Below are positions 1 to 64,000 of a DNA stretch of 64,000 bases, one piece after another. The position numbers and the translations under genes are program-made. The DNA is taken from positions 98,349 to 162,348 of the forward strand of contig NZ_JAHBZJ010000009.1 of the NCBI RefSeq assembly GCF_019635455.1, given 5' to 3'. Every line of letters starts with the position of its first letter. The first letter of the stretch is position 1. The notes beneath the pieces are model-generated. The model saw only the letters and a program-made list of their open reading frames with translations, did no database searches and had not been told where the DNA came from. The stretch comes from Sphingomonas sp. (GTDB taxonomy: Bacteria; Pseudomonadota; Alphaproteobacteria; Sphingomonadales; Sphingomonadaceae).

Positions 1-929
1 CTGTAGCCCAGCGGCAGCACGAAACTGGCGATGCGCGGCGGCACGCCAAACTTGTCCAGCGCCTCCAGCGTGCGCGGATAGGCGGCCTCTGACGAGGCGG
101 TGGAGAAGGCCAGCAACAGCGGATCGCGGATATAGCGGACCAGCAGGCGCGTGCGCTTGCCGACGATGAGGAAGCAGATCCCGATCAGCACGCACCACAG
201 CAGCAGCATGCCGAGATAGAAGCTGCCCATGAAATAGGCGAGGTTGCCGATGATCGTCGGTCCGCGCTCGGCCAGCGTGCCGGTCACCGCCGCGAATACC
301 GCAATCGGGGCGAACCGCATGACGTAGTTCGTCACCTGAAGCATCACATGGACCAGGGCATCGACCGCACGGATCAGCGGCGCGGCCTTTTCGCCGACGG
401 CGGTGATCGCCACGCCGATGAACAGCGAGAAGATGACGATCTGGAGGATCTCATTGTTCGCCATCGCCTCGATCCCGGAGGCGGGGAAGACGTGTGTGAA
501 GAAGTCCTTGAGGTTGAACGCCGCCTTTTCGACGCCGCTCGCGGTGTCGGCGGGGGGCAGGGGGAAGTCGAGCCCGACGCCCGGTTGCAGCAGATTGACA
601 AGGATCAGGCCGAGCGTCAGCGAGACGAGGCTGGCGCAGATGAACCAGCCGATCGCACGCGCGCCGACCCGCCCGAGCGCGGCGGTGTCGCCCATATGCG
701 CGATGCCGGCGACCAGCGTGGCAAAGACGAGCGGGGCGATGATCATCTTGATCAGTCGCAGGAAAATGGTGGTGACGATCGAGAAATAGCCGGCAAGCGT
801 CTTGAGCTGTTCCTCCGCGCCGGCCGAATCGCCGCCATAGGAACTGCGCACGCCGAAATGCAGCGCGAGGCCGAGAATCACGCCCGCCACGAGCGCGATC
901 AGGATGAAGGTCGTCAGTTTCTTGGCCAT
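1..929 (-). CDS. Dicarboxylate/amino acid:cation symporter (DAACS, GltP/DctA family), runs off the window start
   Basis: Reverse strand from ATG at 929 reads MAKKLTTFILIALVAGVILG...FLRLIKMIIAPLVFATLVAGIA...NNEILQIVIFSLFIG...LLAFSTASSEAAYP; the FSTASS motif and multiple TM helices fit the family. Missing from the ORF track because its stop lies outside the window. Confidence 0.92.
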   Translation of the reverse strand, partial: MAKKLTTFILIALVAGVILGLALHFGVRSSYGGDSAGAEEQLKTLAGYFSIVTTIFLRLIKMIIAPLVFATLVAGIAHMGDTAALGRVGARAIGWFICASLVSLTLGLILVNLLQPGVGLDFPLPPADTASGVEKAAFNLKDFFTHVFPASGIEAMANNEILQIVIFSLFIGVAITAVGEKAAPLIRAVDALVHVMLQVTNYVMRFAPIAVFAAVTGTLAERGPTIIGNLAYFMGSFYLGMLLLWCVLIGICFLIVGKRTRLLVRYIRDPLLLAFSTASSEAAYPRTLEALDKFGVPPRIASFVLPLGY

Positions 930-1000
930 TTCGCGCCCCCTTGTTGACGCCTAGACAGGGGATTGCGGCGCGCGGGTCAAGGGCCGTATCGTTCGCGGCC

Positions 1001-2245
1001 ATGCAGATCACCCGACGCGCCCTGTTCGCCGCGACCGCCGCGCTTCCCGTTTCCGCCGCGGTGCGCGCCGGCGAACCCGACCTGTCGGCGCTGCGGCCGA
1101 TCACCGGCGATGCGGTGCCGATCGGCAAGGGTGAGCGCGCTGCGCGGCTGACGCGGGCGCAGGCGCTGATGAAGGCGGCGGGGATCGGCGCGGTGCTGAT
1201 CGAGCCGGGCGCGAGCCTGGTTTATTTCACCGGGGTGCGCTGGTGGCGCAGCGAGCGGCTGACCGCCGCCGTCATCCCGGTCGAGGGCGAGCCGCTGATC
1301 GTGACGCCGTTTTTCGAGGAGCCGTCGGTGCGCGAATCGCTCGGCGTGCCGGCGACGGTGCGGGTGTGGCAGGAGCATGAAAGTCCGTTTGCGGTGATCG
1401 CGGGATGGCTGGGTGAGAAAAAGCTGCTCGGCCGCCCGATCGGGATCGAGGAAACCGCGCGGTTTTTTGCGGTCGACGGGCTGCGCGGGAGGTTGCCCGG
1501 GGCCAGGATCGTGTCGGCAAATCCGGTCGTGCGGGCGTGCCGGATGGTCAAGACGCCGGCCGAAATCGCGCTGATGCAAAGGGCTGCGGACGTGACGATG
1601 GCCGCCTATCGCTGGACCTGGCCCAGGATCGAGGCGGGGATGACGCCGCGCGACATTGGCGGCCTGATGAGCGCGGCGACCGCGAAGCTGGGCGCGGAGG
1701 TGGCGTTCAACCTGGTGTTGCTGGGCGAGGCATCGGCCTATCCCCACGGATCGGGCAAGCCGCAAAAGGTGGAGAAGGACGGCATCGTGCTGATGGACTG
1801 TGGCGCGGTCGTCCATGATTACGAAAGTGACATCAGCCGCACCTTCGTCCACGGCACGCCGAATGCCGAGCAGCGCAAGGTGTGGGATCAGGTGCGTGAG
1901 GGGCAGCAGCGCGCGTTCGCCGCGGCGAAGATCGGCGTGAGCGCGGGCAGCGTCGATGACGCGGTGCGCGGCTGGTACGCCTCGCTCGGCTACGGCCCGG
2001 ACTACAAGCTGCCGGGCCTGTCGCATCGCACCGGCCACGGCATCGGCATGGACGGACATGAGCCGGTCAATCTGGTGCGCGGCGAGGCGACCAAGCTTGC
2101 GCCCGGCATGTGCTTCTCCAACGAACCCGGCCTGTATCTGCCGGGCAAATTCGGCGTGCGGCTGGAGGATTGTTTCCAGATGACCGTCAGCGGGCCCAAA
2201 TGGTTCAGCGTGCCGCCGGTTTCGCTGGAGGAGCCGATCGGGTGA
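1001..2245 (+). CDS. Xaa-Pro peptidase family protein (M24B), probable Tat substrate
   Basis: N-terminal twin-arginine signal TRRALF...AVRA; pita-bread fold metal ligands in MDCG..DISRT, HRTGHGIGMDGHEP, SNEPG and GVRLED. Confidence 0.92.
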   Translation: MQITRRALFAATAALPVSAAVRAGEPDLSALRPITGDAVPIGKGERAARLTRAQALMKAAGIGAVLIEPGASLVYFTGVRWWRSERLTAAVIPVEGEPLIVTPFFEEPSVRESLGVPATVRVWQEHESPFAVIAGWLGEKKLLGRPIGIEETARFFAVDGLRGRLPGARIVSANPVVRACRMVKTPAEIALMQRAADVTMAAYRWTWPRIEAGMTPRDIGGLMSAATAKLGAEVAFNLVLLGEASAYPHGSGKPQKVEKDGIVLMDCGAVVHDYESDISRTFVHGTPNAEQRKVWDQVREGQQRAFAAAKIGVSAGSVDDAVRGWYASLGYGPDYKLPGLSHRTGHGIGMDGHEPVNLVRGEATKLAPGMCFSNEPGLYLPGKFGVRLEDCFQMTVSGPKWFSVPPVSLEEPIG

Positions 2246-2517
2246 CTTATGAGGAGCCCTATGAGTGTCTTCTATCTGATCTCGAAAGCCGAGGTCTGCT
2301 TGCCGTAGAAAGTCGCTTTGACGAGGGGAACTTTGGCAATTTCGGGATCACTTTCCGACGCAAGGGCTGGAAATACACCCTGATAAATGACCGCGGGCAA
2401 CTGGTTTGCGAGTCTAGGCGATGGCTTTGGCGGCGCACCCAGATTTGTGCAGATGATATCACTGCAGTATCGTGCGCCGAGCTGCGTAGAGCGCTAGACC
2501 GCGTCCAATCACCCTGA
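2242..2517 (+). CDS. Orphan 91-aa hypothetical protein with atypical, more AT-rich codon usage
   Basis: GTG at 2242 overlaps the peptidase stop (GTGA) and is preceded by GGAGGAG; reads MTYEEPYECLLSDLESRGLLAVESRFDEGNFGNFGITFRRKGWKYTLINDRGQ...; fills the gap up to alaS. Confidence 0.6.
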   Translation: MTYEEPYECLLSDLESRGLLAVESRFDEGNFGNFGITFRRKGWKYTLINDRGQLVCESRRWLWRRTQICADDITAVSCAELRRALDRVQSP

Positions 2518-2566
2518 TCGAACCGTTTCGCTTGAGCGAACCGCGCCGCGCCCCTAAGTCGCGGTC

Positions 2567-5224
2567 ATGACTTCGACCAACGATATCCGCCGCAGCTTCC
2601 TCGACTATTTCGAGGGCCAGGGCCATGCCCGCGTGCCGTCGGCGCCACTGGTGCCGCACAACGACCCGACGCTGATGTTCGTCAACGCCGGGATGGTGCC
2701 GTTCAAGAACGTGTTCACCGGCCTGGAAACGCGGCCATATACGACGGCGGCGAGCAGCCAGAAATGCGTGCGCGCGGGTGGCAAGCATAACGATCTGGAC
2801 AATGTCGGCTATACCGCGCGGCACCATACGTTCTTTGAAATGCTGGGGAATTTCAGCTTTGGCGACTATTTCAAGGAACAGGCGATCCATCATGCATGGA
2901 CGTTGCTGACCCGGGAATGGGGAATCCCGGCGGGCAAGCTGACCGCGACCGTCTATCACACCGACGATCAGGCGTTCGACCTGTGGAAGAAGATCGCGGG
3001 CCTGCCCGACGAGCGGATCATCCGCATCGCGACCAAGGATAATTTCTGGGCGATGGGGTCGGATGGGCCGTGCGGGCCGTGTTCGGAAATCTTCTATGAC
3101 CATGGCGACCACATCCGGGGCGGACCGCCGGGAAGCCCGGAAGAGGATGGCGACCGCTTCGTCGAGATCTGGAACCTCGTCTTCATGCAGTTCGTGCAGG
3201 AGGCGGACGAGATCGTCGGCGACCTGCCCAAGCCCAGCATCGACACCGGCATGGGGCTGGAGCGCGTCGCGGCGGTGTTGCAGGGCGTGCATGACAACTA
3301 CGATACCGACACGTTCAAGGCGCTGATCGCGGAGAGTGGCGCGCTGACCCACAGCGCGACGACCGGGGCGAATCAGGCAAGCCACCGCGTGATCGCCGAT
3401 CATCTGCGCTCGTCGGGATTCCTGGTCGCGGACGGCGTGCTTCCCGCCAATGAAGGGCGCGGCTATGTGCTGCGCCGGATCATGCGTCGCGCGATGCGCC
3501 ATGCGCACCTGCTGGGCGCGAAGGAGCCGTTGATGCACCGCATGGTGCCGGCGCTGGTGGCGGAGATGGGCGCGGCATATCCCGAACTGGTCCGCGCCCA
3601 GCCGCTGATCGAGGCGACGCTGTTCCAGGAGGAGACGCGGTTCCGCCAGACGCTGGCCAACGGGCTGAAGCTGCTGGACGAGGCGACGACGGGGATGGGC
3701 GAGGGGGACACGCTGCCCGGCGAGACCGCGTTCAAGCTCTATGACACCTATGGCTTTCCCTATGACCTGACCGAGGACGCGCTGCGCCCACAGGGAATGC
3801 AGGTCGATCGTGCCGGTTTCGACGCCGCGATGGCCCAGCAAAAGGCCGCCGCCCGCGCCGCGTGGAAGGGATCGGGCGCCAAGGCGAGTGATGACGTGTG
3901 GTTCGACATCGCCGAGGAATTGGGGAGCACCGAATTCACCGGCTACAGCTCGACCCAGGGCGAGGGGCAGGTGGTCGCACTGGTCAAGGACGGCGCCCGC
4001 GTCGATAAGGCGGTTGCCGGCGACGAGGTGACGATCCTGACCAATCAGACGCCCTTTTATGGCGAAAGCGGCGGCCAGACCGGCGATGCGGGGACGATCG
4101 GCAACGATCAGGTCGAAGCGATCGTCAGCGACACGTCGAAGCCGCTGGGGCGGCTGCATGCCCATCATGCGACGCTGGCCCGCGGAGAGATCGCGGTCGG
4201 CGATACGGTGAAGCTGACGGTGGATGCCGAGCGCCGCGACGCCATCCGCGCCAACCATTCGGCCACCCATTTGCTGCACGCGGCGCTGCGCAACCGGCTG
4301 GGCGACCATGTGACGCAGAAGGGCAGCCTGGTCGCGCCCGATCGGCTGCGGTTCGACTTTTCGCATCCCTCGGCGCTGACCGCCGAGGAGATCGCGACGA
4401 TCGAGGCGGACGTGAACGCGGAGATCCGTGCGAACGAGGCGGTATCGACGCGGCTAATGACCCCGGATGACGCGATCGCGGCGGGCGCGATGGCGTTGTT
4501 CGGCGAGAAATATGGGGACGAGGTTCGCGTCCTGTCGATGGGACGGCTGACCGACAGGCATTATTCGGTCGAACTGTGCGGTGGCACGCATGTCCGCGCG
4601 ACCGGCGACATCGCGGTGTTCAAGATCGTCAGCGAAAGCGCGGTGTCGAGCGGCGTGCGCCGGATCGAGGCGTTGACCGGTGAGGCGGCGCGGCTGTGGC
4701 TGGCCGATCGCGACGCGAGGCTGCGCGAGGCGGCGGCGGCGCTGAAGGCGGCGCCGGACGATGTGCCGGCGCGTGTCGCGTCGCTGATCGAGGAGCGGCG
4801 CAAGCTGGAAAAGGAACTGGCGGAGGCGAAGAAGGCGCTGGCGCTGGGCGGCGGCGGCTCGTCGGCGCCGGCCGGGCCGGAGCAGATCGGCGGGGTCAAT
4901 TTCGTCGGCCAGATTCTGGACGGGCTGGATCCCAAGGCGCTGCGCGGCGCGGTGGACGAGGCGAAAAGCCGGACCGGTTCAGCTGTGGTAGCTTTTGTCG
5001 CGGTAAATGAAGGGCGTGCAGCGATCGCGGTCGGCGTCACCGACGACCTGACCGGCGCCTGGAATGCCGTCGAACTGGTCAAGCGTGGCGTTGCCGCGCT
5101 GGGCGGGCAGGGCGGCGGCGGGCGACCGGACATGGCGCAGGGTGGCGGTCCGGAGGGCGGCAACGCCCAGGCCGCGATCGATGCCGTCAAGATGGCGCTG
5201 GCCGAGGAGAAAGAAGCTGCCTGA
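2567..5224 (+). CDS. alaS: Alanine--tRNA ligase
   Basis: [37 protein letters not shown], editing-domain HSATHLLH and ELCGGTH, C-terminal [12 protein letters not shown]; 885 aa. Confidence 0.99.
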
Positions 5225-5228
5225 TCCC

Positions 5229-5594
5229 ATGTTTCCCGATCGCACCCTGATCGTCGCCGCGGCCGCCGCAACGTTGATCATATCCCCGGTCGCGGGCGCC
5301 GCGCAGGCGAAGCTGCCCCCCTATCCCGAGGCGCTGCGCTGCGCCGCGCTGACCCATGCCGCGTTGCAGATCGGCAAGGGAACGAAGGAAGAGGGCGTGT
5401 TGTTCGACCATGTCATCTTCTGGAGCATGGCGAGCGCGGATGCCGGCCGCGCGGCGGGCAAGAAGGCCAAGGAAGTCGATGCCGAGGTGGAAGGCGCATC
5501 CGCCGCGATCCAGCCGAAGTTGCGCGCGCAGGATGGCGCGACGGTGGCGGATCTGGCCGGCTGTGTCGCGCGGGTTCCTCCGCTCGATAAATAA
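5229..5594 (+). CDS. Secreted hypothetical protein (121 aa, two Cys)
   Basis: ATG 4 nt after the alaS stop; signal peptide MFPDRTLIVAAAAATLIISPVAGAAQA; Cys near each end of the mature chain (LRCAAL, AGCVAR). Confidence 0.75.
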   Translation: MFPDRTLIVAAAAATLIISPVAGAAQAKLPPYPEALRCAALTHAALQIGKGTKEEGVLFDHVIFWSMASADAGRAAGKKAKEVDAEVEGASAAIQPKLRAQDGATVADLAGCVARVPPLDK

Positions 5595-5611
5595 TCATCC
5601 AACGGGAGTTC

Positions 5612-7420
5612 ATGTTGCGCCGCCGATCCTTTCTCGCCTCGACGGCTGCGGCGACCTTCGCCGTCGCTACCCCCCGTATCGCCGCCGCGCAGGGCGCGAA
5701 TGACGCCAGATTGCGCGCGCTGCTCGACCAGCTGTTCAACGCGCGGCTGGCGGACAGTCCGGAGGGTGCGACGTCGCTGGGGCTCGACACGGGGAAGCTC
5801 GCGCCGCTCAAGTCGAAGCTGTCGGGCCGATCGGCGGCCGATCGCGCGCGCGATCTGGCGCGGGCGAGACGCGAACTGGCCGCCGTCCGCGCCTTCGATC
5901 CCGCCACACTGGGCGAGGACGCGAAGATCGACCAGGAGGTCGTCGCCTATCAGCTCGAACGCAGCGTGTCGGGGAGCGAGCGGTTCCGCTACGGATCGAG
6001 CGGCGGGCGATATGCGCCCTATCGGTTGAGCCAGCTGACCGGCGCGTATCAGGACGTTCCGGATTTTCTCGACAGCCAGCACCGGGTGAAGACGGCGGCG
6101 GACGCGGACGCGTATCTGGCGCGGCTGGAGGCGTTTGCGCTCGTGCTGGATCAGGATACGGCCGGCCAGCGGGCAGACGCCGCGAAGGGCGTGTTCGCGC
6201 CCGACTATATCCTCGACACCACGCTCAAACAGTTTGCGGCGTTGCGCGACAAGGCGGCGGACCAAACCGGGATGGTGACCGGTTTTGCCGGGAAGCTGTC
6301 CGATGCGGGCCTGCCCGCCGAGCGAGCGACCGATGCGGCGAAGATCGTCGAGGGCAAGGTGTTTCCGGCGCTCGATCGCCAGCGGGCGCTGATCCGCGAC
6401 TTGCGCGCCAGGGCGACGCATGAGGCGGGCGTGTGGCGCCTGCCCGATGGCGAGGCCTATTACGCCGCCGCCGCCGAGGCCGCGACCACGACGAAGCTGA
6501 GCGGGGACGAGATTCACCGCATCGGCCTCGATCAGGTCGCGCAGATCAGTGCGCGGATCGACGCGATCCTGAAGGCGCAGGGCATGGGGGACGGCACGGT
6601 CGGCGCGCGGCTGGTCGCGCTGAACGAGCGGCCCGACCAGCTTTACCCGAACACCGATGCGGGGCGCGAGGCGCTGCTCGCCCAGCTCAATGCGCAGATT
6701 CGCGCGATGGAAAAGCGGTTGCCCGAACAGTTCGCGACGCTGCCCCAGGCTCCGGTCGAGGTGCGCCGGGTGCCGCCCGCGATCCAGGCCGGCGCGCCCG
6801 GGGGCTATTACCAGGCGGCGAGCCTGGATGGATCGCGGCCGGGCATCTATTACATCAACCTGCGCGACACGTTCGACCGCCCCAAATTCGGGCTGGCGAC
6901 GCTGACCCATCACGAGGCGGTGCCGGGCCACCATCTTCAGGTGATGCTCGCGCTGGAGTCGAAGGATATCCCGCTGATCCGCCGTCGCGGCGGGTTCAGC
7001 GGCTATAGCGAGGGCTGGGCGCTCTACACCGAGCAACTGGCCGACGAGATGGGCATGTTCGACGGCGACCCGCTGGGGCAGGTCGGCTATCTCCAGTCGC
7101 TGCTGTTCCGCGCGACGCGTCTGGTGGTCGATAGCGGCATGCACGCCAAGCGATGGAGCCGCGAAAAGGCGACCGATTATTTCATCGCCACCACCGGCAT
7201 CGCGCGCGGGCGCAGCCAGGGCGAGATCGATCGCTACACGGTCTGGCCGGGCCAGGCATGCAGCTACAAGATCGGCCATACCGTGTGGGTGCAGCTGCGC
7301 GACGAGGCGAAGGCAAAGGCCGGCGCGCAATGGGATCCGCGCCAGTTCCACGAGGTATTGCGCAAGGGGGCGATGCCCCTCGACGTGCTGAAACGGGTGG
7401 TGCGCGCGCGGATGGCGTGA
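5612..7420 (+). CDS. DUF885 family protein (putative metallopeptidase), Tat signal
   Basis: MLRRRSFLAS Tat signal; THHEAVPGHHLQ, YSEGWALYTE, RATRLVVDSGMH, EIDRY..WPGQACSYKIG. Confidence 0.9.
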   Translation: MLRRRSFLASTAAATFAVATPRIAAAQGANDARLRALLDQLFNARLADSPEGATSLGLDTGKLAPLKSKLSGRSAADRARDLARARRELAAVRAFDPATLGEDAKIDQEVVAYQLERSVSGSERFRYGSSGGRYAPYRLSQLTGAYQDVPDFLDSQHRVKTAADADAYLARLEAFALVLDQDTAGQRADAAKGVFAPDYILDTTLKQFAALRDKAADQTGMVTGFAGKLSDAGLPAERATDAAKIVEGKVFPALDRQRALIRDLRARATHEAGVWRLPDGEAYYAAAAEAATTTKLSGDEIHRIGLDQVAQISARIDAILKAQGMGDGTVGARLVALNERPDQLYPNTDAGREALLAQLNAQIRAMEKRLPEQFATLPQAPVEVRRVPPAIQAGAPGGYYQAASLDGSRPGIYYINLRDTFDRPKFGLATLTHHEAVPGHHLQVMLALESKDIPLIRRRGGFSGYSEGWALYTEQLADEMGMFDGDPLGQVGYLQSLLFRATRLVVDSGMHAKRWSREKATDYFIATTGIARGRSQGEIDRYTVWPGQACSYKIGHTVWVQLRDEAKAKAGAQWDPRQFHEVLRKGAMPLDVLKRVVRARMA

Positions 7421-7424
7421 GCCG

Positions 7425-9194
7425 TCAGCCCTTCGCCTCCTGCTTGACGCGGCGCAGGCGCGGTTCGCGTTCCAGCCCGGCGGCGTCCTTGATCGTCTTG
7501 CGCATCTCGTCCCGCTTTTCGTGGATCGACGCGATCACCGGGCCGACCGCGACGCCGAGATCGACCAGCGCCGCCTCTGACAGCTGGAGCGAGCTTTCGA
7601 GCGTTTCCGGCACCGCGTCGGTCGCGCCGGCCTTGTAGAGTTCGGCGGCGTGCGCCGCGTCGCGGGCGCGGGCGATGATCGGGATGCCGGGAACCCAGCT
7701 GCGAACCCGTCGCGTGAGCCGCACGGTGAGCACCGGATCGTCCATGGTGAGGATCAGCGCGCGGGCATGGCCAAGGTTCAGCCGGTCGACCAGTTCGCTG
7801 CGCGAGACGTCGCCGAACATCACCGAATAGCCCTCCCGCCGGGCGGCGGCCACGCCGTCGATATCGGCATCGATCGCGACATAGGGCTGGCGATGCGCCT
7901 TCAGCATGTCGGCGACGGTGCGTCCGACGCGTCCGAACCCGATGATGACGGTGCCACCAGTCGCGACGTCCTGTGGCTCGGCGAGCGCGGCGTCGCGATC
8001 CTCGATCTTGCGCGCGGCGAAGCGGCCGGCCTTTGCCAGGAGCGGCGTGACGGTGAGGCCGATCGCGGTCACGGTGGTCCAGAATGCCGCGGTGGAGGGC
8101 AGGATCAGCCCGGCGGCGGCGGCGACGCCCAGCACGATCAGCGTTGTTTCCGATGGGCTGGCCATCAACAGGCCGGTTTCCGCCGCCGTCCCCCGCCGTG
8201 CGCCGGAGAGGGTGAGCAGCAGCATCGTCACCGCGACCTTGATTCCCATCACGCCGACGATCGCGGCGAGCAGCAATTCCCAGTCCTGCGCGATCATGCG
8301 CAGATCCAGCCGCATGCCGACGGTGATCAGGAACACCCCGAGCGCTAGGCCCTTGAAGGGCGCGGTGATCACCTCGACCTCGCTGTGATATTCGGTTTCG
8401 GCGATGAGCAGCCCGGCCAGCAGCGCGCCGACGATGGGGGAAAGGCCGACCACGGTCGTCGCCATGCTGGCGATGATGACGACCAGCAGGCTGGCGGCGA
8501 GGAACAGTTCGGGCGATTTGGTTCGCGCCGCCTGGGCGAACAGGCGCGGCAGGACGAAGCGGCCGCCGACGAACAGCACCGCAATGACGATCGCGCCGCG
8601 GCCCAGCACGGCGATCAGTTCGGACCAGCCGGCATCGGCCGAAGCAGGGGCGAGCGCGCCGAGCAGGAAGATGATCGGGACGAGCGCCAGATCCTCGAAC
8701 AACAGCATCGCAAAGGCGGAGCGGCCCACCGCGCTGGTGGTGCCGGCGATCGGCAGGACCAGCGCGGTGGAGGAGAGCGCGAGTGCGAGCCCCATGCCCA
8801 GCGCGCCGCCCCACCCCTGGCCCAGCGCATAAAGCGCGACGGCGATCAACAGGCCGGCACCCAGCAATTCGGCCGCGCCCACTCCGAATACCAGCCGGCG
8901 CATCGCCCATAACCGCCTGAACGACAGTTCGAGACCGATCGAGAACAGCAGCAGGACGATACCGAATTCGGCGAACGGCTCGATCGCATGGGAATCGGTG
9001 ATCGTGACGTAATAGAGCCACGGCACCTGCGCCACGAGCGCCCCAAGCCCCGTCGGGCCGACCAATGCGCCGACCAGGACGAAGCCGATCACCGGGCTGA
9101 TCCGGAACCGGGCAAAGGCCGGGATCACCAGCCCCGCGGCGCCCAGCACGACGAGTGTGTCACTGAAGGTGTGGTTTGTCAGGTCGAGTGCCAT
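7425..9194 (-). CDS. CPA2 family cation:proton antiporter (KefB/KefC-like) with C-terminal TrkA-N domain
   Basis: AEFGIVLLLFSIGLELS, LALSSTA, LLFEDLA, LGVFLITVGM; TrkA-N motif IIGFGRVG and AVPETLESSLQL. The start is probably the ATG at 9194 rather than 9230. Confidence 0.92.
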   Translation of the reverse strand: MALDLTNHTFSDTLVVLGAAGLVIPAFARFRISPVIGFVLVGALVGPTGLGALVAQVPWLYYVTITDSHAIEPFAEFGIVLLLFSIGLELSFRRLWAMRRLVFGVGAAELLGAGLLIAVALYALGQGWGGALGMGLALALSSTALVLPIAGTTSAVGRSAFAMLLFEDLALVPIIFLLGALAPASADAGWSELIAVLGRGAIVIAVLFVGGRFVLPRLFAQAARTKSPELFLAASLLVVIIASMATTVVGLSPIVGALLAGLLIAETEYHSEVEVITAPFKGLALGVFLITVGMRLDLRMIAQDWELLLAAIVGVMGIKVAVTMLLLTLSGARRGTAAETGLLMASPSETTLIVLGVAAAAGLILPSTAAFWTTVTAIGLTVTPLLAKAGRFAARKIEDRDAALAEPQDVATGGTVIIGFGRVGRTVADMLKAHRQPYVAIDADIDGVAAARREGYSVMFGDVSRSELVDRLNLGHARALILTMDDPVLTVRLTRRVRSWVPGIPIIARARDAAHAAELYKAGATDAVPETLESSLQLSEAALVDLGVAVGPVIASIHEKRDEMRKTIKDAAGLEREPRLRRVKQEAKG

Positions 9195-9371
9195 GACGCA
9201 CCTGTAACGGGCGCGATCGGCGTTTGTCATCGGAGAACGCCGGTTCGCATGCAGATTTACGTGTCGGGCAACGCGGTCGCGATGAGGCCGGTGCCGAGGG
9301 GGCGCGGTCAGGAGCGGCGCGGGATCGCGGATATCTTTGCCCAGGCGCGATTACGGCATGGGCCTGAAACG

Positions 9372-9401
9372 AAAAAAGCCGCGACATCGGCCGCGGCTTT
9401 T
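9372..9401 (-). terminator. Intrinsic terminator downstream of icd
   Basis: Hairpin AAAAGCCGCG-acatcggc-CGCGGCTTTT, followed by a T6 run on the minus strand. Confidence 0.7.
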
Positions 9402-9425
9402 CCCGTCTCTATCGGTGAGCGGCGC

Positions 9426-10649
9426 TTACTGCCACTTCCCCATTTCGGTTTCGAGATTCTGGCGGATCGCCTCGAAAAACTGCTCGGTGGTCATCCAGGG
9501 CTGGTCGGGACCGATCAGCAGCGCCAGATCCTTGGTCATCTTGCCGCTCTCAACGGTCGCGATGCACACTTTTTCCAGCGTTTCGGCGAAGCGGACGACA
9601 TCGGGCGTGTCGTCGAACTTGCCCCGGAACTTGAGGCCGCCGGTCCAGGCGAAGATCGATGCGATCGGGTTGGTCGAGGTCGCCTTGCCCTGCTGGTGCT
9701 GGCGATAGTGGCGGGTGACCGTGCCGTGCGCCGCCTCTGCCTCGACGGTTTTCCCGTCGGGCGACATCAGCACCGAAGTCATAAGGCCGAGCGAACCAAA
9801 GCCCTGTGCGACCTGATCCGACTGGACGTCGCCGTCATAATTCTTGCACGCCCACACGAACTCGCCGCTCCACTTGAGAGCGCTGGCGACCATGTCGTCG
9901 ATCAGGCGATGTTCGTAGACGATACCGGCATCCTTGAACTTCGCGGCATAGCCTTCACTGTCGAACACCTCCTGGAACAGATCCTTGAACCGGCCGTCAT
10001 AGGCCTTGAGGATGGTGTTCTTGGTCGACAGATAGACCGGCCATTTGAGGTTGAGGCCGTAGTTGAACGAGGCGCGGGCGAAATCGCGGATCGACTCGTC
10101 GAGATTGTACATCGCCATCGCGACGCCGCCGCCCGGGAAGTTGAACACCTCGCGATCGATCTTCTCGCCATTGTCGCCTTCCCAGACCAGGCGCAGCTTG
10201 CCCGGACCCGGAACGCGGAAATCGGTGGCGCGATACTGGTCGCCGAACGCGTGGCGGCCGACGACGATCGGCTTCGTCCAGCCGGGGATCAGGCGCGGCA
10301 CGTTGGAGATGACGATCGGTTCGCGGAACACGACGCCGCCCAGGATGTTGCGGATCGTGCCGTTGGGCGACTTCCACATTTCCTTGAGGTTGAATTCCTC
10401 GACCCGCGCCTCGTCCGGGGTGATCGTCGCGCACTTCACGCCGACGCCATATTCGCGGATCGCATTGGCGGAATCGATCGTGATCTGGTCGTTGGTCTCG
10501 TCACGCTTTTCGACGCCGAGGTCGTAATATTTGAGGTCGATGTCGAGATAGGGGAGGATCAGGCGCTCGCGGATCCATTCCCAGATGATCCGCGTCATTT
10601 CGTCGCCATCGATTTCGACGACGGGGTTCTTCACCTTGATCTTCGCCAT
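9426..10649 (-). CDS. icd: NADP-dependent isocitrate dehydrogenase (eukaryote-like homodimeric type)
   Basis: [65 protein letters not shown]. Confidence 0.98.
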
Positions 10650-10786
10650 GCTTCGCTTTCCTGTCTGAAGGGAGGATTTGGCGCAGCGTCTAGGAGGAAG
10701 CCGGGCGCCGATCAAGGTGCGCGGACCCGCGCAGGCCGGCGCCATCGCGTGTTGTGTCATGCGGAGCGCACAGCTAGACCGCACCC

Positions 10787-11518
10787 ATGCCTTCACTCGA
10801 CAAGCCGCCCGTCACCACCACCACCGTCAAATGGCGGTTTCCCGCGATCCATCCGGAAGGGCGCAAATATGTCCTGATCTCGGCGGCGATCACGCTGCTG
10901 TTCCTGTTCGCGATCTGGGACGAGCTTGGCTTTTTCCTGATCGGACTGACGGTGTGGGTCGCGGCGTTCTTCCGCGATCCGGTGCGCGTGACGCCGCAGG
11001 GGGGAGGGCTGATCGTATCGCCCGCCGACGGTCTCGTCACGATGATCGAACGGGTGCCGGTGCCGCGCGAGATTTCGGGAGCCGAGGGGTTGGGCGAAAA
11101 CCCGCTGGTGCGCGTTTCGATCTTCATGAGCGTGTTCGACGTCCACATCAACCGCACGCCGATTACCGGCACGATCCGTCAGGTCGTCTATATCGCGGGC
11201 AAGTTCCTGAACGCCGATCTGGACAAGGCGAGCGAGGAGAATGAGCGGCAGCATTTCGTGGTCGAGGGCGCGGACGGCATGCGGGTCGGCTTCACCCAGA
11301 TCGCCGGGCTGGTGGCGCGGCGGATCGTCACCTTTGTGAAGCCGGGCGACATGGTGGTCGCCGGACAGCGCTTTGGCCTCATCCGGTTCGGGAGCCGCGT
11401 CGACGTCTATCTGCCCGACGATTATGCCGCGCAGGTCGCACTCGGCCAGCGGTGTATCGCCGGGGAGACGCTGATCGGACGTAGAGGCGGAACGGCGGCG
11501 GAGGGCGTCGCCCAGTGA
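10787..11518 (+). CDS. psd: Phosphatidylserine decarboxylase proenzyme
   Basis: [24 protein letters not shown], and the self-cleavage motif IRFGSRVD. Confidence 0.95.
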
Positions 11519-12312
11519 GGGCGCGGCCGCGTCCGCTTCGCCGTGGCATTCCGCTTCGCGCCATCGCCCCGAATGCGGTCACCGCGCTGGCGCTGTGTTC
11601 CGGGCTGACCGGCGTGCGGTTCGCCATTGGCGGCGAATGGGAACGTGCGGTACTGATGATCATGATCGCCGGCGCGCTGGACGGGATCGACGGCCAGATC
11701 GCCCGCATGATCCGGGGCGAAACCCGCTTCGGGGCGGAACTGGACAGCCTGTCCGACGCGATTTCGTTCGGCGTGGCGCCGGCGTTGATCCTGTATCTGT
11801 GGTCGCTGATGTATGTGCCGAAAATCGGCTGGATCGTCGCATTGCTCTATGCGGTGTTCTGCGCGCTGCGCCTCGCCCGGTTCAATGCCCAGATCGACAA
11901 GGCGGATCAGCCGCGCAAGCTCGCCGGATATCTGACCGGCATTCCCGCGCCGGCCGGTGCGGCGCTGGCGATGCTGCCCATCTATATCTGGCTGTGGAGC
12001 GAAGAGCCGGTCGCGCGATCGCCATGGATCGTGACCCCCTGGGTCGCGTTCGTCGGGCTGCTCATGGTGTCGAGTATCGCGACCTATTCATGGAAGTCGC
12101 TGCGCCTGCGCCGGCACGTCCGGTTCGAGGCGCTGGTCGTGCTGGTGATCGCGCTGGCCGCGCTGGTCACCGCGCCCTGGCAGACGCTGACCGTCATCTG
12201 CATCGGTTATCTTGCCACGCTGCCCTTCAGCCTGCGTGCCTATCGCCGCAGCCTCAAGCCGCAGCGCGCAGCCGCGCCGCAGCCGCCGGTCGCCCCGCCG
12301 GACGCGAGCTGA
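11515..12312 (+). CDS. pssA: CDP-diacylglycerol--serine O-phosphatidyltransferase
   Basis: CDP-alcohol phosphotransferase motif DGIDGQIAR...[18 protein letters not shown]; GTGA overlap with psd. Confidence 0.93.
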
Positions 12313-12472
12313 ACCGCACGCGCGCGGCGCGCGCCGGCTGTAGCACCGGCACCGTTTCCCCGGTCAGCAGCATGCGCATATAGCCGATGCGTGGCGCGAT
12401 CGTCGTCCAGATGGCGAAGGCCGAGGCGGCGAAGGCGGCTGAGAACAGCGAAGCGGCAACCAAAGCGAACAT
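12254..12472 (-). CDS. Small membrane protein (72 aa), putatively LexA-regulated
   Basis: Strong SD GGAGGT upstream of the ATG; N-terminal hydrophobic helix MFALVAASLFSAAFAASAFAIWTTI and a basic C-terminus; 3' end overlaps the pssA 3' end. Confidence 0.7.
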   Translation of the reverse strand: MFALVAASLFSAAFAASAFAIWTTIAPRIGYMRMLLTGETVPVLQPARAARVRFSSRPAGRPAAAARLRAAA

Positions 12473-12570
12473 GTCTACCTCCCGAGAATTCCATCAAGCG
12501 ACTGGAATCCCGACGGATTACGACGCCTGAGTCGAACAGTGGTTCCCTGTCCGCGGTGTGAGCCTGTTAT

Positions 12571-12585
12571 GTTCCGCTAACGTTC
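12571..12585. promoter_or_regulatory. Alphaproteobacterial LexA (SOS) box GTTC-N7-GTTC
   Basis: GTTC-cgctaac-GTTC exactly matches the consensus and lies in the spacer of a minus-strand promoter (-35 TTGACG at 12595-12590). A second, one-mismatch box TTTC-N7-GTTC is at 12603-12617. Confidence 0.75.
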
Positions 12586-12659
12586 CATTCGTCAAGCCCT
12601 ATTTTCCACCTTTGTTCTCTTGCGTCGTGATGCGCTTTCGACTAAAGGCGCGCCCTCAA

Positions 12660-12745
12660 CCCCGCATGGGAAGCAACATAACCCGGTGCCACGGCCGAAA
12701 GCGGCCGGGGTCACTCGCTTCCCAGAGGCTCAACCGGAAGGAATC
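12660..12745 (+). promoter_or_regulatory. rpsB 5' leader (probable S2 autogenous-control element)
   Basis: Structured leader (ACCCGGTG...GGCCGAAAGCGGCC...AGAGGC..AACCGG) between a sigma70-like promoter (TTGCGT ~12620, GACTAAAG ~12641) and the rpsB start. Confidence 0.55.
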
Positions 12746-12751
12746 ATCCCT

Positions 12752-13573
12752 ATGGCGGCACCCGTCGTCTCCATGCAGCAGCTGCTCGAATCGGGCGCTC
12801 ACTTCGGCCACCAGACCCATCGCTGGAATCCGAAGATGAAGCCGTACATCTTTGGCGATCGCAACGGCGTCCACATCATCGATCTGTCGCAGACCGTGCC
12901 GCTGTTCGCGCGCGCGCTGGATTTCATCAGCTCGACGGTCGCGGCCGGCGGCAAGGTGCTGTTCGTCGGCACCAAGCGCCAGGCGCAGGAAGCGATCGCG
13001 GATGCGGCGCGCAAGTCGGGCCAGCATTTCGTCAACCACCGCTGGCTGGGCGGCATGCTCACCAACTGGAAGACGATCTCGCAGTCGATCCGCCGCCTCA
13101 AGACGCTGGAAGAGCAGCTGTCGGGCGACACGCACGGCCTGACCAAGAAGGAAGTGCTGAACCTGACCCGCGAGCGCGACAAGCTCGAACTGTCGCTGGG
13201 CGGCATCCGCGATCTGGGCGGCATTCCGGACATCATGTTCGTGATCGACGCCAACAAGGAAGAGCTGGCGATCAAGGAAGCGAACACGCTGGGCATTCCG
13301 GTGGTCGCGATCCTCGACACCAACGTCTCGCCCGATGGCATCGCGTTCCCGGTTCCGGCCAATGACGACGCGAGCCGCGCGATCCGCCTGTATTGCGAAG
13401 CGGTGGCGATCGCCGCGACCCGCGGCAACCGCGACGCCGCGGTGATGAGCGGCCAGGACTTTGGCGCTGCCGAAGAGCCGCCGGTCGAGCAGGCGGTTGC
13501 CGAGCCGGAAGCGCCGGCCGCCGCGAGCGAGCCGGAAACCGCTGCCGAGGGTGAGCGTCAGATCGACGCCTGA
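12752..13573 (+). CDS. rpsB: 30S ribosomal protein S2
   Basis: [45 protein letters not shown]. Confidence 0.99.
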
Positions 13574-13672
13574 ACCGTCATCCGGACGTAATGGGGGCGG
13601 GGCAGGGCGTTTTCGCATTGCTCCGCCCGCACCATATTCGACGCAAATCGATTTAATTTGAGGAACAGGAAC

Positions 13673-14605
13673 ATGGCCGAGATCACTGCAGCAGCCGTCA
13701 AGGAACTGCGCGAAAAGAGCGGCGCCGGCATGATGGATTGCAAGAAGGCGCTTGCCGAGAGCAATGGCGACATCGAGGCGGCGGCCGACTGGCTGCGCGC
13801 CAAGGGGCTTGCCGCCGCCGCCAAGAAGTCGAGCCGCACCGCGGCCGAGGGACTGGTCGGCGTTGCCGTCGCCGGCACCAAGGGCGTGGCCGTCGAGGTC
13901 AACTCGCAGACCGACTTCGTCGCGAAGAACGAGATTTTCCAGGGCTTCGTCCGTGACGTCACCGCCGTCGCGCTGGAACAGGGCATCGACAATATCGACG
14001 CGCTGAAGGCGGCGAAGCTGTCCGATGGCGGCACCGTCGAGGACGTGCTGACCGCCAACATCTCGACGATCGGCGAGAACCAGGTGCTGCGTCGCGCGAA
14101 GAAGGTCGAAGTGACCAACGGCGCGGTAATCCCGTACGTCCACAATGCGGCGGCCCCGGGCCTGGGCAAGATCGGCGTGCTCGTCGCGCTGGAGAGCGAC
14201 GCGGGCGTCGATGTGCTCGAGCCGCTGGGCAAGCAACTGGCGATGCACATCGCCGCGGCGTTCCCGCTGGCGCTGGACGAAAGCGGCCTGGACCCCGAGG
14301 TGCTGGAGCGCGAGCGTGCGATCGGCCGTGAAAAGGCGGCGGAGAGCGGCAAGCCGGCCGACATCATCGAAAAGATGGTCGAGGGCGCGGTGAAGAAGTT
14401 CGCCAAGGAAAACGCGCTGCTGAGCCAGCCCTTTGTGATGGACGGCAAGACCCCGGTCGCCGACGTCATCGCCAAGGCGGGCAAGGACGCCGGCGCGACG
14501 ATCACGCTGAAGGACTATGTCCGCTTCCAGCTCGGCGAAGGCATCGAGAAGGAAGAAAGCGATTTCGCCGCGGAAGTGGCGGCGACGGCGGGCCTTACCC
14601 GCTAA
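13673..14605 (+). CDS. tsf: Translation elongation factor Ts
   Basis: [46 protein letters not shown]. Confidence 0.99.
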
Positions 14606-14628
14606 GGCGCGTTTTCGGACCGGAATGG

Positions 14629-14665
14629 AAAAGGGCGCGGCCAGCGATGGCTGCGCCCTTTTTTG
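14629..14665 (+). terminator. Intrinsic terminator after rpsB-tsf
   Basis: AAAAGGGCGCGGCCA-gcga-TGGCTGCGCCCTTTTTT hairpin with a T run. Confidence 0.8.
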
Positions 14666-14743
14666 TGCCGCCGCCGGCGCCGCACGCCGGATTGACTTGG
14701 CGATCGAGGGGGCAGAGGTTCGCGGACGGATGGGGAGAGAGCG

Positions 14744-15448
14744 ATGATGAAGGCTGTATTGCTCCTGGCGGCATTGTGCGGAGCGATGCCCGTCGCCGCG
14801 CAGGATCTCCAATCGCAGGAGATCATCGTGACCGGCAGCCGCGTCGAACAGGACGACTATCAGCGCGACATGCCCGCCGTCGGCCTGCGTCGCACCGCCG
14901 ACTTCCTGGTGCAGGAGGTGGTGATTCGCGGCGACACCCGCGACCCAAAGCAGCGCGCGGTGGAGATCCGCCAGATGCTTGCCCGCGCGATCGCGCTGGC
15001 CGAACGGCACGGCGTGCAGCTCGCCTATGGCGACTATATCCTGACCCCGCTGACCGCAGCCAATCTGGACGACGTGACCCTGTCGAACGACAACCGCCCC
15101 GACAGTCAGAAGGTGGTGTTTCTGGTCAAGGCCCCGCTTGGCGGCGCGGAAAGCGGAACGACCGCCGAAAAGCGGATCGAAACCTATGTCGATGCCGTGC
15201 CGGAGGTGGGTCGCGCACAGATGGACGTGAGCGGCGATCCATCGCTGTCGATCGTCGGCCCGGACAAATACCGGCTCCAGATCGCGGACGCGGTCATGAT
15301 CGATGCGCGCGCGCTCGCGGAACGGATGGGTGCCGGCTATGCGGTCACGATCGAGGGGCTGAACATGCCGGTATTGTGGACCCGCGCCGGACCGTCCGCG
15401 GTGATGCTCTACATCCCCTACAAGCTGGTCATCGTCCCCCGTCCCTGA
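14744..15448 (+). CDS. Secreted hypothetical protein with a TonB-box-like peptide (possibly SIMPL-like)
   Basis: Signal peptide ending VAAQ, then QEIIVTGSR; only 234 aa, so no beta-barrel. Confidence 0.75.
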   Translation: MMKAVLLLAALCGAMPVAAQDLQSQEIIVTGSRVEQDDYQRDMPAVGLRRTADFLVQEVVIRGDTRDPKQRAVEIRQMLARAIALAERHGVQLAYGDYILTPLTAANLDDVTLSNDNRPDSQKVVFLVKAPLGGAESGTTAEKRIETYVDAVPEVGRAQMDVSGDPSLSIVGPDKYRLQIADAVMIDARALAERMGAGYAVTIEGLNMPVLWTRAGPSAVMLYIPYKLVIVPRP

Positions 15449-15495
15449 GCGCGGCCGACCGGCGGCATTCGCGCGGTGCAGCTTCGCTCCGGCTC

Positions 15496-15705
15496 CTAAT
15501 CGTCGCGATCGGCAGCGTCGGAGGGCGATTCGTCGATCGCCAATTCACCCAACGGGTCGAACTCGACCCGTTCGGCGATCTGATCGTACACGGCGGCATT
15601 GTCGTTCATCTGCGCGGCGATGTCGGGGTTTTGTGCGGCGACATTTCGGAAGAAGGTTGCGGCGTCGCGCAGCAGCTTCGCGGACAGCTGGGCATGGGTG
15701 GGCAT
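15496..15705 (-). CDS. Small acidic hypothetical protein (69 aa)
   Basis: SD GAGGAA before the ATG; helical-looking sequence LSAKLLRDAATFFRNVAAQNPDIAAQMNDNAAVYDQIAERVEFDP; GC3-rich codons. Confidence 0.7.
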   Translation of the reverse strand: MPTHAQLSAKLLRDAATFFRNVAAQNPDIAAQMNDNAAVYDQIAERVEFDPLGELAIDESPSDAADRDD

Positions 15706-15789
15706 CGGCGCGTTCCTCGATCGTGTGCGCGGGCAGGTTGCGCGGGCGGTGTCCCCGCATCGGCCCGCTAATGCGCGGAATATAACGGT

Positions 15790-16005
15790 TTATTCGTCGC
15801 GATGATGTTCGAGCCGCAGATGCGCCTTGCGCCGCATCACGAAATCCCATGCCTTGGCATAGGCGATGGAACGGCGGCGGCGCACCTGTCGCCGTTCCCG
15901 TCGGGCGCGTTCGGCGAGACGGCGCCAGATCCAGGAAACCACGAACAGCGCGACAAGCGCGAGCGCGGGGATCAGAAGTTCGGGTCTCGTCGCAGTCGAG
16001 AGCAT
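15790..16005 (-). CDS. Small single-TM protein with an Arg-rich tail (71 aa)
   Basis: Hydrophobic [18 protein letters not shown] followed by [18 protein letters not shown]; fills an otherwise empty gap; no clear SD. Confidence 0.45.
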
Positions 16006-16194
16006 GAAAGCTGGCCGCCATCTGTTCGGGAGGATGGGTTACCCGGCGCTTCTTATCAGATTGGCGCGGCGGCTTACACCCGTCTCATCGAGAGCGCTCG
16101 CCCGCGTCGCGTCGGCCGCTTCGCCACTTGGCTTTCGCCCGAGCCGCATCTAAGGTTCGCGCGCTTCCCCAATCGCAACAGAATCAAGGGCTCC

Positions 16195-16926
16195 ATGACT
16201 GTGCCGCGCTTCAAACGCATCCTCCTCAAACTGTCCGGCGAAGTGCTGATGGGGCAGGGGCAGTTCGGCATCGATCCCGGCACCTGCGCGCGCGTCGCAC
16301 GTGAGGTGAAGGCGGCCAAGGAAGCCGGATACGAAATCTGCATGGTGGTCGGCGGCGGCAACATCTTTCGCGGGCTGGCCGGCGCGGCGGCCGGTTTCGA
16401 ACGCGCCAGCGCCGATTATATGGGCATGCTCGCGACGGTGATGAACGCGCTGGCGATGCAGAATGCGCTGGAAAAGCTGGGCGTTCATACGCGTGTCCAG
16501 TCGGCGATCCCGATGGCGAGCGTGTGCGAACCCTATATCCGCCGCCGTGCCGAACGGCATATGGAAAAGGGGCGCGTCGTGATTTTCGCCGCGGGGACGG
16601 GCCTGCCCTTCTTCACCACCGATACGACGGCGGCGTTGCGCGCGGCGGAGATGAATTGCGACGCCTTGTTCAAGGGAACGAGCGTCGATGGCGTGTATAA
16701 CGCCGATCCGAAAAAGGTCGCCGACGCGACCCGCTACGACGCGCTGAGCTTTGACCGCGTGCTTGCCGACAATCTGAAGGTGATGGACGCGACCGCGGTG
16801 GCACTGTGCCGTGACAACAATATCCCGATCGTGGTGTTCAACATCCGCGAGGACGGCAATCTTGAGGCCGTGCTGGGCGGCGAGGGCGCCTCCACGATCG
16901 TGAGCAACGAACCCGAATACGCATAA
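16195..16926 (+). CDS. pyrH: UMP kinase
   Basis: [50 protein letters not shown]. Confidence 0.99.
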
Positions 16927-16940
16927 GAGGAACCTGAACT

Positions 16941-17498
16941 ATGGCCGCCTATGACAAGGCCGATCTCGAGCGTCGAATGAACGGCGCCGTCGAAGCGCTG
17001 AAGCACGATCTGGCCGGACTGCGGACCGGTCGGGCCAGCACCACGCTGCTCGATCCGGTGACGGTCGAGGTCTATGGCGCGCACATGCCGCTCAACCAGG
17101 TCGCGACGGTGTCCGCGCCCGAGCCGCGCATGCTGTCGGTGCAGGTGTGGGACAAATCCAATGTCGGCCCCGTCGAAAAGGCGATCCGGTCGGCCGGGCT
17201 GGGCCTGAACCCGATCAATGACGGCCAGACGCTGCGCCTGCCGATCCCGGACCTGACCGAGGAGCGGCGCAAGGAACTGGCGAAGCTCGCCGGGCAATAT
17301 GCGGAAAAGGCGCGGATCGCCGCGCGCAACGTGCGCCGGGACGGCAATGACAGCCTGAAGACCGACGAGAAGAAGGGCGTCTATTCCGAGGACGAGCGCA
17401 AGCGCCACGAGACCGAGGTGCAGAAGCTGACCGACGCGACCATCGCCGACATCGATGCGGCGGCGGCGGCGAAGGAAAAGGAAATCCTTGGCAAGTGA
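16941..17498 (+). CDS. frr: Ribosome recycling factor
   Basis: [44 protein letters not shown]. Confidence 0.99.
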
Positions 17499-17630
17499 GG
17501 GGCCTTGGCCTCGATCGGGTCCGTGTTCGCGCCATGCCCGCCGTCGTGCGCGCGCGCGCCGCATCCCGGTCTGACCGACCGGACCGGATCGCGGCCATGC
17601 CCGTCCGACGCGCGTCGTGCGGGTGAACCC

Positions 17631-18359
17631 ATGGCGTCCGACCCCTCTCCCGCAAGCCATGCACCGGTTCCCCGCCATGTAGCGATCATCATGGACGGGA
17701 ACGGGCGCTGGGCAAAGGCCCGGCACCTGCCGCGCATCGCCGGCCACAAGCGCGGCGTGGATGCGGTGCGCCGCGTGTCCAGGGCCGCACGCGCGCTGGG
17801 GATCGAGGTGCTGACCCTCTACGCCTTTTCGTCTGAGAACTGGCGGCGGCCGGAGGATGAGGTCCGGGACCTGATGGGCCTGTTACGCCATTTCCTGAAG
17901 AACGAGCTGGACGAACTGGTCGCCGAAGGGGTGCGGTTGCGGGTGATCGGCGACTATCGCGCGCTGTCCCCCGATCTGGTCGCGATGATCGATGAGGCGA
18001 TCGCGCGGACGGCGGACAATGCGGGCGCGACGCTGGTCATCGCGCTCAATTACGGCGCGCAGGCAGAGATCGTCGCGGCCGCCCGGACGCTTGCGGCGCA
18101 GGCGAAGGCGGGCGAGATCCGCCCGGAAGCCATTGACGAGGCGATGTTCGACGGCGCGTTGACCACCCATGGCCTGCCGCCGCTGGACCTGCTCATTCGT
18201 ACGTCGGGCGAACAGCGGCTGTCCAATTTCCTGCTGTGGCAGGCGGCCTATGCCGAATTGCTGTTCGTCGATACGCTGTGGCCCGATTTCGACGGCGACG
18301 CCCTGGCGGCGGCGATCGCGCAGTTCGGGCGGCGCGAACGCAGGTTCGGCGGCCTGTGA
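17631..18359 (+). CDS. uppS: Undecaprenyl/polyprenyl diphosphate synthase
   Basis: PRHVAIIMDGNGRWA, YAFSSENWRRP, ALNYG, IRTSGEQRLSNFLLWQ. Confidence 0.97.
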   Translation: MASDPSPASHAPVPRHVAIIMDGNGRWAKARHLPRIAGHKRGVDAVRRVSRAARALGIEVLTLYAFSSENWRRPEDEVRDLMGLLRHFLKNELDELVAEGVRLRVIGDYRALSPDLVAMIDEAIARTADNAGATLVIALNYGAQAEIVAAARTLAAQAKAGEIRPEAIDEAMFDGALTTHGLPPLDLLIRTSGEQRLSNFLLWQAAYAELLFVDTLWPDFDGDALAAAIAQFGRRERRFGGL

Positions 18360-19138
18360 GCGACGCGAAGCCCCGCAATGCCGACCTGCCGGTACGCGCC
18401 GTCGTCGGCGTGGCGCTGATCGCGGTGGCGGCGACGGCATTGTGGCTCGGCGGATTCGTGTTCTGGCTGCTCCTCACCGTCGCGGGATTGGTGATGATCG
18501 GCGAATGGGGCGGGCTGCACGGGGCGGAGCGCGGGCAATCCCGGCTCGCGCAATATGCGCTGATGGTGCCGCTCGCGATCCTGTCGCCGCTTGCTGCCGG
18601 TCCCGGCTTCCTGGTGCTGGGACTGATCGCCGGAGCCGGGTTCTTCATCGCGATCGTCACCCGCAACGGCGCGCTGGGGCTGGGCGCGGCCTATGTCGGC
18701 CTGCCGGTGCTGGCGCTGGTGTTCCTGCGCGCGCAGGAGGCCGGGCTGCTGCTCGCCTTTTGGGCGATGGCGCTGGTATGGGCGACCGATATCGGCGCCT
18801 ATTTCGCAGGGCGTTCGATCGGCGGACCCAAGCTGATGCCGCGCGTCAGCCCCAACAAGACCTGGGCGGGCTTTATCGGCGGCGTGGCGGCGGCAACGCT
18901 GTTCGCCCTGATCCTGACCCGATGGGGACTGGCCTGGCCGCTCGTATTCGCGACCCCCGTGCTGGCGATGATGGCGCAGGGCGGCGACCTGGTCGAAAGC
19001 TGGCTGAAGCGGCGCGCGGGGGTCAAGGATTCGGGCAACCTGCTGCCCGGCCATGGCGGCGTGCTGGACCGGCTCGACGGGCTGGTGCCGGTCGCACCGG
19101 CGGCGGCGTTTCTGGTGCTGATGCTGGCGGTGCGATGA
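18356..19138 (+). CDS. cdsA: Phosphatidate cytidylyltransferase
   Basis: WATDIGAYFAGR, SPNKTWAG, GDLVESWLKRRAGVKDSGNLLPGHGGVLDRLDG; GTGA overlap with uppS. Confidence 0.96.
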   Translation: MSDAKPRNADLPVRAVVGVALIAVAATALWLGGFVFWLLLTVAGLVMIGEWGGLHGAERGQSRLAQYALMVPLAILSPLAAGPGFLVLGLIAGAGFFIAIVTRNGALGLGAAYVGLPVLALVFLRAQEAGLLLAFWAMALVWATDIGAYFAGRSIGGPKLMPRVSPNKTWAGFIGGVAAATLFALILTRWGLAWPLVFATPVLAMMAQGGDLVESWLKRRAGVKDSGNLLPGHGGVLDRLDGLVPVAPAAAFLVLMLAVR

Positions 19139-20292
19139 GGACGGTTTCCATCCTGGGCGCCACCGGATCGGTCGGGACATCGACGCTCGACCTGATCGCG
19201 CGCGATCCCGACGGGTTCGAGGTGCTGGCCCTGACGGCCAATTGCGATGTCGAGCGACTTGCTGATGCCGCGCGCCGGGTGGGCGCGAAACGGGCAGTGG
19301 TGGCGGACGAAACCTGCCTTCCCGCGTTGCGCGATGCGCTGGCGGGAACGACGGTCGAGGCGGCGGGCGGCGGGCAGGCGGTGTGCGAGGCGGCGGCGAT
19401 GGGCGCCGACTGGACGATGGCGGCGATCGTCGGAACCGCCGGGCTGAAGCCGGTACTGGCGGCGGTGCAGCAGGGCGGCACCATCGCACTGGCGAACAAG
19501 GAATCGCTGGTTTCGGCGGGGGACGTCGTGACCGACGCGGTCGCCCGCCATGGCGCCACGCTGTTGCCGGTCGATTCCGAGCATAATGCGATCTTTCAGT
19601 GCCTGGAACCGGCCAATGCGGAGCGGATCGGGCGCATCATCCTGACGGCCAGCGGCGGCCCGTTTCGCGAACGCAGCCTTGACGCGATGCGCGGGATCAC
19701 CCCGGAACAGGCGGTGGCGCACCCCAATTGGTCGATGGGCGCGAAGATCAGCGTCGATTCGGCGACGATGATGAACAAGGGACTGGAACTGATCGAGGCG
19801 TTTCACCTGTTCCCGGTGACCGTCGATCAGCTGGACGTGATCGTCCATCCCCAGTCGGTGGTCCATTCGATGGTCGAATATATCGACGGATCGGTGCTCG
19901 CACAGCTTGGCGCGCCGGACATGCGCATTCCGATCGCGCATGCCCTGGCATGGCCGGCGCGGATGGAAACGCCGTGCCAGCGCCTCGATCTCGCCACGAT
20001 CGGCCGGCTCGATTTCGAAGCGCCCGATTATGATCGCTTTCCCTGTCTCAGACTGGCACGCGAGGCGCTGGCGGCCGGCGGCGCGCGCCCGGCGATCCTG
20101 AACGCGGCGAACGAGGTCGCGGTCGCCGCGTTTCTGGCGGGGCGGGCGGGCTTTCTTGAAATTGCCGCAATCGTCGCGGATACGCTCGATCGCTATGACC
20201 CGGCTGCGCCGGAAACGCTCGATCAGGTGTTGGCGATCGATGCGGAGGGGCGCAGGATCGCGGGCGAGCGTGTGAAGGATTGCGTCGTTTGA
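19135..20292 (+). CDS. dxr: 1-deoxy-D-xylulose-5-phosphate reductoisomerase
   Basis: SILGATGSVG, LANKESLV, PVDSEH, ILTASGGPFR, HPNWSMGAKISVDSATMMNKGLE. Confidence 0.98.
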   Translation: MRTVSILGATGSVGTSTLDLIARDPDGFEVLALTANCDVERLADAARRVGAKRAVVADETCLPALRDALAGTTVEAAGGGQAVCEAAAMGADWTMAAIVGTAGLKPVLAAVQQGGTIALANKESLVSAGDVVTDAVARHGATLLPVDSEHNAIFQCLEPANAERIGRIILTASGGPFRERSLDAMRGITPEQAVAHPNWSMGAKISVDSATMMNKGLELIEAFHLFPVTVDQLDVIVHPQSVVHSMVEYIDGSVLAQLGAPDMRIPIAHALAWPARMETPCQRLDLATIGRLDFEAPDYDRFPCLRLAREALAAGGARPAILNAANEVAVAAFLAGRAGFLEIAAIVADTLDRYDPAAPETLDQVLAIDAEGRRIAGERVKDCVV

Positions 20293-21422
20293 CCGAAAGC
20301 CCCGGTTTCTTTCTCTATGTGCTCGCGTTCCTGCTGATGATCGGGCCGCTCGTGTTCGTACACGAGCTGGGCCATTATTTCGCGGGACGCTGGTTCGGGA
20401 TCAAGGCGGACGCCTTTTCGATCGGCTTCGGACGCGAGGTGGCGGGCTTTACCGACAAGCGCGGCACGCGGTGGAAGTTCGGCTGGCTGCCGCTTGGCGG
20501 CTATGTGAAATTCGCGGGCGACATGAACCCGGCCGGGCAGCCCAGCGCCGAATGGCTCGCCTTGCCGGCGGCCGAACGGGCGCAAACCTTTCAGGCAAAG
20601 CCGGTATGGCAGCGCGCGATCGTCGTTGCGGCCGGGCCGGTCACGAATTTCCTCGTCGCGATCCTGATCCTGGCGGGGTTCGGGATGATCGTCGGCGCGC
20701 CCAGCGGTGGCGCGACGATCGGTGAGGTTGATCGCGGTAGCCCCGCTGCGGTCGCCGGGCTGAACGCGGGCGATCGCATCGTGACGCTCGGCGGCAGGCC
20801 GATGGCGAATTTTCGCGAGGTTTCGCAATATGTGATGATGCGCCCGCACGAGCTCATCCCGGTTGGCGTCCGCCGCGATGGACGCGATCTGGTGATCGAT
20901 GTGAGCACGGGTGAGCGGCAGGAGCGGGACCGGTTCGGCAATATCTATCGCCTGGGCGTGCTGGGCGTCCGTTCCGGCCCGATCGAGCTGACCCCGGTGC
21001 CGCTGCTGCAAGCGCCGATCCACGGGGTGCGCGAAACGGTCCGCATCGTCCAGGGTACGCTGGACGGGCTGGGGCAGATCATCACCGGTCGGCGATCGGT
21101 CAACGAACTGGGCGGCCCGTTGCGAATCGCGCAGGTTTCCGGCGACGTCTTCGCGCTCGGGCCGGCGGCGTTCGTGATGCTGATCGCGTTCGTGTCGATA
21201 AATCTGGGGTTCATTAACCTGCTGCCAGTTCCAGTGCTGGATGGCGGCCATCTTCTGTTCTATGCGGTGGAAGCGGTGCGGCGGAAGCCCGTCGGCCCCG
21301 ATGTGATGGAATGGGCGTTTCGCGGCGGGATGGTGGCGATCCTGGCGCTGATGCTCCTGGTAACGTTCAACGATCTGGGCGCGTTTGGCGTCTGGAGAAA
21401 TCTGGCCGGGTTGATCGGCTGA
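20289..21422 (+). CDS. rseP: RIP metalloprotease RseP (site-2 protease with PDZ domain)
   Basis: HELGH, FSIGFG, PLGGYVK, AGPVTN, NLLPVPVLDGGH; TTG start inferred. Confidence 0.95.
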   Translation: MTESPGFFLYVLAFLLMIGPLVFVHELGHYFAGRWFGIKADAFSIGFGREVAGFTDKRGTRWKFGWLPLGGYVKFAGDMNPAGQPSAEWLALPAAERAQTFQAKPVWQRAIVVAAGPVTNFLVAILILAGFGMIVGAPSGGATIGEVDRGSPAAVAGLNAGDRIVTLGGRPMANFREVSQYVMMRPHELIPVGVRRDGRDLVIDVSTGERQERDRFGNIYRLGVLGVRSGPIELTPVPLLQAPIHGVRETVRIVQGTLDGLGQIITGRRSVNELGGPLRIAQVSGDVFALGPAAFVMLIAFVSINLGFINLLPVPVLDGGHLLFYAVEAVRRKPVGPDVMEWAFRGGMVAILALMLLVTFNDLGAFGVWRNLAGLIG

Positions 21423-21492
21423 CGCGGTTGAGGCAGGGCGTGCAGCGGCCTGCGTTTCGGCCAACTAAAATCGTATCCGGCTTTGGGGTGGG

Positions 21493-24279
21493 ATGGTGAA
21501 TTCGAACAAGCTTTCCAAATTCGGCGCCCGCGCCACCGCCCTGCTGCTCGCCGGGACCATCCTGTCCGGGGTGATCGGCTCTGCCGAGGCACAGCGCCGG
21601 CAGCAGCCGCAGCGGATGGCCCAGCCCACCCGCGCCGCGCCCGAGCCAGTGGCCGAGGCCGCGCCGGTCGTTCCCGACACCGCGCCGCGGATCAAAACGC
21701 TGCGCGTCGAAGGGACCCAGCGGCTGGAGCCGGAAACGGTCCTGTCCTACACCAAGCTGCGGGCCGGCGTTCCCTACACGACCGAGAGCCTGGACCAGGC
21801 GATCCGCGACGTGCTGTCGAGCGACCTGATCGCCGACGTGACGATCGAGGGCGTCGAAACCGGCAACATCGTCCTGCGCGTGCGCGAAAATCCGGTGATC
21901 AACCGTGTCATCCTGGAAGGCAACAAGCGCCTGAAGGACGAGAAGATCACCAAGGAGATCAAGCTCGCCCCGCGTCAGATGTTCACGCGTACCGCCGTGC
22001 GCGCGGACGTGGCGCGCATCGTCGAACTGTATCGCCGGCAGGGCCGCTTCGCCGCGACCGTCGAGCCGAAGATGGTCAGCCTGGACCAGAATCGCGTCGA
22101 TATCGTCTTCGAAATCCGCGAAGGACCCAAGTCGAAGGTCCGCCAGATCAACATCATCGGCAACGAGGTGTTTTCCGACAGCAAGCTGCGCGGCGAGATG
22201 GTGACGAAACAGTCGCGCATCACCAGCATCTTCAGCTCGAACACCAGCTATGATCAGGACCGGCTGGCCTATGACCAGCAGAAGCTGCGGCAATTCTACC
22301 TGACCGAGGGCTATGCCGATTTCCGCGTCGTTTCGGCGGTTGCCGAGCTGACCCCGGACAAGAAGGATTTCATCATCACCTATGTCGTCGAGGAGGGGCC
22401 GCGCTACAAATTCGGTCCCGTCACCGTCGACAGCGACATTCGCGACTTTGACGACAAGGCGCTGGCCGCGCGTCTGCCGGTGAAGGAAGGGGATTGGTAC
22501 AACGCCAAGATGGTCGAGGACACGGTCGATTCGCTGTCCGAGGCGGCGGGATCGCGCGGCTATGCCTTTGCCGATGTGAACCCGGAATTCCGGCGCGATC
22601 GCGAGAAGTTGACGATGACGATCAACTTCAACATCGCCGAGGCCAAGCGCACCTATGTCGAGCGGATCGACATTACCGGCAACACCCAGACGCAGGACAA
22701 GGTGATCCGGCGCGAAATGCGCCTGGCCGAGGGCGACGCGTTCAACACCTTCCTGATCAAGCGGTCGCAGGACCGCATCAATTCGCTCGGCTATTTCCAG
22801 GACAAGTTCGAGATCGAGCAGAAGGAAGGCTCGTCGCCCGATCGCGTGATCCTGACCGCCAATGTCGAGGAGAAATCGACCGGCGAACTGACCCTGTCGG
22901 CCGGGTTCTCCAGCCTCGAACGGTTCATCTTCCAGGGATCGATCCGCCAGCGCAATTTCCGCGGCAAGGGCCAGGATCTGCGCCTGTCGGCCGATTATTC
23001 GAGCTATTCCAAGTCGGTCGAGGTCGGCTTTACCGAGCCGTATCTGTTCGATCAGAACATCGCGCTGGGCGGCACCCTGTTCCGCCGCGACTATAACTCG
23101 TTCAACTATGTCGGCAGCGATCGGCGCACGACTTACGATCAGGTATCGACCGGCGGCCAGCTGGTCGCGGGCGTTCCGTTGACCGAATATTGGACGGGTT
23201 CGCTGCGCTATTCGCTCACCCATGATTCGGTGACGCTGGACGAGGCGACCTTCTTCACCAACGGGGCCTGCGATCCGCTCAAGGCGGGGCGCTACCTTTG
23301 CGAGGCGCTGGGCAAGCGCTGGACCTCTGCGGTCGGCGTGTCGCTGATCTATGACAGCCTGAACAGCCGCCTGCATCCCACCGCCGGCCAGCGGCTGGTG
23401 GTCGGCGGCGATTTCGCGGGGCTTGGCGGCGACGTCAAATATCTGCGCGCGCGCTTCGACGGCGATAAATACTGGAATATCGGTGGCGGCTGGGTGCTGT
23501 CGGCGGGCGCCGAGGGCGGCTATATCCACAGCCTGGAAAAGAGCCCCGGTGCGGGTATCGATCCGGTTCGCCTGACCGACCGTTTCTTCCTGGGCGAGCC
23601 GCAGTTCCGCGGCTTCGACATTCGCGGCGTCGGTCCGCGCATCGAACGCGTGGGCTATACCGGCACGGTGGCGGGCGGCGATCAGACGCTGATCACCGAC
23701 AAGAACCAGATCTACAGCGACGCGATCGGCGGCCGCGCCTATTATCTGGGCAAGATCGAGCTGGAGATCCCGCTTGGCGCCGGCGCGCGTGAAATGGGCA
23801 TCCGTCCGTCAATCTATGTGATGGCGGGTGCGAACTGGGGCGTGACGCGCCCGAACAAGACCGCCGCCTTCGCCCAGGCGACCGACGGATCGGGGAACCT
23901 GCTCTACAATGCCGATGGATCGCCCTCGCTGTTGCCGATCCAGACGCCGCAATATGATTCGTCGGGCCGTCCGATTTACGTCGTCCCGTCCACCGACGTG
24001 ACCGCGCCGGGTGCGCTGACCACCTGTTCGGTCGGTTATTCCTCGACCCTGGGCGGTGCCTGTTCCGGCACGTCGATCAACACGGCCTATTATGTCCAGA
24101 CCGATCCGTTCCTAGAACGGTTCCTGGGCAATTCGCCCAAGCCGCGCCTCTCGGTCGGCATCGGCGCGAACTGGAATTCGCCGTTCGGGCCGCTGCGCCT
24201 CGATCTGGCCTACGCCTTCCTCAAGCAGAGGGGCGACGACGACAAACTCTTCAGCTTCAACGTAGGGACTTCCTTCTGA
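21493..24279 (+). CDS. bamA: Outer membrane protein assembly factor BamA, with a long C-terminal loop insertion
   Basis: POTRA repeats (VEGTQRL, ILEGNKRL, ITGNTQTQDKVIRRE), FRGFDIRGVGP loop-6 motif, WNSPFGPLRLD, terminal FNVGTSF. Confidence 0.97.
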   Translation: MVNSNKLSKFGARATALLLAGTILSGVIGSAEAQRRQQPQRMAQPTRAAPEPVAEAAPVVPDTAPRIKTLRVEGTQRLEPETVLSYTKLRAGVPYTTESLDQAIRDVLSSDLIADVTIEGVETGNIVLRVRENPVINRVILEGNKRLKDEKITKEIKLAPRQMFTRTAVRADVARIVELYRRQGRFAATVEPKMVSLDQNRVDIVFEIREGPKSKVRQINIIGNEVFSDSKLRGEMVTKQSRITSIFSSNTSYDQDRLAYDQQKLRQFYLTEGYADFRVVSAVAELTPDKKDFIITYVVEEGPRYKFGPVTVDSDIRDFDDKALAARLPVKEGDWYNAKMVEDTVDSLSEAAGSRGYAFADVNPEFRRDREKLTMTINFNIAEAKRTYVERIDITGNTQTQDKVIRREMRLAEGDAFNTFLIKRSQDRINSLGYFQDKFEIEQKEGSSPDRVILTANVEEKSTGELTLSAGFSSLERFIFQGSIRQRNFRGKGQDLRLSADYSSYSKSVEVGFTEPYLFDQNIALGGTLFRRDYNSFNYVGSDRRTTYDQVSTGGQLVAGVPLTEYWTGSLRYSLTHDSVTLDEATFFTNGACDPLKAGRYLCEALGKRWTSAVGVSLIYDSLNSRLHPTAGQRLVVGGDFAGLGGDVKYLRARFDGDKYWNIGGGWVLSAGAEGGYIHSLEKSPGAGIDPVRLTDRFFLGEPQFRGFDIRGVGPRIERVGYTGTVAGGDQTLITDKNQIYSDAIGGRAYYLGKIELEIPLGAGAREMGIRPSIYVMAGANWGVTRPNKTAAFAQATDGSGNLLYNADGSPSLLPIQTPQYDSSGRPIYVVPSTDVTAPGALTTCSVGYSSTLGGACSGTSINTAYYVQTDPFLERFLGNSPKPRLSVGIGANWNSPFGPLRLDLAYAFLKQRGDDDKLFSFNVGTSF

Positions 24280-24896
24280 TGCGTAATACCAAGTTCATTC
24301 TCGCCTCGCTGGCTCTTGCCGGCGCCTCGCTCGGCGCGGGTACCGCCGCCGCCCAGGCGCTCGCCGACGCGAAGGTCGCCGTGGTCGATGTCGAAAAGGT
24401 CATGGGGACCTGCACCGCGTGCGTGGCCGCCAATGCGCAGCTCCAGACGCAGCGCCAGGCACTGGTCACCTTCGCGCAGCAGCAGGGCCAGCCGCTCCAG
24501 ACCGAGGAAAACGCGCTGCAAGCGGCGCTGAAGGCCGCCAACGGCAAGCCGGACGCCGCGCTCACCACCCGCATCCAGGCGTTCCAGACCAAGCAGCAGA
24601 CCGCGCAGAACCAGTTCAACGAGCGTCAGCAGACGTTCCAGCGCAACGTGCAATATGTCCAGCAGCAGATCGCGCAGAAGATGATGCCGGTCGTGCAGCA
24701 GATCGCGCAGCAGCGTGGCGCCTCGCTCGCGATCGCCAAGGACAGCCTGTTGTTCGCCGCGACCAGCATCGACATTTCCGATGCGGTGCTGGCCACGCTG
24801 AACCAGCAGCTGCCGAGCGTGCAGACGGTGGCGCCGCCCCCGCAGCAGCCCGCCCAGACGCCCGCGCCGGCCCCGACCCAGCCGCAGGGCCGGTGA
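24279..24896 (+). CDS. skp: OmpH/Skp periplasmic chaperone
   Basis: Signal peptide, [11 protein letters not shown]-rich coiled coil, IDISDAVL; directly after bamA. Confidence 0.88.
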
Positions 24897-25372
24897 GCGA
24901 GGCCGCGCAACCGGGGGCGTCGATCGGTCCGCTCGATATCGGGCGGGTCATGGCGGCGCTCCCGCATCGCTACCCCTTGCTGCTCGTCGATCGGGTCGAG
25001 GAACTGATCCCCGACCATCGCATCGTCGCGATCAAGGCGGTGACGATGAACGAGCAGTTCTTTCAGGGGCATTTCCCCGGCCGGCCGATCATGCCGGGCG
25101 TGTTGCAGGTCGAGGCGCTGGCGCAGGCCGCCGGCGTGCTCGCGGTGGAAAGCCTGGGCCTCGCCGGATCGGGGAAGCTCGTCTATTTCATGTCGATCGA
25201 CGGGGTGAAGTTTCGCAAGCCCGTCGAACCGGGCGTGTTGCTACGTCTCGAATGCGAATTCGTGCAGAAGCGGTCGCGCATCTGCAAGTTCGCGGGCAAG
25301 GCGTATCTGGGCGACGAACTCGCCACCGAATGCGAATTCACCGCGATGATCGCGGATCCGCCCTCGGCCTGA
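24893..25372 (+). CDS. fabZ: 3-hydroxyacyl-ACP dehydratase
   Basis: [39 protein letters not shown]; GTG start overlapping the skp stop. Confidence 0.97.
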
Positions 25373-25805
25373 CCGGATCGCCGCGCTGCGCTTTGTCGGC
25401 TTCGCGGCGCTTCTTCGCCGCCCTCCGCTCCGCCCGCCGCGCGTCGCGTTCGTAACGCGCTCGCCCGGCAGGCGTCGCGCGGCGCATCACACCGACGATG
25501 ACGGTGCTCTCGGACTCCTGCGCCGCATCGACGCGCGGCGGCGCGGGCGCATCCTGCGCGGCGAGCGGCGTGGCGCCGATGGCCGCCGCCAGCGCGGCGA
25601 CTGCGGCGTGGCCCGCGATGCTGTAGCGGACGCAGGGCGGGCCGTTCGCGCCGGCCATAATTCGCAGCCGCTCCGCCTCCGAAACCGAGTCGAGGTCGAT
25701 GACGACCGTTCGACATTGACGGCACAGATTGCCGTCGATCACCGTTTCGATGCGGTCGGCGAGCGGACAATGCTGCTCCAGGTCCGGATATCGCGACATG
25801 GTCAT
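25338..25805 (-). CDS. Hypothetical protein: Cys4 N-terminal domain, internal signal-like helix, basic tail
   Basis: Cys pattern HCP..LCRQC..PPCVRY, then [19 protein letters not shown] and STVIVGV; GC3-rich codons; converges on fabZ with a 35-bp overlap. Confidence 0.6.
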
Positions 25806-25976
25806 GTCGAAGGGGCGATCTCGGGACGATAAGGCATGAAACTCTCCAGCCCGGATGAGGCTGTCACGGGGAACGGGCGGCGCAAAGCCGGGGGGTTGCC
25901 TCTCGCGCCGCGCCTGTGTACTGCGCCGCGTCCGCTGCCGGTCGGAAACCGGCGGCTCAGTTCAAGGAATTGACCC

Positions 25977-26207
25977 GTGAAGAAAGACACGCACCCCGCC
26001 TATCACATGATCAAGGTGCAGATGACCGACGGCACCGTGTTCGAAACCCGCTCCACCTGGGGTAAGGAAGGCGACACAATGCAGCTCGACATCGATCCGC
26101 TGGCGCATCCGGCATGGACCGGCGGCACCAAGCAGCTGCTGGATGCCGGTGGCCAGGTGGCGCGCTTCAACAAGCGCTTTGGCGGGCTTTCGCTCGGCAA
26201 GAAGTGA
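25977..26207 (+). CDS. rpmE: 50S ribosomal protein L31 (no CxxC motifs)
   Basis: [40 protein letters not shown]; GTG start. Confidence 0.97.
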
Positions 26208-26226
26208 TCGCGCGGGGCTGACGGCG

Positions 26227-26241
26227 TTAACGCGCCGTTAG
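26227..26241. promoter_or_regulatory. CtrA-like box upstream of the PilZ gene
   Basis: TTAA-cgcgccg-TTAG, one mismatch to TTAA-N7-TTAA, 24 bp before the ATG; TTAA is rare at this GC content. Confidence 0.55.
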
Positions 26242-26264
26242 CCATCGCAGCCTAGGCTTGCCCC

Positions 26265-26594
26265 ATGGTTTCATCGGGCAAGCGCAGCTTTACGGCAGAA
26301 TTCGAACCCGCGGTGCTCGGCCGGCGGCGCAGTCCGCGCGCGCCGGTGTCGCTGGACGCGCGGGTGGGACGCGGCGGTCTGGACCGCGCGCTGTGCAAGG
26401 TGGTCGATCTGTCGTTGAACGGCGCGAAGATCGAAACCTTTTCCGAACTGCGCCGCGACAGCGTGATCTGGCTGACCCTGCCGCGCGTCGGCCATTGGGC
26501 CGCGCGGGTGGTATGGTCCACCGATTTCGAGGCTGGCCTGGAATTCCAGATCGCGCTGACCGAAGAGGATTTCGAAGCGCTCACCGCCAGCTGA
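26265..26594 (+). CDS. Stand-alone PilZ domain (c-di-GMP receptor)
   Basis: RRRSPR (RxxxR) and DLSLNGA (D/NxSxxG) motifs, C-terminal AGLEF. Confidence 0.9.
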   Translation: MVSSGKRSFTAEFEPAVLGRRRSPRAPVSLDARVGRGGLDRALCKVVDLSLNGAKIETFSELRRDSVIWLTLPRVGHWAARVVWSTDFEAGLEFQIALTEEDFEALTAS

Positions 26595-26667
26595 TCGCCG
26601 GATCATCGGGCAGTCCGGCCGGACGCATGATGATCGCGGCAACCCGCTTGCCCGTTTCGGTCCGTCG

Positions 26668-27684
26668 CTATTCGCGCACCGGGACGCAGGGGCGCAGCGA
26701 GCCGCAGGCGCTGCCGGCTTCCGCGCTCGACGCGAACGGCCCCACCAGAACCTTGGTCAGACGCCCCGATTTCACGTAGAAGACCCGGCGGCCCGGAAAG
26801 CGCCCGGCCACCTGTCCCCACAGTTTCTGCGCATTGCCCGGCTCGCCGAACGCGCCCAGCTGAACCTTCCACCCCCCGTCGCGGACCGCCGTCGGTTCGG
26901 CGGCGGCCGGGGGCGGGGCGGCGGGCTGGGGAGCGGGGCGCTTCGGCGCGGGGCGGACGATCGGCGGCATCGGCTGCGCCTCCGCGACCTGCGCCGGCGG
27001 CGTGTCCGGCGCAGTCTGGGGCGCCTGATAGGCGGTCGATGGCGGCAATTCGGTGCGGCCGATCGGGCGGGTCGGTCCCGACTTCACGGGCGGCGGCGCG
27101 CTCGCAACCTGCGGGCGGCCTTCGTCACGCTCATATTGGCGGGCGAGTTCCAGCGCCTTTTGCCGGTCGGGAAGCGAGATGAACCCATCCATCTGCGCCT
27201 GCGCCTTTCCGGCCTGGGGCAACCCCTTCGCGGTCGCGCGGGCGATCAGCGCATAGGCGCGAACCCAGTCCTTTGCCACGCCGTCGCCATTATAGAGTTG
27301 GACGCCCAGCACATATTGCGCGCGCGGGTCCCCGCGTGCGGCGCCCTTTTCAAGCCATGGCACCGCCTGCATCCGCTTGCCGTTTTCGAACAGGGTCAGG
27401 CCGTAATTGACCTCCGCCTGCGGGTGGCCTTGCAGCGCCGCCTTGCGGAACCATTCCTCTGCCATGCCGGTATCGGCGGGAACGCCGCGACCGAGGCGAT
27501 AGGCCTGGCCGAGGTTGAACTGCGCGTCGGGATCGCCGGCAACGGCCGGCCCCCGCCATTCGGCGATCGCTTTCGCATATTCGCCCCGTTGCCAGGCATC
27601 GACCCCCGCCTTCACATCGGCGAACGCCGGTGCGCCTGCCACTGCGGCCCCCGCCAACAGTGCCGCGACCGTCCATTTCCTCAT
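26668..27684 (-). CDS. Sel1-repeat plus C-terminal SPOR domain protein, secreted
   Basis: Signal peptide; Sel1 repeats (GDPDAQFNLGQAYRLGRGVPAD, GDPRAQYVLGVQLYNGDGV); Pro-rich linker; SPOR motif WKVQLGAFGEPGNA...KVLVGPF. Confidence 0.9.
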   Translation of the reverse strand: MRKWTVAALLAGAAVAGAPAFADVKAGVDAWQRGEYAKAIAEWRGPAVAGDPDAQFNLGQAYRLGRGVPADTGMAEEWFRKAALQGHPQAEVNYGLTLFENGKRMQAVPWLEKGAARGDPRAQYVLGVQLYNGDGVAKDWVRAYALIARATAKGLPQAGKAQAQMDGFISLPDRQKALELARQYERDEGRPQVASAPPPVKSGPTRPIGRTELPPSTAYQAPQTAPDTPPAQVAEAQPMPPIVRPAPKRPAPQPAAPPPAAAEPTAVRDGGWKVQLGAFGEPGNAQKLWGQVAGRFPGRRVFYVKSGRLTKVLVGPFASSAEAGSACGSLRPCVPVRE

Positions 27685-27748
27685 CCGCAAGTCCCCGATC
27701 CCATCGCCGGCGATCATGCCAGCTAACCCCCGTCTGGCCAAGTCATGG

Positions 27749-27812
27749 TTACCCACAGCTTAAGATCAGGATGGGACAGGGCGGCGAACGGGTGGCGTTA
27801 ACGGCTTCTTAG
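27749..27812. promoter_or_regulatory. Two CtrA-like boxes in the divergent promoter between the Sel1-SPOR and ParA genes
   Basis: TTAC-N7-TTAA at 27749-27763 and TTAA-N7-TTAG at 27798-27812. Confidence 0.6.
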
Positions 27813-27863
27813 GGTCCGACTGGCAATCCAGCATCGGGTAACCGGGATTTTTTCGAGGGGTAG

Positions 27864-28577
27864 ATGCGCGTACTGGCGATGGCATCGCAGAAAGGCGGAT
27901 CGGGCAAGACGACGCTGAGCGGACACCTGGCGGTGCAGGCTCAGCGCGCGGGTGCCGGCCCCGTCGTCCTGATCGACATCGATCCCCAGGGGTCGCTGTC
28001 GGATTGGTGGAACGAGCGCGAGACGGAGTTTCCCGCTTTTGCCCAGACCACGGTCGCGCGGCTCGCCGCCGATCTGGAGGTGCTTCGCCAGCAGGGCTTT
28101 CGCCTGGCGGTGATCGATACGCCCCCGGCCATCACCATGGCGATCCAGAGCGTGATCCAGGTCGCCGAACTCATCGTCATTCCGACGCGCCCCAGCCCGC
28201 ACGATCTGCGCGCCGTGGGCGCCACGGTCGATCTGTGCGATCGTGCCGGCAAGCCGCTGTTGTTCGTGGTCAACGCCGCGACACCCAAGGCGAAGATCAC
28301 CAGCGAGGCGGCGGTCGCGCTGTCGCAGCACGGGACGGTTGCGCCGGTCACGCTGCATCACCGCACCGATTTCGCCGCGTCGATGATCGACGGGCGCACG
28401 GTGATGGAGATCGATCCCAACGGCAAATCGGCCGGTGAGGTCGTGGCGCTATGGTCGTATATCAACGACCGGCTGGAAAAGAATTTTCGTCGCACCGTCT
28501 TCACCGCCCCGGCCGCGCCCCAGGCGGTATTCGCCGGGCGTCCGCAGGGTGGCTTCGGCCGCCGGGTGGTGAGCTGA
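27864..28577 (+). CDS. Short ParA/MinD-family ATPase (type Ib/ParF-like)
   Basis: Deviant Walker A SQKGGSGKTT, DIDPQGS, Walker B VIDTPP, PTRPSPHDL; no N-terminal HTH; C-terminal GGFGRR tail. Confidence 0.92.
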   Translation: MRVLAMASQKGGSGKTTLSGHLAVQAQRAGAGPVVLIDIDPQGSLSDWWNERETEFPAFAQTTVARLAADLEVLRQQGFRLAVIDTPPAITMAIQSVIQVAELIVIPTRPSPHDLRAVGATVDLCDRAGKPLLFVVNAATPKAKITSEAAVALSQHGTVAPVTLHHRTDFAASMIDGRTVMEIDPNGKSAGEVVALWSYINDRLEKNFRRTVFTAPAAPQAVFAGRPQGGFGRRVVS

Positions 28578-29128
28578 TGTTCGGCAACGCCAAGCCCGCC
28601 GCGTCGCTCTCTTCCGGGCTTCTCGCCCGCAAGGGGCAGGCGCGCCCCGCGATGCGCCCCCAGGGTTTTGTCGGCCTCGATCCCGGCACGTCGCTCGATG
28701 ATCTGGGCTGGAACGATATGGGCGACGACGCACCGCCGCCCGTTCCCGCGCCGACGCATCTGACGCCGCCCGCACCGGCCCCGGCTTCCGCGCCCGTTCC
28801 GCCCGTCGTGGCGCAGCGTGAGGCGCTGGAGCAGCATTATTCGCCACAGCCGGTCGCCGCCGCGCCCGAGCCGGACAGTGCGGCGCCGAAGCCGCCGGTT
28901 TCCAATGCGACCGCCGCGCGCATCAAGCGCGAAGTGACCGCGAAGAAGGGGAAGGCCGCCTTTACGCTGCGGCTCGACAACGAACGCCATCTCAAGCTGC
29001 GCCTCGCCTCGGCGGTCTCCGGCCGCTCGGCCCAGCTTCTCGTGACCGAGGCGCTTGACGCGTTTCTTGAAACTCTGCCCGAAGTCGGTGCGCTGGTCAG
29101 CCAGCTGCCGCTCGGGAAGGCTCGTTGA
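28577..29128 (+). CDS. Hypothetical protein with a C-terminal ribbon-helix-helix-like domain (ParG/CopG-like)
   Basis: TGATG coupling to the ParA stop; Pro-rich middle region; KAAFTLRLDNERHLKLRLASAVSGRSAQLLVTEALDAFL. Confidence 0.75.
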   Translation: MFGNAKPAASLSSGLLARKGQARPAMRPQGFVGLDPGTSLDDLGWNDMGDDAPPPVPAPTHLTPPAPAPASAPVPPVVAQREALEQHYSPQPVAAAPEPDSAAPKPPVSNATAARIKREVTAKKGKAAFTLRLDNERHLKLRLASAVSGRSAQLLVTEALDAFLETLPEVGALVSQLPLGKAR

Positions 29129-29145
29129 TCAGGGGGATTTGAGCC

Positions 29146-30522
29146 ATGACCGCACGTCGTTTCCTTACCATCGGGGCTTCCGCCCTGGTTCTCGCCATGC
29201 CGATCGTCGGCGGGCCGTCGCTGATCGGTGGCCTCGCCATCGCCGGTGCGAAGGTCGAGACAGTGGACGCCAAAAAGGCGTCCGAAGAGGCCAAGGCGGC
29301 GCAGAAAGCGCTCAAGAAGGGTAATGCCCAGCTCGCCGTGACCCATGCCGAAGCGGCGGTGACGTTCGATCCGACCAATGGCCCCTATCGCCAGCTGCTG
29401 GGCGAAACCTATCTGGCCGCCGGTCGATTCATGTCGGCGGCGCAGGCGCTCAACGAGGCGCTGTCGCTCGATCCCGCGAACGGTCGGATCGCGCTGAACC
29501 TGGCGCTGGCGCAGATCGCCACCGGGGCGTGGGGTGATGCCCGCCAGACTCTGGAAGTCCACGCCGCGACGATCCCCGCGAGCGATCGCGGCCTTGCGCT
29601 CGCGCTGGCCGGTGATCCGGCGGGTGCGGTCGCGATGCTCGCCGATGCCGCGCGCCAGCCGGGTGCGGACGCCAAGACGCGCCAGAATCTGGCGCTGAGC
29701 CTGGCGCTGGCCGGCCAGTGGCCGCAGGCGCGTGCCGTAGCCGCGATCGACCTGTCGCCCGACCAGCTCGACAACCGCATGATGCAATGGGCCAGCTTTT
29801 CGCGGCCGCAGAACGCCTATGACCAGGTTGCGAGCCTGCTCGGCGTGACGCCGGTCGCGGACAATGGCCAGCCCCAGCGGCTGGCGCTCGCCCGTTCGAT
29901 GGCGCCGGCAATGGCGGCACAGGGGGTTCCCGATCCGGTCGACGCCTATATGCCCGGCGCGACGCCGGCGGCGCCCGCCGCGCCGGTTGCCGCCGCAGTC
30001 GAACCCGCGCCGGCCGGCGACGTGGCGATGACGGCGGAAACGCCGGCACCCGCGATCACCTCGCCCAGCGGCGTGCAGATCGTGTTCGCGCCCCGCAAGG
30101 AGATCGTTCAGGCCATTCCCGCCGCCGCGGTGAAGCCGGTCGCCGTCGCAAAGGTCGAAGCCGTCGGTTCGGCGCGACCGCTCCGAGTCGAACCGGTGGC
30201 AGAGAAGGTTGAGGCACGCTCGCCCGCGAAGGGCAGCTGGTTCGTCCAGCTGGGCGCCTATGACAGCAGCGGCGTGGCCAGGGACGCCTGGGGCCGGGCG
30301 GTCAAGGGCGCGCCCGTGCTGAAGGGCCTGACCCCATCGACCATGGTGGCAAGCACGAAGGCCGGGACGTTCCATCGCCTGTCGGTTGGCGGCTTCGCCC
30401 GTGCCGATGCCGACGCGGTATGCGGCAAGGTGCGCGCGGCCGGGGGCAAGTGCTTTGTCCGTACCGGCAAGGGCGACACCACCGCCAGCTGGGCCAAGGG
30501 CGCACAGCGCGCATCGCGCTGA
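29146..30522 (+). CDS. TPR plus C-terminal SPOR domain protein, membrane-anchored or secreted
   Basis: N-terminal hydrophobic segment; TPR-like helices (LLGETYLAAGRFMSA, RQNLALSLALAGQW); SPOR motif WFVQLGAYDS...FHRLSVGGF; Cys pair near the C-terminus. Confidence 0.88.
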   Translation: MTARRFLTIGASALVLAMPIVGGPSLIGGLAIAGAKVETVDAKKASEEAKAAQKALKKGNAQLAVTHAEAAVTFDPTNGPYRQLLGETYLAAGRFMSAAQALNEALSLDPANGRIALNLALAQIATGAWGDARQTLEVHAATIPASDRGLALALAGDPAGAVAMLADAARQPGADAKTRQNLALSLALAGQWPQARAVAAIDLSPDQLDNRMMQWASFSRPQNAYDQVASLLGVTPVADNGQPQRLALARSMAPAMAAQGVPDPVDAYMPGATPAAPAAPVAAAVEPAPAGDVAMTAETPAPAITSPSGVQIVFAPRKEIVQAIPAAAVKPVAVAKVEAVGSARPLRVEPVAEKVEARSPAKGSWFVQLGAYDSSGVARDAWGRAVKGAPVLKGLTPSTMVASTKAGTFHRLSVGGFARADADAVCGKVRAAGGKCFVRTGKGDTTASWAKGAQRASR

Positions 30523-31731
30523 TCAGCGTATCTCGATCCCGCCCTTGAAGAGGCGCAGCGCCCTGCCCTGAACGGGCAGGCGATCGAACGGGGTGTTGCC
30601 GGCCTTGCCCGGCATCGCGTCCGCGTCGATCTGCCAGGGCGCGCCCTCGTCGATCAGGGCGAGATCGGCCGGCATCCCCGGCTCGAGCGTACCCGCCCCG
30701 ATCCCCAACAGCGTCGCCGGCGCGCGCGCGACCAGGTCGAACAGGCGCGGCAGGGCGATATGGCCGTCGCGCACCAGCCCAAGCCCCAGCGCGAGCAGCG
30801 TCGCCGCACCCGCCATGCCGGGCGTCGCATCGGCGAAGGGCAGGCGTTTTTCCTCCGGACCGCGCGGGTCGTGGCCCGAGCACAGGATGTCGATCGTGCC
30901 GTCGGCCAGTGCGGCGAGCGCCGCCCGTCGATCCGCTTCGTCGCGAAGCGGCGGGGAGAGCCGCGCAAAGGTGCGGAAATCACTCACCGCATTGTCCGAA
31001 AGCAACAGATGCGCGGGGGTGATGCCACAGGTCGCGCTCACCCCGCGGGCCTTTGCCGCGCGGATCAGGTCGAACCCGGCGGCGGTCGTGACCTGACGAA
31101 AATGGATCGCCGCGCCGGTCTCTTCGGCCAGGATCAGGTCACGCGCCACCGCCAGCGCTTCGGCGATCGCCGGCGCGGCGGGCAGCCCCAGTCGGGTCGC
31201 CGCCTCACCCTCGGTCGCGACCGCATGGCCGGCCAGCCCGCCATCCTCCGCATGGGAAATGACCGTCAGGCGGCAATCGCGGGCGTAAGCGAGCACCCGC
31301 CGCATGACCCCCGAATCGGCGATCCAGCCGCGCCCGGTCGCGACCGCGCGTGCGCCGGCACCCGCATTGGTTGCATATTCGGCAAGATCGGTGCCGGCGA
31401 GTCCGCGCGTCGCGGCGGCGATCGGGTGGACCCACAGTTCGGGCTTGCCCATGTCGGCGGCGCGCTGGACGATACCGGGACCGTCGAGCACCGGCGCCTG
31501 ATCGGGCATCAGGCCGACACGGGCGATACCACCGGCGCGGCACGCGGCCTTGTCCACCGCGAACACCCCCAGATCGGTGAGGGCGGGGGCGAGGATCCGG
31601 CCGCGACAATCGATCGCCTCCGCACCGTCCGGCGCCTGTGCCACGATCCGGCCATCGACGACATGGAGCGCGCCGGGGCGTTCGCCGGCGAGCGGACACA
31701 CGATCCGCGCATTGGTGAAGCTCAGCCTCAT
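30523..31731 (-). CDS. pyrC: Dihydroorotase-like protein, probably inactive PyrC' (structural ATCase subunit)
   Basis: Amidohydrolase family sequence coupled to pyrB, but the HxH metal motif reads DLGVF and the catalytic-Asp motif (TDHAP) reads SGHDP. Confidence 0.85.
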
Positions 31732-32720
31732 GCCCAGCCCTCCACGCCGCGCGCGCGCCGGGTCAGCACGTCAAGACACGCCATCCGCACCGCAACGCCC
31801 ATTTCGACCTGTTCGGTGATCGCCGAACGGCCCGGCATGTCGGCGACCGACGAATCGATCTCCACACCCCGGTTCATCGGGCCGGGATGCATCACCAGCG
31901 CGTCGGGCCTTGCGCGCTTCAGCCGCGCCTGGGTGAGGCCGTAGTTCAGATGATATTCGCGGGTCGAGGGGATATAGGCGCCGGTCATCCGTTCGTTCTG
32001 AAGCCGTAGCATCATCACCACATCGGCGCCCTCCAGCGCGGCGTCGAAATCGGTGAATGGCGTGACGCCCAGCCGATCGATCGCGGCGGGCATCAGCGTC
32101 GATGGAGCGACCACCCGCACCTCTGCGGCGAGCGCGGTCAGCGCCAGGATGTTCGAGCGGGCGACGCGGCTGTGCAGGATGTCGCCACAGATCACCACGC
32201 GCTGGTGCGCGATCGCACCGCGCCGCCGGCGGATGGTCAGCGCGTCGAGCAGCGCCTGGGTCGGGTGTTCATGGCTGCCATCCCCGGCATTCAGCACCGG
32301 GCAGTCAACCTTGTCCGCGATCAGTTGCACGGCGCCCGAACTCATGTGACGGATCACGATCACGTCGGCGCGCATCGCGTTCAGCGTCATCGCGGTGTCG
32401 ATCAGCGTTTCGCCCTTCTTCACGCTGGACTGGGCGGCGTGCATGTTCACCACGTCGGCGCCGAGCCGCTTGCCGGCAATCTCGAAGCTGAGCAGCGTGC
32501 GGGTGGAATTTTCGAAAAAGGCGTTGATCTGGGTCAGCCCGTCAAGCCGGCGGTCGCTTTTCGCGCGCGACCGGTTCGCCTCGATCCATTGTTCCGCCTC
32601 ATCGAGCAGGAACAGGATTTCATGCGGCTCAAGCCCGGCAATGCCGGTCAGGTGCGCGTGCGGGAACACGGCGCGCCCATGAATCTGGGCGCCGGGGCGG
32701 TGGTCGATCGGCGGTTGCAT
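31728..32720 (-). CDS. pyrB: Aspartate carbamoyltransferase catalytic subunit
   Basis: [49 protein letters not shown]. Confidence 0.98.
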
Positions 32721-32775
32721 TAAAGGCGCCGGTTAGCCTTCCCGGCCGGCGATGGCAACAGCGCGCGAACGCGGT

Positions 32776-33237
32776 TCAGATGCCGGCCAGCCCGTCGATC
32801 GCGCCTTGCAGGATGTAGCTCGCGGCCAGCTTGTCGACGCGCTCCGCCCGCTTTGCGCGCGACAGGTCTTCGGCGATCATCTGGCGTTCGACTGCGGCGG
32901 TGGACCAGCGTTCGTCCCACAGCAGCATCGGCAGGCCAAGATCGTCGAGATTGCGGGCAAAGGCGCGGGTTGATTGGGTGCGCGGGCTGTCGGTGCCGTC
33001 GAGATTGAGCGGAAGGCCGATCACCAGCCCCTTCACCGCCTGTGCCGCGATCATCGCGACCAGCGCGGCCTTGTCGGCGGTGAACTTCGTCCGCTTGATG
33101 AGCAGCGCCGGGCTGGCGAAGGACCAGCCGGCATCGCACAGGGCGGTTCCGATCGTCCTGGTTCCCACGTCGAGGCCCAGCAGGCGTCCACCATCGGGCA
33201 GGGCGGCGCGAAACGCGGCGCGGTCGCCGGTAATCAT
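32776..33237 (-). CDS. yqgF: YqgF/RuvX family nuclease
   Basis: [42 protein letters not shown]. Confidence 0.94.
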
Positions 33238-34379
33238 CCCAGCGCCCTCAGGGTGCGCAGCCACCCGCTCTGACGCTTGCGATAGGCCGCCAGCCGGCGC
33301 TCGGCATCGGCGCGGACATTCGCCCAGAACAGCGAATAGTCGAACACATGGTAATTGTTGCCGGGCAGCACATAGGCGCGGCCCAGCCCCTCCGGCGGAT
33401 CGCCGATCATTAGGATGCCGCGCCCTTCACAGCGTGCGCCGACCGCACCGCGTGCCAGCGTGGCGGTCGAGAGATCGGCGGCGGGGACCAGACTGCCCAG
33501 ATTGGCCTCGCGCGGCGCCGAACTGCCCGGCATGCCGGTCAGCGGATTGGTGCAGATCATCGGCGTATCCTTCCGGCTCTGCCCGTTGAAGCCGGTGGTC
33601 GCATCGAATGTGTCGAGGATCAGCGACGGGTCCGCCGGCTCGCCGAACGTCTGCCATGACAGGATACAGCCGGTCGTATCCGCGCTGCCGCATTCGGGCA
33701 GGCCCATCAGCGGCAGATCGGTGGTCCGCGATACCGGCCAGCCGATCACATAGGCGGCGACGATCCGTTTCGCGATCGGTTTCCCCGCGACCCGTTCGCG
33801 AAGCAGCCGCGTCAGGTGGAGCGCGCCCTGGCTGTGGCCGGCAAGGATGATCGGCCGGTCGCCGGCTTCCTTCAGAAACTGGTCGAACGCGGCGACGACG
33901 TCGCGATAGGCGAGGTCGAGCGCCATCTGCGCATCCGCCTCGCTCGTCAGGAACGCGCCGAACGTCGCCTGGCGATAACGCGGCGCCCAGATCGCGCCGG
34001 CGCCGTTGAACGCGCTCGCCTGGCCGCGCAGGAACAGCGCGGCACGGTCGTTCGCCACCCGGTCGTCCAGCGGCGCGTTCCAGTGCGCGCGATCGAGATA
34101 GGAGGTGGGGTGGACGAAGAACACGGCGGCGTCGGGCGCCGGATTGGCGGCGAAGCCGGCCGGGACCCAGCGCGCCGGGTCCGATGCCATTTTGGGGTGC
34201 GCCAGCCACATTTCACGTCGGGCGTAGCTGTCGCGCGGCAATTCGGACTGCGCTTCGAAACGGACGCGCGGGATCATCCCGAGCCGCAGCAGTTCGGCAC
34301 CCCAGATGCGATAGGCGAAGGCTGCGGCAAGGGTGAGCACGATCAACACCACCACGACGTAAAGGAACTTGCGCGCCAA
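33234..34379 (-). CDS. DUF3089 alpha/beta-hydrolase, N-terminally anchored
   Basis: TTG start [14 protein letters not shown]; [15 protein letters not shown], nucleophile elbow AGHSQG, NYHVFDY. Confidence 0.85.
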
Positions 34380-34506
34380 CAGGCTCTCCCGGTCTTTTCT
34401 TGTGCAGTGCAACATGAACCGCCGCGTGGCAATCGCTTTCCCCTGCGCGATGGTTGCGAAGGATGCAATCACGGAGGATAGGTGACGGAGAGGCAGGGAG
34501 GGCGCA

Positions 34507-36276
34507 ATGACCGGTGAGTCGATCGAAGAGGGCAGCTGGCGCCTGTTCCCGCCGTTGATGGCGGGAATCGGCCTTGCCACCGGCCTGATCGTCCATGGCC
34601 TGGTCGGTGACGGCCTTGCTCCTGATATCGGTGCGTTCCGCCTCGCCGCGCTCAGCTTCGTGACCGTCACCGCGATTCTGTTCGGCTTCGTCGCGATCCG
34701 TGACGATGTGCCGCGTTCGGGCCTGTTTGCGCTGGGTGGCGGGACCGTGGCGGCGCTGATCCTCTATTTCAACGGCCCGACGTCCGGATGGAGCGCGAGC
34801 GAGGGGTGGCGCATGTTCTGCCTCGCGGTTGCGCTGGGTATTGCCGCGCCGCTGTTCCAGTCGGCGCGGACGACCGCTTTTCGCTCGATTCCCTATCCGT
34901 GCGCGCACGATAGCGCCTGGACGAATGTGGTGCTGTGGTGCCTTGGCTGGGTGTTCGTCGCCATCGTAGTGATCCTCAGCTTCCTGCTGTCGGAACTGTT
35001 CAACCTCATCGGCATCCGTTTCCTGCGCAACTGGCTTCAGGAGGGCTGGTTCTGGCGTCCGCTGGTCGGGCTTGCCTTCGGACTGGGGCTCGCGCTGCTG
35101 CGCGAACATTCGCGGATCGTGCGCATGCTCCAGAAGGTGGCGATGCTGGTGCTCGGGGTGCTGGCGCCGGTGCTTGCGCTCGGCCTCGGCCTGTTTCTGC
35201 TCGCGCTCCCTTTTACCGGCCTCCAGCCGCTCTGGGACGCGACGAAATCGACCACGCCGATCCTGCTCGCGTGCCTGATCGGTGCGTTGCTGCTGGTGAA
35301 CGCGGTGATCGGCGACGGCGAGGATGACGGGTCGGGCAACCGGGTGTTGCGCTGGGCGGCGTTTGCGCTGTCGCTGACGATGCTGCCGCTCGCCGCGATC
35401 GCGTCCTACGCGCTGCGGCTGCGGATCGGGCAATATGGCTATACGCCCGAACGGCTGTGGGCGCTCACGTTTGTCGTGCTGGCCTGTGTGGTGGCGACTG
35501 CCTATCTGGTCTGCGTCATTCGCGGGCGGTGGCGCTGGGCGGAGCGGGTGCGGCCGGCGAACCTGATGCTGGCGATGATCGTGTGCGGCGTGACGCTGTT
35601 GCTTGCCACACCGCTGCTGAGCTTCAACGCGATTTCGACCCGCGATCAGGTCGCGCGCCTGCAATCGGGCAAGGTCGCGCCCGACCGGTTCGACTGGGCG
35701 GCGCTCGCCTTTGACTTTGGCGCGCCGGGGCGGGCGGCGTTGCGGCGGCTCAAATCCTCCGCCAACCCGGAGATTCGACGGATCGCTGCCGATATCGAAC
35801 GCAAGCCAAGGCGCTGGGATATCGACGCCGTGACGCCCGATCCGGTCCCGCGTATCGCCGCGCTGGAAAAGAGGCTGCGCGTCCTGCCCCGCGCGGTGAC
35901 GGTTCCCATCGCGCTGAAAGAGGCGTTGATCGATCCCGGCGCATGCGGCGCGGGTGAGGGCGGATGCACGCTTCTGTACGCCGAAGGCGCGCGCCGGGCG
36001 ATCGCGCTGAGGGACGATTGCTTCACCGTGCCGGATCAGGCGTCGCCCTCCGCGCCGGTCGCGATCCGAATCGACCGCGACTGTGGCAGGCCGATCCATC
36101 TGGTCGAGACCGCGGGGCAGTGGAAGCCGCGCGATCCGGGCGATCCGGGACAGCGACCCGACGGTGATCGCGCGGCCATTCGAAGCGGATATCGCGACGG
36201 GAAGGTGGAAATCCGCACCGTACCGCGCCAGCAGGTGTTCGTCGGCGGCGTCCCCGTGGGCGATCCGTTCGAATAA
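34507..36276 (+). CDS. Multi-TM membrane protein, DUF4153-like
   Basis: About 10 TM helices, [12 protein letters not shown] motif, periplasmic C-terminal domain. Confidence 0.75.
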
Positions 36277-36319
36277 GCCCGCTTGCTCCACCGCCTCCCT
36301 CGCTGCTAGGCGCGCGTCC

Positions 36320-36607
36320 ATGTCCGTCACCAAAGACACCGTGAAGAAGGTCGCGTCGCTCGCGCGCATCGCGATCAGCGATGAGGATGCCGAGCGCCTG
36401 ACGCCCGAACTCAACAATATCCTCGGCTGGATCGAGCAGTTGGGCGAGGTCGATACGACCGGCGTCGAGCCGACGACCGCCGTCATCCCCAATATTCAGC
36501 GGCTGCGCGACGATGTGGTGAACGATGGCGACATGCGCGATGCGGTGCTGGCCAACGCGCCGCTCGCCGAACATGGCTTCTTCACCGTGCCGAAGGTGAT
36601 CGAATAA
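36320..36607 (+). CDS. gatC: Asp/Glu-tRNA amidotransferase subunit C
   Basis: [41 protein letters not shown]. Confidence 0.97.
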
Positions 36608-38091
36608 TGGCTGATCTTACCGCCCTTGGCGTCGCCGCGCTGCGCGACGGGATCCGGTCCGGCGAGTTTACCGCCGTCGAGGTCGCCGACGCGTTCGTGA
36701 CCAGGGTCGCGGCGGCGAAGCAGCTCAACGCGTTCATCGTCGAGACGCCGGACCATGCGATCGCGGCGGCGAAGGCCGCCGATGCGGCGCGCGCGGCAGG
36801 CGAGGCGATGAAACCGCTCGCCGGCGTCCCGATCGGCATGAAGGACCTGTTCTGTACCAAGGGCGTGCAGACCACGGCGGCCAGCCACATGCTGGAGGGG
36901 TTTACCCCGGTCTATGAATCGACCGTCTCGCAGAAATTGTGGGACGCGGGCGCGGGCATGCTCGGCAAACTCAATCTCGACCAGTTCGCGATGGGGTCGT
37001 CGAACGAGACGAGTTATTTCGGCAACGTCATCTCGCCCTGGCGGCGCAATGATGGTGGCAACGCGCCGCTGGCCCCGGGCGGATCGTCGGGCGGCAGTTC
37101 GTCGGCAATCGCCGCGCGGCTTTGCCCGGCGGCGACCGGGACCGACACCGGCGGATCGATCCGCCAGCCGGCCGCCTTTACCGGCATCTCCGGCATCAAG
37201 CCGACCTATGGCCGCTGTTCGCGCTGGGGCATCGTCGCCTTTGCCAGTTCGCTGGACCAGGCCGGGCCGATGGCGCGCGACGTGCGCGACTGCGCGATCA
37301 TGCTGGAAGCGATGAGCGGGTTCGACGCCAAGGATTCGACCTCGCTCGACCTGCCGGTTCCCAATTGGGAGGCGGCGCTGTCGTCCGACCTGCGCGGCAA
37401 GCGCATCGGTATCCCGCGCGAATATCGCGTCGATAACATGCCGGCCGAGATCGACGCGCTGTGGCGGCAGGGGATCGACTGGCTGAAGGATGCGGGCGCG
37501 GAGATCGTCGAGGTGTCGCTGCCCCACACCAGATATGCGCTTCCGGCCTATTACATCATCGCGCCGGCCGAGGCGTCGTCCAACCTCGCCCGTTATGACG
37601 GCGTCCGTTACGGCCAGCGTGAGCTGCCCGATGGCGCCAACCTTCAGGAAATGTACGCGGCGACCCGCGCCGCTGGGTTCGGGCCGGAGGTGCAGCGGCG
37701 CATCCTGATCGGCACCTATGTGCTCTCGGCGGGCTTCTACGACGCCTATTACACCCAGGCGCAAAAGGTCCGGACGCTGATCGCCCGCGATTTCGAGAAT
37801 GCGTGGGGCGAATGCGACCTGTTGCTGACGCCGACCGCGCCGTCTGCGGCATTCGCGCTGGGCGAGAAGTCGGCGGATCCGCTGGCGATGTATTTGAACG
37901 ACGTTTTCACCGTGCCGTCGAGCCTCGCGGGCATCCCGGCGATGTCGGTGCCGGGTGGGCTGGATGCGGCGGGCCTGCCGCTGGGGTTGCAGATCATCGG
38001 CAAGCCGCTGGATGAACAGGGTGTACTGAATGCCTCGCTGGCGTTGGAGCAGCGCGCGGGCTTCACCGCGCGACCGGAGCAATGGTGGTGA
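36607..38091 (+). CDS. gatA: Asp/Glu-tRNA amidotransferase subunit A
   Basis: KDLFCT, amidase signature [36 protein letters not shown]. Confidence 0.98.
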
Positions 38092-38246
38092 TAGGCGATT
38101 TCCTGTCTGATCTCATTCAGCAGGAAATTGTGATTGGTGTTCGAGACTGGCTGGACAAGAAGCTCGGCCGGAAACGTAGAATTCACGTGGCATCGGGCGA
38201 GCAGCTTTCAAAGCGAGCCCGTCGCCGCACGAAGGTAAAGAAATGA
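38088..38246 (+). CDS. 52-aa basic micro-protein coupled between gatA and gatB (below the ORF-track cutoff)
   Basis: GTGA overlap with the gatA stop and ATGA overlap with the gatB start; [52 protein letters not shown]; an in-frame ATG at 38082 is an alternative start. Confidence 0.6.
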
Positions 38247-39703
38247 GCGAATCCGCATACCGCATCAAAGGCGAAACCGGTGAGTGGGAGGTCGTGATCG
38301 GCCTCGAGGTCCACGCGCAGGTCACGTCCAACGCCAAGCTGTTCTCGGGCGCGGCGACCGCGTTCGGGGCCGAGCCGAACACCCAGGTCAGCCTGGTCGA
38401 CGCGGCGATGCCGGGCATGCTTCCGGTCCCGAACCGCGAATGCATCCGCCAGGCGGTGCGCACCGGCATGGCGATCGACGCGCAGATCAACAAATGGTCG
38501 CGGTTCGACCGCAAGAATTATTTCTACGCCGATCTGCCGCAGGGATATCAGATCAGCCAGCTCTATCACCCGCTGGTGGGTGAGGGCGCGGTCGAGATCG
38601 ATGTCGATGGCGAAACCAAGTCGATCGGGGTCGAACGCATCCATGTCGAGCAGGATGCCGGCAAGCTGATGCACGACCAGCATCCGACGCGCTCCTATGT
38701 CGACCTCAACCGGTCGGGCGTCGCGCTGATGGAGATCGTCAGCAAGCCCGACATGCGTTCGCCCGCCGAAGCAGGGGCTTATCTCTCGAAGTTGCGATCG
38801 ATTCTCCGCTATGTCGGCTCGTGTGACGGCAATATGGACCAGGGGTCGATGCGCGCCGACGTCAACGTCAGCGTCCGCAAGCCCGGCGACGCGTTTGGCA
38901 CCCGTACCGAGACCAAGAACGTGAACTCGGTCCGTTTCGTGATGCAGGCGATCGAGCATGAGGCGCTGCGCCAGATCGACGTGATCGAGGGTGGCGGGCG
39001 GATCGTCCAGGAAACCCGCCTGTTCGATCCGGACAAGGGCGAAACGCGGTCGATGCGGTCGAAGGAGGATGCGCATGATTATCGCTACTTCCCCGACCCC
39101 GATCTGCTCCCGCTGGAACTGGACGACGCGTTCCTCGACGAATGCCGCGCCTCGCTGCCGGAGCTGCCCGACGCCAAGCGCGCGCGCTATATCGCCGCCG
39201 GGGTGACGCCCTATAATGCCGGCGTGCTGACCGCGGAGGTCGAGACGGCGCGCTATTTCGACGCGCTGCTGGACGCGGGCGCGAAGGGCGCCGCCGCGTC
39301 GAACTGGGTCACGTCGGAATTGTTCGGCGCGCTCAACCGTCTGGGCAGGGACATTGGCGACAGCCCCGTGTCCCCCGGACAGGCGGCCGAGCTGCTCGCC
39401 CTGGTCGCGGACGGCACGCTGTCGGGCAGCCTTGCCAAACAGGTGTTCGAGATCATGCTCGAAACCGGCGACGGCCCGGCGAAAATCGTCGAGGAACGGG
39501 GCCTCAAGCAGACCAGCGACACCGGCGCGATCGAGGCGGTGATCGCCGACGTGCTGGCGAAAAACCCCGGCCAGCTGGAGCAGTATCGCGGCGGCAAGGA
39601 GCAACTGTTCGGCTTTTTCGTCGGTCAGACGATGAAGGCGATGGGCGGCAAGGCGAACCCGGCGGTCGTCAACGAACTGTTGAAGAAGGCGCTGGCCGGA
39701 TAG
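38243..39703 (+). CDS. gatB: Asp/Glu-tRNA amidotransferase subunit B
   Basis: [53 protein letters not shown]. Confidence 0.98.
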
Positions 39704-39733
39704 GCCACGCGCCGGCGGGGGCTGACGACCAGT

Positions 39734-39931
39734 TCACCGTCCGGATTCTGTTGTACCTCTGGTCTCTCCAGCCGGGTCTTTCGCGTCTTCGGGGCCGAGG
39801 GGCGCAACGCCGCCGATCGATTCGTCCAGATGTTGCATGTCAGGGGTATCTCCACTGATCGACCGGTCGATGTCCGCGCGGGCTCGATCTGCGCCCTTGC
39901 GGGGGGCGTTGCCGTCTTTGACGCGCATCAT
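39734..39931 (-). CDS. Small hydrophilic hypothetical protein (65 aa)
   Basis: SD AAGGAG before ATGATG; MMRVKDGNAPRKGADRARADIDRSISGDTPDMQHLDESIGGVAPLGPEDAKDPAGETRGTTESGR. Confidence 0.55.
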   Translation of the reverse strand: MMRVKDGNAPRKGADRARADIDRSISGDTPDMQHLDESIGGVAPLGPEDAKDPAGETRGTTESGR

Positions 39932-40074
39932 GGTTCTCCTTTCCACATCAACGCCCCAGGGGCATGGCGGGTCCGCAAAACCGCTTGTGCGGCGTCGGCG
40001 GCGCGATATGCGTTGGATGAGGGGAAACCGGCGGGCCGATTCGCCCAAAGGGTTTGAAAGTGCGGGGGAAATTC

Positions 40075-40710
40075 ATGAACTATATGGTCTGGACGCGCCG
40101 CGCGTGCGCGGTGCTCGTTATCGCGTCGCTGACGCTGCCCGGCGTCACCGCCGCACAGGATCGAGCGGCTTCCGGTGCGCCCTACCTGCACGACAGCGCG
40201 TCACCGTTCGGCGAGGTCGAGGTGTCGGACGCCGATGCGGCGAAAGTGGAAATGCCGGCGCTCGCCTTTGCCGCCACGCCGGAAGACGAGGCGAGCTACG
40301 ATAAATATTTCTATTTCCGCCGAACGGGCGTGACCTATTCGGATGCATACCGCGATATCGTCGAATGCGACGGCTACGCGCGCGGGCTGGCGAGCGGGAT
40401 CGGCTATGCCCAGACGCCCTATCCCTATGCCGGCACGATGGCGGGGGCGGTCGGCAGCGCGATCGGAACGGCGATGGCGATGGCGATTTTCGGTTCGGCG
40501 GAGAAGCGGCGCCTGCGCCGCGTGAACATGCGCCAGTGCATGAACTTCAAGGGCTATCAGCGCTACGGGCTGAAGAAGAGCCTGTGGGAAGCATTCAATT
40601 TCGAGGAAGGTCTTTCCGACATGCCCGAGTCGCGTCGATTCGACTATCTCAAGCGTCAGGCGCTGGTGGCGTCCGCCGCCGCGCCTCAGGGCAAGGAACT
40701 GGGCCTGTGA
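40075..40710 (+). CDS. Secreted hypothetical protein with a glycine-zipper segment and a Cys pair
   Basis: Signal peptide; ECDGYARG...MAGAVGSAIGTAMAMAIFG...RQCMNFKGY. Confidence 0.72.
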   Translation: MNYMVWTRRACAVLVIASLTLPGVTAAQDRAASGAPYLHDSASPFGEVEVSDADAAKVEMPALAFAATPEDEASYDKYFYFRRTGVTYSDAYRDIVECDGYARGLASGIGYAQTPYPYAGTMAGAVGSAIGTAMAMAIFGSAEKRRLRRVNMRQCMNFKGYQRYGLKKSLWEAFNFEEGLSDMPESRRFDYLKRQALVASAAAPQGKELGL

Positions 40711-41573
40711 AGGCGGTTTTCGCCCTGGCGATCGCGCTTGCGGCCGGTGTCACGCCGGCATTCGCCAAGAAGGAGAAGGTCGTCTTCGTCGAGACGGCGG
40801 TGGTGAAGGATGCCCCCGCCGTCGCCCTGGATCCCGCCAAAGCCTATGTGATGGTGCGTTCCGACGCGGCGGTGCCGCTGCATCTGATGCGCGTGCCGAG
40901 TGCCGAGGACCAGCAGAGCTATGACCGGCTTCGTGGCGAGGCACTGGTTGAGGCGCGCGCGAAATATGTGAAGAAGCTGGCCGCATATGAACGCGACAAG
41001 GCGGCGTACGACAAGACGCCGAAGGGACAGCCGCGCCCCGAACTTCCGGTCAAGCCGGTCGAGCCGACCGAAGCGAACTTCGAATTCACGCCGTTCGGGC
41101 TGCTGACCGGGGTGTCGATCGGTCCGATGAACCGGTTCGCCAAGTCGAGCGAGGGCGAAAAGGTTTCGACCTATCTTCAGGCGATGACCCCCGGCACGTA
41201 TCGCGTCTACGGAATGATGAGCGTCATGCCGAACGGCGCCGTGTACGGCAACTGTTTCTGCATGGGGAGCATCAAGTTCGAGGCGAAGGCGGGCCAGATC
41301 ACCGACCTTGGCCGGTTCGGCGCGCGCGACGTGCCAGGGCGCGCGCCGGGAGACAGTTCGCAGCCGGCGCCGCCGGCGCTCGAGTTCAAACCGGCGGTCG
41401 CCGGAACGGGCGCCGACCCGCGGCTCGCCAACTATACGATCGTCCCCGCCGTCCTGCGCCCGGTCGGCAAATTGCCGAACTATTTCGGGCTGGCGATCGG
41501 CCGGTTTCCGGAAATCCCAGGCGTGATGCGGTATGACAGGGACCGGATCGTGGATCTGACTGCCGGCAACTGA
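40707..41573 (+). CDS. Secreted hypothetical protein, coupled to the upstream gene
   Basis: GTGA overlap; signal peptide VKAVFALAIALAAGVTPAFA; GTYRVYG and NCFCMGSIKF motifs. Confidence 0.72.
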   Translation: MKAVFALAIALAAGVTPAFAKKEKVVFVETAVVKDAPAVALDPAKAYVMVRSDAAVPLHLMRVPSAEDQQSYDRLRGEALVEARAKYVKKLAAYERDKAAYDKTPKGQPRPELPVKPVEPTEANFEFTPFGLLTGVSIGPMNRFAKSSEGEKVSTYLQAMTPGTYRVYGMMSVMPNGAVYGNCFCMGSIKFEAKAGQITDLGRFGARDVPGRAPGDSSQPAPPALEFKPAVAGTGADPRLANYTIVPAVLRPVGKLPNYFGLAIGRFPEIPGVMRYDRDRIVDLTAGN

Positions 41574-41577
41574 CCCC

Positions 41578-41763
41578 CTATGCCACCGGCTGGACCGGGG
41601 TTGCGGGCGGTTGCGTCCCCGGTTGCGGGGCGGGAACGTCGATATCGGGGGGTGGAGGCTGCACCTCCGGCGTGGCGGGGGCGGGCTGGCCTGGCTGTGG
41701 CGCGGGCGGCGCTTCGGGCGGTGGGACGGTCGGTTCGGCGGGGATGGGCGGTTCGACGGGCAT
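41578..41763 (-). CDS. Proline-rich micro-protein (61 aa)
   Basis: SD GAAGGAG before the ATG; MPVEPPIPAEPTVPPPEAPPAPQPGQPAPATPEVQPPPPDIDVPAPQPG... Confidence 0.6.
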   Translation of the reverse strand: MPVEPPIPAEPTVPPPEAPPAPQPGQPAPATPEVQPPPPDIDVPAPQPGTQPPATPVQPVA

Positions 41764-41908
41764 GGAAACTCCTTCACCCGGTCCAACGCGCCGGCGCGGC
41801 GACGGTTCATCGTTCGGTTGATCGGCATGCTGACGGTGCTGGGCGCGGCTGATCCGCCCTGCGCACGACCCGCCTGAAAATGTCCGAAGGGGCAGTGCGC
41901 ATCGCGGC

Positions 41909-41936
41909 TTGCCCCGGACCCCACCCTTGCTATAGA
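41909..41936 (+). promoter_or_regulatory. Sigma70-type promoter for tRNA-Leu-tig
   Basis: -35 TTGCCC and alphaproteobacterial-type -10 GCTATAGA about 30 bp upstream of the tRNA. Confidence 0.55.
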
Positions 41937-41964
41937 CGCGCCCGACCTGCGGTGTCCCATGAAT

Positions 41965-42049
41965 GCGGGCGTGGCGGAACTGGTAGACGCGCTGGATTTA
42001 GGTTCCAGTATCGCAAGATGTGGGGGTTCGAGTCCCTTCGCCCGCACCA
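41965..42049 (+). tRNA. tRNA-Leu (anticodon TAG)
   Basis: GCGGGCG/CGCCCGC acceptor stem plus ACCA, D-loop TGGTAGAC, anticodon arm CTGGA-ttTAGgt-TCCAG, long variable arm, GTTCGAGTC; 85 nt. Confidence 0.97.
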
Positions 42050-42119
42050 GTCCGCCGCCCGGCGCAAATGGGGACGCCGCGATCCCGATTCCACTTCCAG
42101 AGCAGGAAGCCCGATTGAA

Positions 42120-43718
42120 ATGCAGACTGTCGAGACGTTGAACGAAGGCCTCAAGCGCGCCTACACCCTGAAGATCACCGCCAAGGATATCGACAGCCGC
42201 GTCGATGCCGAGGTCAAGCGCGTCGCCCCGACGATCCGCATGCCCGGCTTTCGCCCCGGCAAGGTGCCGGCGAACCTGATCCGCAAGATGCACGGCGATG
42301 CGCTGACCCAGGATGCGCTCAACACGACGATTCAGGAAGGCGTGCAGAAGCTGCTCGCCGACCACAAGCTGCGCCCCGCGATGCAGCCCTCGGTCAGCCT
42401 GGACGGCGATTTCGAGCCGGGCAAGGACGCCGACGTCAAGGTCGAGCTGGAAGTGCTGCCCGACGTGCCGACCCCCTCGATCGAGGGGATCAAGCTGGAG
42501 CGGCTGGTGGTCCCGGTCGCCGATGACGCCATCGACAGCCAGCTCAAGCAGATCGCCGATCAGCAAAAGGCGTGGGAAGACGCCCCGGCCAAGCACAAGG
42601 CGAAGCAGGGCGACCAGGTCACGATGGACTTCGTCGGCAAGGTCGATGGCGTCGCGTTCGACGGCGGCACGGGCGAAGACATGGCGATCGAGATCGGATC
42701 GGGCCGGCTGATCCCGGGATTCGAGGACCAGCTGGTCGGCGTGAAGGCCGGCGACGAAACCCAGATCGAGGTCAATTTTCCCGAGGATTATGGTGTCGAT
42801 ACGCTGGCCGGCAAGCCGGCGACGTTCGACCTCAAGATCAAGTCGGTGAAGGTCGCCGGCGAGAGCAAGATCGATGAGGATTTCGCGAAGAATCTGGGGC
42901 TGGAGAGCCTCGATCAGCTGCGCGACATCCTGAAGGGCCAGCTTGAGAACGAGACCGGCGGGCTGACCCGCACCCATATGAAGCGCAAGCTGCTCGACCA
43001 GCTGGCCGCCGGCCATGACTTCCCGGTTCCGCCGTCGATGGTTGAGGCGGAGTTCAACCAGATCTGGTCGCAGCTCCAGCACGAGGCCAGCCACGAGGAA
43101 GACCCCGAGGCGGCGAAGAAGGAGCTGGAGACCGAGCGCGACGATTATCACGCGATCGCCGAGCGCCGCGTGCGCCTGGGCCTGTTGCTGTCGGAAATCG
43201 GACAGGCGAACGGCGTCGAGGTGACGCAGGCGGAAATGAACCGCCTGATCGCCCAGGCCGCCCAGCAATATCGCCCCGAGGACCAGCAGCGGTTCGTCCA
43301 GTATATCCAGCAGGAGCCGATGGCGGCTGCCCAGCTGCGCGCCCCGCTGTATGAGGACAAGGTCGTCGATTTCCTGTTCGACAAGGCCGAGGTGACCGAG
43401 CGCGAAGTCACGCGCGAGGAACTGGAAGCCGCGATCGAGAGCGAAGAGGGTGCGGTGCCGCACGTGCATGGCCCGGATTGCGACCATGACCACGACCACG
43501 ACCATAAGCCGGCCAAGAAGGCCAAGGCCAAGAAGGCGGACGAAGCGGTAGCGGACGCGCCGAAGCCGGCGAAGAAGCCCGCCGCCAAGAAGGACGACGC
43601 GAAGGCCGATGCTGCCGAAGCGCCGGCGAAGAAGGCCCCTGCAAAGAAGGCCGCGAAGGCCGACGATGCGGAGCCCGCACCGAAGAAGAAGGCCCCCGCC
43701 AAGAAGAAGGCGGACTGA
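42120..43718 (+). CDS. tig: Trigger factor with His/Cys-rich and PAKK-rich C-terminal extension
   Basis: MPGFRPGKVP ribosome-binding motif, FKBP domain (DFVGKVDGVAFDGG, LIPGFEDQL, FPEDY); tail HVHGPDCDHDHDHDH followed by AKK repeats. Confidence 0.97.
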   Translation: MQTVETLNEGLKRAYTLKITAKDIDSRVDAEVKRVAPTIRMPGFRPGKVPANLIRKMHGDALTQDALNTTIQEGVQKLLADHKLRPAMQPSVSLDGDFEPGKDADVKVELEVLPDVPTPSIEGIKLERLVVPVADDAIDSQLKQIADQQKAWEDAPAKHKAKQGDQVTMDFVGKVDGVAFDGGTGEDMAIEIGSGRLIPGFEDQLVGVKAGDETQIEVNFPEDYGVDTLAGKPATFDLKIKSVKVAGESKIDEDFAKNLGLESLDQLRDILKGQLENETGGLTRTHMKRKLLDQLAAGHDFPVPPSMVEAEFNQIWSQLQHEASHEEDPEAAKKELETERDDYHAIAERRVRLGLLLSEIGQANGVEVTQAEMNRLIAQAAQQYRPEDQQRFVQYIQQEPMAAAQLRAPLYEDKVVDFLFDKAEVTEREVTREELEAAIESEEGAVPHVHGPDCDHDHDHDHKPAKKAKAKKADEAVADAPKPAKKPAAKKDDAKADAAEAPAKKAPAKKAAKADDAEPAPKKKAPAKKKAD

Positions 43719-43787
43719 GGCCGCGCCGCCGCCGTCTCCCCGGTCGCGTGCCGGGGAACGCGGCGGGTCGCCGCTATGCGCGCCGCG

Positions 43788-43894
43788 CGTCGCCCCGGAC
43801 TTGTTCCGGGGGGCGGGGTGTCGCACACAGGGTGAAAGAGGCTCCCGCGTCGCGCTTGCCTCCCGGTGGAGCCCGGCGCCCGGCCGGGGGGACG
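43788..43894. repeat. Degenerate REP-like palindromic element
   Basis: CGTCGCCCCGGACTTGTTCCGGGG at the left end and GGAGCCCGGCGCCCGGCCGGGGGGACG at the right end; imperfect terminal inverted repeats with internal hairpins. Confidence 0.4.
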
Positions 43895-43910
43895 AAGTGG
43901 GGATGGGGAC

Positions 43911-44843
43911 TTGACCGCTGAACGCCCACGCATCGCAGTGATCCTGCCCTGTTATAATGAGGAAGCCGCGATCGCGCAGACGGTCGCGGCCTTTCGCGCC
44001 GCGCTCCCCGATGGCGCCATCTATGTCTATGACAATAACAGTCGTGACCGCACGGTCGCCGTCGCGCGGGATGCGGGCGCGATCGTTCGGACCGAACGGA
44101 TGCAGGGCAAGGGCAATGTCGTGCGCCGCATGTTCGCGGATGTTGAAGCCGACATTTATGTGATGGCCGATGGCGACGCCACCTACGACGCCGGCGCGGC
44201 GCCGGCGATGATCGAAAAGATGCTGGCGGACGGCCTGGACATGGTGGTCGGCACCCGCGTGCATGAGGCTGCCGAGGCGTATCGCCGGGGGCATGTTCTG
44301 GGCAACCGGGCGATGACCGGGCTGCTCGCCGGTCTGTTCGGGCGCAGCTTTACGGATATCTTTTCCGGCTATCGGGTATTTTCGCGGCGCTTCGTGAAGA
44401 GCTTTCCGGTGCTCTCCGCCGGGTTCGAGATCGAAACCGAAATCAGCGTCCACGCGCTCGAACTCAAGATGCCGGTGGGAGAGGTGGAGACGCGATATCT
44501 CGCCCGGATCGAGGGATCGGAATCGAAACTTTCGACCTATCGCGACGGATTGCGCATCGCCCGGACCATCCTGACGCTCTATCGCATCGAAAAGCCGCTG
44601 CTGTTTTTCGGTACGCTGGCGGCGATGCTCGCGGCGCTGGCGGTGGTCCTCGCGGTGCCGCTTGCGATCACCTATGCGCATACCGGGCTGGTGCCGCGCG
44701 TTCCGACGGCGATCCTGGCGACCGGGCTGGTGATCCTTTCGGCGCTCGGCCTGTTCGCCGGCCTGATCCTCGACACGGTCGTTCGCGGGCGTCGTGAGGT
44801 GCGCCGGCTCGCCTATCTGGCGCAGCCGGGGCCGCTGCGCTGA
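43911..44843 (+). CDS. Family 2 glycosyltransferase (polyprenol-phosphate glycosyltransferase, GtrB/DPM-like)
   Basis: VILPCYNEE, VYDNNSRD, QGKGNV, MADGDATY, SGYRVFSRRF, two C-terminal TM helices; TTG start inferred. Confidence 0.9.
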   Translation: MTAERPRIAVILPCYNEEAAIAQTVAAFRAALPDGAIYVYDNNSRDRTVAVARDAGAIVRTERMQGKGNVVRRMFADVEADIYVMADGDATYDAGAAPAMIEKMLADGLDMVVGTRVHEAAEAYRRGHVLGNRAMTGLLAGLFGRSFTDIFSGYRVFSRRFVKSFPVLSAGFEIETEISVHALELKMPVGEVETRYLARIEGSESKLSTYRDGLRIARTILTLYRIEKPLLFFGTLAAMLAALAVVLAVPLAITYAHTGLVPRVPTAILATGLVILSALGLFAGLILDTVVRGRREVRRLAYLAQPGPLR

Positions 44844-44850
44844 CGGCTGG

Positions 44851-45399
44851 TCAGGCCGCCATCCGCTCCAGCCGGATTCCCAGTTCCTCGCTCAAAAACT
44901 CCTCGATCGCCGCCTCGATCATCGTGCGGCTTTCGGCGTCGGGCGCCTCGACCCAGCCGCGGATGCGCAGCGTGCCGGGGACGGGCGCGACCCGCCAGCG
45001 GACGTCGCCATCCTCGACCGCGATCTCACCGTTGAAGCGGTGCGCGATGTCGAGCGAATCGAGTTTTGCCGACAATTGCGCCACCGCCTGACGCGAATCG
45101 AAGCCGGTACGGCCGTCAAAGGCGAATTCGAAATGATCGCGCTCGACCACCGGCGTCGATGCGCCCGTGGTCGAAGCCGTTGGCGCTGTTGCGGCAGCGG
45201 GCTGCGCACGCCGAAAAAGCGGGGCCATCGCCATGACGATCGCGGTCACCGGGATCAGCGCGATCGCCAGCACCATGGCAAGGCCGAACGCGACGTTGCT
45301 CGCGCCGCCGGCGACGAACAGCGGGGCGATGCTCAATATCGCCAGAATCGCGTAGATCGTCGCAAATTTCGTTCCCGTCCGCATCTTCCGGGGCATGCG
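44851..45399 (-). CDS. Hypothetical membrane protein (two N-terminal TM helices)
   Basis: FATIYAILAILSIAPLFVAGGASNVAFGLAMVLAIALIPVTAIVMAM followed by a soluble domain; start uncertain (45399 or 45435). Confidence 0.65.
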   Translation of the reverse strand, partial: RMPRKMRTGTKFATIYAILAILSIAPLFVAGGASNVAFGLAMVLAIALIPVTAIVMAMAPLFRRAQPAAATAPTASTTGASTPVVERDHFEFAFDGRTGFDSRQAVAQLSAKLDSLDIAHRFNGEIAVEDGDVRWRVAPVPGTLRIRGWVEAPDAESRTMIEAAIEEFLSEELGIRLERMAA

Positions 45400-45574
45400 C
45401 GCTTCCTTCGACTTGCCTAGCGTTGTCGCAACCATGACCGCAAACCCTTCATATTCGGTTTCGCGAGGGGCCGCGTTCCTAACCCTTTCCGTTCACCGCC
45501 TTCCCCCCTTGCGCCGGGCAGGCGGAGCGCCGAAATAGTCCCCGGGCAAAAACGAACGAACGAGATTCCCGAAC

Positions 45575-46231
45575 ATGCATCCCCTTTCCGGCCAAATGAC
45601 CGTCGATCCCGTCACCGGTGGCCTGGTCCCCATCGTCATCGAACAATCGAGCCGCGGCGAACGCAGCTTCGACATCTATTCGCGCCTGCTGCGCGAGCGG
45701 ATCGTGTTCGTGACCGGGCCGGTCGAGGACCATATGGCGTCGCTGATCACCGCGCAGCTACTGTTCCTCGAATCGGAGAACCCGAAGAAAGACATCTGGA
45801 TGTACATCAACTCGCCGGGCGGCGTGGTGACCGCCGGCATGGCGATCCACGATACGATGCAGTATATTCGTCCGCGCGTCGGCACGGTGTGCATCGGCCA
45901 GGCCGCGTCGATGGGCAGCTTCCTGCTCGCCGCCGGTGAGCCGGGCCTGCGCGTCGCGCTCACCAACGCGCGGATCATGATCCACCAGCCGTCGGGCGGG
46001 GCGCAGGGCATGGCCAGCGATATCGAGATCCAGGCCAAGGAAATCCTGCGCATCAAGCGCCGGATGAACGACCTGTATGTCAAATATACCGGCCAGCCGC
46101 TCGAAAAGATCGAGGCGGCGATGGATCGCGACACCTTCCTGGAGGCCGATGAAGCCAAGGCGTTCGGTCTGGTCGATGAAGTGTATGAAAAGCGCCCGCA
46201 ACCGGCTGACAGCGAGGGCGGGGCGGCTTAA
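45575..46231 (+). CDS. clpP: ATP-dependent Clp protease proteolytic subunit
   Basis: [28 protein letters not shown] (catalytic Ser), MIHQP, MDRDTFL. Confidence 0.99.
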
Positions 46232-46338
46232 TCTGACGCTCACCCTTGATCGGTTAAGGGCGTTTATGGATTGCCGGGGCGATTCCCGGGTGTAGGATGC
46301 CGGGCTGCGTAACGGCCCGGCACGCAAAGGATGACTGA

Positions 46339-47607
<1,269 letters not shown>

Positions 47608-47629
47608 CGCGTCACCGCGTCAAACCCGA

Positions 47630-47664
47630 TAGCGGGCGTCGGGCAACCGGCGCCCGTTTTCGTT
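47630..47664 (+). terminator. Probable intrinsic terminator after clpX
   Basis: AGCGGGCGTCGG-gcaa-CCGGCGCCCGTTTT hairpin. Confidence 0.6.
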
Positions 47665-47808
47665 GGACCGGGGTGGGGAGCATCCGGTCGTGCGGCGTTT
47701 TTCGTCGAGGATGCTCGACCTTTCGACGTGGCCCGGGTTAGGCTGGCGGCACGGTTCACCTGAGGGAGTTTGCGCGTGGCGGAAGGCCGGGATCGAAAAG
47801 CGGCATCG

Positions 47809-48909
47809 ATGCCGGCAGCGGCACCGGCGGTTGCGCAAGCATTGCCGCGCTGGTCGCTCGCCTTTCCGGTTCTCGGCGTGCTGGCGGTCCTGCTCTCGCT
47901 CGCGAAGATGGGGCCGGGCGGGATCGCGGTTGCGGCGATCCTGCTCGGCGGGTGCGTGATCGCTGCGGTCCACCATGCCGAGGTGGTGGCGCACCGCGTG
48001 GGTGAGCCGTTCGGCACGCTGGTGCTTGCGGTATCGGTCACGGTGATCGAGGTGTCGCTGATCGTGTCATTGATGCTGTCCGATTCGGGCGACGCGTCGG
48101 CACTCGCGCGCGACACGGTGTTCGCCGCGATCATGATCATCCTCAATTTCATCGTCGGCCTGTGCCTGCTGGTCGGGGCGATGCGGCATCATGAGCAACG
48201 CTTCGTCCTGCGCGGGGTCAGCGCGGCGCTGTGCGTGCTGGCCGCGATGTCGGTGCTCTCGCTCGTACTGCCGAATTACACGTCGAGCGTTGCCGGCCCC
48301 TATTATGCGCCGTCCCAGCTCGCGTTCGTCGCGACGGTCTCGCTGGTGCTGTACGGTACGTTCGTGCTGGTTCAGGCGGTCCGGCACCGCCACTATTTCC
48401 TTCCGGACGGGGAGGGCGATCTTCCCGCCGACGCGCATGCCGCGCCGCCGACGGTGCGGGAGAGCTGGATCGCGTTCGGCTTTCTGCTCGTCGCACTGGT
48501 TGGGGTCGTGCTGCTGGCCAAGACGCTGGCGCCGGCACTCGAATCCGCGGTGCTCTCGGCCGGCCTGCCGATCGCGCTGGTCGGGGTGGCGATCGCCGGC
48601 CTCGTCCTCGCTCCGGAAAGCCTTGCGGCGGTCAAGGCGGCGCGGCGCAACCGGCTTCAGACCAGCCTCAACCTCGCGCTCGGATCGGCACTGGCCACGA
48701 TCGGCCTGACGATCCCGGCGGTCGCGGTGGTTTCGCTGATGCTCGGCCTGCCGCTGTCGCTGGGCGTCGATGCGAAGGGATTGACGCTGCTCGCGCTGTC
48801 GCTGCTGGTCGCGACGCTGTCGCTGGGGACCGGCCGGACGACGGTGTTGCAGGGCGTCGTCCACCTCGTGCTGTTCGCGGTCTATCTCTTCACGACGATC
48901 GTGCCATAG
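47809..48909 (+). CDS. Ca2+/H+ antiporter (ChaA/CaCA family)
   Basis: VHHAEVVAHRVGEPFGTLVLAVSVTVIEVSLI and LAPESLAA...NLALGSALATIGLT alpha-repeats. Confidence 0.9.
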   Translation: MPAAAPAVAQALPRWSLAFPVLGVLAVLLSLAKMGPGGIAVAAILLGGCVIAAVHHAEVVAHRVGEPFGTLVLAVSVTVIEVSLIVSLMLSDSGDASALARDTVFAAIMIILNFIVGLCLLVGAMRHHEQRFVLRGVSAALCVLAAMSVLSLVLPNYTSSVAGPYYAPSQLAFVATVSLVLYGTFVLVQAVRHRHYFLPDGEGDLPADAHAAPPTVRESWIAFGFLLVALVGVVLLAKTLAPALESAVLSAGLPIALVGVAIAGLVLAPESLAAVKAARRNRLQTSLNLALGSALATIGLTIPAVAVVSLMLGLPLSLGVDAKGLTLLALSLLVATLSLGTGRTTVLQGVVHLVLFAVYLFTTIVP

Positions 48910-49024
48910 GCAGCCATGCCCGGCATTTGCGGGATCGCGCTTCGTCGCTATGCCATCGGCACAATCCATCGAACGAGGTTCCGTTGACGCTTTTCCGCCC
49001 CTTCGTCACCCAGGATCGCTGCTG

Positions 49025-49957
49025 ATGCCATCAGGTCTCGTCGCATTGCTCGACGACGTTGCCGGGCTGACCCGGCTGGCGGCGGCGTCGATCGACGATG
49101 TCGGCGCGGCGGCCGGGCGTGCCGGGGGCAAGGCGGCCGGGGTGGTGATCGACGATGCGGCGGTCACCCCGGGATATGTGACGGGCCTGTCGCCGCAGCG
49201 CGAGCTGCCGATCATCTGGAAAATCACGCTCGGATCGCTCCGCAACAAGCTGTTGATCCTGCTGCCGGCCGCGCTGCTGCTCAGCTGGCTCGCGCCCTGG
49301 GCGATCACGCCGATCCTGATGTGCGGTGGCGCCTATCTGTCCTTTGAGGGGGCGGAAAAGATCGTCGAGGCGATCAGCGGCCATGGCGGGGAAAGGGCGG
49401 AAGAGGCGATCGGCGACCCCGCGCACCTCGAAGCGGCCAAGGTGACGGGCGCGATTCGCACCGACCTGATCCTGTCGGCAGAGATCATGGCGATCACGCT
49501 GGCCGATGTCGCGCAGGAGCCGTTGCTGACCCGCGCCGCGGTGCTCGCGCTGGTCGGGATCGCGCTGACGGTCGCGGTCTATGGGGTGGTCGCGCTGATC
49601 GTGAAGATGGACGATATCGGCCTGCACCTGGCGAAGCGCGACAGCCGGTTGGCGACGCGCGTCGGGCGGGCGCTGGTCAAGGGCATGCCGGTGGTGATGA
49701 ACGCCCTCAGCCGGATCGGCACGGTCGCGATGTTGTGGGTCGGCGGCGGCATCCTGCTGCACGGGGTGGAGGTGCTTGGCTGGCATTGGCCGGCGATGAC
49801 CGTTCATCATCTTGCCGATGCCGTCGGGGGCGGGATTGCGGGGTGGCTGGTCGGTGCGGTCTGCGCCGGGCTGGTCGGGCTGGCCGTCGGCGCGGTGCTG
49901 GTGCTTGCCCTCGCGCCGTTGCTCCACATGCGAGAGGGCGCTGCGGACCATGGCTGA
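49025..49957 (+). CDS. DUF808 (YedI-like) inner membrane protein
   Basis: LVALLDDVA, AGVVIDDAAVTP, RELPIIWKITLGSLRNK, GAIRTDLILSAEIM, IVKMDDIG. Confidence 0.9.
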   Translation: MPSGLVALLDDVAGLTRLAAASIDDVGAAAGRAGGKAAGVVIDDAAVTPGYVTGLSPQRELPIIWKITLGSLRNKLLILLPAALLLSWLAPWAITPILMCGGAYLSFEGAEKIVEAISGHGGERAEEAIGDPAHLEAAKVTGAIRTDLILSAEIMAITLADVAQEPLLTRAAVLALVGIALTVAVYGVVALIVKMDDIGLHLAKRDSRLATRVGRALVKGMPVVMNALSRIGTVAMLWVGGGILLHGVEVLGWHWPAMTVHHLADAVGGGIAGWLVGAVCAGLVGLAVGAVLVLALAPLLHMREGAADHG

Positions 49958-50534
49958 CATACGGCCGGCGCGCGACGTCGATCGCGAAGCGGTCGCGGCG
50001 ATGCTGGGGCGGGCATTTGCCGACGATCCCGCCTTTTCGTTCATTTTCCCCGATCCCGTCGAACGTGCGCGTCGTCTGCCACCGCTGTTCGCCACGTTTT
50101 TCGAACGGGATGCTACGGCCGGCATGCGGCTCATCGCGGAGGGATGCCGTGGCGCCACGCTGTGGCGCGCGCCGGGCCATGCGGTCGAGCCGGGCCGGAT
50201 CGGCCTGTCGGGCATCTGGCGCGCATGGCGGCTGCTGGGCGGCGCCCTGCCGCGCGGCAAGCGGGTGGGGGATGCGATCGACGCGCATTTTCCCGCCCAG
50301 CCCTTCTGGTATCTGCACGTCGCGGGGTGCGACCCGGCGGCCCAGGGCCAGGGGCTGGGCCGTCAGCTGATCCAGGCGGGGATCGATCGGACCGCCGGGC
50401 ATCCCATCTATCTGGAAACCGCGACGGAGCGGAATGTCGGCTTTTACCAGACGCTGGGATTTCGCGTCACCGGCCAGTGGTCGGTTCCCGGCGACGGCCC
50501 ATGTTTCTGGTCGATGCTTCGTCCACAGGATTAA
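49950..50534 (+). CDS. GNAT family N-acetyltransferase
   Basis: AFADDP, WYLHVAGCDPAAQGQGLGRQLI (acetyl-CoA motif), YLETATERNVGFYQTLGF. Confidence 0.9.
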   Translation: MADIRPARDVDREAVAAMLGRAFADDPAFSFIFPDPVERARRLPPLFATFFERDATAGMRLIAEGCRGATLWRAPGHAVEPGRIGLSGIWRAWRLLGGALPRGKRVGDAIDAHFPAQPFWYLHVAGCDPAAQGQGLGRQLIQAGIDRTAGHPIYLETATERNVGFYQTLGFRVTGQWSVPGDGPCFWSMLRPQD

Positions 50535-50610
50535 CCAGACCGCTTTCCGACCGCTTAACCGCCTTCGCGCAGAAGCGGCGTCGCGCCGTGTGGCACGAGG
50601 GAGGCAGGTT

Positions 50611-51462
50611 TTGCGGTTTTACCGGGCGACGCGGTTTCTGTTTCCGGAAAGCCTGCGGATGCGGATGTTCGCGATCTGCTTCGTCGGTACGCATGTGCCG
50701 CTGCTCGCCTTTGCGGCGTGGCAGTTCGGATCGGGCGCCGCCGATTGGGAAGCGGTCTGGGTATTGCTGGGGGCGACGCTGATCGGCACTGCGTTCACCC
50801 TGTTCGCGATTGACGGGATGCTGGCGCCGGTGCGGATGGCGACCAACGCCGTGGCGGCGCTGGAGCGCGATCAGCTTGCCGCGCTGGCGACCGTGCGGGG
50901 CAACGACATGCTCAGCGACCTGCTCGCCGGGGTCGATCGCGCGACGGTCGCGACCCAGGCGCGGATCGCGACGCTGGATTCGGCCGCGCATCACGATCCG
51001 CTGACCGGCACATGGAACCGGCGCGGCTTTCTGACCCAGACGGCGGTGGCCGGCGCGGGGGCGGTGGCGATCGTCGATATCGACTGGTTCAAGACGATCA
51101 ACGATCTGCACGGCCACGATGCCGGCGATCAGGTGTTGCGCGAATTCGCGGGCTTTCTGGTGCGTGGGGTGCGGCGTGACGATGTCGTGGCGCGCTGGGG
51201 CGGTGAGGAGTTCGTGGTCTATTTTCCCGGCATCGGCGAGCGTGAGGCGGCGGAAATCATTCACCGGCTGACCCGGCGCCTGGGCGCCGGCGCGATCGAG
51301 GGGCCGGACGGGATGCGTGTTTCCTTCTCCGCCGGCGTCGTCGATCTGGATGGGGACCAGATCGAGGCCGCGGTGGTGCGCGCCGACGCGGCGCTCTATG
51401 CCGCGAAACGCGGCGGGCGCGATCAGGTACGCGTCGGATTCGCCCATGCGCGGGTCGGCTGA
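50611..51462 (+). CDS. Membrane-anchored diguanylate cyclase (GGDEF domain)
   Basis: TTG start after GGAGG; two TM helices; DPLTGTWNRR, DIDWFKTIND..GH.AGD, I-site RRDD, active site RWGGEEF, ADAALYAAK. Confidence 0.9.
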   Translation: MRFYRATRFLFPESLRMRMFAICFVGTHVPLLAFAAWQFGSGAADWEAVWVLLGATLIGTAFTLFAIDGMLAPVRMATNAVAALERDQLAALATVRGNDMLSDLLAGVDRATVATQARIATLDSAAHHDPLTGTWNRRGFLTQTAVAGAGAVAIVDIDWFKTINDLHGHDAGDQVLREFAGFLVRGVRRDDVVARWGGEEFVVYFPGIGEREAAEIIHRLTRRLGAGAIEGPDGMRVSFSAGVVDLDGDQIEAAVVRADAALYAAKRGGRDQVRVGFAHARVG

Positions 51463-51472
51463 ACCCGCAGGC

Positions 51473-53167
51473 CTATCGCCGCCAGATCGCCTCGACCGCT
51501 TCGCTTCGTCGCAGCACGCGCGCCATCGGGTCGATCACCACATGCGCATCGGCCGGCACCGATACGCTGTCGCGGCCATCCGTCATTGCCAGCCGCTGCG
51601 TTCGCCCGTCCACCGCGATATCGATCGGCATCGGAAAGGGCGCGCCGCCGGGCGCCCGCCATTCCAGCGTCAGCCGGTCGCCCGTGCGCGTCTGGACCAG
51701 ATCGGGCAGCGCGGCCTGATGCAGATAGACGTTGAAGAACCAGGTGAGATCACGGCCGGCGGCCTCTGTCATCAACCGCTCGAATTCGGGGGTGCTGGCG
51801 AAGCGGGGCGTGAAATTGCCCGGCCTTGGATCGGGGCGGCCGTAAACCAGGCGTCGGGTCGCGTCGAAGAATGCCGCATCGCCGATCAGGTAGCGCAGCG
51901 TGTGGAGAACCCAGGCGCCCTTGTAATAAATGTCCTGGCCCGGCCCGCCCTGTTCGGCCTGATAGACGTCTTCGGATGTCCGCACCCGGCCCGAAACCAG
52001 CGGCTTCAGATTGAGGATGTTGCGCCGCTGCTGCGCCATCATCGCGGCGTAGCGCGCCTCGCCCTCGCGCCACTGGCCATAGAGCGGCTGCATATATTGC
52101 GCATAGCCCTCGTGGAGCCAGAAATCGTCCCAGTTCGCCGCCGTCATCTGGTTGCCGAACCATTCGTGCGCCAGTTCGTGCTGGAACAGCCAGTCGAAGC
52201 CGGTCTCGTCCTTGCGATAATTGTTGCCATAGGCGTTCACCGTCTGGTGCTCCATGCCCATGTGCGGCGTTTCGACCACGCCCAGCTTTTCGCTGGCGAA
52301 GGGGAAGGGGCCGATCATCGCTTCGAAAAAGTCGAGCGTGGGTGCGAACTCGGCGAACAGCCCCTTTGCCTGCCGATCCTTCCCCGTCAGATACCACAGG
52401 TGCATCGGCACCTTGTTGCCGAAGCGGCTGGCATAGTCGGCACTGAGCTCCCGATAGGGGCCGATATTGATCGCGACGAGATAGGGGTTGATGTTCCGTG
52501 CGTCCCAGCTCCAGCGCGACCAGCCATCGGCGAGCGGCGTCTGCCCCCTGAACACGCCGTTCGCGATCGCCTGCACGCCCGGCGGTGCGGCGATGTTCAG
52601 GCGGACGCGGCCGACCTCGCCCGCCGGAAAGTCGAGACACGGCCAGAACAGGTCGCAGCCATAGCCCTGCGCCGTCGTCGCGACCCATGGCTTGCCCTCC
52701 CATTCCGACCACACGATGCCGTCATCCCATGGCGCGTTCACCGCCTCATGCGGCTTGCCCGCATAGGTGATGCGTACCGTCGCCCGACCGTCCGCCGCGA
52801 TCGGGCGGGGAAGGGAGATGGCGAGGCGCCCCTCCGGGTTCGACCATGCGCCCGGTTTGAGGGCGGTGCCGTCGATGCTGATCGCCGAGACCGTATAGTT
52901 GCGGTCGAGATCGATCAGCAGGCGGGTCTGGCGGATCGCGGTCGTGACCTGCAACGTGGCGATGCCGGACAGGAACTTGCGCGCCGGATCGACCCGGATG
53001 TCGAGATCGGCCTGTTCGAGCCGCAGCGCCGCGCGCTCGGCATCGATCTCGCCGCCCGACCGTGCGGTGAGCGCCGTGATCGGCGGCAGCCCCTTTTGCG
53101 CGAAGGCGGGAGGCGCGAGGAAACAGAGCGCCAGCGCCAAGACGTGATTGATGCGGCGACCCGACAC
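51473..53167 (-). CDS. M1 family metallo-aminopeptidase, secreted
   Basis: GMEHQT exopeptidase motif, HELAHEWFGN (HEXXH) plus WLHEG, YYKGAW; signal peptide ending AFAQ; GTG start at 53167 inferred. Confidence 0.9.
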   Translation of the reverse strand: MSGRRINHVLALALCFLAPPAFAQKGLPPITALTARSGGEIDAERAALRLEQADLDIRVDPARKFLSGIATLQVTTAIRQTRLLIDLDRNYTVSAISIDGTALKPGAWSNPEGRLAISLPRPIAADGRATVRITYAGKPHEAVNAPWDDGIVWSEWEGKPWVATTAQGYGCDLFWPCLDFPAGEVGRVRLNIAAPPGVQAIANGVFRGQTPLADGWSRWSWDARNINPYLVAINIGPYRELSADYASRFGNKVPMHLWYLTGKDRQAKGLFAEFAPTLDFFEAMIGPFPFASEKLGVVETPHMGMEHQTVNAYGNNYRKDETGFDWLFQHELAHEWFGNQMTAANWDDFWLHEGYAQYMQPLYGQWREGEARYAAMMAQQRRNILNLKPLVSGRVRTSEDVYQAEQGGPGQDIYYKGAWVLHTLRYLIGDAAFFDATRRLVYGRPDPRPGNFTPRFASTPEFERLMTEAAGRDLTWFFNVYLHQAALPDLVQTRTGDRLTLEWRAPGGAPFPMPIDIAVDGRTQRLAMTDGRDSVSVPADAHVVIDPMARVLRRSEAVEAIWRR

Positions 53168-53174
53168 CCCATAT
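53147..53174 (+). promoter_or_regulatory. RpoH (sigma32)-type heat-shock promoter for lon
   Basis: ATTGAT-N14-CCCCATAT, compared with the sigma32 consensus CTTGAA-N13/14-CCCCATNT; about 40 bp before the lon ATG. Confidence 0.65.
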
Positions 53175-53216
53175 AGACGGCATGTGCCGCCTATCGTGGC
53201 GGACTCCGGAGTATTC

Positions 53217-55628
53217 ATGAAGTCCACCTATCCCGTCCTTCCGCTTCGCGACATCGTCGTCTTTCCGCACATGATCGTGCCGTTGTTCGTCGGGCGCGAC
53301 AAGTCGGTCGCCGCACTCGAGGCGGCGATGGCCGACGACAAGGAGATTTTCCTGGTCGCCCAGCTTGACCCGGCGAACGACGATCCGGGTCGCGACGACC
53401 TGTACGACATGGGGGTGTCGGCCGAGGTGATGCAGCTGCTCAAGCTGCCCGACGGGACGGTGCGCGTCCTGGTCGCGGGCAAGGAGCGCGGCAAGCTCGA
53501 ATCGATGGAGGAACGCGACGGGTTTCTGAGCGCCGCCGTCTCGCCGGTCGATGCGGACGATACGACACTGGAGGCGGCGAGCGCCGACCTGAAGGCGCTG
53601 ATGCGATCGGTGATCGATCAGTTCGAAAACTATGCGAAGCTCAACCGCAAGCTGCCGGCGGAGACCGCAGTGCAGCTGGGCGAGATCGACGAGCCCTCGC
53701 GCCTGGCCGACGCGGTTGCCGGAAACATCGCGGTGAAGGTCGCCGACAAGCAGAGCCTGCTGGTCGAAACCGATCCGCGCAAGCGGCTGGAGATGGTATT
53801 CGCCTTCATGGAGGGCGAGCTGGGCGTGTTGCAGGTCGAGAAGAAGATCCGCAGCCGCGTGAAGCGCCAGATGGAGAAGACCCAGCGCGAATATTATCTC
53901 AACGAGCAGCTGAAGGCGATTCAGCGCGAGCTGGGCAATGAGGGCGAGGAAGGCGAGGGCGACGAGATCGCCGAGCTGACCCAGAAGATCGCGACGCTCA
54001 AGCTGAGCAAGGAAGCCCGTGCCAAGGCGCAGGGCGAACTCAAGAAGCTGAAGACCATGGCGCCGATGAGCGCCGAGGCGACGGTCGTGCGCAACTATCT
54101 CGACGTGTTGCTGGGCCTGCCCTGGGGCAAGAAATCCAAGCTGAAAAAGGATCTGGTCGAGGCGGAGCGCGTGCTCGACGCGGATCATTACGGGCTGGAG
54201 AAGGTGAAGGACCGGATCGTCGAATATCTGGCGGTTCAGGCGCGGACGAACAAGCTGAAGGGGCCGATCCTGTGCCTCGTCGGCCCGCCGGGCGTCGGCA
54301 AGACGAGCCTTGGCAAATCGATCGCCAGGGCGACCGGGCGCGAGTTCATCCGCCAGTCACTGGGCGGTGTACGCGACGAGGCGGAAATCCGCGGTCATCG
54401 CCGCACCTATATCGGATCGCTGCCGGGCAAGATCGTCACCAACCTGAAAAAGGCGGGGACCAGCAATCCGCTGTTCCTGCTCGACGAGATCGACAAGCTG
54501 GGCCAGGATTTCCGCGGCGATCCCGCCTCCGCGCTGCTCGAGGTGCTGGATCCGGAACAGAACAGCAAGTTCAACGACCATTATCTGGAGATCGACGTCG
54601 ATCTGTCGGACGTGATGTTCGTCACCACCGCGAACTCGCTGAACCTGCCGCAGCCGTTGCTCGACCGGATGGAGATCATCCGTCTGGAAGGCTATACCGA
54701 GGACGAGAAGGTCGAGATCGCGAAGGGGCATCTGCTCGCCAAGCAGATCGACGCCCACGGCCTGAAGGAAGGCGAGTTCGAGCTGACCGAGGACGGTCTG
54801 CGCGACCTGATCCGCTTCTACACGCGCGAAGCAGGCGTCCGCACGCTGGAACGCGAGATCGCCAAGCTCGCCCGCAAGGCGCTGCGCCGCATCCTGGAGG
54901 GCAAAACCGAACGCGTGGTCGTCACGCCGGAAAATCTCCACGAGTTTGCGGGCGTGCGCAAATACCGGTTCGGCATCGGCGAGGAGGAACATTCGATCGG
55001 CGCGGTGACGGGCCTTGCCTGGACCGAGGTCGGCGGCGAGCTGTTGACCATCGAAAGCGTGACCGTGCCGGGCAAGGGCGCAATCAAGACCACCGGCAAG
55101 CTGGGCGACGTGATGAAGGAAAGCGTCGAAGCGGCGTTCAGCTTCATCAAGGCGCGCAGCCCCAGCTATGGCATCAAGCCGAGCATTTTCGCGCGCAAGG
55201 ACGTTCACGTCCACCTGCCCGAAGGGGCCGTGCCGAAGGATGGACCGTCCGCCGGTATCGGGCTGGTCACCTCGATCGTATCGACGCTGACCGGCGTCCC
55301 GGTGCGAAAGGATGTCGCGATGACCGGGGAGGTCACGCTGCGCGGTCGCGTGCTGCCGATCGGTGGTCTTAAGGAAAAGCTGCTCGCGGCGTTGCGCGGG
55401 GGCATCGAAACGGTGCTGATCCCCCAGGAAAACGAGAAGGATCTCGTTGAAATCCCGGCGAATATCCGTGAGAGCCTGAAGATCGTGCCGGTGTCGCATG
55501 TCGATGAGGTGCTGAAGCTCGCGCTGACCGAGACGCTCACACCGATCGATTGGACCGATGCGGACGAGCTTGCGGCCCAGCCGGCGCCGGCATCGGGCGC
55601 GGGCGGCGCGGAGGGTGTGCGCCACTGA
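53217..55628 (+). CDS. lon: Lon protease (endopeptidase La)
   Basis: PVLPLRDIVVFP, Walker A GPPGVGKTS, DEAEIRGHRRTYIG, PKDGPSAG (catalytic Ser), PIGGLKEK. Confidence 0.99.
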   Translation: MKSTYPVLPLRDIVVFPHMIVPLFVGRDKSVAALEAAMADDKEIFLVAQLDPANDDPGRDDLYDMGVSAEVMQLLKLPDGTVRVLVAGKERGKLESMEERDGFLSAAVSPVDADDTTLEAASADLKALMRSVIDQFENYAKLNRKLPAETAVQLGEIDEPSRLADAVAGNIAVKVADKQSLLVETDPRKRLEMVFAFMEGELGVLQVEKKIRSRVKRQMEKTQREYYLNEQLKAIQRELGNEGEEGEGDEIAELTQKIATLKLSKEARAKAQGELKKLKTMAPMSAEATVVRNYLDVLLGLPWGKKSKLKKDLVEAERVLDADHYGLEKVKDRIVEYLAVQARTNKLKGPILCLVGPPGVGKTSLGKSIARATGREFIRQSLGGVRDEAEIRGHRRTYIGSLPGKIVTNLKKAGTSNPLFLLDEIDKLGQDFRGDPASALLEVLDPEQNSKFNDHYLEIDVDLSDVMFVTTANSLNLPQPLLDRMEIIRLEGYTEDEKVEIAKGHLLAKQIDAHGLKEGEFELTEDGLRDLIRFYTREAGVRTLEREIAKLARKALRRILEGKTERVVVTPENLHEFAGVRKYRFGIGEEEHSIGAVTGLAWTEVGGELLTIESVTVPGKGAIKTTGKLGDVMKESVEAAFSFIKARSPSYGIKPSIFARKDVHVHLPEGAVPKDGPSAGIGLVTSIVSTLTGVPVRKDVAMTGEVTLRGRVLPIGGLKEKLLAALRGGIETVLIPQENEKDLVEIPANIRESLKIVPVSHVDEVLKLALTETLTPIDWTDADELAAQPAPASGAGGAEGVRH

Positions 55629-55789
55629 TGGTTGCCACGCCTTAACGCCCTTTTTTCGCCCCAATTCGCGGTGGATCGCGCCTTTCCCCTTTACAGAGCG
55701 GATGGGAGGCTGTTTTCTGCCTCACCGACGTTCGGCGTCACGAGTCCATTCGTGGGCGAAGCTAGAGAAATTGCAGGGGTTCTAAGGGC

Positions 55790-56062
55790 ATGAACAAGCA
55801 GGAATTGATCGCGACGGTCGCGGATACCGCCGGCCTGAGCAAGGGCGATGCGAGCAAGGCGGTCGAGGCCGTGTTCGACGCGGTGACCGCCTCGCTGAAA
55901 AAGGGCGACGAGGTTCGGCTCGTCGGCTTCGGCACCTTTTCGGTTTCGAAGCGCAAGGCATCGACCGGCCGCAATCCGCGTACCGGCGAACCGATGACGA
56001 TCAAGGCCTCGTCGCAACCCAAGTTCAAGGCGGGTAAGGGCCTGAAAGACGCGGTCAACTGA
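55790..56062 (+). CDS. hupB: HU DNA-binding protein
   Basis: MNKQELI, VRLVGFGTF, GRNPRTGE, PKFKAGKGLKDAVN; downstream of lon. Confidence 0.96.
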   Translation: MNKQELIATVADTAGLSKGDASKAVEAVFDAVTASLKKGDEVRLVGFGTFSVSKRKASTGRNPRTGEPMTIKASSQPKFKAGKGLKDAVN

Positions 56063-56174
56063 TTCGGGGCGGACGGGGCTGGACAAGCCGGCCGCGTCCT
56101 CCTAGAGGCTCCGCTCCCCGGGCCACTCCGGGGCGGATCGCTTCGCCCTGCGGCGTTGCGGTCGGACGGGGTTC

Positions 56175-56249
56175 GGGCGCGTAGCTCAGTGGTAGAGCAC
56201 TGTGTTCACACCGCAGGGGTCGCTGGTTCAATCCCAGCCGCGCCCACCA
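56175..56249 (+). tRNA. tRNA-Val (anticodon CAC)
   Basis: GGGCGCG/CGCGCCC acceptor stem plus ACCA, AGCTCAGTGGTAGAGC D arm, CTGTG-ttCACac-CGCAG anticodon arm, GGTTCAATCC T arm; 75 nt. Confidence 0.97.
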
Positions 56250-56354
56250 TCTAAAGCCGGGCTATCCGGTCATTTTTCGGTCTCCCCGTTGAATGACAGG
56301 AAGCCCGGCTCCGATGCCAGTCCGGTGCAACGCGCCTGGCATTCGGGAGTCGAT

Positions 56355-56920
56355 CTACCTGATGATCCCTTCCCACACGGCGGCGACAGCGGGGAAGTCC
56401 TCCCCGAATCGCATAGGTTGCGGTGGTGTCGCCCCGGGGGGGGGGGGGCATGAAGCCCGGCACCTCACATTTCGGCGCGCCGCGGCGGCGGCAAACGGGG
56501 CGAGGCTGTGCCGCAGCAGGTAGGGCATCCGTTCGCGCGTTGTCGGCAGCTTCAGCGCGACGAGCATCGCGGTCCATGACGAATCGACGTCTTGGACGGG
56601 GCGGCCGTAATAGTTGGACCAGCCAGCCACGAGACGCGCGCTGATCAGGCTCCAGCTGGTCATATGAAGCCCATTCTTCGGTCAGCCACCGGTCGAGCAA
56701 CGGTAGGATGGGCAAAACCGGTCGAAACATCTCGTCGTGCTGGTGAAGCGCAAGAACGCGACGCACGGATCATTCTCGGGAAAGCCGTTGCGGGCGAAGG
56801 CGTCGCCGGCTTCAATGAAATCCACCATGTGCTTGAGCCCGCGCCGCGATGGTGTCGGCCGAGCTTTGCAGATCGCCAGGCTCGAGGCGATAGTCGGCGA
56901 TTGCGTCCAGCACCCGCAGA
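56355..56920 (-). pseudogene. Fragmented tyrosine recombinase/integrase
   Basis: Segments in shifting frames: DAIADYRLE..DTIAAR / LKHMVDFIE / FRPVLPILPLLDRWL / NYYGRPVQDVDSSW...PYLLRHSLA (HxxR-like, Y in place of H) / RRGAPKCEVPGFM..TTATYA (catalytic Tyr region). At least three frameshifts, a G13 tract and no intact N-terminus. Confidence 0.75.
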
Positions 56921-57281
56921 GCAGATCGCGGCGATTGCCGAGCGCATCCGCGCCGATGCGTCAGTCCGCACGATGAGCCTGGAAACGCGGGTCGATCGCA
57001 AGCCGATGTTCGATGCACGGATCAGGGAATCGCTCGCGCTGGTCCACGCCGAAATCGCCTATGGCCGCTGGCGCGCCTCGCTCGGCGTGTTCACGGCGCC
57101 GGTGCTGGAGAGATCGTCGATGACCGGGGTATCGATCGTCGCGAAGCGCTATCGCCTGGGCGTCAACCGGGCGCGACGGCTGTTGATCGACGCGCTCGAC
57201 AGCTGGCTCAGCATGCTGCGCGACGCCCAGCGCAGCGTCGGCCGCGTCGGGCTGGATGAAGCGCACGCCCGCCTGAATTGA
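56913..57281 (+). pseudogene. Probably 5'-truncated phage-like hypothetical gene
   Basis: Coding-like frame AEQIAAIAERIRADASVRTMSLETRVD...YGRWRASL...AKRYRLGVNRARRLLIDALDSW starts exactly where the integrase remnant ends; the internal ATG at 56973 has no SD. Confidence 0.5.
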
Positions 57282-57302
57282 CCGGGGGCGTGCGCCTCGT
57301 CT

Positions 57303-58559
57303 TCAGCTGATCGTTCCGAATGCCTTCCATGTCGTTGGAGCTGCGCTGACGCAGACCCACCCGATCGGCTGGCCCGAGCTGGGCGCGGTGTTGGTGACGA
57401 GATCACCGACGGCCCAAGTTTCCGATGTCGGCGGCGCGCTGTCGAACACCTCGACAACGCCACCTTGCCTAAGCCGCATGCGATCTTCGCCATTCCAGCG
57501 GATGATCGCCTTGTGGATGCCGAAATCGGCCAGGTTTGCGGCGATCGGCGAGCCACCTGGCGCGGTCTGGATGAACACTTCGTTGGTCACCAACGTACCC
57601 GCCGTCGGGACGACCGTATAGATCGTGCCGCTGGAGCTGTCGGTGAACGTGGTATCCTGAAGCCGTATGGTGTGCAGGTCGAGCAATGCGCCATCCAGAC
57701 GAAGCACGTAGCAGTCGGCGTCACCCGAAATATCGATGTTGTTCCCGACGCCGTGGACCTCGCCAATCCGCATCGAGGCGCAATTGAACAAGGTGATGAG
57801 ATTGAGCTGACCGGTCATCGCCGACGGATCGCAGCTCTCAAAATGCAGATAGTCGATCTTACCCGACGAGCTCTCGATATACAGCCATTCCTTCTGGAGG
57901 TGATCGCCTATCAGGTTGGTGATAAGCAGCCCGACGGTCGCACGGAACCGGTGTCCCTTTGATTCGGGTTGCTCGAGGTTCTCTGGCTGTAGTGCGTAAA
58001 CGTTGCGAATGGCGAGATTGGTGTTGCCGCCGTTCGCGGCGTCGCAATCGATGTCGAGACCCCAGTTTGAACAGCCATAAGCGGTTACATTCGCGATCTC
58101 ACCGTCGAAAACGAAGCTGCCAGTTTCGGGCGGATTGCCGATGCCGGTGTTCGCGTCCCGGATGGTAAGCGGTCCGGCGATCAGGAAGTTGTAGCTGTAG
58201 GAATTGGCGGCGGAGAGCTTGATCCCGATCGCGCCGGTCTGTTCATGATCTTGCTGGGTCAGATAACACAGCAAGCCGGGTCCATGGATCGACCAGCCGT
58301 TGTTCTGACTGGTTTTGCTCACTTCGATGATTGCGATATCGTCCGTGTCCATCCGGATCGTCGCGCCGTTGACCTCGAACCTGACGCCGCTGCCCAAGAT
58401 CAGGGTGTCGGTTATTCGGTAGACCGCACCGCAAGCCAGCGTGACTGTGCCGCCGCCGCGACCATGGATGAAGTCAATCGCCTGCTGCACCGCAGCCGTA
58501 TCATCGGCGATGCCATCGCCGACGGCGCCGTAATCATAGGGAGACGCAAATTCCTGCAT
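57303..58559 (-). CDS. Right-handed beta-helix (pectate-lyase-superfamily / tailspike-like) protein, 418 aa
   Basis: SD GGAGG; N-terminal SPYDYGAVGDGIADDTAAVQQAID..GGGTVTL; Asn/Ile-rich beta-coil middle; C-terminal APPTSETWAVGDLVTNTAPSSGQPIGWVCV; no signal peptide; intact frame. Confidence 0.8.
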   Translation of the reverse strand: MQEFASPYDYGAVGDGIADDTAAVQQAIDFIHGRGGGTVTLACGAVYRITDTLILGSGVRFEVNGATIRMDTDDIAIIEVSKTSQNNGWSIHGPGLLCYLTQQDHEQTGAIGIKLSAANSYSYNFLIAGPLTIRDANTGIGNPPETGSFVFDGEIANVTAYGCSNWGLDIDCDAANGGNTNLAIRNVYALQPENLEQPESKGHRFRATVGLLITNLIGDHLQKEWLYIESSSGKIDYLHFESCDPSAMTGQLNLITLFNCASMRIGEVHGVGNNIDISGDADCYVLRLDGALLDLHTIRLQDTTFTDSSSGTIYTVVPTAGTLVTNEVFIQTAPGGSPIAANLADFGIHKAIIRWNGEDRMRLRQGGVVEVFDSAPPTSETWAVGDLVTNTAPSSGQPIGWVCVSAAPTTWKAFGTIS

Positions 58560-58727
58560 ATGCTGGTGTCCTCCAACTTGGCTCACGCCATGGTCTCGCT
58601 GCGATAGGGCAGCGCGCCCGCCCGCCATCACGACGCGCGATATGATCCTGCCGACGGCGGCTCGCCGAGGCTAGGCCGTTCAGCGTGCGGTCACGACGAC
58701 GAGTCCTTGCCGCGCCCACCATCTTTG

Positions 58728-58759
58728 AGGGGCGGGGTTTCCACGGAAATCCCGCCCCT
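58728..58759 (+). terminator. Hairpin just after attR (probably the displaced original tRNA-Val terminator)
   Basis: AGGGGCGGGGTTTC-cacg-GAAATCCCGCCCCT followed by T. Confidence 0.6.
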
Positions 58760-58845
58760 TGTCATATGCGCGTCATCTCTACGCTTATCGCGGAGCGAAT
58801 CGCGCCGGAGCGTCCGGCGCGGCCCTTGAGCCGAAGGTCGTTCCG

Positions 58846-59346
58846 ATGCGCATGCTGCTTGTCGTTCCCGCGTTGCTTTCCCTCCTCACCGCCTGCGGCC
58901 AGCAGGCGCCTCAGGCCGCGCAGGGTGGCAACACCGCACAGCCCGCCACCGCTGTCGCCGAAACGCCCTCGGCCGACGCGATGGCCGCGAAGCGGCAGGT
59001 CACGCGCTATTTCGAGAGGATCGCGGCGCGCGACTTTGCGCGCGCGCACGCCTTCTGGGCCGATGGGGGCAAGAGTTCGGGCGGTTCGGTCGCCGACCTG
59101 AAGCGCGCGTTCGAACCCTATGCGAAATATGCCGGGACCGCGGGCGATCCGACCGAGGTGAAGGTGAGCGGCGATACCGCCTATATCATCGTCCCGGCGA
59201 CCGCGGAGGCGACGATCCGCAAGACCGGGGTGATGCGCGATCTGTCCGGCATGGTCTATCTCAAGCGTTCGGTCGCGCCGAAGGGCGGGGATGCGGCCGC
59301 CGGCGACTGGAGGATCTGGGCCGTCGATCTGCGCCGCGCGCATTAA
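58846..59346 (+). CDS. Hypothetical lipoprotein
   Basis: Lipobox LLSLLTA-C; mature domain QVTRYFERIAARDFARAHAFWADGG...YIIVPA. Confidence 0.75.
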   Translation: MRMLLVVPALLSLLTACGQQAPQAAQGGNTAQPATAVAETPSADAMAAKRQVTRYFERIAARDFARAHAFWADGGKSSGGSVADLKRAFEPYAKYAGTAGDPTEVKVSGDTAYIIVPATAEATIRKTGVMRDLSGMVYLKRSVAPKGGDAAAGDWRIWAVDLRRAH

Positions 59347-59388
59347 GGCCGGAATGCCGGAACCGCGGCGCGACGGGCTTTGGCGCCG

Positions 59389-59417
59389 CTGTCACGAAAC
59401 GGTCATGGCGTCGTAAC
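59389..59417 (+). promoter_or_regulatory. Pho box (PhoB site), three half-sites at 11-bp period
   Basis: CTGTCAC-gaaa-CGGTCAT-ggcg-TCGTAAC, compared with the consensus CTGTCAT-N4-CTGTCAY. Confidence 0.7.
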
Positions 59418-59549
59418 CAATCCATCATCGCGGAGTCATCGAAGAATCACAGCTGACCCCTAGTCGGCGCTCGTCAGCGACGGGCGGCTCCGGCACGCCG
59501 CACGTTGCGGAGCTTCTGTTTGCCGGGGCGATGTCAAAAGGGGATATCC

Positions 59550-61235
59550 ATGAAAACCGTTCGTAACATCCTGCTGGCCGGCTGTTCGGCCGCAGTGCTC
59601 ACCGCTTGCAACGGCGCGTCGGACGTCGCTTCGCCGGGCGCCGGCACGGTGAACGTCAACATCTCGAACCCGGCACCGACCCCGACGCCCACGCCCGCGC
59701 CGACCAGCTCGCTCGTCACCCCGGCGACCGGCTGCCCGACGATCGCCGACCCGCAGGGTCTGGCCGATGGCGGCACGATCACCGGCCCGACCGGCACCTA
59801 TCGCATCTGCACCCTGCCCGCGCGCTTCGTGCGCAGCGTGACGCTGCCCAAGATTTCGGGCCTTCTGTATCAGCTCGCCGGTCGCACCGACGTCGGCTAC
59901 GACAACGGCCCGACCGCGCTCAGCTCGACCAACACCCGCACCGTGACCGATCCGTCAGGCGCGACGATCACGCTGACCGCCGATTCGAACGTCACGCTGA
60001 CGATCCAGCCGGGCGTGATCATCTATGCCAACACCGGCGTCGCCTGGCTGAACGTCAACCGCGGCAACAAGATCCAGGCCGCCGGCACCGCCAGCGCGCC
60101 GATCATCTTTACCAGCCGCGACAACATCCTGGGCCTCAACACCGACAATTCGTCGGGCCAGTGGGGCGGCGTCGTGCTTTCGGGCCGTGCGCCGATCACC
60201 GACTGCGCCGCGAGCAGCGCGACGCCGGGTACGGTCGCCTGTGAGCGCCAGACCGAAGGCGCCGTGGACCCCGCGCTGTACGGCGGTGCCACCGCCACCG
60301 ACAACAGCGGCACGCTCAGCTTCGTGCAGATCCGCTATTCGGGCTATGTGCTGTCGGCGAACAGCGAGCTTCAGTCGCTGACCACCCAGGGCGTCGGTTC
60401 GGGGACCACGCTCGATCATATCCAGACGTTCAACAGCTCGGACGACGGCGCCGAATTCTTCGGCGGCCGCGTCAACATGAAATATTACATCTCGGTCGGC
60501 GCCGAGGACGATAATCTGGATACCGACACCGGCGTGAAGGCCAATTTCCAGTATGTGATCGCGGTTCAGCGCAACGGCGCGACCCCGGCGATCGCCGACG
60601 CGATGATCGAGGCCGACTCGGACAATGGCGTCGATGGCGACAATCCGCGCCAGAATGTGTTCCTGTCGAACTTCACCTTCATCGACCGGGTTGCGGGTAA
60701 CTCCGACGTCGCCTCCATCCTGTTGCGCGGCGGCACCGACTATACGCTGGTGAACGGCGTGATGCTCAACACCGTGACCAACCCGTGCCTGCGCATCAGC
60801 CGCGCGCAGACCGCCTCGACCACGCAGAATGCGGCGATCGACGAATATGGCGCCCCGCAATTCCGTTCGGTGGTGTTCAACGGGTGCGGCAGCCAGCCCT
60901 TCGTCGGCGCGAACAGCGTCACCGACGCGCAGGTTTCGGCGATCTTCGGTTCGGGTAGCAACAACAACAATGTCAACTACACGCCGACCCTCACCAGCCT
61001 GTTCGTGAACGGTGCGAACGAGACCGCGGTCACCGCGTTCAACGCCGCGACGTTCAACGGCCAGTCGTTCAACGGCACCACGCTGACGCCGACCGGCTTC
61101 TTTGACACGACGACCTATATCGGCGCGGTCAAGGACGCCAACGACAACTGGTACAAGGGCTGGACCTGCAACAGCGGCACCGCCAGCTTTGGGACGGGCA
61201 ATACGGGTCTTTGCACCTCGCTCCCGACCACCTGA
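59550..61235 (+). CDS. Beta-helix lipoprotein (ElpS-like, phosphate-starvation type)
   Basis: Lipobox AVLTA-C; PTPTP linker; WGGVVLSGRAP, DNSGTLSFVQIRYSG, SSDDGAEFFGGRVN, EDDNLDTDTG repeats; Asn/Thr-rich. Confidence 0.8.
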   Translation: MKTVRNILLAGCSAAVLTACNGASDVASPGAGTVNVNISNPAPTPTPTPAPTSSLVTPATGCPTIADPQGLADGGTITGPTGTYRICTLPARFVRSVTLPKISGLLYQLAGRTDVGYDNGPTALSSTNTRTVTDPSGATITLTADSNVTLTIQPGVIIYANTGVAWLNVNRGNKIQAAGTASAPIIFTSRDNILGLNTDNSSGQWGGVVLSGRAPITDCAASSATPGTVACERQTEGAVDPALYGGATATDNSGTLSFVQIRYSGYVLSANSELQSLTTQGVGSGTTLDHIQTFNSSDDGAEFFGGRVNMKYYISVGAEDDNLDTDTGVKANFQYVIAVQRNGATPAIADAMIEADSDNGVDGDNPRQNVFLSNFTFIDRVAGNSDVASILLRGGTDYTLVNGVMLNTVTNPCLRISRAQTASTTQNAAIDEYGAPQFRSVVFNGCGSQPFVGANSVTDAQVSAIFGSGSNNNNVNYTPTLTSLFVNGANETAVTAFNAATFNGQSFNGTTLTPTGFFDTTTYIGAVKDANDNWYKGWTCNSGTASFGTGNTGLCTSLPTT

Positions 61236-61249
61236 TCCACGCGGCATGA

Positions 61250-61288
61250 CCGGGGGTGGGGCGCGCCGGCGGCACGCTCCACCCCGTT
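61250..61288 (+). terminator. Intergenic hairpin between the lipoprotein and the TonB-dependent receptor
   Basis: CGGGGGTGGGGCG...CGCTCCACCCCG-TTT inverted repeat; a partial terminator or mRNA-stability element. Confidence 0.5.
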
Positions 61289-61308
61289 TCCAATTCGTAC
61301 AGGGGGTA

Positions 61309-64000
61309 ATGATGGCCAGGCCGTTGCAGCTTGCGAGCGTTTTTCTATTCACCACCGCGCTCGTCGCGCCGTCGATGGCGCACGCCGCGCCGCAGGACAC
61401 GCCCGGGGCGGCACAGCAGACCGATCAGCCTGACGCGGCGGAACCGGCCGGCGCGCAGCCGGCGGACGGCGGCCAGCAGGATGTCGAGATTTCGGCGCCC
61501 GGTGCCGGGATCGTCGTGACCGGCCGGCGCGAAACCAATGTGTCGCGCACCCAGCCGCAGGTCGTGACCGTCCTGACCACCGAGGATATCGCGCGGACCG
61601 GCGAAGGCGATATCGCCGGATCGCTCGGTCGTGCGACCGGCCTGAGCGTGGTGGGCAACGGATATGTCTATGTCCGCGGCCTGGGCGATCGCTACTCGCT
61701 CGCGCTGCTCAACGGCTCGCCATTGCCCAGCCCGGAGCCGTTGAAGCGCGTCGTTCCGCTCGACCTGTTCCCGACCAGCATCATTTCATCCTCGCTGGTT
61801 CAGAAAAGCTATTCGGCGAATTATCCGGGCGAATTCGGCGGCGGCGTGATCAACCTCACCACCAAATCGGCCCCGCGCGAAGCGTTCCTGACGCTGGGCG
61901 GCAGCCTGGGCTATGATTCGGCGACGACCGGCCAGCTTGGCTACACCTATTATGGCGCGGACGACGACTGGACGGGATTCGACAACGGCACCCGCACGCT
62001 CAAGCCGTCGCTGCGCGCCTATCTGAACAGCGGGCAGCGGATCAGTTCGGGCAATGTCGATACCAGCGTGATCGCCGCCGATCTGGTGACGAGCCGCAAT
62101 GCGCTGGTCCAGCGCAACACCGATATCCCCGCAAACTGGTCGTTCGATGCGACCGGCGGCTTTTCGACCGATATCGGCGCCACGCGGATCGGCGTGATCG
62201 CGACCGCCGGCCTCAGCAACAAATGGCGCACGCGCGACACGATCCAGCAGACCGCCGCCAGCCGCGACCTGTCGATCAAGGAACTCGATTTCCGCCGGGT
62301 CATCACCGATCAGCGCGCGGTTGCGAACGCGCTGCTGGGCATCAACGCGAAGTTCGACCAGAATGTCGTGCGCCTGACCGGCCTGTTCATCCGCGACACG
62401 CTGAAACAGGCGCGGCTGGGGCAGGGGACGCGTCAGACCGGCGATCCCAACGCCACCTATATGCAGCAGGATACGGCGTGGTTCGAACGCCAGCTGATCG
62501 ATCTGCAAGGCGTCGCCGAATTGCAGCTGACCCCGGAACTGAGCGTCAACCTGCGTGGTGGCTATGCCAATACGCGACGCAATGCCCCGGACGAGCTGAG
62601 TTTCGAATATTATCGCAGCAACCGGGCGGCGGACCCCTATGGCCAGCTGTTCATCAACCGGTTGAACAACGGTCAGCAGGGACGCGGCGAGGTCAGCTAT
62701 TCCTACCTCAACGAAAATCTGTGGTCGGCCGGCGCGGACCTTTCCTATCGCTTTTCGCCCGCGATCACCGCGGTTGTCGGCTATGCCTATGCGGACACCG
62801 ATCGCCGTACCGAACGGCGCGATTTCCAGTTCACCGCGTCGAACACGTTCCCGACCTATCTGGCGCTGCTGCGGCCCGACATGCTGCTGTCGCGCGGGGT
62901 GATCGCCTATGGCCAGGATAGCCGGAACCCGACGCCCTACACGATCGGCGTGACCGACACGAACGAGGCGAACCCGGTGTTCGACGCGGCGCTGACCAAT
63001 CACGCCGGCTATGCCCAGGCGCTGGTCAAGCTGACCGACGCGGTTCGCCTTGACCTTGGTGTGCGGTATGAAACCGCGCGACAGACGGTGACGCCGGTTC
63101 AGGTGTTCACCGTGCCGACCGCATCGCTGGCGGGAACGGCGTTGAACCGCGATTACTGGCTGCCGGCGGCGACGCTCACCTGGGAAATCGCCGACCGGAT
63201 GCAGTTCCGCGTCAGCGGGTCGAAGACCATCGCCCGGCCGCAGTTCCGCGAGCTGATCTTCCAGTCCTATTTCGATCCCGACAACAACCGGATGTTCCGC
63301 GGCAATCCCCGCCTGGTCGACAGCCAGCTGTATAATGGCGAGGCGCGGCTGGAATGGTATTTCGCGCGCGAACAGCGCGTGTCGATCGCCGGATTCTACA
63401 AGAAGATCGACAAGCCGATCGAAACCTATGCCAGCTTCAGCGACAATGACGTGCTGAGCAGCTTCGCCAACGCGCCGCGTGCGCAATTGTGGGGCGGCGA
63501 GATCGAGCTGGTGAAATACATCAATCTCGACGGTCTGGGCGAATCGGGCTTCTTCTCGACCCGCCGACTGGTGGTGATCGGCAACTATACCTACACCCAG
63601 TCGAAGATCATCGTGCGGTCGGGCGACACGGTCGATGCCTTTCCGCTGGCCGCGTCGCAGGCGAGCGATTTCTTCACCAACGGCGCGCCGCTGACCGGCC
63701 AGTCGAACCACCTGGCAAATCTTCAGGTCGGTATCGAGGATACGGGCAAGCTGTCGCAGATGACCTTCCTGCTCAACTATGCGAGCGAGCGGGTCACCAA
63801 TCGCGGTGCGGCCGGGCAGCCGGACATCAAGGAGCATCCCGGCTTCCGCCTCGATTTCGTGGCGCGGCAGGGGATCAACATCCTTGGCACCGAGACCGAG
63901 CTGAAGCTGGAGGTGCGCAACATCACCGGTGCCAGCTATCAGGAGTATCAGGAATCGGGCGCGAACCGGATCTATTACAACCGGTACAAGGTCGGGCGGA
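61309..64000 (+). CDS. TonB-dependent outer membrane receptor, truncated by the window end
   Basis: ATGATG after AGGGGG; signal peptide; TonB box GIVVTGRR; plug motifs TEDIARTGEGDIA, YVYVRGLGDRYS, PSPEPLKRVVPLDLFP; barrel motifs KTIARPQFREL, YKKIDKPIE. The frame stays open to 64000, so it is absent from the ORF track. Confidence 0.93.
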   Translation, partial: MMARPLQLASVFLFTTALVAPSMAHAAPQDTPGAAQQTDQPDAAEPAGAQPADGGQQDVEISAPGAGIVVTGRRETNVSRTQPQVVTVLTTEDIARTGEGDIAGSLGRATGLSVVGNGYVYVRGLGDRYSLALLNGSPLPSPEPLKRVVPLDLFPTSIISSSLVQKSYSANYPGEFGGGVINLTTKSAPREAFLTLGGSLGYDSATTGQLGYTYYGADDDWTGFDNGTRTLKPSLRAYLNSGQRISSGNVDTSVIAADLVTSRNALVQRNTDIPANWSFDATGGFSTDIGATRIGVIATAGLSNKWRTRDTIQQTAASRDLSIKELDFRRVITDQRAVANALLGINAKFDQNVVRLTGLFIRDTLKQARLGQGTRQTGDPNATYMQQDTAWFERQLIDLQGVAELQLTPELSVNLRGGYANTRRNAPDELSFEYYRSNRAADPYGQLFINRLNNGQQGRGEVSYSYLNENLWSAGADLSYRFSPAITAVVGYAYADTDRRTERRDFQFTASNTFPTYLALLRPDMLLSRGVIAYGQDSRNPTPYTIGVTDTNEANPVFDAALTNHAGYAQALVKLTDAVRLDLGVRYETARQTVTPVQVFTVPTASLAGTALNRDYWLPAATLTWEIADRMQFRVSGSKTIARPQFRELIFQSYFDPDNNRMFRGNPRLVDSQLYNGEARLEWYFAREQRVSIAGFYKKIDKPIETYASFSDNDVLSSFANAPRAQLWGGEIELVKYINLDGLGESGFFSTRRLVVIGNYTYTQSKIIVRSGDTVDAFPLAASQASDFFTNGAPLTGQSNHLANLQVGIEDTGKLSQMTFLLNYASERVTNRGAAGQPDIKEHPGFRLDFVARQGINILGTETELKLEVRNITGASYQEYQESGANRIYYNRYKVGR

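Follow-up and report, generated by a model that had tools for sequence, protein, structure and literature searches.

We analysed a 64,000-nucleotide stretch of Sphingomonas DNA (the window) and found a chromosomal ParA ATPase gene, together with the gene of its ribbon-helix-helix (RHH) partner (the adaptor), flanked by two SPOR-domain genes. We read this as a vertically inherited, domesticated ParF/ParG-like pair within an order-wide four-gene SPOR block that would act as a DNA-positioning ratchet near the constriction, and we give this reading about an even chance of being correct. The position of the pair between SPOR genes and behind CtrA-type boxes suggests that nucleoid and cell division are linked. 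A literature search found no published description of a ParA/RHH/SPOR module, in agreement with a preliminary description of the window, which had not recognised the combination as a characterised system.

The Sel1-SPOR gene is divergent from an operon of the ParA, adaptor and TPR-SPOR genes (Table 1). The ParA stop codon and the adaptor ATG have one base in common (ATGA coupling), and 18 bp separate the adaptor gene from the TPR-SPOR gene. This gene set, the ATGA coupling, the FGRR tail of ParA, the Pro-rich RHH adaptor and both CtrA-like boxes of the preliminary description were all re-found at their positions. The locus is surrounded by housekeeping genes on a chromosomal contig: one flank has bamA, skp, fabZ and rpmE, the other a pyrC-like gene, pyrB and ruvX. 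Within about 6 kb of the locus, no parB, rep, mob, integrase or other mobile genes were found, which bears out the earlier claim of their absence nearby. A search of positions 26150-30700 found no promoter- or terminator-like site.

Table 1. Genes, protein segments and putative regulatory boxes of the locus (window coordinates).
Feature	Position	Strand	Remarks
Sel1-SPOR gene	26668-27684	-	338 aa, Sec signal peptide; divergent from the ParA operon
Distal CtrA-type box	27748-27763	-	TTAAGCTGTGGGTAAC on the minus strand; 1 mismatch to TTAA-N7-TTAAC
Proximal CtrA-type box	27797-27812	-	GTTAACGGCTTCTTAG on the plus strand
ParA gene	27864-28577	+	237 aa, short ATPase
ParA C-terminal extension	28455-28574	+	about 40 aa past the ParF core, NFRRTVF ... 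GGFGRRVVS
Adaptor gene	28577-29128	+	183 aa
Adaptor N-terminal peptide motif	28595-28654	+	residues 7-26, ...SLSSGLLARKGQARPAM
Adaptor ribbon-helix-helix domain	28955-29074	+	residues about 127-166
TPR-SPOR gene	29146-30522	+	458 aa, third gene of the operon
SPOR domain of TPR-SPOR	30229-30465	+	Pfam

The ParA protein carries a deviant Walker A motif (KGGSGKTT) and the motifs DIDPQ and VIDTPP in a ParF-like core, and has no N-terminal HTH or DNA-binding domain. Residues 1-197 aligned with TP228 ParF (4dzz/5u1g), end to end over ParF; the NCBIfam model ParA_partition was matched at 165 bits, just below its equivalog cut-off of 180, and the identity to real plasmid ParAs was 55-65%. Homology strongly implies that the ATPase is intact and, with its deviant Walker A motif, of the ParF type. 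The protein ends in an Arg-rich tail (...GGFGRRVVS), and an FGRR-type tail was present in the majority of chromosomal relatives with an RHH partner, but all nine plasmid ParAs examined were without it. The Pfam MipZ model matched residues 3-52 only (28.9 bits), and the genome has a full-length MipZ (373 bits) at another locus (C2:25020-25763), so the ParA was rejected as a MipZ.

The adaptor consists of an N-terminal peptide, a Pro-rich disordered linker of about 100 aa and a C-terminal RHH domain. In the alignment of 31 chromosomal and plasmid partners, K19, G20, A22 and P24 of the adaptor were invariant. The peptide L-L-A-R-K-G-x-A-x-P was also found in the partners of plasmid ParAs, which share the C-terminal RHH, and the adaptor was the sole protein of this genome carrying it. 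When a profile of the 31-partner alignment was compared with the PDB, the top matches were all RHH proteins (56B, ParG 1p94 with E 5.7e-4, CopG, PutA and omega), and Pfam RHH_10 and Antitox_RHH were matched by 17 and 15 of the 31 adaptor-family members. The AlphaFold pLDDT was 81-92, for the RHH stretch only, and the beta-strand Arg is kept (R132, nearly invariant). An additional motif, DLGWNDM, is invariant in the genus, and adaptors of other families have a CxCL end. Homology strongly implies that the adaptor is a dimeric RHH DNA-binding protein and that LLARKGxAxP is its ParA-docking and ATPase-activating element. Type Ib ParA/RHH systems belong to the standard machinery of plasmids, with small ParAs of about 200-230 aa, and a short ParA with an RHH partner is the type Ib (ParF/ParG) partition architecture. 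The preliminary description had assigned this architecture to the locus, and the homology of plasmid cassettes in both genes upholds the assignment. Because of the ParF alignment, the identity to plasmid ParAs, and the N-terminal peptide and RHH domain common to the partners, the window pair is, as judged from sequence, a domesticated type Ib partition pair.

SPOR domains bind denuded septal peptidoglycan. In Pfam searches (SPOR cut-off 21), the Sel1-SPOR protein scored 55 bits for Sel1 and 51.1 bits for SPOR, and the TPR-SPOR protein scored 51 bits for TPR_19 and 36.6 bits for SPOR. The Sel1-SPOR protein begins with a Sec signal peptide (MRKW...), and the TPR-SPOR protein is exported by an N-terminal signal/anchor, has no cytoplasmic domain and is usually a lipoprotein in other families. 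Both proteins thus carry signal sequences and are wholly periplasmic rather than bitopic. The preliminary description had joined a ParA gradient to peptidoglycan through TPR/Sel1 scaffolds; since both SPOR proteins are fully periplasmic, the locus offers no physical route for this, and the SPOR link in the window is one of co-expression and synteny, with no physical bridge. Both proteins were also rejected as an FtsN of the Caulobacter type on account of their topology and their scores against the FtsN model NF050813 (31 and 45 bits; cut-off 300 bits). A bitopic FtsN-like protein is encoded at C15, around 223 kb.

Each box between the divergent genes has one mismatch to TTAA-N7-TTAA (distal, 27749-27763, TTACCCACAGCTTAA; proximal, 27798-27812, TTAACGGCTTCTTAG); the distal box lies 64 bp upstream of the Sel1-SPOR start, and about 65 bp separate the proximal box from the downstream ParA ATG. 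With at most one mismatch, TTAA-N7-TTAAC matched four times in the window (0.55 expected), a count reached in 0/100 shuffles of the window; the remaining two matches come from one palindrome (26226-26242), read on each strand, that lies upstream of the adjoining PilZ gene. Genome-wide, just 45 matches were found in 3.15 Mb, mostly intergenic, and they include the upstream region of ctrA itself and a cheA operon. The proximal box (GTTAACC..TTCTTA) was present in 14 of the 15 loci aligned from the genus and its closest sister genus, and at a 9-position match in 12/18 upstream regions from these genera (shuffle chance ≤0.04). A conserved TGGCA.TCC element that follows it is possibly the -10. The distal box region showed moderate conservation in the genus alignment, limited to a half-site-like TTAC/TTAGC element. 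The two CtrA-like boxes proposed earlier are thus beyond chance in the window, and the proximal one is conserved. The cell-cycle regulation proposed with them is supported at the level of the motif, by the conserved boxes and by the matches at ctrA and cheA, and CtrA would be its putative regulator. A repeat search of 27600-27900 revealed no centromere-like iterons, whereas two plasmid homologues carry AAAGCACG repeats at 16-bp spacing.

The distribution of the locus was surveyed in 151 Sphingomonadales genomes of ten families. A single-copy ParA orthologue was found in 126 of them, at 57-91% identity. TPR-SPOR followed ParA on the same strand with short gaps in at least about 96 of these 126 genomes, and most of the Sphingomonadales loci examined had a Sel1-SPOR orthologue transcribed away from ParA. 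The four-gene block persists while its outer flanks vary between families, so that the four genes proved co-conserved across the order in the synteny survey that the preliminary description had proposed. No in-frame stops were found within the ParA matches of the survey, and no frequent frameshifts were seen in the orthologues. The coupling of the four genes is nevertheless separable: two congeners (G022 and G329) have lost ParA and adaptor and kept the SPOR genes, a third (G004) has lost the adaptor alone, and parts of two families are without the pair. In the tree, the SPOR-linked ParAs formed their own clade (support 99), and plasmid ParAs interleaved with chromosomal clades. Relatives in other orders are homologous pairs with the FGRR tail that lie beside unrelated genes, mostly without a CtrA box.

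A sister ParA clade (support 96) occurs in other Alphaproteobacteria (Parvibaculum, Rhodobiaceae and others). Its partners are translationally coupled to ParA and carry the same docking peptide in a short cytoplasmic N-terminus; one transmembrane (TM) helix and a Pro-rich linker connect it to a SPOR domain at the C-terminus, and there is no DNA-binding domain. They scored 29-51 bits against the FtsN cut-off of 300, and their genomes encode better FtsN candidates elsewhere. By their predicted architecture, these partners are an independent link of the ParA family to septal peptidoglycan. The envelope link of the preliminary description thus gains support from the sister clade, although the SPOR proteins of the window provide no bridge.

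Among known systems, the window pair resembles TP228 ParF/ParG/parH in its short ParA without an N-terminal DNA-binding domain and its full ParF alignment, ParG and omega (pSM19035 delta/omega) in the flexible N-terminal tail and the C-terminal RHH recognised by profile, and type Ib plasmid cassettes in its coupled genes, homologous in both members. Unlike these plasmid systems, the Sphingomonadales pair is chromosomal, single-copy and vertically inherited, with no replicon genes near; the window ParA has an additional Arg-rich tail of ~40 aa and the adaptor an additional linker of ~100 aa, and the pair is co-transcribed with a SPOR protein behind CtrA-type boxes. With the orphan ParA systems (MipZ, PomXYZ, McdAB, ParC/ParP and PpfA) the pair shares a ParA-family ATPase that is chromosomal and has its own adaptor, and presumably the nucleoid as matrix, but the window ParA falls in none of these families and its adaptor combines an RHH domain with a docking peptide of plasmid type. 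The sister-clade partners have the bitopic SPOR topology of FtsN, DedD, DamX and RgsS (Sinorhizobium), whereas their cytoplasmic end is a ParA-docking peptide.

In the mechanism that we favour, ATP-bound ParA dimers would coat the nucleoid, and the DNA-bound adaptor would trigger hydrolysis through its tethered peptide. The resulting diffusion-ratchet would position or separate the chromosomal DNA bound by the adaptor. The CtrA-type promoters would fire the operon in predivisional cells, together with TPR-SPOR and Sel1-SPOR. As these SPOR proteins would bind denuded glycan at the septum, such co-firing would let the system act around constriction, where it may, for example, clear or order DNA as the septum closes. 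Several observations weigh against this reading: the SPOR proteins of the window are confined to the periplasm and the adaptor alone carries the peptide, some lineages do without the pair, relatives in other orders have different neighbours, the repeat search gave no iterons, and the locus keeps no set distance to parB.

The same locus could instead be a regulatory module, in which the RHH protein mainly represses the divergent promoter with ParA as an ATP-dependent co-repressor and tunes the two SPOR genes without any positioning. ParG/ParF and omega/delta autoregulate their own operons, and autorepression by type Ib RHH partners is well established. The adaptor gene shares a transcript with TPR-SPOR and is divergent from Sel1-SPOR, the repeat search gave no centromere-like iterons, and the block stays intact while its flanks vary. 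However, the ATPase motifs and the invariant peptide are kept order-wide, beyond the need of a co-repressor, homologous pairs of other orders have no SPOR neighbours, and the TM-SPOR partners contain no DNA-binding domain at all. TTAAC-type boxes are the only upstream elements conserved at the ParA operon, and G022, without the pair, retains TTAAC elements between its SPOR genes; since these persist without an adaptor, the boxes are not simply adaptor operators. We consider a purely regulatory role unlikely.

Orphan ParAs often move protein cargo, and it is equally unlikely, in our estimate, that the RHH domain is a dimerisation or protein-binding module and that ParA positions a non-DNA cargo such as a complex at the pole or septum, in the manner of McdAB, PomXYZ and ParC/ParP. 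The long disordered linker, DLGWNDM and the CxCL end could be protein contacts, and in the sister clade a membrane SPOR protein takes the partner's place. Against such a cargo, the RHH domain retains R132 and matches DNA-binding RHH proteins, and the only co-conserved candidates are periplasmic SPOR proteins beyond the adaptor's reach. The notion of an inert relic, in which a plasmid par cassette entered an ancestral genome between two SPOR genes and has stayed by inertia without a host function, would fit the close plasmid homologues, the interleaved tree and the clean losses among congeners. Single-copy retention in 126 of the 151 genomes with intact motifs and coupled frames, the lineage-specific tail and linker, and the lack of rep, mob and integrase genes nearby argue against it, and order-level divergence would erase an unselected cassette; we regard it as highly improbable.

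If the domesticated-pair reading holds, a chromosome-fixed, order-wide copy would be a clean case of a domesticated mobile-element segregation machine, here placed behind CtrA-type promoters and among SPOR genes, and with the peptide of its sister version placed on a septal-wall-binding membrane protein. A broader and more tentative proposal, which we hold to be rather doubtful, is that the ParA family is an alphaproteobacterial nucleoid-to-septum coupler, in which one docking peptide switches a ParF-like ATPase on the nucleoid. The peptide would sit either on a DNA-bound RHH adaptor, as in Sphingomonadales, where secreted SPOR proteins would be expressed with it, or on a TM-SPOR protein anchored at the septum, as in Parvibaculales and others. 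Constriction, which the system would sense as denuded peptidoglycan, would thereby be coordinated with the clearing or ordering of DNA at the plane of division. Such a coupler would stand beside nucleoid occlusion and FtsK-type safeguards as their ParA-based counterpart, and the peptide-TM-SPOR variant, with a single peptide, ATPase and septal anchor, would be a simple experimental entry. The domesticated pair would also offer a testable handle on late segregation versus constriction in alphaproteobacteria without Min and known nucleoid-occlusion factors. MinD is absent from this genome, and Min was found in 0/151 genomes surveyed. The distance from the locus to parB ranged from 4% to 50% of the chromosome, so that the locus is tied to neither ori nor ter.

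We confirmed, by gene and domain calls, the four genes that the preliminary description had reported here: a Sel1-SPOR gene, a ParA gene, a gene for a ribbon-helix-helix (RHH) protein, hereafter the adaptor, and a TPR-SPOR gene. As that description had also claimed, the gene survey of the window found no rep, parB or mobile genes near this module, which is flanked by housekeeping genes (bamA, skp, fabZ, rpmE and a PilZ gene; a pyrC-like gene, pyrB and ruvX). A consensus scan detected no sigma-70-like promoter or terminator across the block, a result compatible with activator-dependent promoters and a three-gene operon.

Coordinates of the module genes (window positions) and of the related TM-SPOR loci (positions local to each locus, L)
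Feature	Position	Strand	Description
Sel1-SPOR	26668-27684	-	Sec signal peptide, Sel1 repeat, SPOR domain
ParA	27864-28577		237 residues; KGGSGKTT, DIDPQ, VIDTPP
Adaptor	28577-29128		183 residues; ATG shares one base with the ParA stop
TPR-SPOR	29146-30522		starts 18 bp past the adaptor; hydrophobic N-terminus, no cytoplasmic domain
ParA and coupled peptide-TM-SPOR protein	L063 4297-5978; also L019, L023, L030, L032		Parvibaculum and relatives

By homology, ParA and the adaptor are a type Ib partition pair, and the ParF/ParG architecture proposed earlier was borne out by the ParF alignment, by plasmid homologues and by ParG/omega profile matches. Residues 1 to 197 of ParA align with TP228 ParF (4dzz, 5u1g); its NCBIfam ParA_partition score was 165 bits against a cut-off of 180. 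We searched 72,556 plasmids with tblastn and found ParAs 55-65% identical, carried by small plasmids from Comamonas, Deefgea, Xanthomonas, Acidiphilium, Pseudomonas, E. coli and others, usually adjoined by rep genes. The small gene that follows the plasmid ParA encodes 84-114 residues with the adaptor's N-terminal motif (e.g. LSAGLIAKKGQAVPA) and a C-terminal beta-alpha-alpha segment. This motif (L-L-A-R-K-G-x-A-x-P in the adaptor) is a predicted ParA-docking peptide, and K19, G20, A22 and P24 (window adaptor numbering) were invariant across 31 aligned chromosomal and plasmid partners; the adaptor was its only credible carrier found in the window's genome. The top PDB matches of the 31-partner alignment profile were all RHH proteins (56B, ParG 1p94 with E 5.7e-4, CopG, PutA and omega), and Pfam RHH families recognised 17 of the 31 partners. 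The AlphaFold model of the adaptor was confident only at residues ~130-170, an extended segment followed by two helices, with the remainder disordered-looking, and Foldseek gave no significant match for it (Arc, AtaR and CdbA only at E ≥7); the RHH assignment was therefore taken from the sequence profile. A second invariant motif, DDLGWNDMG (28697-28723, adaptor residues 41-49), lies just past the docking peptide in 30/30 aligned Sphingomonas adaptors and is absent from other families. Most RHH adaptors from beyond the genus and its closest sister genus end in a conserved CxCL motif ~12 residues past the RHH domain (L036-L042, L016, L017, L024-L026, L028, L035), which the window's adaptor lacks; CxCL might serve the adaptor dimer as a metal or redox site.

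The association of the pair with SPOR genes was then assessed across genomes. By hand tally, about 96/126 genomes, including 36/36 of the window's family, have their best TPR-SPOR match on the ParA strand and no more than ~3.5 kb downstream; this is a lower bound, with two loci negative at E 1e-6 turning positive on direct comparison. Gaps between adaptor and TPR-SPOR genes were short in most families, and the TPR-SPOR product was usually a lipoprotein. The outer flanks (pyrB, ruvX) were common to the window's family only, indicating that the four-gene block has been kept through rearrangements. The co-conservation envisaged in the preliminary description stood as far as the block is retained across the order, but the pair or the adaptor was missing in three congeners. 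G022 (99% complete) carries the two SPOR genes, divergent and ~230 bp apart, with ParA and adaptor absent; in G329 (100% complete, 2 contigs), both are likewise absent and serB adjoins TPR-SPOR. The congener G004 (L043 6048-7450) lacks the adaptor gene, its TPR-SPOR lipoprotein starts one base past ParA, and its ParA is 72% identical with the FGRR tail retained. Homologous FGRR-tailed ParA/RHH pairs of other alphaproteobacterial groups adjoin unrelated genes. Two such pairs stand in tandem on one contig of G204 (L027 6036-9133). In two unrelated loci the pair is followed by a protein of 190-280 aa (L024 4780-5472, L025 7178-8029) whose PAS_5-like match is weak and falls short of the cut-off (16.8 bits), and a look-alike of it with no Pfam match occupies the adaptor's place at L034 5486-6058.

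Four class-level loci, together with Parvibaculum contigs, carry a sister ParA clade (support 96) whose tails end in GAA, not FGRR. Its partner protein, of 300-330 residues, is encoded by a gene whose start overlaps or abuts the ParA stop, and opens with the same putative docking motif (e.g. LTSDLLVRKGEATPS); an acidic linker then leads into a single transmembrane helix, and a Pro/Ala-rich stretch into the C-terminal SPOR domain (TM-SPOR partner). These loci are chromosomal, set among bioB, bioA, HAD, P450 and MMPL genes; the organisms are Parvibaculum and Rhodobiaceae by database names, and their genomes also hold an RHH-type pair. Identity of the TM-SPOR partner with FtsN was rejected, since its scores of 29-51 bits fall far below the 300-bit cut-off and the same genomes encode better FtsN candidates at other loci. 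With an origin by fusion with the downstream TPR-SPOR gene in mind, we compared its SPOR domain, which resembles the FtsN-like protein as closely as it does TPR-SPOR. The TM-SPOR loci show the putative docking peptide of this ParA family in use on a predicted septal-wall-binding membrane protein, and the functional relation between the ParA family and SPOR proteins would therefore be more than an accident of synteny. The TM-SPOR case does not account for the connection of the window's system to its own periplasmic SPOR proteins.

The divergent region spans 179 bp and holds both CtrA-like boxes noticed previously, each one mismatch off TTAA-N7-TTAA. Allowing up to one mismatch, the window has 4 TTAAC-ended sites (TTAA-N7-TTAAC) where 0.55 would be expected, and 0/100 shuffles reached 4; the boxes are more than chance. 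Genome-wide (3.15 Mb), only 45 TTAA-N7-TTAAC matches were found, mostly intergenic, including sites upstream of ctrA itself and of a cheA operon. The proximal box (GTTAACC..TTCTTA, ~65 bp before the ParA ATG) was present in 14/15 loci aligned from the genus and its closest sister genus, with a conserved TGGCA.TCC element downstream that could be a -10. Other families of the order have a TTTAC-N6-TTAAC form farther upstream; beyond the SPOR-linked clade, most relatives have no box of this kind. From the motif we infer that CtrA may bind the boxes. A role as adaptor operators was set aside because ctrA and cheA carry sites of the same class, and it is further disfavoured by the adaptor-less G022, which retains TTAAC elements between its SPOR genes. 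The remaining two of the 4 window matches are both strands of one palindrome, TTAACGCGCCGTTAGC (26226-26242), the third CtrA-type site inside 1.6 kb; it lies 23 bp upstream of the stand-alone PilZ-domain gene (26265-26594). At the other loci examined, this gene is not found beside the module.

The most likely reading of these data, at even odds, is a working ratchet: the ParA/adaptor pair would act on chromosomal DNA bound by the adaptor, predivisional cells would express it together with the two predicted septal-wall-binding SPOR proteins, and this co-expression would tie the ratchet to late segregation or division. No published description of the module was found in the literature searched. 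It seems unlikely that the RHH protein is mainly regulatory, and we give the same low credence to a protein cargo for the pair. An inert relic is highly improbable: the ParA orthologue was found in 126/151 Sphingomonadales genomes, always as a single match (57-91% identity), with no stops inside any of the 126 matches; the 25/151 without a match overcount absence, at least 3 of those genomes having been searched minus ~5.4 kb.

Compared with its plasmid counterparts, the chromosomal ParA has gained ~40 C-terminal residues with the FGRR end, and the chromosomal adaptor a Pro-rich linker of ~100 residues. In the ParA tree, rooted with ParAs of 33-40% identity, the SPOR-linked ParAs form one clade (support 99) of 17 Sphingomonadales loci and two loci of other orders; a second Sphingomonadales group (family f4) stands apart, weakly joined to three plasmid ParAs. 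Because chromosomal and plasmid clades interleave, this tree does not tell in which direction transfer went. Judged by its sequences, the pair is domesticated, not a relic.

MinD was found in 0/151 Sphingomonadales genomes, whereas MipZ was found in 141/151, including the window's genome (C2:25020-25763) and genomes without the pair. With no complementary pattern, replacement of Min or MipZ by the pair was rejected. A bitopic FtsN-like protein is encoded elsewhere in the genome, on C15. Among ten complete genomes, the module lies ~37-50% of the chromosome away from parB in three members of the genus, while four others have it at 22-24%, one at 44% and two at 4-5%; this range, about 4% to 50%, rejects the fixed ori or ter position of the centromere idea. 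A repeat search found no iterated repeats in the 179-bp divergent region. Two plasmid homologues carry AAAGCACG-type repeats with 16-bp spacing just upstream of parA (L053 3422-3468, Xanthomonas pXCV19; L054 3380-3408, an Acidiphilium plasmid), which are candidate centromere or operator sites of this partner family.

Follow-up and report, generated by a model that had tools for sequence, protein, structure and literature searches.

Domestication of defective prophages by bacteria was reportedly the subject of a 2014 PNAS paper by Bobay et al. Cryptic ('grounded') defective prophages are known at tRNA genes, and bacteria may domesticate parts of them (reviews PMC6379469, PMC8987985). The islet described here, located in a 64,000-nucleotide stretch of a Sphingomonas sp. 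genome that was analysed as a whole (the window), is an ordinary kind of prophage remnant: the duplicated 3' end of a tRNA gene flanks it, a dead integrase lies beside the tRNA, and most genes have been deleted with few left intact. It differs from other cryptic prophages in its extreme reduction, to 2.47 kb of ∼42 kb with one intact gene, and from the published domestication cases, which are underpinned by vertical conservation across hosts, in that a full-length homologue of the intact gene was present in 0 of 400 same-genus species genomes. The element, bounded by att sites, is almost certainly what remains of a temperate phage that integrated at a tRNA gene, and is composed as follows.

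56175–56249, + strand: intact tRNA-Val(CAC) gene (ARAGORN; Rfam tRNA, 68 bits)
56237–56252, + strand: attL core, the left copy of a 16-bp direct repeat (tRNA 3' end plus TCT)
56256–56279, + strand: weak element-borne hairpin with a T-run, immediately following the tRNA (P' arm; −7.5 kcal/mol, without significance on its own)
56262–56732, − strand: integrase pseudogene, C-terminal piece (codons ∼298–449 plus stop; tblastn and nucleotide alignment, six intact homologues)
56733–56806: 74 nt assignable to nothing; relatives have ∼440 nt more integrase gene here
56807–56908, − strand: integrase pseudogene, N-proximal piece (codons ∼80–114; codons 1 to ∼80 missing)
56910–57281, + strand: 5'-truncated phage gene, C-terminal 124 of 228 codons (prophage homologues in genomes G069, 81% nucleotide identity, and G110)
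57252–57308: strong stem-loop between two convergent stop codons (−37 kcal/mol, z −4.8 and −5.4)
57303–58559, − strand: intact gene for a 418-aa anchorless tailspike-like right-handed beta-helix protein (pectate-lyase superfamily; putative polysaccharide depolymerase)
58560–58703: 144-nt spacer between the start of this gene and attR
58569–58574, − strand: GGAGGA ribosome-binding site, 9 nt before the ATG, as read from the sequence
58704–58724, + strand: attR, 21 tRNA-like nt, the last 16 of which are the right repeat copy (58709–58724)
58727–58760, + strand: displaced native terminator hairpin of tRNA-Val(CAC) (fold −29.4 kcal/mol, z −4.5; 20 relatives compared)

Genome-wide ARAGORN analysis revealed a single gene for the CAC isoacceptor. 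An exact 16-bp duplication of its 3' end had been reported in the initial annotation, and this was borne out: the 16-mer GCCGCGCCCACCATCT occurs at both ends of the islet with a spacing of 2,472 bp, has only these two copies across all 20 contigs of the 3.15-Mb genome, and with up to two mismatches still gave just two matches in the window, where 0.2 were expected. The proposal that the native terminator had been displaced past the right repeat likewise held, as by our own reading of the comparison a GC hairpin lies at most 12 nt past tRNA-Val(CAC) in ∼17 of 20 same-genus relatives, and here just beyond the right repeat. The relatives do not have both repeats, since a second copy (at least 12 nt) of the tRNA-Val(CAC) end within 8 kb was found in none of the 20; examination of this locus in relatives, as had been suggested, thus revealed empty sites, and full-length elements were encountered as well, but at tRNA-Val(GAC). 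At attR the first 5 nt correspond to the T-arm of tRNA-Val(GAC) and not to that of tRNA-Val(CAC). The 46–47-bp repeats of the intact relatives would predict tRNA-like sequence beyond these 21 nt, but none was found, the alignment score there being below the shuffle mean. The P'-arm hairpin overlaps the complement of the integrase 3' end, and the P'-arm motif TATCCGGTCATTTT is conserved in the intact relatives.

A shattered integrase pointing at the tRNA had been recognized from the sequence, and tblastn together with nucleotide alignment to six intact 449-aa homologues substantiated it. The remnant comprises ∼42% of a tyrosine integrase, ∼58% of the codons being missing, and the damage amounts to three frameshifts, one stop, a net loss of ∼440 bp within the gene and loss of the 5' end. 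Within the C-terminal piece, indels were located near 56617 (+1), 56491 (−1) and 56405 (+4), a G13/C13 homopolymer (+3) at 56436–56448 takes the place of a conserved Gly-His, and an in-frame TAG is present at 56355–56357; no open reading frame with the catalytic residues in frame is left. The 3' end of the gene is directed at the tRNA with its stop codon 10 nt from the repeat, and the remnant abuts the repeat exactly as in the six intact relatives. An intact homologue (L047:10128–11477) matched the phrog_1 integrase (E 5e-16) and scored 21.6 bits with PF00589, for which the cut-off is 27.1. When the whole genome was scanned with PF00589 at E values up to 10, six integrases were detected, the remnant not among them, and Pfam and PHROGs gave no match with the ORFs 56251–56766, 56355–56663, 56660–57001 and 56592–57281. 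The remnant came to light only via the homologues from relatives. No other members of the same integrase family were found elsewhere in the genome.

The truncated phage-like ORF of the initial annotation could be identified as the C-terminal part of the prophage gene in G069 and G110 listed above, where the homologues are situated ∼2 kb upstream of terS/terL/portal; a further homologue is present in a prophage of G078. The ORF is disturbed by indels at 57111/57112 (−1) and 57132/57133 (−2), with seven scrambled codons between them, and the longer listed ORF 56592–57281 is a composite. The left arm of the stem-loop at 57252–57308 consists of truncated-ORF coding sequence, and its right arm has no counterpart in the homologues of G069 and G110. 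No related phage genes were found elsewhere in the genome.

Intact relatives of the integrase belong to prophages of 41.4, 43.8 and 42.8 kb (in G341, G212 and G078, respectively), all inserted at tRNA-Val(GAC), bounded by 46–47-bp repeats, with the integrase at the tRNA-proximal end and with terminase and portal genes, and they uphold the view that a once-large element has been reduced. They share with the islet the integrase family (35–43% amino acid identity over the pieces that tblastn aligned locally within the preserved C-terminal part, ∼70% at the nucleotide level), an integrase stop codon abutting the tRNA end and the P'-arm motif. The G078 prophage has, in addition, its integrase (−) and truncated-ORF homologue (+) in the same relative arrangement and orientation as the window. 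On the attR side, the intact relatives carry accessory or defence genes which face inward, as does the surviving gene of the islet. In contrast, the islet phage targeted the paralogous tRNA-Val(CAC), its repeat measures only 16 bp, the P arm is not conserved, and no homologue of the beta-helix gene is present in any of the three full-length prophages. At tRNA-Val(CAC), no integrase was found in any of the 20 relatives, the site used by the family in these genomes being tRNA-Val(GAC).

A temperate phage of ∼42 kb, from a family that is common in the genus and has a tyrosine integrase usually directed at tRNA-Val(GAC), inserted in the 3' end of tRNA-Val(CAC) by a crossover within the 16 bp common to the phage site and the tRNA. 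As the crossover occurred inside these shared 16 bp, the tRNA was left whole and its terminator moved 2,472 bp away. At least three deletions, along with small indels, then took ∼40 kb and killed the integrase, in an order that we infer. The islet represents a clean, fully mapped example of the extent to which a prophage may shrink by deletion, with every junction placed against intact relatives, and of integration at a paralogous tRNA having just 16 bp in common with the phage site. The stub is very probably immobile now, because its integrase no longer functions, a further copy of this integrase family is missing from the genome and no P arm is recognizable. The P arm conserved among the intact relatives could not be recognized beside the right repeat, the 144-nt spacer showing no similarity to it. 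The initial expectation that intact att sites would still allow excision in trans was therefore not sustained: only the 16-bp core is shared, and no cognate integrase is present. Three DNA sequencing runs yielded one 208-nt contig and spurious matches of 18–25 nt.

The one long uninterrupted gene of lower GC content proved to be as initially described, with a GC of 0.59 vs 0.668 in the genome. Its GC3 is 0.745, compared with 0.839 in the truncated ORF and 0.84–0.88 in the neighbouring host genes. The gene is a candidate moron (lysogenic-conversion gene) in view of its position at the prophage end, its orientation antisense to the late genes and its deviant GC3: it runs inward from attR, the late-gene direction being +, and possesses its own ribosome-binding site and a hairpin after its stop codon; a sigma-70-like promoter was not found in the 144-nt spacer. 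The AlphaFold model of the 418-aa protein (pLDDT 96.8, pTM 0.91) adopts a right-handed parallel beta-helix fold, for which Foldseek retrieved beta-helix enzymes and tailspikes, and the Atlas structural neighbours agreed. The best viral match was a Caudovirales protein of the pectate-lyase superfamily with 656 aa (E 6e-28, TM 0.77, 31% identity), and PHROG tail-spike families matched residues 2–90 at profile positions ∼100–260. All residues that are (nearly) invariant among 52 family members are present; E241 and D219 are the acidic residues that do not vary in the family.

The predicted protein resembles the PF12708 tailspikes and capsule depolymerases, such as the HK620 tailspike (PDB 2vji) and the uncultured Caudovirales protein A0A6J5M1A3, in its right-handed parallel beta-helix and in the conserved N-terminal D-[YF]-G-A-V-G-D-G motif, and has a small C-terminal domain in common with tail-fibre PHROGs. 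It differs from them in its PF12708 score, which at 23.8 bits over the N-terminal 52 residues only is under the curated gathering cut-off of 27 (its homologues P0003 and P0005 have a precomputed PF12708 match), in being encoded alone, outside any virion gene cluster, and in having no N-terminal virion-binding domain. Most of 42 close representatives carry 45–270 extra N-terminal residues, while the helix of the 418-aa protein starts at residue 9, the N-terminal virion anchor or adaptor being missing, and neither the sequence upstream of the gene nor any other part of the genome yielded an anchor remnant. Judging from its sequence and structural model, the surviving gene encodes the body of a tailspike or depolymerase that has no N-terminal virion anchor. 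The 'cargo' of the initial annotation, which faces inward from attR in the accessory-gene slot, can be refined to this anchorless body. Two metagenomic homologues, P0002 (417 aa) and P0003 (419 aa), are 65–69% identical to it, begin with the same MQEFASP and directly follow portal-DUF6127-prohead protease genes, with host genes beyond. Most likely, the phage already carried it as an accessory gene that stood alone.

Similar in fold and size are also the Vibrio cholerae polysaccharide lyase RbmB (PDB 9ozd) and alginate epimerases/lyases (AlgE4, 2pyg), with Foldseek E values of 1e-5 to 6e-8. RbmB and AlgE4-type enzymes are free-standing and act on the cell's own exopolysaccharide, as domestication would predict. 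The likeness is, however, at the fold level only (10–16% identity), and these enzymes are exported, whereas no signal peptide was recognizable in the 418-aa protein, which speaks against its reaching a polysaccharide. The product would probably bind or cut a polysaccharide at the cell surface or outside the cell, as in the turnover of exopolysaccharide or the destruction of a phage receptor.

The explanation that we adopt for the whole locus, namely an immobile phage remnant whose beta-helix gene was probably kept by host selection, has somewhat better than even chances, and for host selection on the gene, taken singly, the chances appear evenly balanced. Domestication is thus plausible, albeit unproven. 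In its favour, five frameshifting indels were counted in 945 nt of the neighbouring remnant and none in the 1,257 nt of the beta-helix gene. The former rate predicts ∼6.6 indels in the gene, and the Poisson probability of observing none is ∼0.001, or ∼0.005 when paired indels are taken as one event, a calculation that presumes an equal age of all pieces; if the gene is as old as its neighbours, its intactness is therefore unlikely. The deletions, moreover, end at most 21 nt from its stop codon and 144 nt from its start, which we also count for selection. Against selection we count, besides the missing promoter-like site and signal peptide, the PF12708 match under the cut-off and the lack of a homologue in the three full-length prophages, the absence of full-length homologues from the 400 genus genomes, and the initial conclusion that the lone gene was selected for is, given this indel contrast and this absence, suggestive only. 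Searches of 185,579 reference species with a narrow-alignment profile gave motif-level matches only, as did the DNA of the islet interior. The family dN/dS of 0.19–0.25 mostly reflects life in phages, and since no relative of at least 90% identity was found among ∼15 billion proteins, selection after the death of the prophage is not measurable from dN/dS. Parsimony gave an N/S of 0.44 for the window branch vs 0.38 and 0.18 in homologues, values that are biased by saturation and give no sign of relaxation. If the gene was kept by selection, the locus would be a simple case in which to ask how a cell benefits from a free tailspike body, be it in the turnover of exopolysaccharide, in release from biofilms or in the exclusion of phages. 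For the present, the gain is mainly better annotation, with a pseudogenized integrase, a gene fragment, an intact gene of depolymerase-like type and the tRNA terminator in its displaced position.

Distinctly possible, if less probable, is that the remnant is the same and the beta-helix gene is intact merely because it is young and neutral, not selected in the host, and will decay too, being either the end nearest attR of another phage that later used the same att core or what a very recent large deletion has left. The gene may indeed derive from a later phage, because its GC3 is unlike that of the other remnant piece and its nearest relatives are metagenome contigs, while the other pieces match prophages of the genus. 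That no intact relative of the integrase carries the gene, that it is unique to this genome among the 400, and that neither a promoter-like site nor a signal peptide was found is also in keeping with a young and neutral gene. Arrival with a later phage, however, needs extra events, as the second integration must have been followed by a ∼40-kb deletion that took the middle att copy and halted within 21 nt of the stop codon. Furthermore, the anchorless 417–419-aa form, its start included, has been conserved in two further lineages with a dN/dS of 0.25 and is thus a working gene elsewhere, and the GC3 of P0002 and P0003 (0.77–0.79) shows a deficit relative to their flanking genes (0.86–0.92) like that observed here, so that low GC need not mean recent arrival.

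It is improbable that the gene is a spare receptor-binding module kept by phage traffic, through recombination with incoming related phages or a phage-like particle or through their use of its product in trans, and not by benefit to the host. Tailspike bodies are modular, with exchangeable N-terminal anchors in most family members, and the position of P0002 and P0003 directly after virion genes would suit such a role, but the product is anchorless with no adaptor remnant to be found, the genome is without an HK97-type capsid and without an S78 protease, its RcGTA-like cluster is itself broken, and related phage genes are missing elsewhere in it. Service of the beta-helix gene to a gene transfer agent was considered separately and rejected, as the RcGTA-like cluster is broken and no capsid or protease gene was found. 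An origin unconnected with phages, with the repeat as a chance match or local duplication and the interior as ordinary chromosomal DNA or another island, is scarcely credible and effectively refuted, for although short GC-rich repeats are common (many 12–16-nt pairs occur in the region), this 16-mer is exact and unique in 3.15 Mb and falls on the 3' end of the tRNA, the integrase remnant adjoins it exactly as in the six intact relatives, relatives have the hairpin beside the tRNA and a single repeat copy, and two further phage-derived pieces lie inside.

A broader proposition can be put forward, though we consider it rather unlikely: the ∼418-aa anchorless proteins starting with MQEFASP would form a small phage-derived family of polysaccharide enzymes repeatedly kept by sphingomonad-like alphaproteobacteria. 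In each instance the gene may be the last working one at a decaying phage- or GTA-like locus, as in the tRNA-Val stub, the two metagenomic lineages and a 512-aa cousin. In that event, tailspike bodies would repeatedly have been co-opted as host enzymes that remodel exopolysaccharide or destroy phage receptors. The 512-aa cousin sits between ordinary metabolic genes.

The ∼2.5 kb islet between two 16 bp repeats beside tRNA-Val(CAC) is a prophage that has become defective ('grounded') next to a tRNA gene. Such elements are well known (PMC6379469, PMC8987985), and this one is unusual solely in how little of it remains. What the initial annotation had observed here was confirmed; its interpretation, namely a once-large phage element reduced to a cargo gene kept by selection, with possible excision in trans, was supported in part only. 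The site comprises the following features.

56175-56249, tRNA-Val(CAC), the sole tRNA found in the region by ARAGORN (Rfam, 68 bits)
56237-56252 (at attL) and 58709-58724 (within attR), direct repeat of the 16-mer GCCGCGCCCACCATCT
58727-58760, hairpin with a 15 bp stem directly past the right repeat (−29.4 kcal/mol, z −4.5)

These two copies were the only matches to the 16-mer in the window with up to two mismatches (0.2 expected), and the only copies in the entire genome (3,148,386 bp, 20 contigs). For comparison, the lon-hupB-tRNA-Val(CAC) locus of 20 same-genus genomes was examined. By our own reading, a GC-rich hairpin lies at most 12 nt past the tRNA in ∼17 of the 20, with a T-run in most, and several show the pattern of the window's right junction, with CCACCATCT, a T-rich stretch and the hairpin in that order. 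Neither a second copy of the tRNA end (at least 12 nt) within 8 kb nor an integrase at this locus was found in any of the 20. Since the hairpin adjoins the tRNA in most of the relatives and the repeat is single in them, an insertion of 2,472 bp separates the tRNA from its terminator in the window, and the terminator had thus rightly been described as displaced. In 15 of the 20 relatives the window's 576-aa gene (59505-61235) has a homologue 0.2-6 kb past the tRNA, a spread indicating that the site is variable beyond the islet. The usual hairpin is absent after the tRNA in three of these genomes (G005, G009 and G021; loci L014, L020 and L024), and in G005 the homologue of the 576-aa gene is inverted and 3.4 kb away; in these three the site may have undergone a different rearrangement or insertion. 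Just outside attR, the window carries a lipoprotein gene (58846-59346; lipobox LLTAC, weak SnoaL/DUF4440-like match) of which the 20 relatives show no homologue at their tRNA-Val loci.

A scan of the genome with PF00589 missed the integrase remnant. Islet DNA matched 59 of 400 same-genus genomes, and in the six of these that were examined the counterpart was a 449-aa ORF adjoining tRNA-Val(GAC). One intact homologue (L047:10128-11477) was recognized as a phrog_1 integrase (E 5e-16) and scored weakly against PF00589 (21.6 bits, under the 27.1 cut-off). Using tblastn and nucleotide alignment, the remnant was mapped onto the 449-aa gene as follows.

56732-56262, minus strand, integrase codons ∼298-449 and stop
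56908-56807, integrase codons ∼80-114
near 56617 (+1), 56491 (−1) and 56405 (+4), frameshifting indels in the C-terminal piece
56355-56357, in-frame TAG
56436-56448, run of 13 G residues (C13 in coding orientation) in place of conserved Gly-His codons; its length could reflect assembly error

The gap between the two pieces is 97 nt in the window versus 536 nt in the relatives, and codons 1 to ∼80 are missing. The integrase stop codon and then the motif TATCCGGTCATTTT adjoin the tRNA end exactly as in intact relatives. Codon mapping, the indels, the premature stop and the position of the stop codon at the tRNA end together bear out a shattered integrase oriented toward the tRNA.

The truncated phage ORF (56910-57281) corresponds to the final 124 codons of a 228-aa prophage gene in G069 (81% nucleotide and 77% amino acid identity) and G110, which lies ∼2 kb upstream of terS/terL/portal in those prophages. 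In the window copy, −1 and −2 indels, 21 nt apart, scramble seven codons. The 229-aa ORF listed at 56592-57281 is a composite, the first half of which runs antisense over the integrase remnant. The ORF converges on the one intact gene of the islet.

57252-57308, stem-loop between the convergent stop codons (−37 kcal/mol, z about −5)
57303-58559, minus strand, intact gene of 418 aa, GGAGGA site 9 nt before the ATG

One arm of the stem-loop is formed by the last 25 nt of the truncated ORF. As G069 and G110 lack the other arm, the structure looks, from sequence comparison, as if it had been made at a deletion junction.

Full-length relatives were found at tRNA-Val(GAC), the 3' part of which recurs 41,367 (G341), 43,845 (G212) and 42,845 bp (G078) away as 46-47 bp direct repeats, with terminase and portal genes inside each interval. 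Accessory genes on the attR side point inward (GmrSD_N and HEPN in G078, an SRAP-like gene in G341). In G078 the integrase (−) and the homologue of the truncated ORF (+) are oriented as in the window, with terS, terL and portal (+) coming next, and this element is accordingly taken to resemble the ancestor. This 42.8 kb element also has, at L069:2422-6150 (contig G078:C52), another integrase (411 aa; phrog_1, E 3e-42) besides the GmrSD_N/HEPN pair near attR, and may therefore combine a prophage with a defence island. In the window, attR contains 21 tRNA-like nucleotides, the first five of which (TCCTT) are of the GAC-type and not the CAC-type T-arm; such a junction would be expected if a phage site suited to a GAC-type tRNA-Val had crossed over with the paralogous CAC gene within the 16 bp common to both. 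No tRNA-like sequence was found to the left of these 21 nt.

The proposed excision by a related integrase was not supported, because the islet's two ends share the 16 bp core only, the P arm conserved among G341, G212 and G078 is not recognisable in the window, and no other member of the integrase family is present in the genome. Other genes of related prophages are likewise lacking elsewhere in the genome. A superinfecting relative may be able to excise the islet.

The 418-aa protein is tailspike-like. Pfam returned PF12708 alone (residues 9-60, sub-threshold), while PHROGs gave many tail-spike families at residues 2-90 (profile positions ∼100-260) and a tail-fibre-type C-terminal domain. AlphaFold, with a 52-sequence alignment, predicted a right-handed beta-helix (pLDDT 96.8). 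The top viral structural match was a 656-aa Caudovirales pectate-lyase-superfamily protein (E 6e-28, TM 0.77); PDB matches were generic beta-helix enzymes and tailspikes (PfbA, AlgE4, HK620, RbmB), and Atlas neighbours include a capsule-depolymerase cluster. Most of 42 representatives (E up to 1e-30) have 45-270 extra N-terminal residues that look like virion-binding domains; such a domain is absent from the 418-aa protein, with no remnant upstream of its gene. Truncation in situ was ruled out as the cause, since the two nearest homologues, with 417 aa (P0002, 67-69% identical) and 419 aa (P0003, 65%), also begin with MQEFASP.

Whether the intact gene is held by selection, as had been proposed, we regard as an even question. 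The neighbouring remnants carry five frameshifting indels in 945 nt; at this density ∼6.6 would be expected over the gene's 1,257 nt, and by our own arithmetic the Poisson probability of none is ∼0.001, or ∼0.005 with paired indels taken as one event, presuming equal age of all islet pieces. Deletion stopped no more than 21 nt short of the stop codon, the ribosome-binding site is spared, and all family-invariant residues are present. The dN/dS was 0.19-0.20 against P0002 and P0003 (0.25 between these two), and a branch-wise count, a weak test, revealed no obvious relaxation. That the gene is instead young and neutral seems rather unlikely; its GC3 of 0.745 versus 0.839 in the other remnant pieces, and relatives found elsewhere than theirs, would agree with a late arrival, but its homologues show the same GC3 deficit relative to their own flanks. 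Neither 400 genus genomes nor the reference-species collection yielded a full-length homologue, and among ∼15 billion proteins there was no relative of at least 90% identity. A sigma-70-like promoter was sought for the gene and not found, and the protein has no signal peptide.

On two metagenome contigs (L055:1-2370 and L053:2-1714), the genes of P0002 and P0003 directly follow the portal C-terminal end, DUF6127 and a complete S78 prohead protease, in the slot where the capsid gene is expected and with host genes beyond; the two contigs may represent phage or GTA remnants of another kind that have kept this gene, or else a cluster that was split. More distant cousins of 512 and 529 aa lie between metabolic genes and in a phage-like contig, respectively. 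The window's own genome yielded neither an S78 protease gene nor an HK97 capsid gene. Outside the window, this genome carries a decayed RcGTA-like cluster (L062:8262-16087; G000:C12, ∼373.2-381.1 kb), in which the terminase large subunit is followed by TANGO2-like and spermine-synthase-like host genes. A 481-aa ORF in the cluster is a fusion of a portal N-terminus with the last part of a tail-sheath-like TIM barrel and with DUF2460, and is followed by g13-like and g15-like (Rcc01698_C) genes; the cluster lies ∼7 kb from tRNA-Val(TAC).

Follow-up and report, generated by a model that had tools for sequence, protein, structure and literature searches.

The closest described counterparts of the gene analysed here are phage tailspikes and capsular depolymerases (the tailspikes of Sf6, HK620 and P22, gp42 of Acinetobacter phage AS12, TSP1-3 of CBA120 and Klebsiella DpK2/Depo32), the A-modules of the mannuronan C5-epimerases AlgE4 and AlgE6 together with the pneumococcal adhesin PfbA, and prophage morons or cryptic-prophage cargo such as lom and bor of lambda and the tail-fibre remnants of defective E. 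coli prophages. To count as a moron, a gene must be expressed independently from the lysogen and benefit its host. For a stand-alone beta-helix gene of a Sphingomonas sp., denoted P0001, an earlier note had proposed that it was kept as a moron serving the host. We analysed P0001 within its 64,000-nt stretch of contig (the window), and consider it probable that its product is an orphaned beta-helix protein of phage receptor-binding or depolymerase type, and that it lies in a young prophage at tRNA-Val of which almost everything has been deleted. The locus comprises the following features:

56175..56249 (+): tRNA-Val (anticodon CAC), the integration target, called by ARAGORN
56237..56252 (+): attL core, a 16-bp direct repeat GCCGCGCCCACCATCT (exact match) overlapping the tRNA-Val 3´ end
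56256..56280 (+): terminator-like hairpin with T-run on the islet side, now 3´ of the tRNA (terminator scan)
56436..56448 (+): 13 consecutive G in non-coding DNA at the left end of the islet, read from the sequence
56592..57281 (+): ORF of 229 aa from an unnamed family of phage early regions (homologues in family genomes), convergent with P0001
57303..58559 (-): beta-helix gene P0001, 418 aa (intact ORF, homologues, AlphaFold2 model)
57306..57458 (-): C-terminal small beta module, aa 368-418 (phrog_21471, phrog_23059), also found distally in many phage fibres and tailspikes
57480..58559 (-): right-handed parallel beta-helix body, aa 1-360, including the cap at aa 8-60 (structure prediction and comparison)
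58570..58574 (-): Shine-Dalgarno GGAGG, 10 nt 5´ of the P0001 ATG; the ribosome binding site, like the start, is conserved in L101 and L106
58709..58724 (+): attR core, the second copy of GCCGCGCCCACCATCT (exact match), 149 bp upstream of the P0001 ATG
58729..58758 (+): GC-rich hairpin just outside attR, read from the sequence

A small islet at the 3´ end of tRNA-Val

The 16-mer GCCGCGCCCACCATCT was found exactly twice in the window and nowhere else in the genome; imperfect similarity to the tRNA reaches ~8 bp further to the left of the attR core. The second copy bears out the earlier placement of attR beside the upstream region of P0001. Between the repeats lie 2,472 bp. The order Lon, HU, tRNA-Val is syntenic in three genomes of the same genus, and the distance from tRNA-Val to the downstream match is ~700 bp in genome G264 compared with ~3.3 kb in the window, with genome G109 resembling G264. 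Given this spacing, both same-genus genomes are without the islet at this site, and we use the term islet for the DNA that is bounded by the direct repeat of the tRNA 3´ end and absent from these two genomes. The hairpin just outside attR is probably the one that originally followed tRNA-Val, as relatives carry a hairpin directly 3´ of this tRNA. With its exact repeats and a GC content below that of host genes, the islet looks young. For P0001, GC is 59.2% and GC3 0.74, compared with 63-69% and 0.81-0.88 for neighbouring host genes.

No tyrosine integrase (PF00589) was detected in the islet, and the matches from a whole-genome search at E <= 10 fell on six other contigs. Pfam and PHROG scans across all frames of 56251-57302 returned no match, and a group II intron maturase suspected at 56355-56681 (-) from a GW.NYY-like string gained no support from Pfam. 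The 229-aa ORF that converges with P0001 matched nothing in Pfam, PHROG or 50,697 phage records. Homologues of 229-235 aa with 35-43% identity were found in prophage early regions of 15 of the 300 family genomes, with HicB-like, Mu Gam-like, DNA methylase and endonuclease VII genes among the neighbours. The earlier note had described this neighbour as a phage-like fragment in opposite orientation to P0001; both the phage-like character and the convergent arrangement hold, but the word fragment does not, because the ORF appears full-length relative to its prophage homologues.

Fold, family and conservation of P0001

The P0001 ORF is intact (418 codons plus stop, with the ATG at 58557-58559 on the minus strand), and since 42 homologues were found at E < 1e-30, it is a real gene and not a chance ORF. 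Its N-terminus reads MQEFASPYDYGAVGDGIADDTAAVQQAID, such that just seven residues precede the cap motif YGAVGDG..DDT..Q.AID, with no hydrophobic signal-like stretch seen and no N-terminal adapter present. By Pfam, P0001 has no secretion-type domain, RTX, R-module or cell-wall anchor. PF12708 matched residues 9-60 (E 4.6e-5, 23.8 bits, under the 27-bit gathering cut-off), and this profile also picks up 28 of 61 family members, the best at E 8.2e-16. The C-terminal module carries W.VGD...GWVC, and residues 368-418 matched the C-terminal end of phrog_21471 (E 1.8e-12) as well as tail-fibre PHROGs. Many fibre-like proteins match P0001 at aa ~365-418 only, sometimes in tandem, and the ESM Atlas structural neighbours of the module were 88-100% viral in most rows; the module occurs almost only in viral proteins. 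Against PDB sequences the module gave only very weak, SH3-like matches (obscurin SH3, E 0.11; R67 DHFR, E 0.3). The earlier note had thus read the gene correctly as an intact 418-codon ORF with a Shine-Dalgarno sequence, an N-terminal motif with almost nothing before it, no virion-attachment domain and a distinct C-terminal module.

Structure prediction had been suggested as a check of the beta-helix assignment, and the AlphaFold2 monomer model of P0001 indeed comes out as a right-handed beta-helix (pLDDT 96.9, pTM 0.92). Using VIA-align, the model gave Z scores of 27-31 against more than 40 solved beta-helix proteins, with Z ~31 reached equally by phage tailspikes, AlgE epimerases and RbmB. 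Because tailspikes, inulin fructotransferases, RbmB and GH28 enzymes all score the same, the fold does not discriminate function. The GH28 profile PF00295 was absent among the Pfam matches of P0001 at E <= 1, so this likeness is at the level of fold only. The best viral model match in BFVD (TM 0.77) was the 656-aa protein A0A6J5M1A3 of an uncultured Caudovirales phage. In sequence searches of the PDB, the best matches were AlgE6, AlgE4 and PfbA (E ~1e-6), with the similarity confined to residues 6-66, and to residues 8-57 for the AlgE A-module; the cap matches the N-termini of these proteins and of phi92 gp150. Homologues, PHROGs, the AlphaFold2 model and VIA-align agree on a pectate-lyase-like beta-helix of phage tailspike/depolymerase kinship, as had been surmised from the sequence.

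Approximately 60 relatives of P0001 are known, all metagenomic, and 61 were aligned. N-terminal extensions of at least 30 aa were present in 48 of the 61; the typical adapters are 30-300 aa long and of tail-fibre type, with Phage_T7_tail and P22 Head_binding domains and tail-fibre PHROG matches among them. Neighbours are annotated for a few relatives, and those sit in phage structural gene arrays: the copies at L110 and L113 adjoin tail-fibre genes, the copy at L003 adjoins genes for a virion structural protein, a scaffold and a major head protein, and these three and the L021 relative, unlike P0001, are encoded in phage tail or structural modules. One match on the L021 viral contig that spanned the full length of P0001 proved, by ORF listing and tblastx, to be split over two adjacent tailspike-type ORFs. 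A member without an adapter, P0134, lies inside a phage tail-gene array. A search of 300 genomes sampled from the same family gave no full-length homologue, and tblastn against 50,697 phage records recovered the terminal modules only, with no full-length homologue from a cultured phage. A GTDB genome scan gave neither closer relatives nor longer contigs, and a metagenome scan gave nothing closer than the relatives already found.

The two nearest copies, P0002 and P0003, are 65-69% identical to P0001. All three are short, with an identical MQEFASP start and in-frame stops upstream. This three-copy clade nests inside the long forms, so the loss of the adapter came before the three diverged. The earlier note had named, as adverse to its proposal, homologues found only as virion structural genes with the N-terminal domain deleted here; this describes the distant homologues, which have tail-fibre-type adapters and, where annotated, lie in structural arrays, but the deletion is not unique to P0001, the nearest copies being short as well. 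P0002 and P0003 directly follow portal, DUF6127 and S78 prohead-protease genes of the RcGTA-like head type, at the edge of truncated head-gene clusters and beside host genes, and P0004 (53% identity to P0001) lies between ordinary metabolic genes. These positions can be read as repeated retention while the phage neighbours decay. A mobile cassette with shared flanks was also considered; by blastn and tblastx, homology between copies was found only inside the gene and its ribosome binding site.

Pairwise dN/dS among the three short copies was 0.19-0.25, showing that the short clade has been under purifying selection since adapter loss. As this selection spans three copies in two genomic settings, the short form does something somewhere, and a host-level function may be the cause. 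Conserved polar residues within the helix body are Q103, T180, N181, D219, H220, E241 and N273; across the family E241 is present in 61 of 61 members, D219 in 58, Q103 in 59 and T180 in 59, and all are kept in P0001. D219 and E241 form a conserved acidic pair one coil apart and are candidate groove residues. With L002 as outgroup, amino-acid changes on the P0001 lineage outnumber those of its nearest relatives 2- to 3-fold (50 vs 24 and 67 vs 21 in relative-rate tests); with the more distant outgroup L108 the counts are 33 vs 34. The extra changes do not fall on family-conserved positions, from which P0001 departs no more than other members do. The faster change fits relaxed constraint as well as adaptation or a change of specificity, and the rate test does not tell these apart.

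Passenger DNA or retained function

The arrangement shows that a temperate element integrated site-specifically into the 3´ end of tRNA-Val, leaving the 16-bp direct repeat, and that the prophage has lost all but 2.47 kb, its integrase included. Two convergent, seemingly intact ORFs remain, for the 229-aa early-region protein and the 418-aa beta-helix protein. In the source phage the short protein may have acted on a surface polysaccharide, which would be cut in a groove with the conserved D219/H220 and E241, while the small C-terminal beta module could help to bind sugar or hold subunits together. The protein might have docked on the virion via another tail protein or been freed as an enzyme at lysis. 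In the present host it would have no evident exit route from the cell and no phage or GTA partner. Overall, the islet looks like an ordinary relic of a prophage whose one mildly unusual trait is an intact tailspike-type gene without a virion-attachment end, and P0001 is most likely passenger DNA encoding a working-looking protein rather than a recruited host function.

The proposal of the earlier note is that the host expresses a domesticated depolymerase without an adapter, whether to block phage receptors by trimming its capsule or EPS, to break up biofilm at lysis or as a weapon against competitors. It draws on the intact ORF with its Shine-Dalgarno sequence, the retained putative catalytic residues, the dN/dS of ~0.2 for the short form and the location of the nearest relatives, which either adjoin host genes or lie where decayed phage-like clusters end. 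We regard it as unlikely, and that P0001 was kept to serve the host is the part of the earlier note that we do not uphold. Against it, the N-terminus shows no signal peptide, and Pfam detected no domain of secretion type. A scan of the 149 bp between attR and the ATG for a sigma-70-type consensus, with alphaproteobacterial promoter types outside its range, detected no promoter, and a terminator scan assigned none to P0001. The gene is absent from the site in two same-genus genomes, a search of the 300 family genomes gave no full-length homologue, and its GC content is not shifted towards the host value. The phage early gene next door is just as intact; given this and the young look of the islet, the intactness of P0001 needs no selection. 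Nor is the missing adapter evidence of domestication, since adapter-less members such as P0134 also occur within phage tail arrays, and its loss predates the three copies. The same idea extended to the lineage, that adapter-less tailspikes became a free-standing depolymerase repeatedly retained by Sphingomonadaceae-type hosts as phage or GTA genes decayed, and domesticated to remodel host surface polysaccharide (receptor-level phage exclusion, for example), strikes us as decidedly unlikely.

P0001 could instead still act in trans, as part of a particle or as a phage accessory; it might be a spike for a resident prophage, GTA or satellite, or a soluble depolymerase set free at cell lysis by another element. 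Such a role would fit the position of P0002 and P0003 immediately behind portal, DUF6127 and S78 protease genes of the RcGTA-like head type, as well as a C-terminal module typical of virion fibres. We nevertheless consider it very unlikely, given that P0001 has no adapter domain and that no S78 protease or HK97-type capsid gene was found in this genome, whose sole portal match is partial and belongs to an internally deleted GTA-like cluster (contig C12), where the portal N-terminus is fused to a tail-type protein. A search of the GTA paper PMC9765227 gave nothing relevant on split clusters or spike genes in Sphingomonadales. That P0001 is not a glycanase at all, and is an AlgE-type polyuronate C5-epimerase or lyase or a non-catalytic adhesin like PfbA, is suggested by the top PDB sequence matches (AlgE6, AlgE4 and PfbA), by Z ~31 at 17-19% identity to AlgE-type A-modules in VIA-align, and by the conserved D219-H220 pair, which may recall the DPH motif of AlgE enzymes. 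This appears highly improbable, as the similarity to AlgE and PfbA stops after the first ~60 residues, tailspikes, inulin fructotransferases, RbmB and GH28 enzymes score just as well in structure, Pfam detected neither an RTX or R-module nor a cell-wall anchor, and every member with annotated neighbours sits in a phage-type setting.

Comparison with known systems

If active, P0001 would be a compact, adapter-less depolymerase candidate of 418 aa that is very confidently modelled, from a family known only from uncultured phages, and it could help to find the surface glycan receptor of phages infecting this bacterial group. The locus also cautions against reading domestication into an intact phage gene of a tiny att-bounded islet if that islet is young and its second ORF equally intact. 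Were domestication true, P0001 would be one more example of hosts keeping phage depolymerases; the present evidence does not require it.

Like prophage morons and cryptic-prophage cargo, P0001 is a phage-derived gene that has persisted next to an att site, at one end of an integrated element; unlike typical host-fitness factors of this kind, its product is a structural or enzymatic protein of phage type. With the AlgE4 and AlgE6 A-modules and PfbA it shares the N-terminal cap and the beta-helix fold (Z 30-31), but the match covers residues 6-66 only, R-modules and anchor are missing, and both context and family are of phage type. A0A6J5M1A3 (a 'pectate lyase superfamily protein') and the family around P0121, P0005 and P0134 are true homologues, with 31-45% identity over all 418 aa and the same C-terminal module, although, unlike P0001, most relatives of the A0A6J5M1A3/P0121 type are 450-750 aa long, being extended at the N-terminus and, in many cases, carrying a second C-terminal module. 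Compared with the phage tailspikes and capsular depolymerases, P0001 lacks the N-terminal particle-binding domain, has only 12-15% identity and stands alone in a 2.5-kb prophage remnant outside any tail module. It shares with them a right-handed parallel beta-helix of ~360 residues (Z 28-31), a cap motif that matches many tailspike PHROGs, an acidic pair (D219 and E241) like that of the HK620 tailspike (D339/E372 in mutant entries), and relatives in phage tail modules that carry T7-tail or P22 head-binding adapters.

An islet between repeats at tRNA-Val

The beta-helix gene, whose product is referred to as P0001, lies with a second ORF in a 2,472-bp islet bounded by two copies of the 16-mer GCCGCGCCCACCATCT. 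The features in this part of the window are:

53148-55628, Lon, upstream of the islet
55790-56062, HU, upstream of the islet
56175-56249, tRNA-Val(CAC)
56237-56252, attL, first copy of the 16-mer, at the tRNA-Val 3´ end
56592-57281, plus strand, 229-aa ORF with homologues in prophage early regions
57303-58559, minus strand, beta-helix gene (ATG at 58557-58559)
58709-58724, attR, second copy of the 16-mer, 149 bp upstream of the beta-helix ATG

The two exact copies in the window are likewise the only two in the entire 3.15-Mb genome, and the second confirms attR upstream of the beta-helix gene, as had been claimed in the earlier note. The inter-repeat DNA is an insertion, since the distance from tRNA-Val to the first match of the downstream genes is ~700 bp in the same-genus genome G264, with a like arrangement in G109, versus ~3.3 kb in the window; the comparison draws on these two genomes, a third (G195) having matched the query over the Lon-to-tRNA part only. 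tRNA-Val is now followed, within the islet, by a terminator-like hairpin, and a GC-rich hairpin immediately outside attR resembles those that follow tRNA-Val in relatives. We detected no integrase fragment within the islet. We read the locus as a young prophage at tRNA-Val of which almost everything has been erased. To the right of attR (58759-64000) are host genes, comprising an ORF of 195 aa in which weak SnoaL/DUF4440-like hints were seen, one of 576 aa and a long one leaving the window; parts of these genes are conserved beside tRNA-Val in same-genus genomes.

Two convergent and seemingly intact ORFs occupy 79% of the islet, the remainder including ~340 bp of non-coding DNA adjoining the tRNA. 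A run of 13 G residues in this left end (56436-56448) may be prone to slippage or mark a weak spot of the assembly. The 229-aa ORF matched no Pfam or PHROG family; homologues that are 35-43% identical were found in 15 of 300 same-family genomes. The two homologues examined (229 and 235 aa) have HicB-like, LexA/replication-like, Mu Gam-like, DNA methylase and endonuclease VII genes as neighbours, which is a prophage early region, and the ORF belongs to an unnamed phage early-gene family. The part of the islet outside the beta-helix gene is thus not debris, given that this ORF appears intact. Its conserved C-terminal half appears helix-turn-helix-like by eye.

The beta-helix gene is an uninterrupted frame of 418 codons with GGAGG located 10 nt upstream of the ATG. 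The protein begins MQEFASPYDYGAVGDGIADDTAAVQQAID, with just seven residues before the cap motif, and no hydrophobic leader, signal peptide or other secretion feature was visible in the N-terminus or by Pfam scan. All of the features previously described for this gene (intact frame, Shine-Dalgarno sequence, cap motif, lack of a leader and C-terminal module) are present. The gene has 59.2% GC and a GC3 of 0.74, compared to ~63-69% GC for the window and a GC3 of 0.81-0.88 for neighbouring host genes.

Relatives and age of the short form

P0001 adds a new member, one that lacks the adapter (an N-terminal virion-attachment extension), to an uncharacterised family of phage tailspike/depolymerase beta-helices. 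An exhaustive HMMER search with P0001 recovered 4,478 proteins at E <= 1e-3, the majority matching the N-terminal cap or C-terminal module alone, and 42 at E < 1e-30. The Pfam match to PF12708 was confined to residues 9-60 (23.8 bits, under the 27-bit cut-off), and PDB sequence matches to AlgE6, AlgE4, PfbA and phi92 gp150 covered only the first ~60 residues. The N-terminal stretch matches more than 15 tailspike or tail-fibre PHROG families, always at approximately their positions 100-260. In 48 of the 61 full-length relatives that were aligned, the N-terminus is longer by 30-299 residues, and many relatives carry a second C-terminal module. Phage_T7_tail, P22 Head_binding and endosialidase N-terminal domains are found within the N-terminal extensions, which in addition match PHROGs for tail fibres, tailspikes and virion structural proteins in their N-terminal parts. 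Wherever readable, the setting of relatives is phage structural: after a J-like central fibre and a tail-fibre gene (L113), before a tail-fibre gene (L110), between a virion structural protein gene and scaffold and major head protein genes (L003), or on a viral contig where two tailspike-type genes stand in tandem (L021). No cultured phage had a full-length homologue.

Through residues 368-418, P0001 matches phrog_21471 (E 1.8e-12) and a tail-fibre family, in both cases at their far C-terminal end. The ESM Atlas neighbours of this module are almost only viral (T7-type, collagen-like and YadA-like fibres, P22-type tailspikes), and solved SH3-like domains show next to no resemblance to it. We regard it as a candidate new domain family. 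The ~50-residue module (57306-57458; pattern W.VGD..N..P....GWVC..G.PG.W) is without a Pfam family; many proteins that match the P0001 cap or full length end with this module, some with 2-6 copies in tandem.

The two nearest homologues are also short: P0002 (417 aa, 67-69% identity depending on the alignment) and P0003 (419 aa, 65%). All three start with MQEFASP. The RBS is conserved in all three genes, and a few codons before each start the frame is closed by stop codons. The next-nearest, P0004 (53%) and P0121 (45%), are long forms with extensions of 99 and 137 residues. In both FastTree and IQ-TREE trees the short trio is nested inside long forms, indicating a single loss of the adapter before the trio diverged, and the window copy groups with P0002 at 97% bootstrap. 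The short form thus predates the islet. Pairwise dN/dS within the trio was 0.19-0.25; dS is 0.6 in the closest pair and nearly saturated in the other pairs. It follows that the short protein has had a function somewhere ever since truncation; phage and host are alike compatible with these data. Absence of the adapter does not mean exit from the virion, because short members such as P0134 (415 aa) sit inside tight phage gene arrays. P0002 and P0003 (L101:1-2370 and L106:2-1714, on metagenome contigs of <=3 kb) occupy the slot expected for a major capsid gene; the portal-DUF6127-protease order there could stem from truncation of a GTA or prophage, or be genuine.

With L002 as the outgroup, amino-acid changes were 2-3 times as numerous in the window lineage as in its nearest relatives (50 versus 24 and 67 versus 21), the same count with the distant outgroup L108 giving 33 versus 34. 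Synonymous-only codon changes were similar in number between the lineages. Departures at family-conserved positions (4/31, 11/74 and 28/120) were no worse than for other members, and by this measure P0001 still looks competent. The faster change fits partly relaxed constraint or changed specificity.

Passenger DNA or a gene in use

The earlier note had proposed that the gene serves the host, for which we found no supporting evidence. The islet looks young, with exact repeats, GC unshifted towards that of the host and absence from this site in congeners, and no full-length P0001 homologue was found in the 300 sampled same-family genomes. Intactness of the beta-helix gene needs no selection, because the adjacent phage early-region ORF appears just as intact. 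The lack of a visible secretion feature also argues against host use, as does the failure of a consensus scan, which does not cover alphaproteobacterial promoter types, to find a promoter. Other observations either favour a host role or are neutral. The P0004 gene is flanked by genes for an acetyl-CoA hydrolase and an aldo-keto reductase. The P0002 and P0003 genes are directly behind portal, DUF6127 and S78 prohead-protease genes and ahead of host-type genes such as GFA; the gene therefore turns up repeatedly at the margin of decayed phage-like or GTA-like clusters. The excess change in the window lineage, which falls off family-conserved positions, is also one of these observations. On balance, the beta-helix gene is probably passenger DNA that still encodes a competent-looking enzyme, the likeliest of the readings, while a host-serving role seems rather improbable.

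P0001 might instead be a spike supplied in trans to a particle encoded elsewhere. This is unlikely in this genome, since neither an S78 protease nor an HK97-type capsid family was found in the assembly (99.98% complete), and its GTA-like cluster (contig C12:373261-381086, equivalent to L201:9262-17087, outside the window) looks like an RcGTA-like cluster with the head genes deleted. There, a 481-aa frame comes after a large terminase gene (448 aa) and before tail-assembly and tail-protein genes. The first ~134 residues of this frame match portal proteins, being the sole portal match in the genome (first ~93 profile positions), and the rest matches a GTA/phage tail-type glycoside-hydrolase family.

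Predicted fold and putative catalytic residues

The beta-helix fold claimed earlier was predicted by AlphaFold2 from the 61-sequence alignment (pLDDT 96.9, pTM 0.92), with the helix spanning residues 1 to ~360 and a small beta domain at 369-416. VIA-align Z scores of 28-31 were obtained for AS12 gp42, Sf6, phi29 gp12, CBA120 and Klebsiella depolymerases. Because AlgE4/6, RbmB, inulin fructotransferases and GH28 enzymes score equally, the modelled fold would fix the superfamily and not the chemistry. Among viral models the best match, at TM 0.77 and 31% identity, was to a 656-aa protein from an uncultured Caudovirales phage.

Across the family, E241 is conserved in 61/61 sequences, Q103 and T180 in 59/61, D219 in 58/61, N273 in 50/61, N181 in 45/61 and H220 in 39/61; P0001 retains all seven. 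Mutant entries for HK620 (D339/E372) point to a carboxylate pair one coil apart, whose counterpart in P0001 would be D219/E241, and by this analogy D219 and E241 may be the catalytic residues.
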